Part shown: in pieces, positions 1 through 30,864 of the stretch
Position numbering within the stretch: the stretch's first letter is position 1
How the letters are laid out: each line of letters opens with the position of its first letter
NCBI GenBank assembly: GCA_039586365.1
Contig: JBDHKN010000059.1
Coordinates: 1-30,864, forward strand
DNA from: Gemmatimonadota bacterium
GTDB lineage: Bacteria > Gemmatimonadota > Gemmatimonadetes > Gemmatimonadales > GWC2-71-9
Reading direction: 5' to 3'
Length of the DNA stretch: 30,864 nt
Translations under genes and position numbers: made by a program
The notes under the pieces: model-generated
What the model was told of the DNA's origin: nothing
The model's input: the letters and a program-made list of their open reading frames with translations, nothing else
The model's database searches: none

Positions 1-603
1 GGGGCTGGGGGGCCGGCTTTGGACGACATACCGGACGACGCGAACGATCTGCTGTCTAGCGGATCCATTGGGGTGTCGGAGTTGGTGGGTTCGCTCGGCT
101 ACGGGCGGGAGATCCTGGGCTTCCGGGCGGGAATCGTGGGGAAAGCGATCGAGCAGCGTGTGGGAGGAGAGCGCGACGCGACAGTCGCCATCGATGTCGG
201 GGTCGTGCGGAACCTGTGGGGCGTCACCTTGGGGGCGAGCGCCCAGAACCTGGGATGGGGCTTGCGCATCGGCGGCGGGGATCTGCCGCTACCGTCCCGG
301 GTCACGCTTGGGGCTGCAACCCGGAGCCGCCCAGTCGGCCCGCTGGACGTGCTCGTCACGACGTCCGTGAGCCGCCGCAGGGACGGTGAGATCATTCCGG
401 CAGGAGGCTTGGAGATCGCGTGGTGGCCCATCGTGGGCCGTACGTTCATAGGCCGCGTTGGCGCACGGCGGGTGCCGGGGGATGGAGCGAGTCCGGTGAC
501 TTTCGGTTTTGGGTTCCGCGCCGATGACCTGACGGTCGAGTACTCGTTCGAGGAATTCGATGCGCCCGGTGCCGCACACCGACTGGGTGTGCGGTGGCAC
601 TAG
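1..603 (+). CDS. Partial (5'-truncated) outer-membrane beta-barrel protein, PorV/PorQ-like
   Basis: Frame 1 is open from base 1 to TAG at 601-603. It shows alternating beta-strand patterns, the motifs 'AIDVG', 'GASAQNLG' and 'LPSRVTLGAA', and a C-terminal 'HRLGVRWH' strand typical of PorV/PorQ/FadL-like barrels. Confidence 0.6.
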   Translation, partial: GAGGPALDDIPDDANDLLSSGSIGVSELVGSLGYGREILGFRAGIVGKAIEQRVGGERDATVAIDVGVVRNLWGVTLGASAQNLGWGLRIGGGDLPLPSRVTLGAATRSRPVGPLDVLVTTSVSRRRDGEIIPAGGLEIAWWPIVGRTFIGRVGARRVPGDGASPVTFGFGFRADDLTVEYSFEEFDAPGAAHRLGVRWH

Positions 604-686
604 GGTGCGCAAGGTGACGCAAGCAAAATTCCACAATCGCTGTTTTGACAACGGCCACAGGCGACCTCTGATTCTCTGCTGCTGGC

Positions 687-2636
687 CTATGGGTCGGCGG
701 CGGAAACCCTTGTGAAACCGCGACGCAAGGCGGAAAAGCCAATGTCGTCTACGACTACCGTCCCTGCCACAACGCGGTCGAACAAAAAACTGACGGCCTG
801 CAGTCTCACCACGTCGAATCGCGGGTTCGCGGTGACGAAATCCCGCAGCAAGATGGAATAGCTTTGGAGGATCAAGTCGAAGTTGTCTGTGAAGCGCTGG
901 CTCTCCTGATCTTTCCGCCTGAGAATACTGATCTCGAGGGGTCTCCGGATTGGACCGTAGCGACTGAGCGGCACGCGGGCGGAATCGCCATCGCTGTCTA
1001 ACGCTACCACTGTCAGGTCAATTGGCTCGGTGTCATCCGCCTCATCGTCCTTGCGATCGCGCGACGATCGGTCCCGGTCGCGCGCTTCCGCTTCGTCGGT
1101 CGCGGTGCTGTCGCGTTCCGTTTTCCGAGGACTTGGCTTGTCCTTGGTCGCCGCCAGCAGGAAATCGAGGGAGGTGCCGGGGTTAAGGCCCCAGTCCTGT
1201 GGGAGACCTGTTGGCAGGTTCACTGTATATGATGCCGGCTCAGCTAGCGTGTCGGGCTTCCCCTGAATCTCGTTGTTCCAACCCAGCCAGACTGCCTGGT
1301 TCTCCTGAGAGCTCGAAGTGTTGGAACGATTGCTGGAGCGCAACATGAGCTTCGACTCGCGCCAGCGTCCCAGACTGTCACCCTGCAGCCTGACCCCCGG
1401 TGTCGAACCGGTTGTGATGTCAATGTCTTCCTCGAAGGTCGCCAGGGGGCGGAAGCTGCTCGTCTGAAACCGGGTAATGTACATCGTCTTGGGGAGCCAG
1501 CCACCAATCACGCGATGGTCCCGAAACATGGGGAGGTAGCGGTCGTCATCGTGGAGCGTAGCCTCCAAGAACCCTGCGATGTAGAGCTTGCCAAACTCAC
1601 GCTGCTCTTCGGGCGTGATTAGCGGCCGGAGATCGAGAATACGACCGCTGCGGGGCCCGCTGTCCTTGTTGTTCCAGATCGTGTTCCACTGGCCGTGGTT
1701 GGCTCGATACACGTAGGCCGCAGCCTTGAAGTATGGGGTATCGTGATCGGTGAACTGGATGCGGTGATACAGTCGCAAGCCGTGGAAACTCGACACGTCA
1801 CCGTCGTGTGAGCCGTGGAAGACCAGGTAGTTCACGTTCTCGACCGGCACTGGGCGACCGGTCGGGAGATACTGCCCGTCTACCGGTGCGATGGCGATGA
1901 TCGATCGGATGTCGAAGTCGAAAGCGAACTTTACCGACGCGTCGTCCGGGTAGTAACTGAGCCGGTTGAACGCAGCCGCGTGGCCCACGGCTTCTCCTCC
2001 CCTCGAGTGCCCGATCAGTGCAATCCGTCCCAGATCGACCTTGCCGTAGAACGGATTGTCTTGAGTCGCGTTGAACTCGCGCCAGGCCTCCAGGTGCTTG
2101 AGCAGCAGCCAGCCCCGTGCATCGTTTTCTCCCCGCACGCCACCGTTCACGAAGTTCATGTCCACCGAAGTCAGGATGAAACCACGGCTGGCCAGCAGCT
2201 CGCCGAGGTACCCATACCCCGGATCGGAGAAATCTCGCGGGTTGTGGTTTCCATGGACGATCAGGACCAGAGGAAACGGGCCCGCACCGTCCGGATACCA
2301 CACGCGGCCGTTCAGCGGGAAGTTCTTGGGCTCGAAGCCCCAGTACTTGTTTCGCTCCTTGGCGCTTTCGCCCAGACTGATCAGCTTCGAGGCGTCTACG
2401 GACTCTGTCGTGATGGTCACCGAATCACGGAATTCAGCGCGCCGTCGGTCGGTCCCGCTACCGTAGTAGAGGGTACGCACCACATGTTGACCGGGTTGCG
2501 CCGGGTTGGGAGCGTCCAATAGTTGGCGGGCGAGTACGACATCGGCGTCACTGGGGGTGAGTTTGAGTGCGGTGCTGCACGCGGCAAGGCCTCCCACCGC
2601 GAGCACGAAAATAGCCAGTTTCCCGAGTCGAATCAT
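687..2636 (-). CDS. Lipoprotein alpha/beta-fold hydrolase (esterase/lipase-like)
   Basis: ATG at 2636 is preceded by a GAGGA RBS. Signal peptide with lipobox LAAC, 'PLVLIVHGNH', nucleophile elbow GHSRG, 'HGSHDGDV' (Asp) and 'ANHGQWN' (His). Confidence 0.8.
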   Translation of the reverse strand: MIRLGKLAIFVLAVGGLAACSTALKLTPSDADVVLARQLLDAPNPAQPGQHVVRTLYYGSGTDRRRAEFRDSVTITTESVDASKLISLGESAKERNKYWGFEPKNFPLNGRVWYPDGAGPFPLVLIVHGNHNPRDFSDPGYGYLGELLASRGFILTSVDMNFVNGGVRGENDARGWLLLKHLEAWREFNATQDNPFYGKVDLGRIALIGHSRGGEAVGHAAAFNRLSYYPDDASVKFAFDFDIRSIIAIAPVDGQYLPTGRPVPVENVNYLVFHGSHDGDVSSFHGLRLYHRIQFTDHDTPYFKAAAYVYRANHGQWNTIWNNKDSGPRSGRILDLRPLITPEEQREFGKLYIAGFLEATLHDDDRYLPMFRDHRVIGGWLPKTMYITRFQTSSFRPLATFEEDIDITTGSTPGVRLQGDSLGRWRESKLMLRSSNRSNTSSSQENQAVWLGWNNEIQGKPDTLAEPASYTVNLPTGLPQDWGLNPGTSLDFLLAATKDKPSPRKTERDSTATDEAEARDRDRSSRDRKDDEADDTEPIDLTVVALDSDGDSARVPLSRYGPIRRPLEISILRRKDQESQRFTDNFDLILQSYSILLRDFVTANPRFDVVRLQAVSFLFDRVVAGTVVVDDIGFSALRRGFTRVSAADP

Positions 2637-2866
2637 CTGATCCTCTTTCGCCGGGGCGTCCTGGGCCACTTCACACCTTCGTCCTGATGAAATCCTGAAA
2701 CCGTGGGTAACCGGAGAACAGCAGCAAGTCTACATTGGCGTGCACCGCTTCGTCGAATTGGCATCCCTCTCCGTGGGCCTGCCTGAGCGGCGGCACGACG
2801 CGCTCGCGCTCGCCGAGTATCGCCGCCATGTGATTTCACGGGACTCGGTATCGCGGCTGGTGTTGT

Positions 2867-4147
2867 TCAGTCGGTCCCGTCGGCGATTTCTGCAAGCGCT
2901 GCCGCCAGCAGGACGAGCTGCTTGGTCGCGAGCCGCGCCGGCTCGATCTCGGCCCACTCGCTCAGCGTGTGCTGATCACCACCGACCGATCGACCCACGG
3001 ATATGGCCGGGATCCCCCGCACGACTCCGGCATTGGCGTCGGTAGATCCGGAGGCGCGTGCCGGCGATCTACCTCGGAAGTCGAAGCCGAGGTGCTCGAG
3101 CACGTCCACCGCGGTCTGCACTACAGGGTGACGACGGCGATCGGCGAGGTCCTCGGGCCTTCCTCCAGCCTCATTCTGCACGATAAACTCCCGCCGGAAC
3201 CCGACTCGTTCTGCAGTGGCCACGCGACTGCACGTGTTCACTATGGCCGTGTCGAGTTCCGCCAGGATGAGAGGATCGACCGTACGCAGGTCCACCGTGA
3301 ACGATACTTCCTGCGCTATCGCGTTGACCACATGGCCTCCCCGCAATATCCCCACGTTGTACACTGCGCTGACCGGCGCGTCGGCGGCTGGCAACGGAAT
3401 GTCGTAGATGTCGGTGATGCACCGCGCGGCGGCCCTGGCCGGATGCGGCTTGCCGCGCGACGAGTTGGTGTGGGATCCCTCTCCGGTGAACACCATGCGC
3501 GACCAGTAGATACCCAAGGCACCGTAACTGACGGCTCCCAACCCGCCGTCAATGGCGATCAACATGTCAGCGGCACCGGGATTGTGGTCCAACCAGTGGG
3601 ACATGCCAATCAATCCGATCTCTTCCTGTACGGTGCCGATGAAGATGATGTCACCTTTGGTTTTCACCTCGGCGGCGTTGATCGCTCGCGCCGCTGACAA
3701 CATGTTGGCCACCGCGTTGCTGTTGTCGAAGACTCCCGGTGCGCGGAGAATCCCGCCCTCACGCTGTACCGTGACGTCGGTGTCCATCGGATGCACGGTG
3801 TCTAGATGCGCTGCGAACACTACGGTCGGGCCGATCCCGGTACCGGGCCGCCGCGCAATGACATTCCCGATGGAGTCGGTCGTCACTGCGAAACCCATGC
3901 TCTCCAATTGGGTGCGAACGTAGGCTCCGCGTTGCTGTTCCATCTGTGATTTTGCCGGAATCTCGGTGATCCTGATCCACTCACTCACCTGCGATTCGAA
4001 GTTGTCGTCCACGTAGCGCAGAGCGTCGCGCACCGCTGGTACCGCGACCAGATCGGGCGAGAACCTGGTCGGATAGAAACTCTGTGCGACGACAGTCGGG
4101 GTCATCCCGACAAGCGCAGCGACCAGCAGCGGAGCATGATGGCGCAT
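2867..4147 (-). CDS. Secreted M20/M25/M40 family metallopeptidase/amidohydrolase
   Basis: ATG at 4147 with a GAGGA RBS and an N-terminal signal peptide. Metal ligands in 'AHLDTV', 'GVFDN', 'TVQEEIG' and 'QHTLSE', plus dimerisation domain 'VNAIA...VDLR'. Confidence 0.85.
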   Translation of the reverse strand: MRHHAPLLVAALVGMTPTVVAQSFYPTRFSPDLVAVPAVRDALRYVDDNFESQVSEWIRITEIPAKSQMEQQRGAYVRTQLESMGFAVTTDSIGNVIARRPGTGIGPTVVFAAHLDTVHPMDTDVTVQREGGILRAPGVFDNSNAVANMLSAARAINAAEVKTKGDIIFIGTVQEEIGLIGMSHWLDHNPGAADMLIAIDGGLGAVSYGALGIYWSRMVFTGEGSHTNSSRGKPHPARAAARCITDIYDIPLPAADAPVSAVYNVGILRGGHVVNAIAQEVSFTVDLRTVDPLILAELDTAIVNTCSRVATAERVGFRREFIVQNEAGGRPEDLADRRRHPVVQTAVDVLEHLGFDFRGRSPARASGSTDANAGVVRGIPAISVGRSVGGDQHTLSEWAEIEPARLATKQLVLLAAALAEIADGTD

Positions 4148-4283
4148 CGGACATCCTCGTGAGTGGTAGAGACTCGCGAAAGCTAGCGCGGGACCTCTGC
4201 TCCCGCGAGCGCAGATATCTCGCAAGTTATGCGAGGCAACAAGGGCACAGGACGCCCGAAATCGAGAGGTTCCGCGGATACCC

Positions 4284-4320
4284 GCACAATTCCGCGTCAG
4301 CCGGTGGCCCTGAATTGTGC
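4284..4320. promoter_or_regulatory. Inverted repeat (candidate operator) in divergent promoter region
   Basis: GCACAATTC (4284-4292), a 19-bp spacer, then GAATTGTGC (4312-4320), just upstream of the aminotransferase start. Confidence 0.35.
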
Positions 4321-4338
4321 CGGCGACTCTATTACACT

Positions 4339-5538
4339 ATGATCTCTAACATGCCCACCGGCACACCCGACCTCAGCAACGAAGCCTCTAATCTCAAGCG
4401 CTCGGTAATGCGCGAGCTACTGCGCTTTGCAGTAGATCCTGAGATCATCTCGTTTGCCGGGGGCCTGCCGGCCAGCGAATTCCTGCCGCTGCAAGGGCTG
4501 AGGGAATGTCTGGATACTGTACTCGCTCGCGACGGGGCCCGCGCCCTGCAGTACAGCCCAATGCTCGCAGCGCTGCGATCATGGATCGCGGACTACATGG
4601 GGACGCGCGGTGTCTCGTGCACGCCCGATGAGGTCTTCATCACTAACGGCAACCAGCACGGGCTCGCCATCCTGTCGCGCATGTTCCTCGATCCCGGTGA
4701 CACTGCCGTCATAGAAGAGGTGACGTTCACCGGAATACACCAGGTTACCTGCGGTCGCAGTGCAGCAGTTCGCACGGTCCCCACCGATCTCGAGTCGGGC
4801 GTAGAGGTGGAGGCCTTGGAACAGGCGTTCCGCCAAGCGCCGCGTCCCCGCATGGCGATTCTGGTCACCGACTTCCACAATCCCCTTGGGGTCAGCATCG
4901 CAGCTGCAAATCGAGCGCGAGTGGCTGAGTTAGCGGCGGAATACTGCGTGCCGGTGATCGAGGACGATCCGTATGCTCCGCTGCGGTTCAGAGGGGATGC
5001 TGTACCACCCCTCAAGGCCTACGACAGGGCCGGGATGGTGTTTTACTTGGGCTCGTTTTCCAAGATGCTTGCGCCGGCCCTGCGCTTGGGCTGGATCGTG
5101 GCCCCTGCGGAGTTGATGTCCAACATCACGACGCTGCGGGAGTCGCTGGATCTCGAATCCTCGACGCTGTATCAGCGTGCTGTGGCTGAATTCCTGGACC
5201 GCGGCTTGCTCGCACCGCACCTCGAGGCGATCACCGCCGCTCATTGTATCCGCTGCAATACCCTGCTCGAGGCACTGGACGAGCATTTCGGTGACCTCGC
5301 TCAGTGGAGCAAGCCAAACGGCGGTGTCTTCGTGTGGGTCTCTCTGCCGGAACAGCTGGACACCACGGCAATGTTCCACCCGGCCATCGAACGCAGGGTC
5401 GCCTACATCCCCGGTGCCGTCTTCTCCGTTGATGGCAGCACCAAGAACGCGATGCGCCTGAACTTCAGCAATGTGCAGCCGGAAGCGATCCGCGAAGGCA
5501 TGGGTCGTCTATCCGAGGTCATCCATACGGCCATGTGA
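4339..5538 (+). CDS. PLP-dependent class I/II aminotransferase (LysN/ARO8-like; aromatic amino acid or 2-aminoadipate transaminase)
   Basis: 'IISFAGGLP', 'FHNPLG', 'IEDDPY', PLP-Lys motif 'GSFSKMLAPALRLGW' and 'MRLNFS'. No N-terminal HTH domain. Start is ATG 4339 or 4351. Confidence 0.9.
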   Translation: MISNMPTGTPDLSNEASNLKRSVMRELLRFAVDPEIISFAGGLPASEFLPLQGLRECLDTVLARDGARALQYSPMLAALRSWIADYMGTRGVSCTPDEVFITNGNQHGLAILSRMFLDPGDTAVIEEVTFTGIHQVTCGRSAAVRTVPTDLESGVEVEALEQAFRQAPRPRMAILVTDFHNPLGVSIAAANRARVAELAAEYCVPVIEDDPYAPLRFRGDAVPPLKAYDRAGMVFYLGSFSKMLAPALRLGWIVAPAELMSNITTLRESLDLESSTLYQRAVAEFLDRGLLAPHLEAITAAHCIRCNTLLEALDEHFGDLAQWSKPNGGVFVWVSLPEQLDTTAMFHPAIERRVAYIPGAVFSVDGSTKNAMRLNFSNVQPEAIREGMGRLSEVIHTAM

Positions 5539-6422
5539 CAACCATGCGAATACCAGACTTCGCGTATCACCGACCCGCAACACTAGCCGAGGCGTGCAAC
5601 CTCGGCCGGACGTACGGCGACCAGGCGCGTTTTCTCGCTGGCGGCACGGAAGTCCTGGTCGACCTGAGACAGAAACGCTGCGTCCCGGAACATGTGATCG
5701 CACTCGGGTCGGTGCCAGACCTCAACCACATTCGAGCTGACGAAGATCTTTTGCGTATCGGCTCGATGGTGAAACTCGAGGAGATTGCCGAATCTGCCGC
5801 CGTGAAGCGGTTCTTTCCCGCACTGTGCGAGGCGGTCGTGCACATCGGTTCGGTGCAGATCCGCAGCCGCGCAACGATTGGCGGTAACTTCTGTGGTGCA
5901 GTCCCGTGTGCCGACACTCCACCGGTGTGCATCGCTGGTGACGCCGCGCTGCGGCTGGTTGGTGTGGATGGTGAACGCACCCTGCCAGCCCAGGAGTTCT
6001 TCCAAGCGCCCCGGCAGTCGGTGCTGGATCCGGATGAACTGCTGGTCGAGATCCTGCTACCGCGGCAGCCCGAGTCGTCGGGGGTGAGCTACCAGCGGTT
6101 CTCCTTGCGCAGTGGGTCAGCTTTGGCAGTCGCCTCAGTGGCCGCCCGGATCGTGCTGGAAGGTCCCAGCATTGCGGCCGCAACGGTGGTGCTGGGAGCC
6201 GTGGCGCCGATCCCGCTGCCCGCGCTCCAGTGTGCCCGGCTGCTGGAGGGGCAGCGACCGTCCGCGGAGCTGTTCAGCAGCGCTGCCGAACGTGCTGCGG
6301 CGGAGGCGCAACCCATCAGCGATATACGGGGGAGTGAAGCCTTCAGGAGAGAACTGGTTCAAGTCCTCACAAGTCGGTCGTTGCGGGAAGCCACGGCACG
6401 GGCGGGGGGAGGTGTACAGTGA
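5535..6422 (+). CDS. Xanthine dehydrogenase family FAD-binding subunit (CoxM/HcrB-like, no Fe-S insert)
   Basis: 'LAGGTEV', 'QIRSRATIGGN' and 'PISDIRGS..FRR' motifs. Overlaps the upstream stop (GTG 5535, alternative ATG 5544) and the downstream start. Confidence 0.9.
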   Translation: MTTMRIPDFAYHRPATLAEACNLGRTYGDQARFLAGGTEVLVDLRQKRCVPEHVIALGSVPDLNHIRADEDLLRIGSMVKLEEIAESAAVKRFFPALCEAVVHIGSVQIRSRATIGGNFCGAVPCADTPPVCIAGDAALRLVGVDGERTLPAQEFFQAPRQSVLDPDELLVEILLPRQPESSGVSYQRFSLRSGSALAVASVAARIVLEGPSIAAATVVLGAVAPIPLPALQCARLLEGQRPSAELFSSAAERAAAEAQPISDIRGSEAFRRELVQVLTSRSLREATARAGGGVQ

Positions 6423-9235
6423 GTGTCGCGTCACTGGTGTCACTCACGGTCAATGGCCAGATGCGTACGGTGGCCGTACAGCCGGGGACGACCTTGCAGC
6501 GGGTCCTGCGCGACGACTTGGGCCTGACAGGTACCAAGAACGGCTGCGAAATAGGTGATTGCGGCGCGTGCACGGTGATCATGGACGGTCGCCCGGTCAC
6601 CGCCTGTCTGGTGTTGGCTGCCGAGGCAGCTGGCAGTGAGATCACGACGATCGAAGGCCTGGCGCAACACGGCGAGCTGCACCCGCTGCAGAAGTCGTTT
6701 ATCAAGCACGGCGCCATGCAGTGTGGTTTCTGCACCCCTGGAATGATCTTGGGGGCAAAGGTCCTCATCGATCGCAATCCGGATCCCACCAGAGCCGAAA
6801 TACTCACGGCACTGGGCGGTAACCTGTGTCGCTGCGGTTCGTACACGCGGATCATCCGTGCCGTACAGGGCTGGAAGGAATTCAGCGACGTGGGGCTCGA
6901 TACCGCTCCTCGCGGCGACGACGAACGGGACCAGGTGCGGGACCTCAGCGTGGTGAGTCACGGCGTGACTCGTTATGACGCACCAGACAAAGTCACTGGG
7001 AGGGCGAAATACACGGCTGATTTCCAGCTCCCCGGTATGGTCTATGGGAAGATCCTCAGGAGTCCCATCCCCCACGGCATCATCCTTCGAATCGACACGC
7101 GTCGGGCCAGGGAACTCCCTGGCGTGCTGGCAGTCATTACCGGAGCAGACGTTCCGGAAACTCGCTATGGGGTGAGCCCCGCCCGGTACGACGAGCACGT
7201 TCTCGCCAAGGAGCGCGTGCGTTACGTGGGGGACGAGGTTGCAGCTGTCGCTGCTCTAGATGAAGCGACGGCGGAGCGGGCGTTAGATCTCATCGACGTG
7301 GAGTACGAAGCACTCCCAGCAGTCTTCGATCCCGCAGCCGCGGTGCAACCCGGAGCCCCACTCGTACACCCCGAGAACCCACGCTACGCCAACAACATCA
7401 ACACGCGAGTGGAGTGGGACTTCGGAGATGTCGAGCAGGGTTTCGCTGCCGCCGACCACATCCGCGAGCAGCGTTTTGTCGGTAACCGTCCGTACCAGAA
7501 CCCCATCGAGCCGCATGCTGCCATCGCTCGCTGGGAACACCACGGTGAGAGATTGACTGTGTGGTCGTCCACCCAGACGCCGCACTACCTGCAGCACATG
7601 ATCTCGCGCGTGTTCGACATACCGATGGGCAACATTCGGGTGATCCGGCCCGCTGTCGGCGGTGGCTTCGGTGGCAAGGCAGAAACGACGCCGCTGGAGC
7701 TGTGCTCGGTCATTCTCGCCAGGATGACAGGCCGGCCGGTGATGATGCAGTACTCGCGAGAGGAGATGTATTACCACTTCCGGGGCCGTCACAAGCTGTA
7801 CATGGATCTCAAGATCGGGGTCAAGCGGGACGGTACCATCACGGCGGTCCAGTCGCGGGTCTATCTGGACGGGGGAGCTTACACGTCTTTCGGCGTGATA
7901 ACGGCCTACTACGCGGGCGCTATGTTGCCGACGCTGTACAAGTTCCCCAACTACAAATACGACGGCTGCCGCGTCTATACCAACCTGCCGGCGAGTGGTG
8001 CGATGAGAGGCCACGGAGTGCCGCAACCGCGGTTCGCCTTTGAGTCGCTGCTGGACATGATAGCCGAGGATCTCGGCTTGGATCCGTTCGAGATCCGCCT
8101 GCGCAATGCCATGGAGCCGAACACGCGAACCTGCAATGGTCTCGACATCTCGTCTTGCGAGTTCACGGCCACTCTCGAGCGTGCCAGGGATGAGTCGGAC
8201 TGGAGGAACAAGAAGGGACGCTTGCCGCCGGGTCGGGGAATCGGAGTCGGCTGTGGTGGCTTCGTCTCGGGGGCGGGTTACCCGATCTACCGCTCCGAGT
8301 TCCCGCACTCAAACGCGATCATCCGCGTGCACGAAGATGGTCGCGCCGTTTCGCTGCACATCCTCGCCTCCGAGATCGGACAGGGCAGTGACACTGTACT
8401 GGCCCAGATCGCTGCGGAAGAACTGGGTATACCGTACGACTGCGTCTGGGTCGTGGAATGCGATTCGGTCCTGAGCCCACTCGATCTCGGTTCGTACTCG
8501 AGCCGCGTCACCTTGATGGCGGGAAACGCCGTCAGGATGGCTGCTGCAGACGTCAAGGCGAAGCTGCTGGCGGTGGTCGCTCGACAGCTCGACCGCGATC
8601 CTGCCGGCCTCGAGGTAGCCGACGGGCGGATCTTCGTCCCTGGGGATCCGGCAACAGCAGTGGGTTGGGACGAGGCTGCTCGCACTGCGTTTGGACAGTC
8701 AGGGCCGCTGGTCGGCACGGGCTACTACAGCCCTCCCGAAGCTCTGGGTGGGGGATTCAAGGGGAGCACTGTGGGCACCTCGCCCGCCTACAGTTTTTCT
8801 ACTGCGGTGTGTGAGGTCAGTGTCGATCTGGAAACCGGCTACGTACGGGTGGAACGGTTTGTGGACTTCAGTGACGCCGGCACTGTCGTCAATCCGGTGA
8901 CCTTTCACGGCCAAGTCGAGGGCGGGATCATCATGGGCCTGGGTGAGACGTTACTCGAGGATACGGTCATTGGCCCAAACGGTGTGATCACAAATCCCGA
9001 TCTTCATGGTTATCTAGTCCCTACTATCGGCGACGCACCGGAGATCCGTTCCGCGGCAGTCGAAAGCTACGAACCCCGCGGTCCGTTCGGTGCCAAAGAG
9101 ATCGGTGAAGGTTGCCTGCTTCCGGTGTTGGGTGCGATCGGCAACGCGATCTACGACGCGTGTGGTGTGCGCGTGACAGAGCTGCCCATTACCCCGGAGA
9201 GAATCCTGCTCGGGCTCAAGAACCGCAAGGCTTAG
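6419..9235 (+). CDS. Fused 2x[2Fe-2S] subunit + molybdopterin large subunit, 4-hydroxybenzoyl-CoA reductase alpha (HcrA)-like
   Basis: N-terminal 'GCEIGDCGAC..C' and 'QCGFC..CRC' Fe-S motifs. Mo domain has 'GGGFGGK', 'AMRGHG' (HcrA-type rather than XDH 'FRGFG'), 'EIGQGS', 'GSYSSRVT' and 'GPFGAKEIGEG'. Confidence 0.8.
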   Translation: MSVASLVSLTVNGQMRTVAVQPGTTLQRVLRDDLGLTGTKNGCEIGDCGACTVIMDGRPVTACLVLAAEAAGSEITTIEGLAQHGELHPLQKSFIKHGAMQCGFCTPGMILGAKVLIDRNPDPTRAEILTALGGNLCRCGSYTRIIRAVQGWKEFSDVGLDTAPRGDDERDQVRDLSVVSHGVTRYDAPDKVTGRAKYTADFQLPGMVYGKILRSPIPHGIILRIDTRRARELPGVLAVITGADVPETRYGVSPARYDEHVLAKERVRYVGDEVAAVAALDEATAERALDLIDVEYEALPAVFDPAAAVQPGAPLVHPENPRYANNINTRVEWDFGDVEQGFAAADHIREQRFVGNRPYQNPIEPHAAIARWEHHGERLTVWSSTQTPHYLQHMISRVFDIPMGNIRVIRPAVGGGFGGKAETTPLELCSVILARMTGRPVMMQYSREEMYYHFRGRHKLYMDLKIGVKRDGTITAVQSRVYLDGGAYTSFGVITAYYAGAMLPTLYKFPNYKYDGCRVYTNLPASGAMRGHGVPQPRFAFESLLDMIAEDLGLDPFEIRLRNAMEPNTRTCNGLDISSCEFTATLERARDESDWRNKKGRLPPGRGIGVGCGGFVSGAGYPIYRSEFPHSNAIIRVHEDGRAVSLHILASEIGQGSDTVLAQIAAEELGIPYDCVWVVECDSVLSPLDLGSYSSRVTLMAGNAVRMAAADVKAKLLAVVARQLDRDPAGLEVADGRIFVPGDPATAVGWDEAARTAFGQSGPLVGTGYYSPPEALGGGFKGSTVGTSPAYSFSTAVCEVSVDLETGYVRVERFVDFSDAGTVVNPVTFHGQVEGGIIMGLGETLLEDTVIGPNGVITNPDLHGYLVPTIGDAPEIRSAAVESYEPRGPFGAKEIGEGCLLPVLGAIGNAIYDACGVRVTELPITPERILLGLKNRKA

Positions 9236-9392
9236 CTGACGGGTCTGTCGCAGCTCCACCGAAAACGTTGTGCAGTTCTCTTGTCGTTGGTGAGTAACGG
9301 GCCCGTGGGACTATTCCACGTAGCACGTTAGCGAACGTCCGTCCGGCCGGAGCAGCTGCAGCACGATTGATTTCGCGCGCATCGTTTGTGTT

Positions 9393-9410
9393 TCTCTCGC
9401 TAGCGAGAGA
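9393..9410. promoter_or_regulatory. Perfect 18-bp palindrome in intergenic region
   Basis: TCTCTCGCTAGCGAGAGA is its own reverse complement and lies about 195 bp upstream of the thiolase start. Confidence 0.4.
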
Positions 9411-9534
9411 CGCGCAATCCAGTCATCTTTCGCGGGAAAATGTTATTACCCACGAGCAATGTAGTCGACACGATCACGGCCAGGCCGCCCAGGCACCGAC
9501 CGCGAGCCACCAGTCGACGACTTGCCCGCGAACT

Positions 9535-9582
9535 GCGCCGCCGGGCCGACTTCCTTTGTTCGGCAAGTACGGCGCTTTTTTT
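9535..9582 (+). terminator. Intrinsic-terminator-like hairpin directly upstream of the thiolase RBS (possible attenuator)
   Basis: Outer stem GCGCCG(9535-9540)/CGGCGC(9570-9575) and inner stem GCCGA/TCGGC, followed by 7 T (9576-9582). ATG at 9606. Confidence 0.5.
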
Positions 9583-9605
9583 ATAGGAGCCTTGAGGGGA
9601 CACCT

Positions 9606-10802
9606 ATGACAGCAACGCAGACGATGTTTCCCAGAGCGAGGATTCCCTACGGGACCTGGGGGAGTAGCTACTTCCCGGCCTGGCAAACGTCGGCGCTGGC
9701 TGAAGTCAACATCGGCCAATTCGCCGGCGAAGCCATGAACCGGATCTTGGGTCTGCGACGGGTACCCAAGACAGAGTTGGATTACTTGATCATCGGATCG
9801 ACCATCCCATGGCACTGGAAGTTCTGGAACGCGCCTCTGGTAGCGCACTGCATGGGACATAGGATCTCCGGTTATCACGTTGAGCAGGCCTGCGCCACCG
9901 GTCTTCAGGCAGCCTTGTTGGCGGGTGCGGAGGTGCAGACCGGAGCGAGTGACGTCGTCGGGGTACTGACCTTCGACCGAACCAGTGACTCACCCGTGGG
10001 TGTGTTTCCGGAGCGCCGCGCGCACCAACGCACCATGGCCATAGCCGACGTGTGGGACAACTTCGGTTTCGATCCGGCGACCGGCAACGCCATGATCGCC
10101 GCGGCCGGGATTGCGGCACGCAAGTACAAGACCGATAGGCGTGAAGTGGATGAGTGTGCGTTCCACCGCTACGATCAATATTTCGCAGCCAAGGACGCCG
10201 GTTTTCTAGACCGGGTGCTGGTTCCCCTCGAAGTGTTGAACGTGCAAGGCCGCTTCCTCGGCCGCATCGACGACGATTACGGTGTGCGCATGCTGACGCG
10301 CGATGGACTGCGGGCCATGCCCGAACTCGACACTTGTGTGACTGGTGGCGGGCAGACCCACGCGTCCGACGGGATGGCGACCTTGCTGGTCACCAGTCGG
10401 GAACGGGTGCGCGACCTGAGTCCCAAGCCCGAGGTGGATATCCAGTTCATGGCCAAGACCGAGCTGCGCGTGCATCCCAGTCTCATGCCCGAAGCACCCG
10501 CACTGGCCGTCCAGAAGTTGTTGGCGAAGTGTGGCCTGACCATGGCTGACATCGCCGTGGTCAAGAACCACAATCCGTTTGCGGTCAACGACGTGATCTT
10601 CACCAAAGTAACGGGCTACGACTGGCACAACATGAACAACACTGGCTGTCCCTTGGTGTGGGGCCACCCACAAGGACCGACTCTCACGCGAGTTCTCATC
10701 GAGGCGTTGGAGGAGGCTGTCGCTTTGGGTGGTGGCCACGTTCTGATCTTCGGTTGCGCCGCCGGCGACATCGGGATCGCGGCCATCCTGAAGGTTTCCT
10801 AG
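9606..10802 (+). CDS. Thiolase family protein (atypical HNPF-type acetyl-CoA acyltransferase)
   Basis: GAGGGGA RBS, nucleophile Cys in 'QACATG', 'KNHNPFAVND' in place of NEAF, 'WGHPQGPT' and second Cys in 'GCAAGD'. Confidence 0.85.
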   Translation: MTATQTMFPRARIPYGTWGSSYFPAWQTSALAEVNIGQFAGEAMNRILGLRRVPKTELDYLIIGSTIPWHWKFWNAPLVAHCMGHRISGYHVEQACATGLQAALLAGAEVQTGASDVVGVLTFDRTSDSPVGVFPERRAHQRTMAIADVWDNFGFDPATGNAMIAAAGIAARKYKTDRREVDECAFHRYDQYFAAKDAGFLDRVLVPLEVLNVQGRFLGRIDDDYGVRMLTRDGLRAMPELDTCVTGGGQTHASDGMATLLVTSRERVRDLSPKPEVDIQFMAKTELRVHPSLMPEAPALAVQKLLAKCGLTMADIAVVKNHNPFAVNDVIFTKVTGYDWHNMNNTGCPLVWGHPQGPTLTRVLIEALEEAVALGGGHVLIFGCAAGDIGIAAILKVS

Positions 10803-10816
10803 GGAGGAAGAGCTAA

Positions 10817-12907
10817 ATGACGACTGCAATGAGGGATGCAACCCTCCAAACAATAGGGCTGGGGAGCGTTAGCGACATTTTCCGTGGTGGCAAACTTCCC
10901 GCCGACGCAGGCGACTTGGTCGACAAGGTCTTCGGCAAGGGCGCCAAGCGGGGGTCAATGGTGATTTCCGGAGCCAACGGGATCGTCGGTGCTGGGAAGA
11001 CGATGCAACTCGGCTCCCGACTGCAACCCTTCGATGTCCGGATGGTGGCGCTGGACTTTCCCAACGCACCCGACGGGATCGGAGGACAATACCCCGGTTT
11101 GGTGCAGGCCTTCGGCCCGGATGGCGCCAGCCAAGTCATGACCAACATCGTACGGCTCAGCTACGACGGCAAACAGCTACCGAGCGAATTGAACAACTTG
11201 AAGCCGCGCTTTCTGCTGGAGGCGATTCCGGAAATACTGGCCATCAAGCGAGCGCACTACGAGATCTTCCGCGCGACTTTTCCCGGTATCGAGATCCGAT
11301 CGGTAACATCGGGGTTCCCGAGTTCCGAGCTGGGAGTCGGCATCGCCCATCCGGCGTTTCCTCACCAGATCAACAAGATCTGGGAGGTGGTGGAACCCAA
11401 ACCTTCGCCGATCACTCAACTGCTATGGGCGCTCGGGCTGATACCGGTGGCCGTCAGTGATGACTGGTCGTTCGTGTTGGACGTGTTGTTCTGTGGTGTG
11501 ACATTGGCCGCTCTGCGATACCACCACGCCAGCAATATGCCGGCTTGGAAGATCGACAAGTTCGTGCGGCGACTGCTGGGGCCCAATCCGCTCCGGGCGC
11601 ACGACGCTATCGGGGCCAAGGGTGCCAACTTCCTGACTTGGTCCTGTCTCCACCACTTGAGCGAGAAGTACGGTGACGTGTTCGAGCCGACTCCGGAGCT
11701 GGTGGAGCGTAAAGACACCGGTCAGAACTGGTATCCGTTCAACCACTTCCGACCGTTGGTGAACTGGACGTTCGAGGGAGAGCAGGAAGACGAGTTCCGC
11801 ACCTGGATTCTGGGACCGATGTTCCAGATGACCAGCCTGATGCTGCACGAGAAGCGGGGCCACCTGACCCACCTGAACGCCATCGGCGAGCTGTGTGCCC
11901 AGTTCCGCAACGGTATCATCGCGACGATTCGGGCCGCTGGCGCCGACTCGGTGATAGAGACTGTGGAGGCGTACCACCGGTTGCATCCCGCAGCAGCGGG
12001 AGGTTGCTGGTTCCCGGAGGTGTTTGCGCGGATGGACGAGCCCGAGTGGCAGCAGCTGTACGTCAACGCCGAGCACGATCACGATGTGGGTGTCATCACG
12101 CTGAGCCGAGAGAGCTACAACAGCGATGTGGATGCAGAACTCAACCGGGCCATCGACTGGCTCAAAGGTCAAGGTATCGAACGGGTGATCGTCACTAGCG
12201 ACTTCCACCTATCGACCCAGATGGTCGGTGCCGACACCTCCGAGTTCTACGCCGCACTCCAGAACGAAGCCGAGGGATCACGTGTCTCGAGCGATTGGTC
12301 CCGCACAGCCAGGCGATTGGCCGACGAGTTCGCGGTGTCGGTCGGATTCGTGAACGGGAAGCGCTGTCTCGGCGGCATGCTGGAGTTGCTGCTGCACTGT
12401 CACTATCTGGTGGCGGTGCAGGACGCTCAGTTCGGAATGCCCGAGGTGACCCTACCGGTGGTTCCGGGGATGGAAGGTTGCCATTGGCCGTTCCGTAAGA
12501 CGGATCCAGCGAGCTGGCCCAAACTCATCCACCTGCTACTGAGCGGAAGATCGGTCAAGGCCGAAGCTGCCGTGGGTTGGCTGGTCGACTACGCGGGCCC
12601 CCTGGAAAAGGCGTTACAGACTGTCTGGAAGGTGGCAACCGGCGGCGATCACGGCTTGGTCGCGCGCACGGTTGAGCACGGGGCGCTCGAGGGTCTTCCC
12701 ACTGGAGTAAGCGGCATACCCGCTGCCGGCAGTCCCGGGGTGGAGGCAGCGCGAGAGGCAATCATGCAGTGCATTCAGGATGCGTGCAACGCCACTTTGT
12801 CCGAGGCGCTCGCCGTGCAGACCAAACACTCTGCTGGCTTCATGCTCTCGGCGGCGTGCCGCGAGGGCAGCATAGGGGCCGATTACACCAAGACAATGGT
12901 GGTGTAA
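10817..12907 (+). CDS. 3-hydroxyacyl-CoA dehydrogenase / enoyl-CoA hydratase fusion (HAD N-terminal, ECH C-terminal), divergent
   Basis: GGAGG RBS. Rossmann-like 'SGANGIVGAG', HAD motif 'LEAIPEILAIK' and 'GIAHPAFP...WEVV'. Crotonase motifs 'VNGKRCLGGMLELLLHCH' and 'FGMPEVTLPVVPG' retain both catalytic Glu. Confidence 0.75.
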   Translation: MTTAMRDATLQTIGLGSVSDIFRGGKLPADAGDLVDKVFGKGAKRGSMVISGANGIVGAGKTMQLGSRLQPFDVRMVALDFPNAPDGIGGQYPGLVQAFGPDGASQVMTNIVRLSYDGKQLPSELNNLKPRFLLEAIPEILAIKRAHYEIFRATFPGIEIRSVTSGFPSSELGVGIAHPAFPHQINKIWEVVEPKPSPITQLLWALGLIPVAVSDDWSFVLDVLFCGVTLAALRYHHASNMPAWKIDKFVRRLLGPNPLRAHDAIGAKGANFLTWSCLHHLSEKYGDVFEPTPELVERKDTGQNWYPFNHFRPLVNWTFEGEQEDEFRTWILGPMFQMTSLMLHEKRGHLTHLNAIGELCAQFRNGIIATIRAAGADSVIETVEAYHRLHPAAAGGCWFPEVFARMDEPEWQQLYVNAEHDHDVGVITLSRESYNSDVDAELNRAIDWLKGQGIERVIVTSDFHLSTQMVGADTSEFYAALQNEAEGSRVSSDWSRTARRLADEFAVSVGFVNGKRCLGGMLELLLHCHYLVAVQDAQFGMPEVTLPVVPGMEGCHWPFRKTDPASWPKLIHLLLSGRSVKAEAAVGWLVDYAGPLEKALQTVWKVATGGDHGLVARTVEHGALEGLPTGVSGIPAAGSPGVEAAREAIMQCIQDACNATLSEALAVQTKHSAGFMLSAACREGSIGADYTKTMVV

Positions 12908-12938
12908 CGCTAGAGATAGAGCTGCAGGGACTTGATGG

Positions 12939-12966
12939 ACGGGGTGACGGTCCGTCACCCCGTTTC
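12939..12966 (+). terminator. Hairpin after the HAD-ECH gene, probable terminator
   Basis: ACGGGGTGACGG-T-CCGTCACCCCGT is a perfect inverted repeat, followed by TTC, about 30 bp after the stop. Confidence 0.55.
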
Positions 12967-13128
12967 AGGCAGGCTTCACGGAGTCTTAATGTGCCGCCTC
13001 GTATATGAGTTGAGGATTGTGGTACCGCAGCCTCCTGATGATCTCTCCCAGCGTCCTCGACGGAGACATGACGCGGTTGGTGTTCCCCTCCGGCGGGACG
13101 CTTCCAAATTCGAAGTAGGAGTCGATCT

Positions 13129-15804
13129 ATGACCGCAGCCACGCAGAACCGGATCGAGGAAGACGTCTGGATCCCGACCTGTTGTGGACAGTGCTACTGC
13201 ATGTGTGGCATCAAGGTTCGCCGGCAAAATGGTGTGGTAACAGAGATTGCCGGCAACCCGGACGCGCCGAGTGGAAGGGGGCATACGTGTGTGAAAGCCC
13301 TCGCCTCCCCGCACCTGCTGTACGATCCCTATCGGGTCAACTACCCACTCAAGCGCACCAATCCCGAGAAAGGGCTCGGAGTCGATCCCAAGTTCGTCCG
13401 GATATCGTGGGAAGAGGCTCTCGACACCATCGTGCATAAGCTAGAGGCATGCCGCGAGAAGGACCCACGCGGGGCCTACTTCCAGGCGACCACCACTCAG
13501 GCCTCGGAGATCCGCTTCGGTGTGATCGGTTTCATGAAGGGGTTTGGGACGCCGAACTACTGGGTTTCCGGTGGCGGGCTGCACTGCGGCAACGGTGCGC
13601 ACTTCATGAACGGTATCATGCACGCGGCCTGGTCGATCATTCCCGACTTCGCGCACTGCAACTACGCGTTGAACTTCGGCTGTTCCAAAGGCCACGGTGC
13701 CGGGCACGTCGCCGTGCAGAACGCGACCCAGGCGGCGGATGCGCGAGCGCGGGGTTTCAAAAACATCGTGTTCGATCCGTTCCAGAGCGCCCAGGCCTCC
13801 AAGGGTCATGAGTGGGTGCCGATACGTGTGGGGACCGACGGCGCCCTCGCGCTCGGTCTGATCAACTCTCTGCTCAACGAGCACGGCATCTACGATGCCG
13901 AGTACTTGATGTACAAGACCAACGCGCCGTACCTGATCCGCCCCTCGGACGGGCGTTACATGCGGGACAAGGAGACCAACAAACCACTGGTTTGGGATCT
14001 GGTTGACAACGGTCCCAAGGCCCACAACGACCCATCAGTCACCCGGGTGGAGTACGAGGATGTCGCCCACGAGGTGGCGCTATTGGGCTCCTATCCGGTC
14101 GACGGAGTCGAGTGCCGTCCGGCCTTCGACCTGTTGAAGGAACACGTAAAGAAATACACGCCGGAGTACGTCGAGCAGGTCACCTGGGTCCCGGCGGCGA
14201 CGGTGAGTCGCATCGCCAAGGAGTTCGGCGAGGCGGCCGAGATCGGGTCCACGGTCACGATCCAGACCAGCAAAGGTCCCAAAAAGATCCCCAAGCGTCC
14301 GGTGGCTACGCATTTCTTCCGCGGTACGCAAGGACACGTCAACTCGGGCTGGACCTGCTTGTCGGTCGACTTGGTCAACCACATGGTCGGTGCAGCGGAC
14401 ACGTGGGGTGGGGCATTCGGTCTCGGGGCTGCGGTCGGCAGTGGTTACGAAGGGACTGGTAAACCATACCAGATCCCCTATCCCTGTCCCGACGGCCTCA
14501 TGGTGGCAAAGACTTGGGTATACGATCACGTCCCCTACCCGATGCGGGTGCCCAAGCCGCCGACCAGGCTGGACCTGCACGATATGTTCCCGACCTCGAT
14601 CTACAACGCGTTCACCATCACGAGCCCTAGATGGATGGAGCTGTTGGAGCGATTCAAGATCCCCTACAAGCCGGATGTGATGATCAACTTCGGATCCAAC
14701 TCGGTGATGACGATGGGCAACGCCGAGGCGGTCACCGAGAACTTCCTGAAGCAGTTCAACTTCATCTTCTCGTTCCAGTTGTACATCACGGAGTTCGAGG
14801 AGGCGGTGGCCGACATAGTCCTGCCCGATGCCTGCTTCCTCGAGCGCTACACGCCGGCCGTCAGTTTCCCGTCGACCTTCTCCCATCCGCAGGGCGAGGA
14901 CGACTGGGGCTGGTCGATCAGACAACCTGTCGTTGAGCCGTTGTACGAGCGGCGGGACTTCAACGTCGTGATGCTGGACATCTGCAAGCGCCTCGGCATC
15001 CTGGGCAAGTACTACAAGGGCTTGAACGATTCCATCGGTATCCGCTACGGCGGTGAGATGGATGAGAAGTACAAGCTGGTAGAGGACGGGAGCGTGGAGC
15101 ATTCCTGGGAAGACGTCTGCGATCGCATGCTCAAGGACCGATTTGGCGAAGAACACGGTCTCGAGCACGTGAGACAGAAAGGCGTATTCACCTGGCCCAA
15201 GAAGAAAGAAGACGTCTACTGGAAATGGTTCAACCCTGTGCGAGTGCCGGTCTATTTCGAGTACTTCATCGATTCGGGCGAGCAGATCGCGAAGCTATGG
15301 GACGACTTTGGCGGGCAGGACTTCTTCGACTTGGACTGGTCGCGCTTCAAGGCGCTGGCGGACTGGTACCCCTGTCCGACGCACACAGAGACCAAATCCG
15401 AGTACGACATGCACGCGTTCTACTGGCGTGCCGTCATGCACTGCAACTCGATGACCCAGCAGAATCCCTACCTGGACGAGATGTCTCAGGAAGATCCCTA
15501 CGTGTACGCGGTTCAAATGCACCAGGACACCGCCGCAGAGAAGGGCCTGAGTGACGGCGACCACGTGTGGCTGGAGAACCCGGAGGGTCACCGGGTGAAG
15601 GGCTGGGTCGCTCTCACGGACGGAATCGAGCCGCATCACCTGGCCATTGCGGCCGTGGCGGGTCACTGGGGCAACTACATGCCCATCGCGAAGGGCAAGG
15701 GCACGTTCTTCAACGACCTGGTAGAGATGGATCTGCCGCACACCGATCCGCTCACGTTCAACCAGGACATCTGCGTCCGCGTGAAGATCTACAAGGCGAA
15801 TTGA
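13129..15804 (+). CDS. DMSO-reductase-family Mo/W-bisPGD catalytic subunit, phenylacetyl-CoA:acceptor oxidoreductase (PadB)-like
   Basis: AGGAG RBS, [4Fe-4S] motif C-x2-C-x3-C...C, 'PLKRTNPEKG..DPKFVRISWEEALD', candidate Cys ligand in 'GGGLHC', 'ADARARG', 'EWVPIRVGTD' and 'ADIVLPDACFLER'. No twin-arginine signal peptide. Confidence 0.75.
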   Translation: MTAATQNRIEEDVWIPTCCGQCYCMCGIKVRRQNGVVTEIAGNPDAPSGRGHTCVKALASPHLLYDPYRVNYPLKRTNPEKGLGVDPKFVRISWEEALDTIVHKLEACREKDPRGAYFQATTTQASEIRFGVIGFMKGFGTPNYWVSGGGLHCGNGAHFMNGIMHAAWSIIPDFAHCNYALNFGCSKGHGAGHVAVQNATQAADARARGFKNIVFDPFQSAQASKGHEWVPIRVGTDGALALGLINSLLNEHGIYDAEYLMYKTNAPYLIRPSDGRYMRDKETNKPLVWDLVDNGPKAHNDPSVTRVEYEDVAHEVALLGSYPVDGVECRPAFDLLKEHVKKYTPEYVEQVTWVPAATVSRIAKEFGEAAEIGSTVTIQTSKGPKKIPKRPVATHFFRGTQGHVNSGWTCLSVDLVNHMVGAADTWGGAFGLGAAVGSGYEGTGKPYQIPYPCPDGLMVAKTWVYDHVPYPMRVPKPPTRLDLHDMFPTSIYNAFTITSPRWMELLERFKIPYKPDVMINFGSNSVMTMGNAEAVTENFLKQFNFIFSFQLYITEFEEAVADIVLPDACFLERYTPAVSFPSTFSHPQGEDDWGWSIRQPVVEPLYERRDFNVVMLDICKRLGILGKYYKGLNDSIGIRYGGEMDEKYKLVEDGSVEHSWEDVCDRMLKDRFGEEHGLEHVRQKGVFTWPKKKEDVYWKWFNPVRVPVYFEYFIDSGEQIAKLWDDFGGQDFFDLDWSRFKALADWYPCPTHTETKSEYDMHAFYWRAVMHCNSMTQQNPYLDEMSQEDPYVYAVQMHQDTAAEKGLSDGDHVWLENPEGHRVKGWVALTDGIEPHHLAIAAVAGHWGNYMPIAKGKGTFFNDLVEMDLPHTDPLTFNQDICVRVKIYKAN

Positions 15805-15856
15805 GATGAAGGGCACCGGACGGGGAGCAACCGCAAAGTCGCTACGGGAGACAGCT

Positions 15857-16483
15857 ATGCCACGCTGGGGAATGGTCATAGATCTCAAGAGGTGTTACGG
15901 CTGTTACGCCTGTGTGATGGCGTGCAAGGTGGCGAACCATAGTCCGCCTGGGGTCTTCTGGGCTCGTATCCTCAAGGGCGAATCGGGATCGTTCCCCAAC
16001 ACCGTGCGACAGGCGCTGCCGGTGCTGTGCATGCAGTGCGACGAGCCTTCTTGTATGGAGGTATGTCCCACAGGCGCCACGCAGCAGACGGACGACGGCA
16101 TCGTCATTGTGGAACAGGACAAGTGCATGGGATGCAAGTACTGCATCATGGCCTGTCCCTACGGTGCGCGGTACAGTGTGGAGAAATGGGAGAGCTACTT
16201 CCCGGACGGCTTGCCGCTCTCACCGTACGAGGAGTTTGCCAAGCGGGCTTGGGAAGAGAAATCGGGCTGCGGGGTTGCGACAAAGTGTGACTTCTGTCGG
16301 GACAGGATCGCCGAGGGCAGGGAACCTGCCTGTGTCGAGGCCTGTCCGGCTGACGCGCGGATCTTTGGTGACCTCGCCGACCCGAACAGCGAGGTCTCGA
16401 TCTTGATCAAGCAAAACCGGGGCGAAGTGTTGCATCCGGAACTCGGCAACAAGCCCAAGGTCTACTATCTCGCACCGAGATAG
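15857..16483 (+). CDS. Four-[4Fe-4S] electron transfer subunit (PadC/DmsB/NrfC-like)
   Basis: ATG 15857 with a GGGAG RBS. Motifs 'WGMVIDLKRCYGCYACVMAC', 'CMQCDEPSCMEVCP', 'CMGCKYCIMACP' and 'KCDFC..PACVEACP'. Confidence 0.92.
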   Translation: MPRWGMVIDLKRCYGCYACVMACKVANHSPPGVFWARILKGESGSFPNTVRQALPVLCMQCDEPSCMEVCPTGATQQTDDGIVIVEQDKCMGCKYCIMACPYGARYSVEKWESYFPDGLPLSPYEEFAKRAWEEKSGCGVATKCDFCRDRIAEGREPACVEACPADARIFGDLADPNSEVSILIKQNRGEVLHPELGNKPKVYYLAPR

Positions 16484-16543
16484 CGGTCTGTTCGGGTGGT
16501 CTGAGGGACCTTAAAGCAGACATCAAACAGCGGGGAACACGCG

Positions 16544-17506
16544 ATGGATCCGAAAGTCAATGGTCAGATACAGACTGAGTGGGGCTGGCTGGTTGCGATC
16601 TATCTGTTCTTGGGTGGCGTCGGAGGTGGTGCATACACCATCGCCGCCGTCAACGGGTTCATGGGGGAGGGCCTGGCACTCTCGACTAGGGTGGGGCTCT
16701 GGATTGGTTTCCCTGCGCTCCTCATCGGCAGCCTCTTCCTGTTGGCCGATCTCGGCTCGCCGATGCGCGCCGTCTTGGCTGGCATGAAGCCGGCGTCATC
16801 CTGGATAGCGAGGGGGTTCTGGATCATCACGGTATTCATGATCCTGGCCTTCCTGCATCTCGTGCTCTACCTGTACACCGATATTGGCGGGACCGTGCTC
16901 GACGTAATCGCCGGCGCGGGGATCGTGTTCGCGGTATTGACTATGGCGTACACCGGTATCTTGCTGGGGGCCTCCAAAGGAATTCCGTTTTGGCGTACCG
17001 GAGTGGTCCCGGTCGTCTTCGTGGTATCCGCCGTTGTCACCGGCCACTTCACGATCATGCTCGGCATGACCTTGTTCGGTGAGGTAGCGGTGATGGGCAC
17101 GTCGTTACGGACCATGGCGCTCGAAGCTGCCATATTGGTGGCCTTGGAAGTGCTGGTGATTCTCTTCTTCCTCCAGGCAGCCTTCAAGTTGCCGGACCCG
17201 AGGGAATCGGCAGAGCGAATTCTGCGCAGACGCTCTTTTGTGGTTGGGTATTTCATCTTGGGCCTGGCAGTACCGTTTGTGCTAATGCTGGTGGTGTATG
17301 GTTCGCTCGCTCAGGACGGTGCCGGAATCAGCCTGCCGCTGGTTGCCGTTGGCGCGCTACTCGGCCTGGTCGGCGGCTTGATCTTGCGGCAGTCTGTGCT
17401 GGTCTGCGGGGCTTTGCCTACGCTCAACATCGCGGGGTTCCAGTTCCGGCGCATTGCGCGTCCCAAGGAGCGGAAACCGAGTATGGGGATGTTGCCGCCG
17501 CAGTGA
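16544..17506 (+). CDS. NrfD/PsrC-family membrane anchor subunit
   Basis: 'WGWLVAIYLFLGG', 'DLGSP', 'SSWIARG', 'YTGILL..IPFW', with about 8 hydrophobic helices. Confidence 0.9.
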   Translation: MDPKVNGQIQTEWGWLVAIYLFLGGVGGGAYTIAAVNGFMGEGLALSTRVGLWIGFPALLIGSLFLLADLGSPMRAVLAGMKPASSWIARGFWIITVFMILAFLHLVLYLYTDIGGTVLDVIAGAGIVFAVLTMAYTGILLGASKGIPFWRTGVVPVVFVVSAVVTGHFTIMLGMTLFGEVAVMGTSLRTMALEAAILVALEVLVILFFLQAAFKLPDPRESAERILRRRSFVVGYFILGLAVPFVLMLVVYGSLAQDGAGISLPLVAVGALLGLVGGLILRQSVLVCGALPTLNIAGFQFRRIARPKERKPSMGMLPPQ

Positions 17507-17626
17507 TTGAATAGGCACCGCAGGAGACGGCGAGGGGCGATCGCAACGGCAAAGGAAACGGTAGCAGTCCACACATACCCGCCGCGCGGTCGGCGGGTGT
17601 CGGACGAGTTGGAGAGGTGACCCACC

Positions 17627-18454
17627 ATGCTCGACGTACCGGAAGTTCTCACGATCTCGGCTCAGCTGAGCGATGCAATCACCGGCAAGACCGTGGAATC
17701 GTTCGGCCGCGGGAACAGCCCTCACAAGTTCGCCTTTCTCAAGCCCTCGGCCGAGGAGTGCGAGAGAGTGATCGGTGGCAAGAAGATCGGTGGGGTCAGC
17801 GGCGATGCCAAATCGATCTTTATCTCGCTCGAACCGGGCTATGTGTTGCGGATCAATGAGATGGCCGGCCGTCTCTTGTTCCACGAAAAGGGTGCCAAGC
17901 TGCCGCCCAAGTACCAGTGGCTCATGCGGTTCGCCGACGGGACCGCACTCACGGCTACAGTGGGTCTGTGGGCGTTCTTCGGACTCACCAAGGCCAGGGA
18001 ACTCGGCAAGCCGCCGTACCGCGCCGAGGGCATCTCGCCGATCGGGGCCGAGCTCAGCTACGGGCGGTTCAGCCAGTTGTTCAGCGAATACGACAAGCCC
18101 GACAAGAACAGCATCAAGGCGTTCCTGATCAACCGGCCGAGGATCAATGGCTTCGGCAACGCATACATGCAGGACATGCTGTTCCATGCCGGGATTCACC
18201 CCACGCGGAAAGTGGCCGACGTAACGGCCAAGGAGCGCCGCAAGCTGTACGACTCGATGCGCAAGGTCTTGAACCAGGCGATCAAACTCGGTGGCAGCGA
18301 CGACGAGCGCGACTTGTACGGCAATCCCGGGCGCTACAAGAGGATTCTGAGTGGCAAGACACAGCACAGCCCGTGTCCCCGGTGTGGCGGCAAGATAGGG
18401 AAGATCCAGTTCCTGGGTGGTGCGACGTACTTTTGTGAGGAGTGTCAGAAGTAG
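17627..18454 (+). CDS. Fpg/Nei family DNA glycosylase-like protein with non-canonical N-terminus
   Basis: 'MLDVPEV' N-terminus, H2TH motif 'GFGNAYMQDMLFHAGIHP' and C-terminal Zn finger CPRC...CEEC. GGAGAGG RBS. Confidence 0.8.
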   Translation: MLDVPEVLTISAQLSDAITGKTVESFGRGNSPHKFAFLKPSAEECERVIGGKKIGGVSGDAKSIFISLEPGYVLRINEMAGRLLFHEKGAKLPPKYQWLMRFADGTALTATVGLWAFFGLTKARELGKPPYRAEGISPIGAELSYGRFSQLFSEYDKPDKNSIKAFLINRPRINGFGNAYMQDMLFHAGIHPTRKVADVTAKERRKLYDSMRKVLNQAIKLGGSDDERDLYGNPGRYKRILSGKTQHSPCPRCGGKIGKIQFLGGATYFCEECQK

Positions 18455-18479
18455 GGGGCCCCGGACCCCAAGCAACCCC

Positions 18480-18622
18480 GGCGGTACCCCGCATCCCGTC
18501 CGCCGCCACCCCGGCGGTAGCCCAGCCCCGAACCACACCAGACCTCGGCGGTACCCACAACCCGCCCTCTCCACCCGGCGGTAGCCAGCCCGCACCACAC
18601 TTCCTGGCAGTCAAGGGCGGTA
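18480..18622 (+). repeat. Five spaced GGCGGTA motifs, including an imperfect ~65-bp tandem duplication
   Basis: GGCGGTA at 18480, 18513, 18547, 18577 and 18616. Confidence 0.75.
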
Positions 18623-18657
18623 GCGAGCCCGACCGTTTGCACGCCGCTGCCGCTATC

Positions 18658-18730
18658 TACCGCCCTTTACCGCCCTTTACCGCCTGTTACCGCCATTTCA
18701 TACCGCCTGCTACCGCCTGCTACCGCCCTT
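18658..18730 (+). repeat. Tandem 10-bp repeat (TACCGCC core, 7 copies)
   Basis: TACCGCCCTT x2, TACCGCCTGT, TACCGCCATTTCA, TACCGCCTGC x2, TACCGCCCTT. Confidence 0.9.
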
Positions 18731-19099
18731 TCCTCTCCGGTCACGTTGAGATCACGTTCACGTCACCCCGCCTGCTTAATCTACGGGCAGTAAGCGGCGG
18801 GTAGTGTTGGCTTACACCCGTGCCCGGGCGCCACCAGCGCTGTCTATCATACATCTCTCGGTGGCCGATGGGCCCAACACGGATGGAGCCGAGCTACCCG
18901 CCGCTCGGCGTAGTGAAGTGAAGTACCGCTAAGGTCTTAGTGCACCTACCCAACTCGCGTGATCGCTCTGTGACCTGAGGGATCACGCACCCATCACAAT
19001 TGAGTCACTCGCGCCCGCTATTGTGGCTGAGCGATGGCGACCGTAGGCCGGCTCCGCATATCCGGGTAGCCGGCCAGTTATCGCTGGAAGGAGGAAGCC

Positions 19100-19522
19100 A
19101 TGCGAGCGAGATGCCAGCTAACCTATCTCGCTGCGGCAGTGACCGTCGTCGCTGCTGCGGGTGTTGTCACCGGCTGTGCCGCAACAACTGGTTTCGGCGA
19201 TCCAGACATCGGGGTTGCTACGTCGCAGGGTGTAACACTCTCCGTCGTGAACCGGAACTTCGAGGATGTGCGAGTATACCTACTGCGCGGTTCGACTCAG
19301 GTACCTGTTGGAACGGTGGCGGGTATGCAGTCACGCTCGTTCAGGATCTCGCCGGCCGAAATTGGCGGCTCGCGGGTGCTCCGGTTGTCGCTGGTGGCTA
19401 CTCCCTCGCGCGACAGGATTGCGATGATCCCTGTCGACGTCGAGCCTGGTTACGCGGTAGAGGCCTGGATCGCGACCAACCTGAGGCACTCGAACATCCG
19501 GATTCTGCCACAACTGCTCTAG
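19100..19522 (+). CDS. Small hypothetical lipoprotein
   Basis: Strong GGAAGGAGG RBS, signal peptide with lipobox VTGC, and a beta-rich 'VVNRNFEDVRVY..G..VGTV' domain. Confidence 0.7.
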   Translation: MRARCQLTYLAAAVTVVAAAGVVTGCAATTGFGDPDIGVATSQGVTLSVVNRNFEDVRVYLLRGSTQVPVGTVAGMQSRSFRISPAEIGGSRVLRLSLVATPSRDRIAMIPVDVEPGYAVEAWIATNLRHSNIRILPQLL

Positions 19523-19527
19523 CAGCC

Positions 19528-19730
19528 GGATTGCGTTCCCGGTGGCGGGGAACGGTTTCCCGGTCATCGGGAACGCTTAACCCGTTGTCAGGAACGTGTC
19601 CTCAACCGTTGGAAACCAGTTCTGACCAAGCGGGGACCCGTTTTCATCTATCCAGAACCCGTTGGCACCTGCTAGAAACCAGTTCGCACCCACCAGGCTC
19701 GCGTTCTCACCACCCGGAGCGCGTTCTCAG
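19528..19730 (+). repeat. Degenerate 21-bp-period tandem array (about 9-10 units)
   Basis: Units start at 19528, 19549, 19570, 19591, 19612, 19633, 19654, 19675 and 19696 (a further unit at about 19716). Consensus is roughly GGAACSNGTTCNCAN... Confidence 0.75.
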
Positions 19731-19756
19731 CGGGGCTGCCAGGCCTTCGGGTGGCG

Positions 19757-19783
19757 CTAAGTTGTTATCTGATATATAGATAG
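19757..19783. other. 27-bp AT-rich quasi-palindromic site A (TAAGTTGYTAT type)
   Basis: CTAAGTTGTTATCTGATATATAGATAG is 17/27 identical to the site at 23327-23353. Confidence 0.5.
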
Positions 19784-20155
19784 GCAGATAACCGACCCCT
19801 GGCAGCGGTCGGAGCCTCAGGGCGACGCCACTCACTCGCCCGTGACCACCGGAGAGCGTCCCGCTGCCGCTGGAGCGGGCTTTTCCTGGTGCCCTGCTCA
19901 CCCTAGCGGAGAGCGATGCGGCGCGACATCTTGAATCTCCAGCCGTCGAGCCACCGTACGTTGCTCAGAGCGCCAAGGTGGTTCTGTGGGCAGGCAAAGC
20001 TGCCTGTGTTTCATGAACCGAATGCGGGTGGTCGATCCTGAGCCTGCCGTCGCAGTAGACGCAGCTGTAGGCCGCCCATCCGAACAACAGGCCACTCGCT
20101 CACAGGCGCGGTCGTTCTGCGAAACCGAAGAACTCGCAGTGGGGGTTCCTTGGGC

Positions 20156-22729
20156 ATGATCGAGTTACGCACCCTCGGCCACCTCGAACTAACTGCCGAT
20201 GACGGCAGTGATGCGGCTACGCTCGTAGCCCAACCAAAGCGCTTTGCCCTGCTGTGCTACCTGGCAATCCCCAAGCCCGGCACCCTACACCGTCGTGACA
20301 CGCTGCTCGGCCTGTTCTGGCCCGAGGTCGATCACGAACACGCCCGCATGGACCTGCGCCAGGCGCTCCACTTCATACGGCATGTGCTGGGAGAAGACGC
20401 GTTGCTGCGGTGCGGCGACCAAGAGGTGGGAGTCAATCCGGATCGCGTGTGGTGTGATGCCGCCGAGTTTCAGCGAGCAGTGGACGAGGGAAGGTGGTCG
20501 GACGCGGTCGGGTTGTATCGCGGTGAGTTCCTGAAGGGGTTCCACGTTTCTGGTGATCCGGAGTTCGAGCGGTGGCTCGATCGGGAGCGGTCGCGCCTGG
20601 TACGCGCATACGCTGGGGCACTGGAACGGGCAGTCGACTCGGCGGTGGCCGGTGGTGACGTGCGTGGAGCCGTGGAATACTGTGAGCGTCTGGTCGAGCA
20701 CGATCGCTACAACTCGCGCTACGCGATGAAGCTGATGGAAGCGTTGGTGGCGGCGGGCGATCCCGCGAATGCGCTATTGTACGCGGAGCGGCATAGGGAG
20801 TTGTTGCGGGCAGAACTCGACATTGCACCGCCGCCGGAGCTAGATGCACTCACAAAGCGGATCCGGCTACAGCCCGAGACCCTGCGGCCTTTGGAAGGAC
20901 CGCAGAGTGAAGAGGATATGTTGCCGCAGTTGGGAGCGCCGGCTAGGCCGGGTGGTGGTGTGAGCCCGACCAGCACTACGCTCCCAAGTGCGGCAAAGAG
21001 CGGTTGGAAGGTGGCGGCGGTAACTGGTGCGTTTGCGGCAGTGATCGCTGTGATGGTGATCGTCATGCTCATCTCTCGCGAGGGCGGAGTGTCGCTCGAT
21101 CCCGAGCGTGTAGTAGTGGCAGTGTTCCGCAACGAGACGGGCGATGTGTCACTCGATTTGGTGGGTAGACTGGCCGGTCACTGGATCACGCAGGGCATTC
21201 AGCAGACGGGCACCGTGCAGGTCATGCCGTGGGAGACCGCGTTGCGATCGTGGCTCCACGTACAAGCAGAAGCCGACTCGGGTCGAGTGCTTGATCCTGT
21301 GCGCGCTTTGGCAGAGGAGACAGGTGCGGGGACCGTGATCTCGGGTGCGTATTACCTCGAGGGTGACACCATCCAGATCCAGGCTGAGGTGAACGATGCG
21401 ACGCAGGGGAGGCTCATCGGTTCGGTCGATCCGGTACGCGGGTCACGGGGCTACCCGAGCGAGCTTGTCGGACAGCTGCAGCAGCGTCTGATGAGTCTTC
21501 TGGCGATGAGGTATGACGAGCGACTGGCTGCGCCTTTTGATCTGGCTGGCAATCCTCCCACCTTCGAGGCATACCGAGTTTTCGACCAAGGTATGGAGAG
21601 GTTTCTCCGAAACGCACAACGAGATGCTCAGCCGTATTTCCGTCGCGCGATCGAGTTGGATTCGACTTATGCTGAGGCACTCCTGTTTCTTGCGGCCACG
21701 CACTGGAACCGAATGGAATATCCGCAGGCGGACACAGTGCTAAGATTGATGGACAGTATCGGTGAAAAGCTCTCGCCATACTACCGTTCATACGGGGAGG
21801 GCCTCCAGGCCGCCGTGGACGGCGATCTGGAGCGGGCACTGTCCGCTATCCGCCACGCTGCGGAAATGGCTCCGGGATCGAGGGCCTGGTATACCTACGG
21901 TGTCGTCTGCGGATGGACCAACCGGCCCCACGAGGCTGTCCGAGCGTTCCACGCCCTCGATCCGGAACGTGGGCCCATGCGAGGGTGGATTGGATACTGG
22001 TGGGAGTTGAGCAAAGTGCACCTCATGCTGGCTGAGTACGAGCAAGTCCATGAGGTGGCACAGCGAATCCGCCGCCTTCATCCTGATCAAGATGCGCGGG
22101 CTTTACTCTTGGAGGCCTTGGCTGCGGCCGGGCTGGGCCGTACGGAGGACCTCAGCAACGCATTGCAGCAGCTGATGAGTGAACCTGCGCCGGCCGGAGT
22201 GCGCACTGCGTTGCTTGACGCCACTCGAATTCTCCAGGCGATTGGGATGACGGACGCGGCACGAGATGTCGGTCGCCGAGCGGTTGCCTGGCTTGAGTCC
22301 AGACCACTCGACGAAATGGACACGGCTGCCCATCGATATGAGTACGGGTGGGCGTTGTACTTCACTGGGCGACATCGTGAAGCGCAAGAAATCTTCGATG
22401 GGCTCGTGGACGAGTATCGTGAATGGCCTTATGACCTGCGCCATCGAGGAGCGCGCGGATTCATTGCCGCCATCCGTGGTGATTCAGCACAAGCCCAGGA
22501 GGATTTGGAGTGGTTCGCAAACGTAGAGGGGCCCTATCTGCAGGGGGTTCACAAAGCCTATGGTGCCGTGGTCGCCGGTGCACTCGGCCAACGTGAAGCT
22601 GCGGTGATGCTGCTCCGGCAGGGGTACGCCGAGGGGACCGCGCACGTTTGGAACGACATGGTAGATCCGCAGTTTGAGCCGCTGCGCGGCTACGAGCCGT
22701 TTGAGGAATGGTTGCGGCCGAAGGGATAG
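20156..22729 (+). CDS. Membrane-anchored SARP/BTAD transcriptional regulator with TolB-like and TPR sensor domains
   Basis: N-terminal 'LRTLG..QPKRFALLCYLA..RRDTLLGLFWPE' winged HTH, BTAD 'DAAEF..LYRGEFL..FERWLDRER', TM helix 'VAAVTGAFAAVIAVMVIVMLI', 'VVVAVFRNETGD' domain and a TPR-like helical C-terminus. Confidence 0.85.
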   Translation: MIELRTLGHLELTADDGSDAATLVAQPKRFALLCYLAIPKPGTLHRRDTLLGLFWPEVDHEHARMDLRQALHFIRHVLGEDALLRCGDQEVGVNPDRVWCDAAEFQRAVDEGRWSDAVGLYRGEFLKGFHVSGDPEFERWLDRERSRLVRAYAGALERAVDSAVAGGDVRGAVEYCERLVEHDRYNSRYAMKLMEALVAAGDPANALLYAERHRELLRAELDIAPPPELDALTKRIRLQPETLRPLEGPQSEEDMLPQLGAPARPGGGVSPTSTTLPSAAKSGWKVAAVTGAFAAVIAVMVIVMLISREGGVSLDPERVVVAVFRNETGDVSLDLVGRLAGHWITQGIQQTGTVQVMPWETALRSWLHVQAEADSGRVLDPVRALAEETGAGTVISGAYYLEGDTIQIQAEVNDATQGRLIGSVDPVRGSRGYPSELVGQLQQRLMSLLAMRYDERLAAPFDLAGNPPTFEAYRVFDQGMERFLRNAQRDAQPYFRRAIELDSTYAEALLFLAATHWNRMEYPQADTVLRLMDSIGEKLSPYYRSYGEGLQAAVDGDLERALSAIRHAAEMAPGSRAWYTYGVVCGWTNRPHEAVRAFHALDPERGPMRGWIGYWWELSKVHLMLAEYEQVHEVAQRIRRLHPDQDARALLLEALAAAGLGRTEDLSNALQQLMSEPAPAGVRTALLDATRILQAIGMTDAARDVGRRAVAWLESRPLDEMDTAAHRYEYGWALYFTGRHREAQEIFDGLVDEYREWPYDLRHRGARGFIAAIRGDSAQAQEDLEWFANVEGPYLQGVHKAYGAVVAGALGQREAAVMLLRQGYAEGTAHVWNDMVDPQFEPLRGYEPFEEWLRPKG

Positions 22730-22839
22730 GATTGACGACTGACGAAGTGAAATGCGCTGGAGGGATGACGGACGAGTCCGGGGCATTGAAGAGACAGCAA
22801 AACGAAGAGCCGAGGCACGTCGCGCGTCCTCAGCTCTTG

Positions 22840-22873
22840 TGACGTAGCGAACAGGCTACGCGGCATCGCAGAC
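22840..22873. repeat. Imperfect inverted copy of the 5' half of the adjacent tRNA-like gene
   Basis: TGACGTAGCGAACAGGCTACGCGGCATCGCAGAC aligns with the tRNA 5' half TGGCGTGGCGAAACTGGCAAACGCGACAGCATCGCAGAC in the opposite orientation. Confidence 0.75.
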
Positions 22874-22918
22874 TCTGTCAACTTAGAACACTACATCCTA
22901 CCGTCAATGGCGCGGCGG

Positions 22919-23002
22919 TGCTGGCGGTGAGACTCGAACTCACAAGGGCTTTCGCCCAACGGTCTGCGATGCTGTCGCGTTTGCCAGTTTCGCCACGCCA
23001 GC
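22919..23002 (-). tRNA. tRNA-Leu-type (class II) body with aberrant anticodon arm (anticodon CGC); atypical or pseudo tRNA
   Basis: Minus strand: GCTGGCG TG GCG AAACTGGCAAA CGC G ACAGC ATCGCAG ACCGT TGGGCGAAAGCCCTT GTGAG TTCGAGT CTCAC CGCCAGC A (84 nt). Acceptor, D, variable and T stems are perfect. The anticodon stem has two A.C mismatches, and the gene is followed by CCG rather than CCA. Confidence 0.8.
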
Positions 23003-23326
23003 ACCTGAATCGGCGGCGAACCAAGGCAAGCTCTGACGCCAAGACGCGGGACATCGCACACGTTGCCGAGCCGCAGAGACATGCTACAGTTTGGGCTATC
23101 CCGGCGCGTAACCGTGTCATTGCATCGTGGCTCTGATTCGCGCGCCGCCAGTGCCTAGTGCCGACGGGTTCGCCCCTTGATGCACTTTGCACCCATTGGT
23201 ACGTCCGCGCCGTTAGCAGCGGGGCGTCCCCCGGTCTGCCTAAACGGCACCTCTACCATTGTCCCCGTGGCCGCGAATCGGCCTCGGCAGCCGCTGGTGA
23301 CCGGCTCCCATTCCGGCCTTTTTGAC

Positions 23327-23353
23327 GTAAGTTGCTATTTTATAATGATTTAC
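23327..23353. other. 27-bp AT-rich quasi-palindromic site B (TAAGTTGYTAT type)
   Basis: GTAAGTTGCTATTTTATAATGATTTAC has complementary GTAA/TTAC ends and is related to the site at 19757-19783. Confidence 0.5.
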
Positions 23354-23373
23354 ATCGACCGAACGACGTCTCG

Positions 23374-23604
23374 GATCGTCGATTTGAAGCTTCAAAACGC
23401 CGCTTGCCGACTTCGAATCTTCGATTCGGAGCTTCGAGACTCGCATTCGAAGATTCACGACCGCGATTCGAAGCTTCAGATCGTCGGTTCGGAGCTTCAA
23501 ATCGTCGATTCGAAGCTTTAGATCGTCGATTCGGAGCTTCGAATCCTCGATTCAGAGCTTTGAGACGTCGATTTCGAGCTTCAAGACATCGCTTCGAAGC
23601 TTCA
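23374..23604 (+). repeat. 21-bp tandem array, 11 units, consensus RATCGTCGATTCGRAGCTTCR
   Basis: Exact 21-bp phasing from 23374, for example GATCGTCGGTTCGGAGCTTCA, AATCGTCGATTCGAAGCTTTA and GATCGTCGATTCGGAGCTTCG. Confidence 0.92.
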
Positions 23605-23858
23605 AAATCATGCCAAAACGGCGGGAAGCGTCCGCCACCAAAGGTCCGCAACGGCCGAGCGGAACAGTTCCCAACACACCACAAACCTCAGAAAGAGGAT
23701 AGCACCATGCCGTTCAATATGTTTCCCACAGCAGGGCGATTTCCCATGCCGCGTAGCCATACATGGGAACCAACCTGCAGAACCGCCCGAAAACCCCGTC
23801 CTGACGCGGGAAAGCCCACTTCACCACCCACCCAATTCCGTTACCCATCCCTTACTCG

Positions 23859-24440
23859 TCAATCGTCAATCGTCACTCCCGCCCCTGCTTCAAACGCCTG
23901 CCGATTGAGGCTCAATAGCTTTTCAGGAATACGATCCTGCATGACACTGTCCCACACATCTGCGGGGATGTCGAGGAACTCCGCCAGCGTGCCCAACAAC
24001 ACCACATTCGCCGCGCGGTGGTTGCCCAGCTCGATGGCCCTCTCGGTGGCTTTGACCGCGATAACCTTGTACCCCTTCTCCTTCAGGAAATCGATGGCGT
24101 GCTCGGGGTACGGCCGGTCGTCGGCAGTGCGGAGTGGTTTCACCTCGTGGTCGTTTACGATGACCGTACCGCCGGGCTTCACGAAGTGGGCGTACCGCAG
24201 GGCTTCGAGTTTCTCGAGCGCCACCAGGTAGTCCACCGCACCGAGCGGAGTCATCGGTGAATGCACCCGATCGCCAAAGCGCACGTGGCTGAATACCGCT
24301 CCACCCCGTTGTGCCACTCCGTGGAACTCTCCCTGCTTGACATCCTTGCCGGCGGCCAGCGCGGCGAGAGCCAGTAGCTCGCTGGCGAGCACCGCTCCCT
24401 GTCCTCCGACGCCGGCAATCAGCACGTTGGTTACCGCCAT
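23859..24440 (-). CDS. iorB: Indolepyruvate:ferredoxin oxidoreductase beta subunit
   Basis: ATG 24440 with a GGAGG RBS. Motifs 'LIAGVGGQG', 'EFHGVAQRGGAVFSHVR', 'LEKLEALRY' and 'AANVVLLG'. Confidence 0.92.
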   Translation of the reverse strand: MAVTNVLIAGVGGQGAVLASELLALAALAAGKDVKQGEFHGVAQRGGAVFSHVRFGDRVHSPMTPLGAVDYLVALEKLEALRYAHFVKPGGTVIVNDHEVKPLRTADDRPYPEHAIDFLKEKGYKVIAVKATERAIELGNHRAANVVLLGTLAEFLDIPADVWDSVMQDRIPEKLLSLNRQAFEAGAGVTIDD

Positions 24441-24442
24441 GC

Positions 24443-26176
24443 TCACACCTCCTCCACTAGATGGATCGCCTCCACCGGGCACAGCTGGGCGCACAGGGAA
24501 CAACCCATGCATTCCCACTGGCGGATAAACGGCGCCCCATCCTGCTGCACCAGTGCCGGACAACCGGTCTCGAAGCACTCCTCGCACAGGATGCATTCAT
24601 CCTCGTCCACATGGTAAGGAGTGTGGACAGCCGCTTTCTCCTCGGGCAACAACCCGCAGTGCCGCCGAGCGATTACCACGGCCGGGCCATCGTACTCCAA
24701 GCCGGCCTTGATGGCCTGTTCGGTACCCGCCAGGTTCCACGGGTCTACCACCGTGACGTGCTGCACCCCGATCGACCGGATCATCGCCTCGTAATCCACC
24801 GCGGGCGCGTCACTCCCGTCGAGGGTGTGACCGGTTCCGGGGTGTTCTTGGTGACCGGTCATTCCGGTGGTGCCGTTGTCCAGCAGAATCGTGGTCGTGG
24901 GCACCTTGTTGTACACGGCGCTCATCAGACTGGGAAAGCCGCTGTGCAGGAAGGTCGAATCGCCGATCACGGCAACCACACGATCCTCACCGGCCGCGTT
25001 GAACCCGCTGGCGTTGCCGATGCTCGCACCCATGCAGAAGGTGGTGTGCATGGCGGTGAACGGCGGCAGGCAGCCCAGGGTGTAGCAGCCGATGTCGCCT
25101 GTCACCAACACGCCCATCTTGGACAATGTGCTGAACACACTGCGGTGGGGGCATCCCGCACACATCACCGGAGGCCGCGGCAGTATGGCAATTTCCGACC
25201 CGAACCCGCCGGGCACCGGCTTCTCCTGGAAACCGTTTGCCACCAGGTCCGCACTCAGCTCCCCGATGTTGGTGAAGCGCTCCTTGCCGATCACGTTCGA
25301 GATGCCAAGACTCGCCATCTCACCCTGGATGAAACCCTCGCTCTCCTCGACCACAAACACCCGCTCGAACCGAGCGCAGAACTCCTTGAGCCGCTGCTCG
25401 GGAAGCGGGTAGAGCATGCCCAGCTTGAATACCGTTGCCTCGGGCACGACCTCCTTGACGTACTGGTAGGGAATCCCGTGGCTCACCACACCGATCTTGG
25501 GATCACCTTCCTCTATTATGTTCCCCTCGAACTGCTCGGCGAACTCGCGCAGGCGGCCCAGCTTCGCTTCGAGTTCCGGGCGGCGAAACCGGGCGTACAC
25601 CGGGATCGCGTATTGGCTCGCCTTGCGCGAGAACAGCCTGCGCTCCACCGCGACGCGCTCACCCGGCTCCACCACACCCCTGGTGTGTGCCAGTCGCGTG
25701 GTGGTGCGGAACATGACCGGGGTCTCGAACCGCTCGCTCAGCTCGAAAGCCGTCTTGATCATCTCCCGCGCATCGGCAGCGTCCACCGGCTCCAGCACCG
25801 GCACCTTCGCCACCTTGGCGAAGTAGCGGCTGTCCTGTTCGTTCTGGGACGAGTACATGCCGGGATCGTCGGCCACCAACACCACAAAGCCGGCATTGGT
25901 GCCGGCATAGGGCAGCACCATGAACGGATCGGCCGCTACGTTGAGTCCCACGTGCTTCATCGTCACCATGGCCCGCACCCCGCCCAGCGCGGCGCCGACA
26001 CACTCGTCGAAAGCGACTTTCTCGTTGGTCGACCAGTGCGCATCTACTTCCGGGTACTGCGCCAGGTTCTCCAGCACCTCCGTGCTGGGAGTACCGGGGT
26101 AGCCGGCAGCGAACACGAGACCGGCCTCCCACGCTCCCCGGGCGATCGCCTCGTTACCGGACATCAAAGTCTTCAC
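24443..26176 (-). CDS. iorA: Indolepyruvate:ferredoxin oxidoreductase alpha subunit
   Basis: 'LMSGNEAIARG', 'GYPGTPSTE', 'MKHVGLNVAADP', 'CAGCPH', 'GDIGCY', ThDP motif 'GDSTFLHSG..DN' and a C-terminal 2x[4Fe-4S] domain. Confidence 0.95.
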   Translation of the reverse strand: MKTLMSGNEAIARGAWEAGLVFAAGYPGTPSTEVLENLAQYPEVDAHWSTNEKVAFDECVGAALGGVRAMVTMKHVGLNVAADPFMVLPYAGTNAGFVVLVADDPGMYSSQNEQDSRYFAKVAKVPVLEPVDAADAREMIKTAFELSERFETPVMFRTTTRLAHTRGVVEPGERVAVERRLFSRKASQYAIPVYARFRRPELEAKLGRLREFAEQFEGNIIEEGDPKIGVVSHGIPYQYVKEVVPEATVFKLGMLYPLPEQRLKEFCARFERVFVVEESEGFIQGEMASLGISNVIGKERFTNIGELSADLVANGFQEKPVPGGFGSEIAILPRPPVMCAGCPHRSVFSTLSKMGVLVTGDIGCYTLGCLPPFTAMHTTFCMGASIGNASGFNAAGEDRVVAVIGDSTFLHSGFPSLMSAVYNKVPTTTILLDNGTTGMTGHQEHPGTGHTLDGSDAPAVDYEAMIRSIGVQHVTVVDPWNLAGTEQAIKAGLEYDGPAVVIARRHCGLLPEEKAAVHTPYHVDEDECILCEECFETGCPALVQQDGAPFIRQWECMGCSLCAQLCPVEAIHLVEEV

Positions 26177-26267
26177 TGACTGTCTCCTCCCGGCCGGTTC
26201 AGTGCTGCTTGTGTGGCCTGTATCCGGAGTTTACGACCGAATGCGTTGGCAACTGAGCCCCAGCCCA

Positions 26268-26957
26268 CTAGCCACGTTCTTGTTCCGCTGCCACGTCTTC
26301 CTCGAAGTCTGTTCCGACGTAGTGTGCTCCTTGGGCCTTGAGCGCCGGGTAGTGCTCCCTGAAGGCCGCGAGCATCTGCTCGAACGGGAGGTCGGAGAAC
26401 TGCCCGTGATCCCGCACGTACTCCATGTAGCGATTCCCCTGGAAGTCGAATTGCTGCAACATCGAATCGTGCAGCCCGTCAAACGCGAGCGGTGCGACGT
26501 TGCAGCGTTCGCACAGTGAGCTGTTGAATGCCGGCGTCGCCTTGACCCATGCGCCCTCGAGCAGCAGTTCGGTGTAACCGTGGAACACGAACAAGTCGGT
26601 TTGCATCAACCGTTTCAACTTCTCGGTCGTGAGGTGGTTCTTCACATCGGCGAACCCCAGCCGGCTGGGTATTCCCTGGGCTCGCGCTGCGGCCGCAAGC
26701 AGGATGGCCTTGGGAACGCAAAACCCATACCCCTTGGCCAACACGACACTGGCGCGCAGGGCCTCCGGCCGCAGGTCTATGCGGTAGGGGTCGTAGCGGA
26801 TGCCGTCGCGGACCGCCTGATAGAGCGCAACAGCCCTGCCTCTGTCAGTCGGATGGTCGCTGGCAACACTACTAGCGAATTCGCTGACCGCGGGATGGTC
26901 GCTATCGATGAACTGAGTGGGCCGCAGATACTCGGCGTGGTCCGCTGCAGCGCTCAT
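26268..26957 (-). CDS. Transglutaminase-like domain protein
   Basis: 'FIDSDHPAV', 'VRDGIRY', catalytic Cys in 'GFCVPKAILLAA', 'GIPSRLG' and His in 'FHGY'. Start overlaps the upstream stop. Confidence 0.85.
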   Translation of the reverse strand: MSAAADHAEYLRPTQFIDSDHPAVSEFASSVASDHPTDRGRAVALYQAVRDGIRYDPYRIDLRPEALRASVVLAKGYGFCVPKAILLAAAARAQGIPSRLGFADVKNHLTTEKLKRLMQTDLFVFHGYTELLLEGAWVKATPAFNSSLCERCNVAPLAFDGLHDSMLQQFDFQGNRYMEYVRDHGQFSDLPFEQMLAAFREHYPALKAQGAHYVGTDFEEDVAAEQERG

Positions 26958-28204
26958 CGTCGGGCAGTGACCGACTCTACTGCCCCGAGGACCTCCTGCT
27001 CAGTGAGGAGTCGCTCTGATTTCTTGGCCACTGCGAATACGGCCTCAACCACTTCGTCATCGCTCGGCAAACCTCGTGCGTTGAGATAGAAGAGGACGTT
27101 GGAAGTACCCGACATGTGGCCTATTTCGATCTCTTGGGCGCGGCCGATCCAACTGGCGGGGACCCCTGAGTAGACCCGGTCGGCCAGCCACGCCTCTCCC
27201 TTGCGCTGTGCCTTTATAACCGCGGCCGCATGCACTCCGGTCGCGGTGCGAAACGCGTCGCGGCCGATGATGGGTGTGTTGATCGCGATCGGCACGCCGA
27301 CGGCCTTGGACACGGTCTCGACATACTCAGGCAATCTGGTCAGATCGTCATCACGCCATCCGAGCAGCTTCAGGTTTACCAGGAGCTGTTCCATGGGCGT
27401 GTTGCCCACCCGTTCTCCCACGCCGAGGGCGGTTCCGTGGACCCGCGTGGCGCCGGCCTCCAGGGCAGCCAGCGTGTTGGCGAGATCGAGGCCACGGTCA
27501 CGATGCCCGTGCCAGTCGATACCCACTGTGTCGCCCACGCCGAGTTCGTTCAGCAGCTGCTTGACCCAGGTGACGAGGTTGGTCACACCTTTGGGAACAG
27601 CTGCACCGACAGTATCACACAGACAGACGCGGCCGGCTCCGGCCTCGATTCCGGCCGTCAGCAGCACTTTCAGGTGTTCGGGAGTGGCACGTACCGTGTC
27701 CTCAGTCACGTACATCACTTCGAGGCCCTCTCCCACCGCAAACTCCACCGCCTCGCGGGTGTGGTGCAGGACATGCTCCAAATCCCATTCCTCGGCGTAC
27801 TGCCGGATCGGGCTACTGCCGATGAACACGCACGTCTCGATCGGCACGCCGGTCTTCTGCACCACGTCTGCTATCGGTTGGATGTCGACGATCATTGTCC
27901 GCGCCGCGCAGTTTGCCTTGATGCTGAGCTTGGCGTCGGCGATTTCGCGACACAGTCGCTCGACCGCGTCACGTTGTCTGGGCCCGGAACCCGGCAGTCC
28001 AACATCGGCCGTCTCGATGCCGAAGCTATCCATCAAATGCAGGATCTTGATCTTCACATCTGTCGGCGGGTCAATGACCGAAGGACTCTGCAAGCCATCC
28101 CGGAGGGTCTCATCGTCGAGCATGGCCATGCGCGGTGGTTGCACGTCTCTGCCACCGGCGGTGGACCAGTCATACATGAGCCGGTCTTCGGAAGGAGCGA
28201 TCAC
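26954..28204 (-). CDS. leuA: DRE-TIM acyl-CoA condensing enzyme, short-form 2-isopropylmalate synthase / homocitrate-synthase-like
   Basis: 'DETLRDGLQ', 'LCDTVG', 'HGHRDRG', 'GVGERVGN' and 'GRDAFRTATGVHA'. At 416 aa it lacks the C-terminal regulatory domain. Substrate is not certain. Confidence 0.7.
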   Translation of the reverse strand: MIAPSEDRLMYDWSTAGGRDVQPPRMAMLDDETLRDGLQSPSVIDPPTDVKIKILHLMDSFGIETADVGLPGSGPRQRDAVERLCREIADAKLSIKANCAARTMIVDIQPIADVVQKTGVPIETCVFIGSSPIRQYAEEWDLEHVLHHTREAVEFAVGEGLEVMYVTEDTVRATPEHLKVLLTAGIEAGAGRVCLCDTVGAAVPKGVTNLVTWVKQLLNELGVGDTVGIDWHGHRDRGLDLANTLAALEAGATRVHGTALGVGERVGNTPMEQLLVNLKLLGWRDDDLTRLPEYVETVSKAVGVPIAINTPIIGRDAFRTATGVHAAAVIKAQRKGEAWLADRVYSGVPASWIGRAQEIEIGHMSGTSNVLFYLNARGLPSDDEVVEAVFAVAKKSERLLTEQEVLGAVESVTARR

Positions 28205-28321
28205 TATGATTTCCCCGTGTGTTGAGTAGTGGAACGGTATTCAGGAAACAGCCGTGGTTCCGAGCTGTTGCGTGTGACGAGTCGCTCGGCAGCTCGTCGC
28301 AACTAAAGATGCTCAATTTTG

Positions 28322-28476
28322 CGGCTTTCAGCTATTGGCTAACAGCTATGAGATATCGGCCATAGGGCAGCAGCTTTCAGTGACCTCGAGGACTCGCGCT
28401 GGGGCCGGTTGGCAGCGATCTTGTTTTCAGCTAAATACCGACAGATATCAGCGTTCAGCAGTCGGCTGCCAGCTGA
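28322..28476 (+). repeat. Degenerate 7-bp tandem repeats (CAGCTAT-like), two blocks
   Basis: CGGCTTT CAGCTAT TGGCTAA CAGCTAT GAGATAT CGGCCAT AGGGCAG CAGCTTT from 28322, and CAGATAT CAGCGTT CAGCAGT CGGCTGC CAGCTGA from 28442. Confidence 0.75.
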
Positions 28477-28516
28477 AGACTATCCAAACCCTGGAGGAGG
28501 ACAGTAAGGAGCCTGC

Positions 28517-29596
28517 ATGACTTCCTACAACATCGGCGTTCTACCTGGCGACGGCATCGGTCCGGAAGTGACCCGCGAAGGGCTGAAGGTGCTGGCAGCC
28601 GTATCCGCCGCCGAAGGATTCGAATACAAGCTCGTCGACTACCCCTACAGCGGCGAGTACTACTTGAAAACGAAGGAGTTGGTGCCGAATTCGGTGATTG
28701 ATGAGTGGCGTACGCTGGATGCGGTCCTGCTCGGAGCTATCGGACATCCCGACGTGGAGACAGGCCTGGTCGAGCGATCAGTGATTCTGGGCCTCCGCTT
28801 CGGGCTCGATCTCTACATCAATCTGCGGCCCATCAAGCTGTATGCCGAGCATCTCTGCCCCCTGAAGGGCAAGGGCCCCGCTGACATCGAGTTCGTCGTG
28901 GTGCGGGAGAACACTGAAGGGCTGTATTCGCAGGTCGGCGGCCATCTGAAAAAGGACACACCAGACGAGATAGCCATCATCAACGGCATCTACACCTGGA
29001 AAGGCTGTGAGCGAGCCTCACGCTACGCCTTCGAATTGGCGCGGAATCGCGGGGCCGAGCGCGGTGACGGCCGCAAGCCGACGGTCACCCTGGTGGACAA
29101 GGCCAACGCAGTGAGGCCACAGGATGTGTGGACCCGTGTGTTTGCCCACGTGGCCCAGGAATTCCCGGAGATCGCCACAGATCATGCATACGTGGATGCG
29201 TGCTGCATGTGGATGATCAAGAATCCCGAGTGGTTCGATGTCGTGGTAACGACCAACATGTTCGGCGACATCATCACCGATCTCGGGGCCATGCTCCAGG
29301 GAGGCATGGGAATCGCCGCATCCGGCAACATTCATCCGGGCAAGACCTCGATGTTCGAGCCGATCCACGGATCGGCTCCCAAACACGCTGGGAAGAACGT
29401 GGCCTGCCCGCTAGGGGCTATCGGAGCGGTGAGCATGATGTTGGATTTCCTGGGCGAGAAGCGCGCGGCGGCGCGTATCGAGGCTGCCGTGAGCGAGCTG
29501 CTGCAGAGCCGAGCCGTGCCATCGGCTGATGCCCGCAGCGGGATAGCCACCTCTGAGATGGGAGACATGGTGCTGGCGAAGCTGGGTGACAACTAG
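28517..29596 (+). CDS. leuB: 3-isopropylmalate dehydrogenase (beta-decarboxylating dehydrogenase family)
   Basis: AAGGAG RBS. Motifs '[10 protein letters not shown]', 'NLRP', '[10 protein letters not shown]', 'DKAN', 'NMFGDIITD' and '[10 protein letters not shown]'. Confidence 0.85.
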
Positions 29597-29618
29597 CAGT
29601 CAGTAGCCGTCAGCCGTC

Positions 29619-30566
29619 TCAATACAAGTCGTCTAGGTCGTCTTCGCCTTCACCCGGCGGCATGTGGCCGTGTTGCTGCAGATACCGCTGTATCAGCTCG
29701 CTCTCGCGTTTGGAGTACATGGGGTCTTCGTCGTACAGGAAGAACCTGCCCTTGGTCGTAGTCCCAACGACCTCGGACAGCGCCGCCCTCAAGTCCGCCA
29801 CTCCCTTGATCGCGTAGGCGACCTTGGCGTCATCCAACAGCTGATACACTCCGGCGGACTCCGGCACGCGTGCAACGTTGTCCCCGGTGAGAGCCAGCCA
29901 GGGTTCGGGGGGACTCGGCACCGCGTGGATGAGCATCCGGAGGTCGCAGCGCAGACAGCGGTCCGCCTCGCGGATGGCGGCGGCGGGCTCGTAGCCGCCT
30001 GGGCCAGCCTTCCCGCAGCAGTCCTGTTGCTCCGGATATGTGACATAATCGTCGAACTGATGCTGCGTGTTGTTGATGAGCATGAACTGACTGTGAGACG
30101 GGACGGCTTGTAGCTCTTCCAGGGTGACGGTGACAATGCTGGCTTCGGGTTGGGGCATGCTCAGTGCACTGCCAGGGTAACGCCCGGCCGACAGCTCTTC
30201 GTCATTCGAAAAACCATCCCCATCAGAGTCATTCTCCTTGATTCCCTCGAGTGCCGCCTTGTTGCTCCCTGCGTCGAGATAATCAAGGCCGAACCGATTC
30301 AGCGTCTCCCCAGCGGTATGTCCGGTCCCATGAAGAATGAGATCGTGTCAGTTGTCGCACGAACTGCCGGCCAACTTGTGGTCCTCGATCTTGCCTAAGT
30401 GACAGGTCTGGCAGTCGTCAAGCCGAGTCCCGACTATTGAGGGATAGACGCCAACCAGGTTGTTGGCATCCACGTCAGCTTCATGTCCCCTATAAGATCG
30501 GGACGAGATCTAATCTGCGGCGCAGCTTAGAAGAATGCTCAAGGAGAAGAGCGTTACCAGTCTCAT
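29619..30566 (-). pseudogene. Chimeric, stop-interrupted reading frame: exported diheme cytochrome c N-terminus fused to a BzdV-like oxidoreductase C-terminal fragment
   Basis: One frame from ATG 30566 (overlapping the upstream TGA): MRLVTLFSLSILLSCAAD*ISSRSYRGHE...DDCQTCH...SCDN*H...DSDGDGFSNDEE...HSQFML...GYEPAAAIREADRCLRC...GVYQLLD...DPMYSKRESELIQ...DDLY. TAG at 30512-30510 and TGA at 30350-30348. Confidence 0.7.
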
Positions 30567-30864
30567 TCGGATTCTCGTTCCTCTTCTCGTTCCTTTCCAG
30601 AATCGGACACTTCGTGAATCACCCGCCGGTACAGCACCGAGTAGTGTCGGTAGCGGCCCGGCATGTGGGAGCCGACAGAACCGATCACGATCACTGCAAG
30701 CAGAATCGGCAGGCGATAATCCCAAGCCAGCGGCACGGCGCCTATCAGGGCCACTTTCGCCATCGTCATGACCCCGCGGGCCTGGTGAAACCAGAGCAGT
30801 CTAGGTCCAGCCTCGACCAAGGCCAATGCGAGTCCGGTGCCGATGGTCAGCCAGAGGCTCACCT
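30563..30864 (-). CDS. Partial (5'-truncated) hypothetical membrane protein
   Basis: Frame is open to the window edge, with hydrophobic helices and a 'GSHMPGRYRH' motif. The stop overlaps the next ATG (ATGA). Confidence 0.6.
   Translation of the reverse strand, partial: VSLWLTIGTGLALALVEAGPRLLWFHQARGVMTMAKVALIGAVPLAWDYRLPILLAVIVIGSVGSHMPGRYRHYSVLYRRVIHEVSDSGKEREEERESE

Follow-up and report, generated by a model that had tools for sequence, protein, structure and literature searches.

The window analysed here, a stretch of 30,864 nucleotides from contig JBDHKN010000059.1 of a Gemmatimonadota bacterium (assembly GCA_039586365.1), carries on its minus strand a type II tRNA gene with a leucine body and an alanine anticodon, followed by a segment complementary to the 5' half of this tRNA (Table 1). 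The pair is flanked by genes of metabolism and by a convergent BTAD/TPR gene. An ORF that overlaps the tRNA (22878-23192) had no Pfam match, and no cas genes were found among the scanned ORFs of the window. The Rfam scan of the window gave no match at gathering score and, with relaxed filters, the tRNA as the sole credible match within 22600-23900.

Table 1. Observed and predicted features of the tRNA/antisense locus in the window
Feature	Position	Strand	Basis
Type II tRNA, leucine body, Ala anticodon CGC (22968-22966)	22919..23002	-	ARAGORN; Rfam RF00005 39.9 bits; sequence
Conserved upstream motif GCR-N7-GRTWMY, predicted activator site replacing a consensus -35	23108..23123	-	
Predicted -10 box TAGCAT of the tRNA precursor	23081..23086	-	Motif alignment
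Leader of ~73 nt, imperfect anticodon-arm complement at 23061-23051	23003..23075	-	
Predicted sigma-70 promoter of the antisense RNA	22880..22907	-	TTG-N19-21-[TCG]A...T in 94/99 homologues, 4.8 expected
Boxes of the predicted antisense promoter	-35 TTGACG 22907-22902; 16 nt; -10 TAAGTT 22885-22880	-	
Antisense part of the predicted small RNA	22840..22875	-	Pairing and fold
GC-rich hairpin with short U-rich tail, predicted intrinsic terminator	22799..22836	-	Homologue counts, fold

The identity set of bacterial tRNA-Leu, here A73, A15-U48, G18G19, A20a and a 4-bp variable arm, was found in full in this tRNA; CCA is not encoded. The identity element of tRNA-Ala is G3:U70, in place of which this molecule has U3-A70, and CGC stands where a tRNA-Leu would have a leucine anticodon. 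The acceptor and T stems are laid out as 7/5 and not as the 8/4 or 9/3 reportedly found in allo-tRNAs. Leucine identity in E. coli and Aquifex resides in A73, the core and the way in which the variable arm is oriented, and not in the anticodon (accessible text of PMC2377443 and PMC9976931), so by analogy the odd tRNA would be charged with leucine. As the source genome has 42 called tRNAs, among them four tRNA-Leu and an ordinary tRNA-Ala(CGC) on C125, the odd gene is an extra one.

Only three of the five anticodon-stem pairs are formed in the window tRNA, the breaks being A29.C41 and C31.A39. The antisense segment matches both C31 and A39, whereas A29 is mismatched to its stem partner and to the antisense alike and therefore looks like a recent change. 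Stems as poor as this occur in just 3 of the 103 scored family members described below, the other 100 having four or five pairs. The window copy is thus a degenerate member, and since its cloverleaf is predicted at 6.6 kcal/mol over the lowest-energy fold, compared with a median of 1.1 in the family, it may be weak or inactive.

The initial annotation described the downstream segment as an anti-tRNA, and its measurements were borne out. On the minus strand, 22873-22840 forms 32 pairs with 23000-22962 (-50.8 kcal/mol), at the claimed offset of some 45 nt (the distance from the discriminator A73 at 22919 to 22873); the perfect 11-bp block runs from G30 to C40 (22972-22962) and covers the entire anticodon loop. 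The opposite-strand counterpart has 28 pairs and -42.3 kcal/mol. The two substitutions in the distal block are indeed G.U wobbles, as read from the sequence; the middle hairpin of the small RNA itself also explains both. The lowest-energy fold of 22800-23040 on the minus strand, computed as the annotation had proposed, is the long hairpin (z -3.94), equalled by 0 of 200 shuffles, and the half-tRNA against the trailer had z scores of -4.1 and -4.7 with 30 dinucleotide shuffles. Binding of the segment to its own tRNA is predicted at -52.7; the strongest value for any of the 41 other tRNAs called in the source genome is -37.6.

Positions 22836-22988 were present without change in run X1, which may be the source sample of the window sequence, and run X3, which belongs to a separate study, contains 22893-23043 with a single difference. 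Among public runs with the sequence none was listed as RNA, which carries no information on expression. An assembly error is unlikely because the sequence recurs in both runs with no more than one difference, and the pairing of tRNA and antisense is confirmed as a real feature of this DNA. In addition, an exact 13-nt inverted copy of 22854-22866 lies at 23746-23758 on the plus strand, probably by chance; the 11-nt antisense core occurs nine times in the source genome and the 13-nt core once.

Distribution of the family and its anticodons

The main search pattern combined a leucine-type D arm with C36-A37, so that C36-A37, A15 and A20a are forced in its matches. It matched in 33 of 401 genomes of the phylum, with up to six copies per genome, and the reversed pattern gave 0 matches; the distribution is patchy and multi-copy. 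A DNA search had matches in 28 of 61 related genomes, a tally that counts ordinary tRNA-Leu and short matches and takes in the unpublished genome G021, on which no claim rests. In a scan of named genomes, 22 of 64 parts gave 120 loci; 74 of these are from Gemmatimonadota, to which we take the Longimicrobiales and 'HR33' records to belong. After deduplication there were 167 matches: 108 from the phylum, 45 from other phyla, 10 viral, 3 leucine tRNAs and 1 excluded. Owing to their short flanks, seven went unscored, which leaves 103 scored phylum, 43 other-phylum and 10 viral matches.

The family anticodons are of alanine, valine, aspartate, glutamate, glycine or threonine type. Among the 103 scored members they are CGC (34), CAC (23), GGC (14), GAC (10), GTC (7), AGC (5), GCC (4), CTC (4), TGC (1) and TTC (1). 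A73 is found in 101/103 and U48 in 97/99, G3:U70 in 0/103; C33 replaces U33 in 28/103, and CCA is encoded in 1/103. Because the main pattern forces C36, we also searched without it: every non-leucine match of an anticodon-free search in five genomes has C36, and a search for other bases at position 36 in 151 genomes yielded just three members with GGU and one ordinary tRNA-Leu. The determinants of valine identity are A35, C36 and A73 (PMC9976931, accessible text); as these are present in the CAC and GAC members, such tRNAs might be charged with valine, which, if true, makes them harmless.

The layout of tRNA and antisense was also seen in records assigned to Planctomycetota (L099, L185), Zixibacteria (L166), Deltaproteobacteria (L095), Gammaproteobacteria (L113) and an unclassified bacterium (L197), some of which may be due to mis-binning. 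In L185, a Thermoguttaceae record, the antisense covers the variable arm besides the anticodon arm. A plasmid collection gave no match, and the viral contigs gave 11 pattern matches, with an antisense in 0 of the 10 parsed. As a separate observation, L039-L049 and some 40 loci from outside Gemmatimonadota (among L080-L198), in phages and many phyla, have leucine-body tRNAs whose anticodons are of Gly, Asp, Glu, Ala or Val type and beside which the antisense is absent; some of them have no 7-bp acceptor stem.

Matching of antisense and anticodon arm

An antisense was scored as matching at z <= -3 and a helix of at least 10. This threshold was passed by 99 of the 103 scored phylum matches, 4 of the 43 from other phyla and 0 of the 10 viral ones, and beside ordinary tRNA-Leu genes there were 0 of 20. 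The four phylum failures comprise two with an antisense visible by eye (L065, L076), one with the antisense upstream (L171) and one with an atypical body and none (L150); of the five unscored phylum matches four have an antisense, and the contig of the fifth (L109) ends too soon. With visible, upstream and short-contig cases judged by eye, the antisense is thus present at 106/108 phylum tRNAs. The complement expected by the initial annotation at homologous loci is therefore kept, and compensatory change is seen between nearest relatives, as follows.

With its own antisense an anticodon arm forms a duplex of -28.5 on average; for other arms the mean is -15.6. Among the 103 candidates the own duplex ranks first in 84 cases and third or better in 101. 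The arm of the window tRNA, taken alone, ranks its own antisense only second (-21.5 vs -21.7). In 49 disjoint nearest pairs, a choice that lessens but does not eliminate shared ancestry, 209 of the 243 differing arm positions are still paired, 189 of them via a change in the antisense; with the partners swapped, 22 of the 243 are paired. The anticodon differs in 32 of the 49 pairs and is matched by the antisense in all 32. Bases 34-37, i.e. the anticodon and base 37, are Watson-Crick paired in 99/99, against 73/990 in shuffles, and G.U pairs took 0 of 34 chances at position 34 and 0 of 64 at 35, compared with 17 of 39 at position 32. The segment described as an anti-tRNA thus co-evolves with the tRNA arm.

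Two members with a GGU anticodon (L251, L252) have an antisense that still fits GGC, and a third (L249) is re-matched in full, which suggests that the anticodon of the tRNA changes before the antisense does. The earlier proposal that the aberrant loop predates its copy or co-evolved with it is consistent with these three loci, and it is co-evolution that they point to. Two trivial origins of the complement were considered and rejected: a neutral inverted duplication is ruled out by the compensation counts, and an attachment-site duplication because the copy is inverted and fits the 5' half of the tRNA.

Predicted promoters, terminators and leader

The antisense is probably a separate small RNA gene, as judged from its promoter motif, its terminator-like hairpin and its arrangement in homologues. 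The promoter spacer is 17 nt in 74 homologues, and in 94/99 the -10 box ends 12-16 nt ahead of the base that pairs with position 34, at a tRNA-to-antisense distance ranging from 7 to 57 nt; a looser form of the motif was found behind 10 of 51 control matches. A terminator-like hairpin is present in 99/99, with at least four T in the next 10 nt in 78/99, counts that carry no shuffle control. It should be noted that a strict consensus scan for promoters and terminators misses both elements in the window copy. The predicted small RNA of ~78 nt would consist of a 5' tail (22873-22863 in the window) facing the anticodon arm, a middle hairpin (22861-22842) in which the D arm and the 5' strand of the acceptor are mirrored as well, and the terminator, such a middle hairpin being present in 96/99. 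Its binding to the mature cloverleaf has a predicted net median of -23.5 kcal/mol (-23.8 in the window).

The initial annotation had read the segment as a trailer acting in cis only, a view that the promoter motif, fixed in its distance to the pairing while the distance to the tRNA varies, does not support. Furthermore, genome G440 has three modules in which a matching antisense lies upstream of the tRNA promoter, separated from it by its own terminator-like hairpin, and therefore has no cis-trailer role there. Tandem modules of reversed order, antisense then tRNA, were seen in L171:1-972 and L195, with a repeated stretch between them that resembles the end of a protein-coding gene; this suggests tandem duplication or integration as a mode of spread.

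An intact tRNA is missing from the 190 nt ahead of ten antisense-like genes: those of L116, L057, L120, L021, L082, L038 and L025, the second copy in L037, the reverse copy in L010 and G000:C39:13193-13295. Not counted are L050 and L076, where a tRNA or degenerate tRNA precedes, and the partial L067. The last of the ten, on the plus strand, is a second antisense-type gene of the source genome G000; it targets a CAC loop (profile E 5e-10) and has a weak -35 and no tRNA ahead of it. A genome-wide search for partners of such orphan genes covered G000 alone, and in this genome, which is 86% complete, a partner tRNA was not found.

For the tRNA precursor, the conserved upstream motif lies 21 nt ahead of the -10-like box, which suggests an activator-dependent promoter. 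The composite G[GA]TNNN-N21-.A...T was found in 47/97 homologues, against 4.2 expected from shuffles, with N20 spacing in 21, and TA...T at -100..-72 in 37/97, with 17 expected. A scan of the source genome for the upstream motif returned 45 sites, mostly intragenic, and named no regulator. The anticodon-arm complement in the leader is weak: the cognate arm is best in 12/101 and in the top tenth in 37/101, and the window leader has a z score of -0.8. The last three bases of the leader (GGU) pair with A73-C74-C75 and lengthen the acceptor stem, -1:73, -2:74 and -3:75 being paired in 89, 93 and 88 of 103.

No evident terminator was found in the interval between tRNA and antisense. In models of the read-through precursor the trapped fold is preferred, with a median advantage of 13.9 kcal/mol; the cloverleaf would be lost, and the anticodon loop is fully paired in 89/97, in agreement with the earlier suggestion of two mutually exclusive folds. 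As read-through precursors prefer the trapped fold, a cis switch may act as a second layer of control.

The surroundings of the family are variable. The next ORF at 79 loci is convergent in 49, on the same strand in 27 and absent in 3; the 75 nearest downstream ORFs scanned belong to unrelated families, with no fixed neighbours. Nine of the 75, a figure with no background rate behind it, have domains of type II/VII toxin-antitoxin kind (Phd, ParE, RelE, HicB, PIN twice, HepT, NTP_transf_2 and HTH_37), and one is a transposase. The oxidoreductase gene neighbouring the window module is present in 4 of 5 same-genus genomes; in their fetched flanks the module is absent after this gene, and no clean empty site was seen.

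Interpretation and relation to known systems

Taken together, the locus is probably an all-RNA toxin-antitoxin module, in which a tRNA miscoding with leucine is silenced by a small RNA directed against its anticodon; the suggestion of an RNA toxin and antidote in the initial annotation fits this prediction. The tRNA precursor would be transcribed from the promoter without a consensus -35, probably requiring an activator, and the leader and the GGU/ACC extension of the stem would slow its folding or processing. Read-through into the antisense would add a second safety by trapping the precursor in cis. The mature tRNA would be charged by LeuRS, which in the bacteria tested does not read the anticodon, and would place leucine at frequent codons for Ala, Val, Asp, Glu, Gly or Thr, with toxic effect; for the window tRNA these would be GCG codons. 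GCG, GCC, GTG and GTC, the alanine and valine codons that the family would address most often, number 27-36 per 1000 in the source genome. The small RNA, from its near-consensus promoter, would begin pairing with its 5' tail at the anticodon loop and unzip the anticodon arm, so that decoding is blocked or the tRNA decays.

We also lean, with less assurance, towards seeing these loci as selfish or defensive modules that unite a translation-competent tRNA toxin, which would rewrite the genetic code by putting leucine at GNN codons, a dedicated anti-anticodon RNA, an insulating diversity of arms and an activator possibly responsive to stress or phage. Diversification of anticodon and arm would keep several modules per genome insulated from each other, and the activator would turn the toxin on, possibly under stress or phage infection.

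Alternatively, the mistranslation may be controlled and useful, in which case the tRNA would be a recoder induced by stress and tolerated by the host, or of benefit to it, with the small RNA as its off-switch and not as an antidote against something lethal. The conserved activator-like motif, suggestive of induction, the fairly conservative nature of replacing Ala or Val by Leu, and the position of the modules among ordinary chromosomal genes agree with this; we nevertheless consider it unlikely, as the patchy spread, the several copies with different anticodons per genome, the lack of fixed neighbours and the antisense genes that outlive their tRNAs suit addiction better. We give still less credence to a tRNA-like regulator that does not decode, comparable to the C4 RNA of phage P1 and the CI RNA of P4, which are tRNA-shaped antisense regulators with targets in the leader of the downstream operon that they control. 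Here the complements on both sides of the tRNA could serve as attenuator targets, and the frequent C33 and the rarity of encoded CCA would be in line with such a role; yet the downstream ORFs are mostly convergent and of unrelated families, the 7-nt loop and the stem stay intact, and C36 is kept in all non-leucine matches of the anticodon-free search, the search for other bases adding just the three GGU members and one tRNA-Leu. Hardly more can be said for a pure cis switch, i.e. a single precursor with two exclusive folds in which the trailer gates maturation of the tRNA: the strongly favoured trapped fold with its paired loop and the missing terminator between tRNA and antisense speak for it, against which stand the antisense promoter motif in 94/99, the upstream antisense genes of G440 and the stand-alone antisense genes. 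The reverse polarity, with the small RNA as a toxin sequestering an ordinary host tRNA and the odd tRNA as a decoy antidote, is very improbable, for although the 5' tail fits an anticodon loop, the ordinary tRNA-Ala(CGC) is bound by the window segment no better than average (-28.5 vs a mean of -29.6) and the small RNA is kept where the odd tRNA is absent.

Returning to the toxin-antitoxin reading, the module is predicted from its layout to work like a type I or type VIII system. The type I systems hok/sok and tisB/istR, for example, have a small antisense RNA that ends in a terminator and pairs through its 5' tail with a toxin transcript whose leader is self-inhibiting. The present module is similar in its short antisense with tail and predicted terminator and in the self-inhibiting leader proposed for its tRNA; it differs in that no toxin protein is involved, the target being the anticodon arm of a tRNA and not the mRNA of a small toxin protein (ORFs of at least 70 aa considered), and in that the antisense does not come from the strand opposite the toxin gene. 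Of the type VIII systems, creTA has an antitoxin, CreA, that acts via CRISPR Cascade and a toxin, CreT, that sequesters a rare tRNA. SdsR and RyeA lie on opposite strands, whereas the window genes share one strand and do not overlap. According to the accessible text of PMC10767807, creTA and SdsR-RyeA are the only validated RNA-RNA systems in TADB 3.0; in both the partners are RNAs of one small locus, as proposed here, and creTA may have both RNAs on one strand like the window module. Growth inhibition by the RNA toxin is predicted here from its leucine identity, its non-leucine anticodon and the asymmetry of the orphan genes. A separately encoded antitoxin RNA in the same locus is found here at the level of sequence only, and neither Rfam nor strand layout revealed similarity to the creTA or SdsR-RyeA RNAs. 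In contrast to type VIII, the window antisense is a same-strand inverted copy aimed at an anticodon arm, and the proposed toxin is a full tRNA that miscodes.

Natural missense allo-tRNAs arrest and kill E. coli and occur close to toxin-antitoxin genes in metagenomes of soil and sediment (Mukai et al. 2017, PMC5389517, accessible part). They put serine at leucine codons, whereas the window family has a 7/5 leucine body with non-leucine anticodons; the words 'antisense' and 'complementary' are absent from the main text of that paper, and its supplement, with the allo-tRNA loci, may bear on the comparison. The tRNA-ProX of Streptomyces and Kitasatospora, which go with ProRSx, form a family of dual-identity tRNAs; they carry several anticodons, mistranslate and lower the viability of E. 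coli (PMC11415595, accessible part); unlike the window family they have a proline body and a dedicated synthetase, and in the accessible part of this review an antisense partner of tRNA-ProX is unmentioned, with 0 occurrences of 'antisense' and 'antitoxin'. Sequestration of a tRNA by base pairing with another RNA is described for the E. coli tRNA-LysT/tRNA-ArgU heterodimer (bioRxiv 10.64898/2026.09.02.748885, accessible part), which consists of two housekeeping tRNAs, whereas the window antisense is a dedicated gene co-evolving with a tRNA predicted to miscode.

In the literature, covered at abstract level and with few subscription papers, we found no tRNA toxin paired with an anti-anticodon RNA, and a pair of miscoding tRNA toxin and antisense antidote would be categorically new. 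If true, toxins would gain a new mechanism, in which a tRNA miscodes across the proteome, and regulation a new kind of target, in that the anticodon arm of a tRNA is silenced by an antisense gene of its own. This would also offer a testable answer to the question why genomes retain 'wrong-anticodon' tRNAs expected to harm. Annotation pipelines count the genes of this family as ordinary alanine or valine tRNAs. The approximately 100 natural tRNA/anti-tRNA pairs with different arms could possibly serve as compact codon-reassignment switches for laboratory strains.

Two further observations concern the sequence upstream of the tRNA promoter. Tandem 21-nt repeats at 23340-23606 translate on both strands into a 7-residue repeat, and the plus-strand ORF 23332-24231 had no Pfam match. 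Between these repeats and the promoter lies a GC-rich stretch (23187-23345), single-copy in the source genome and with no Rfam match, variants of which occur in other metagenome contigs; it is possibly another structured or mobile element.
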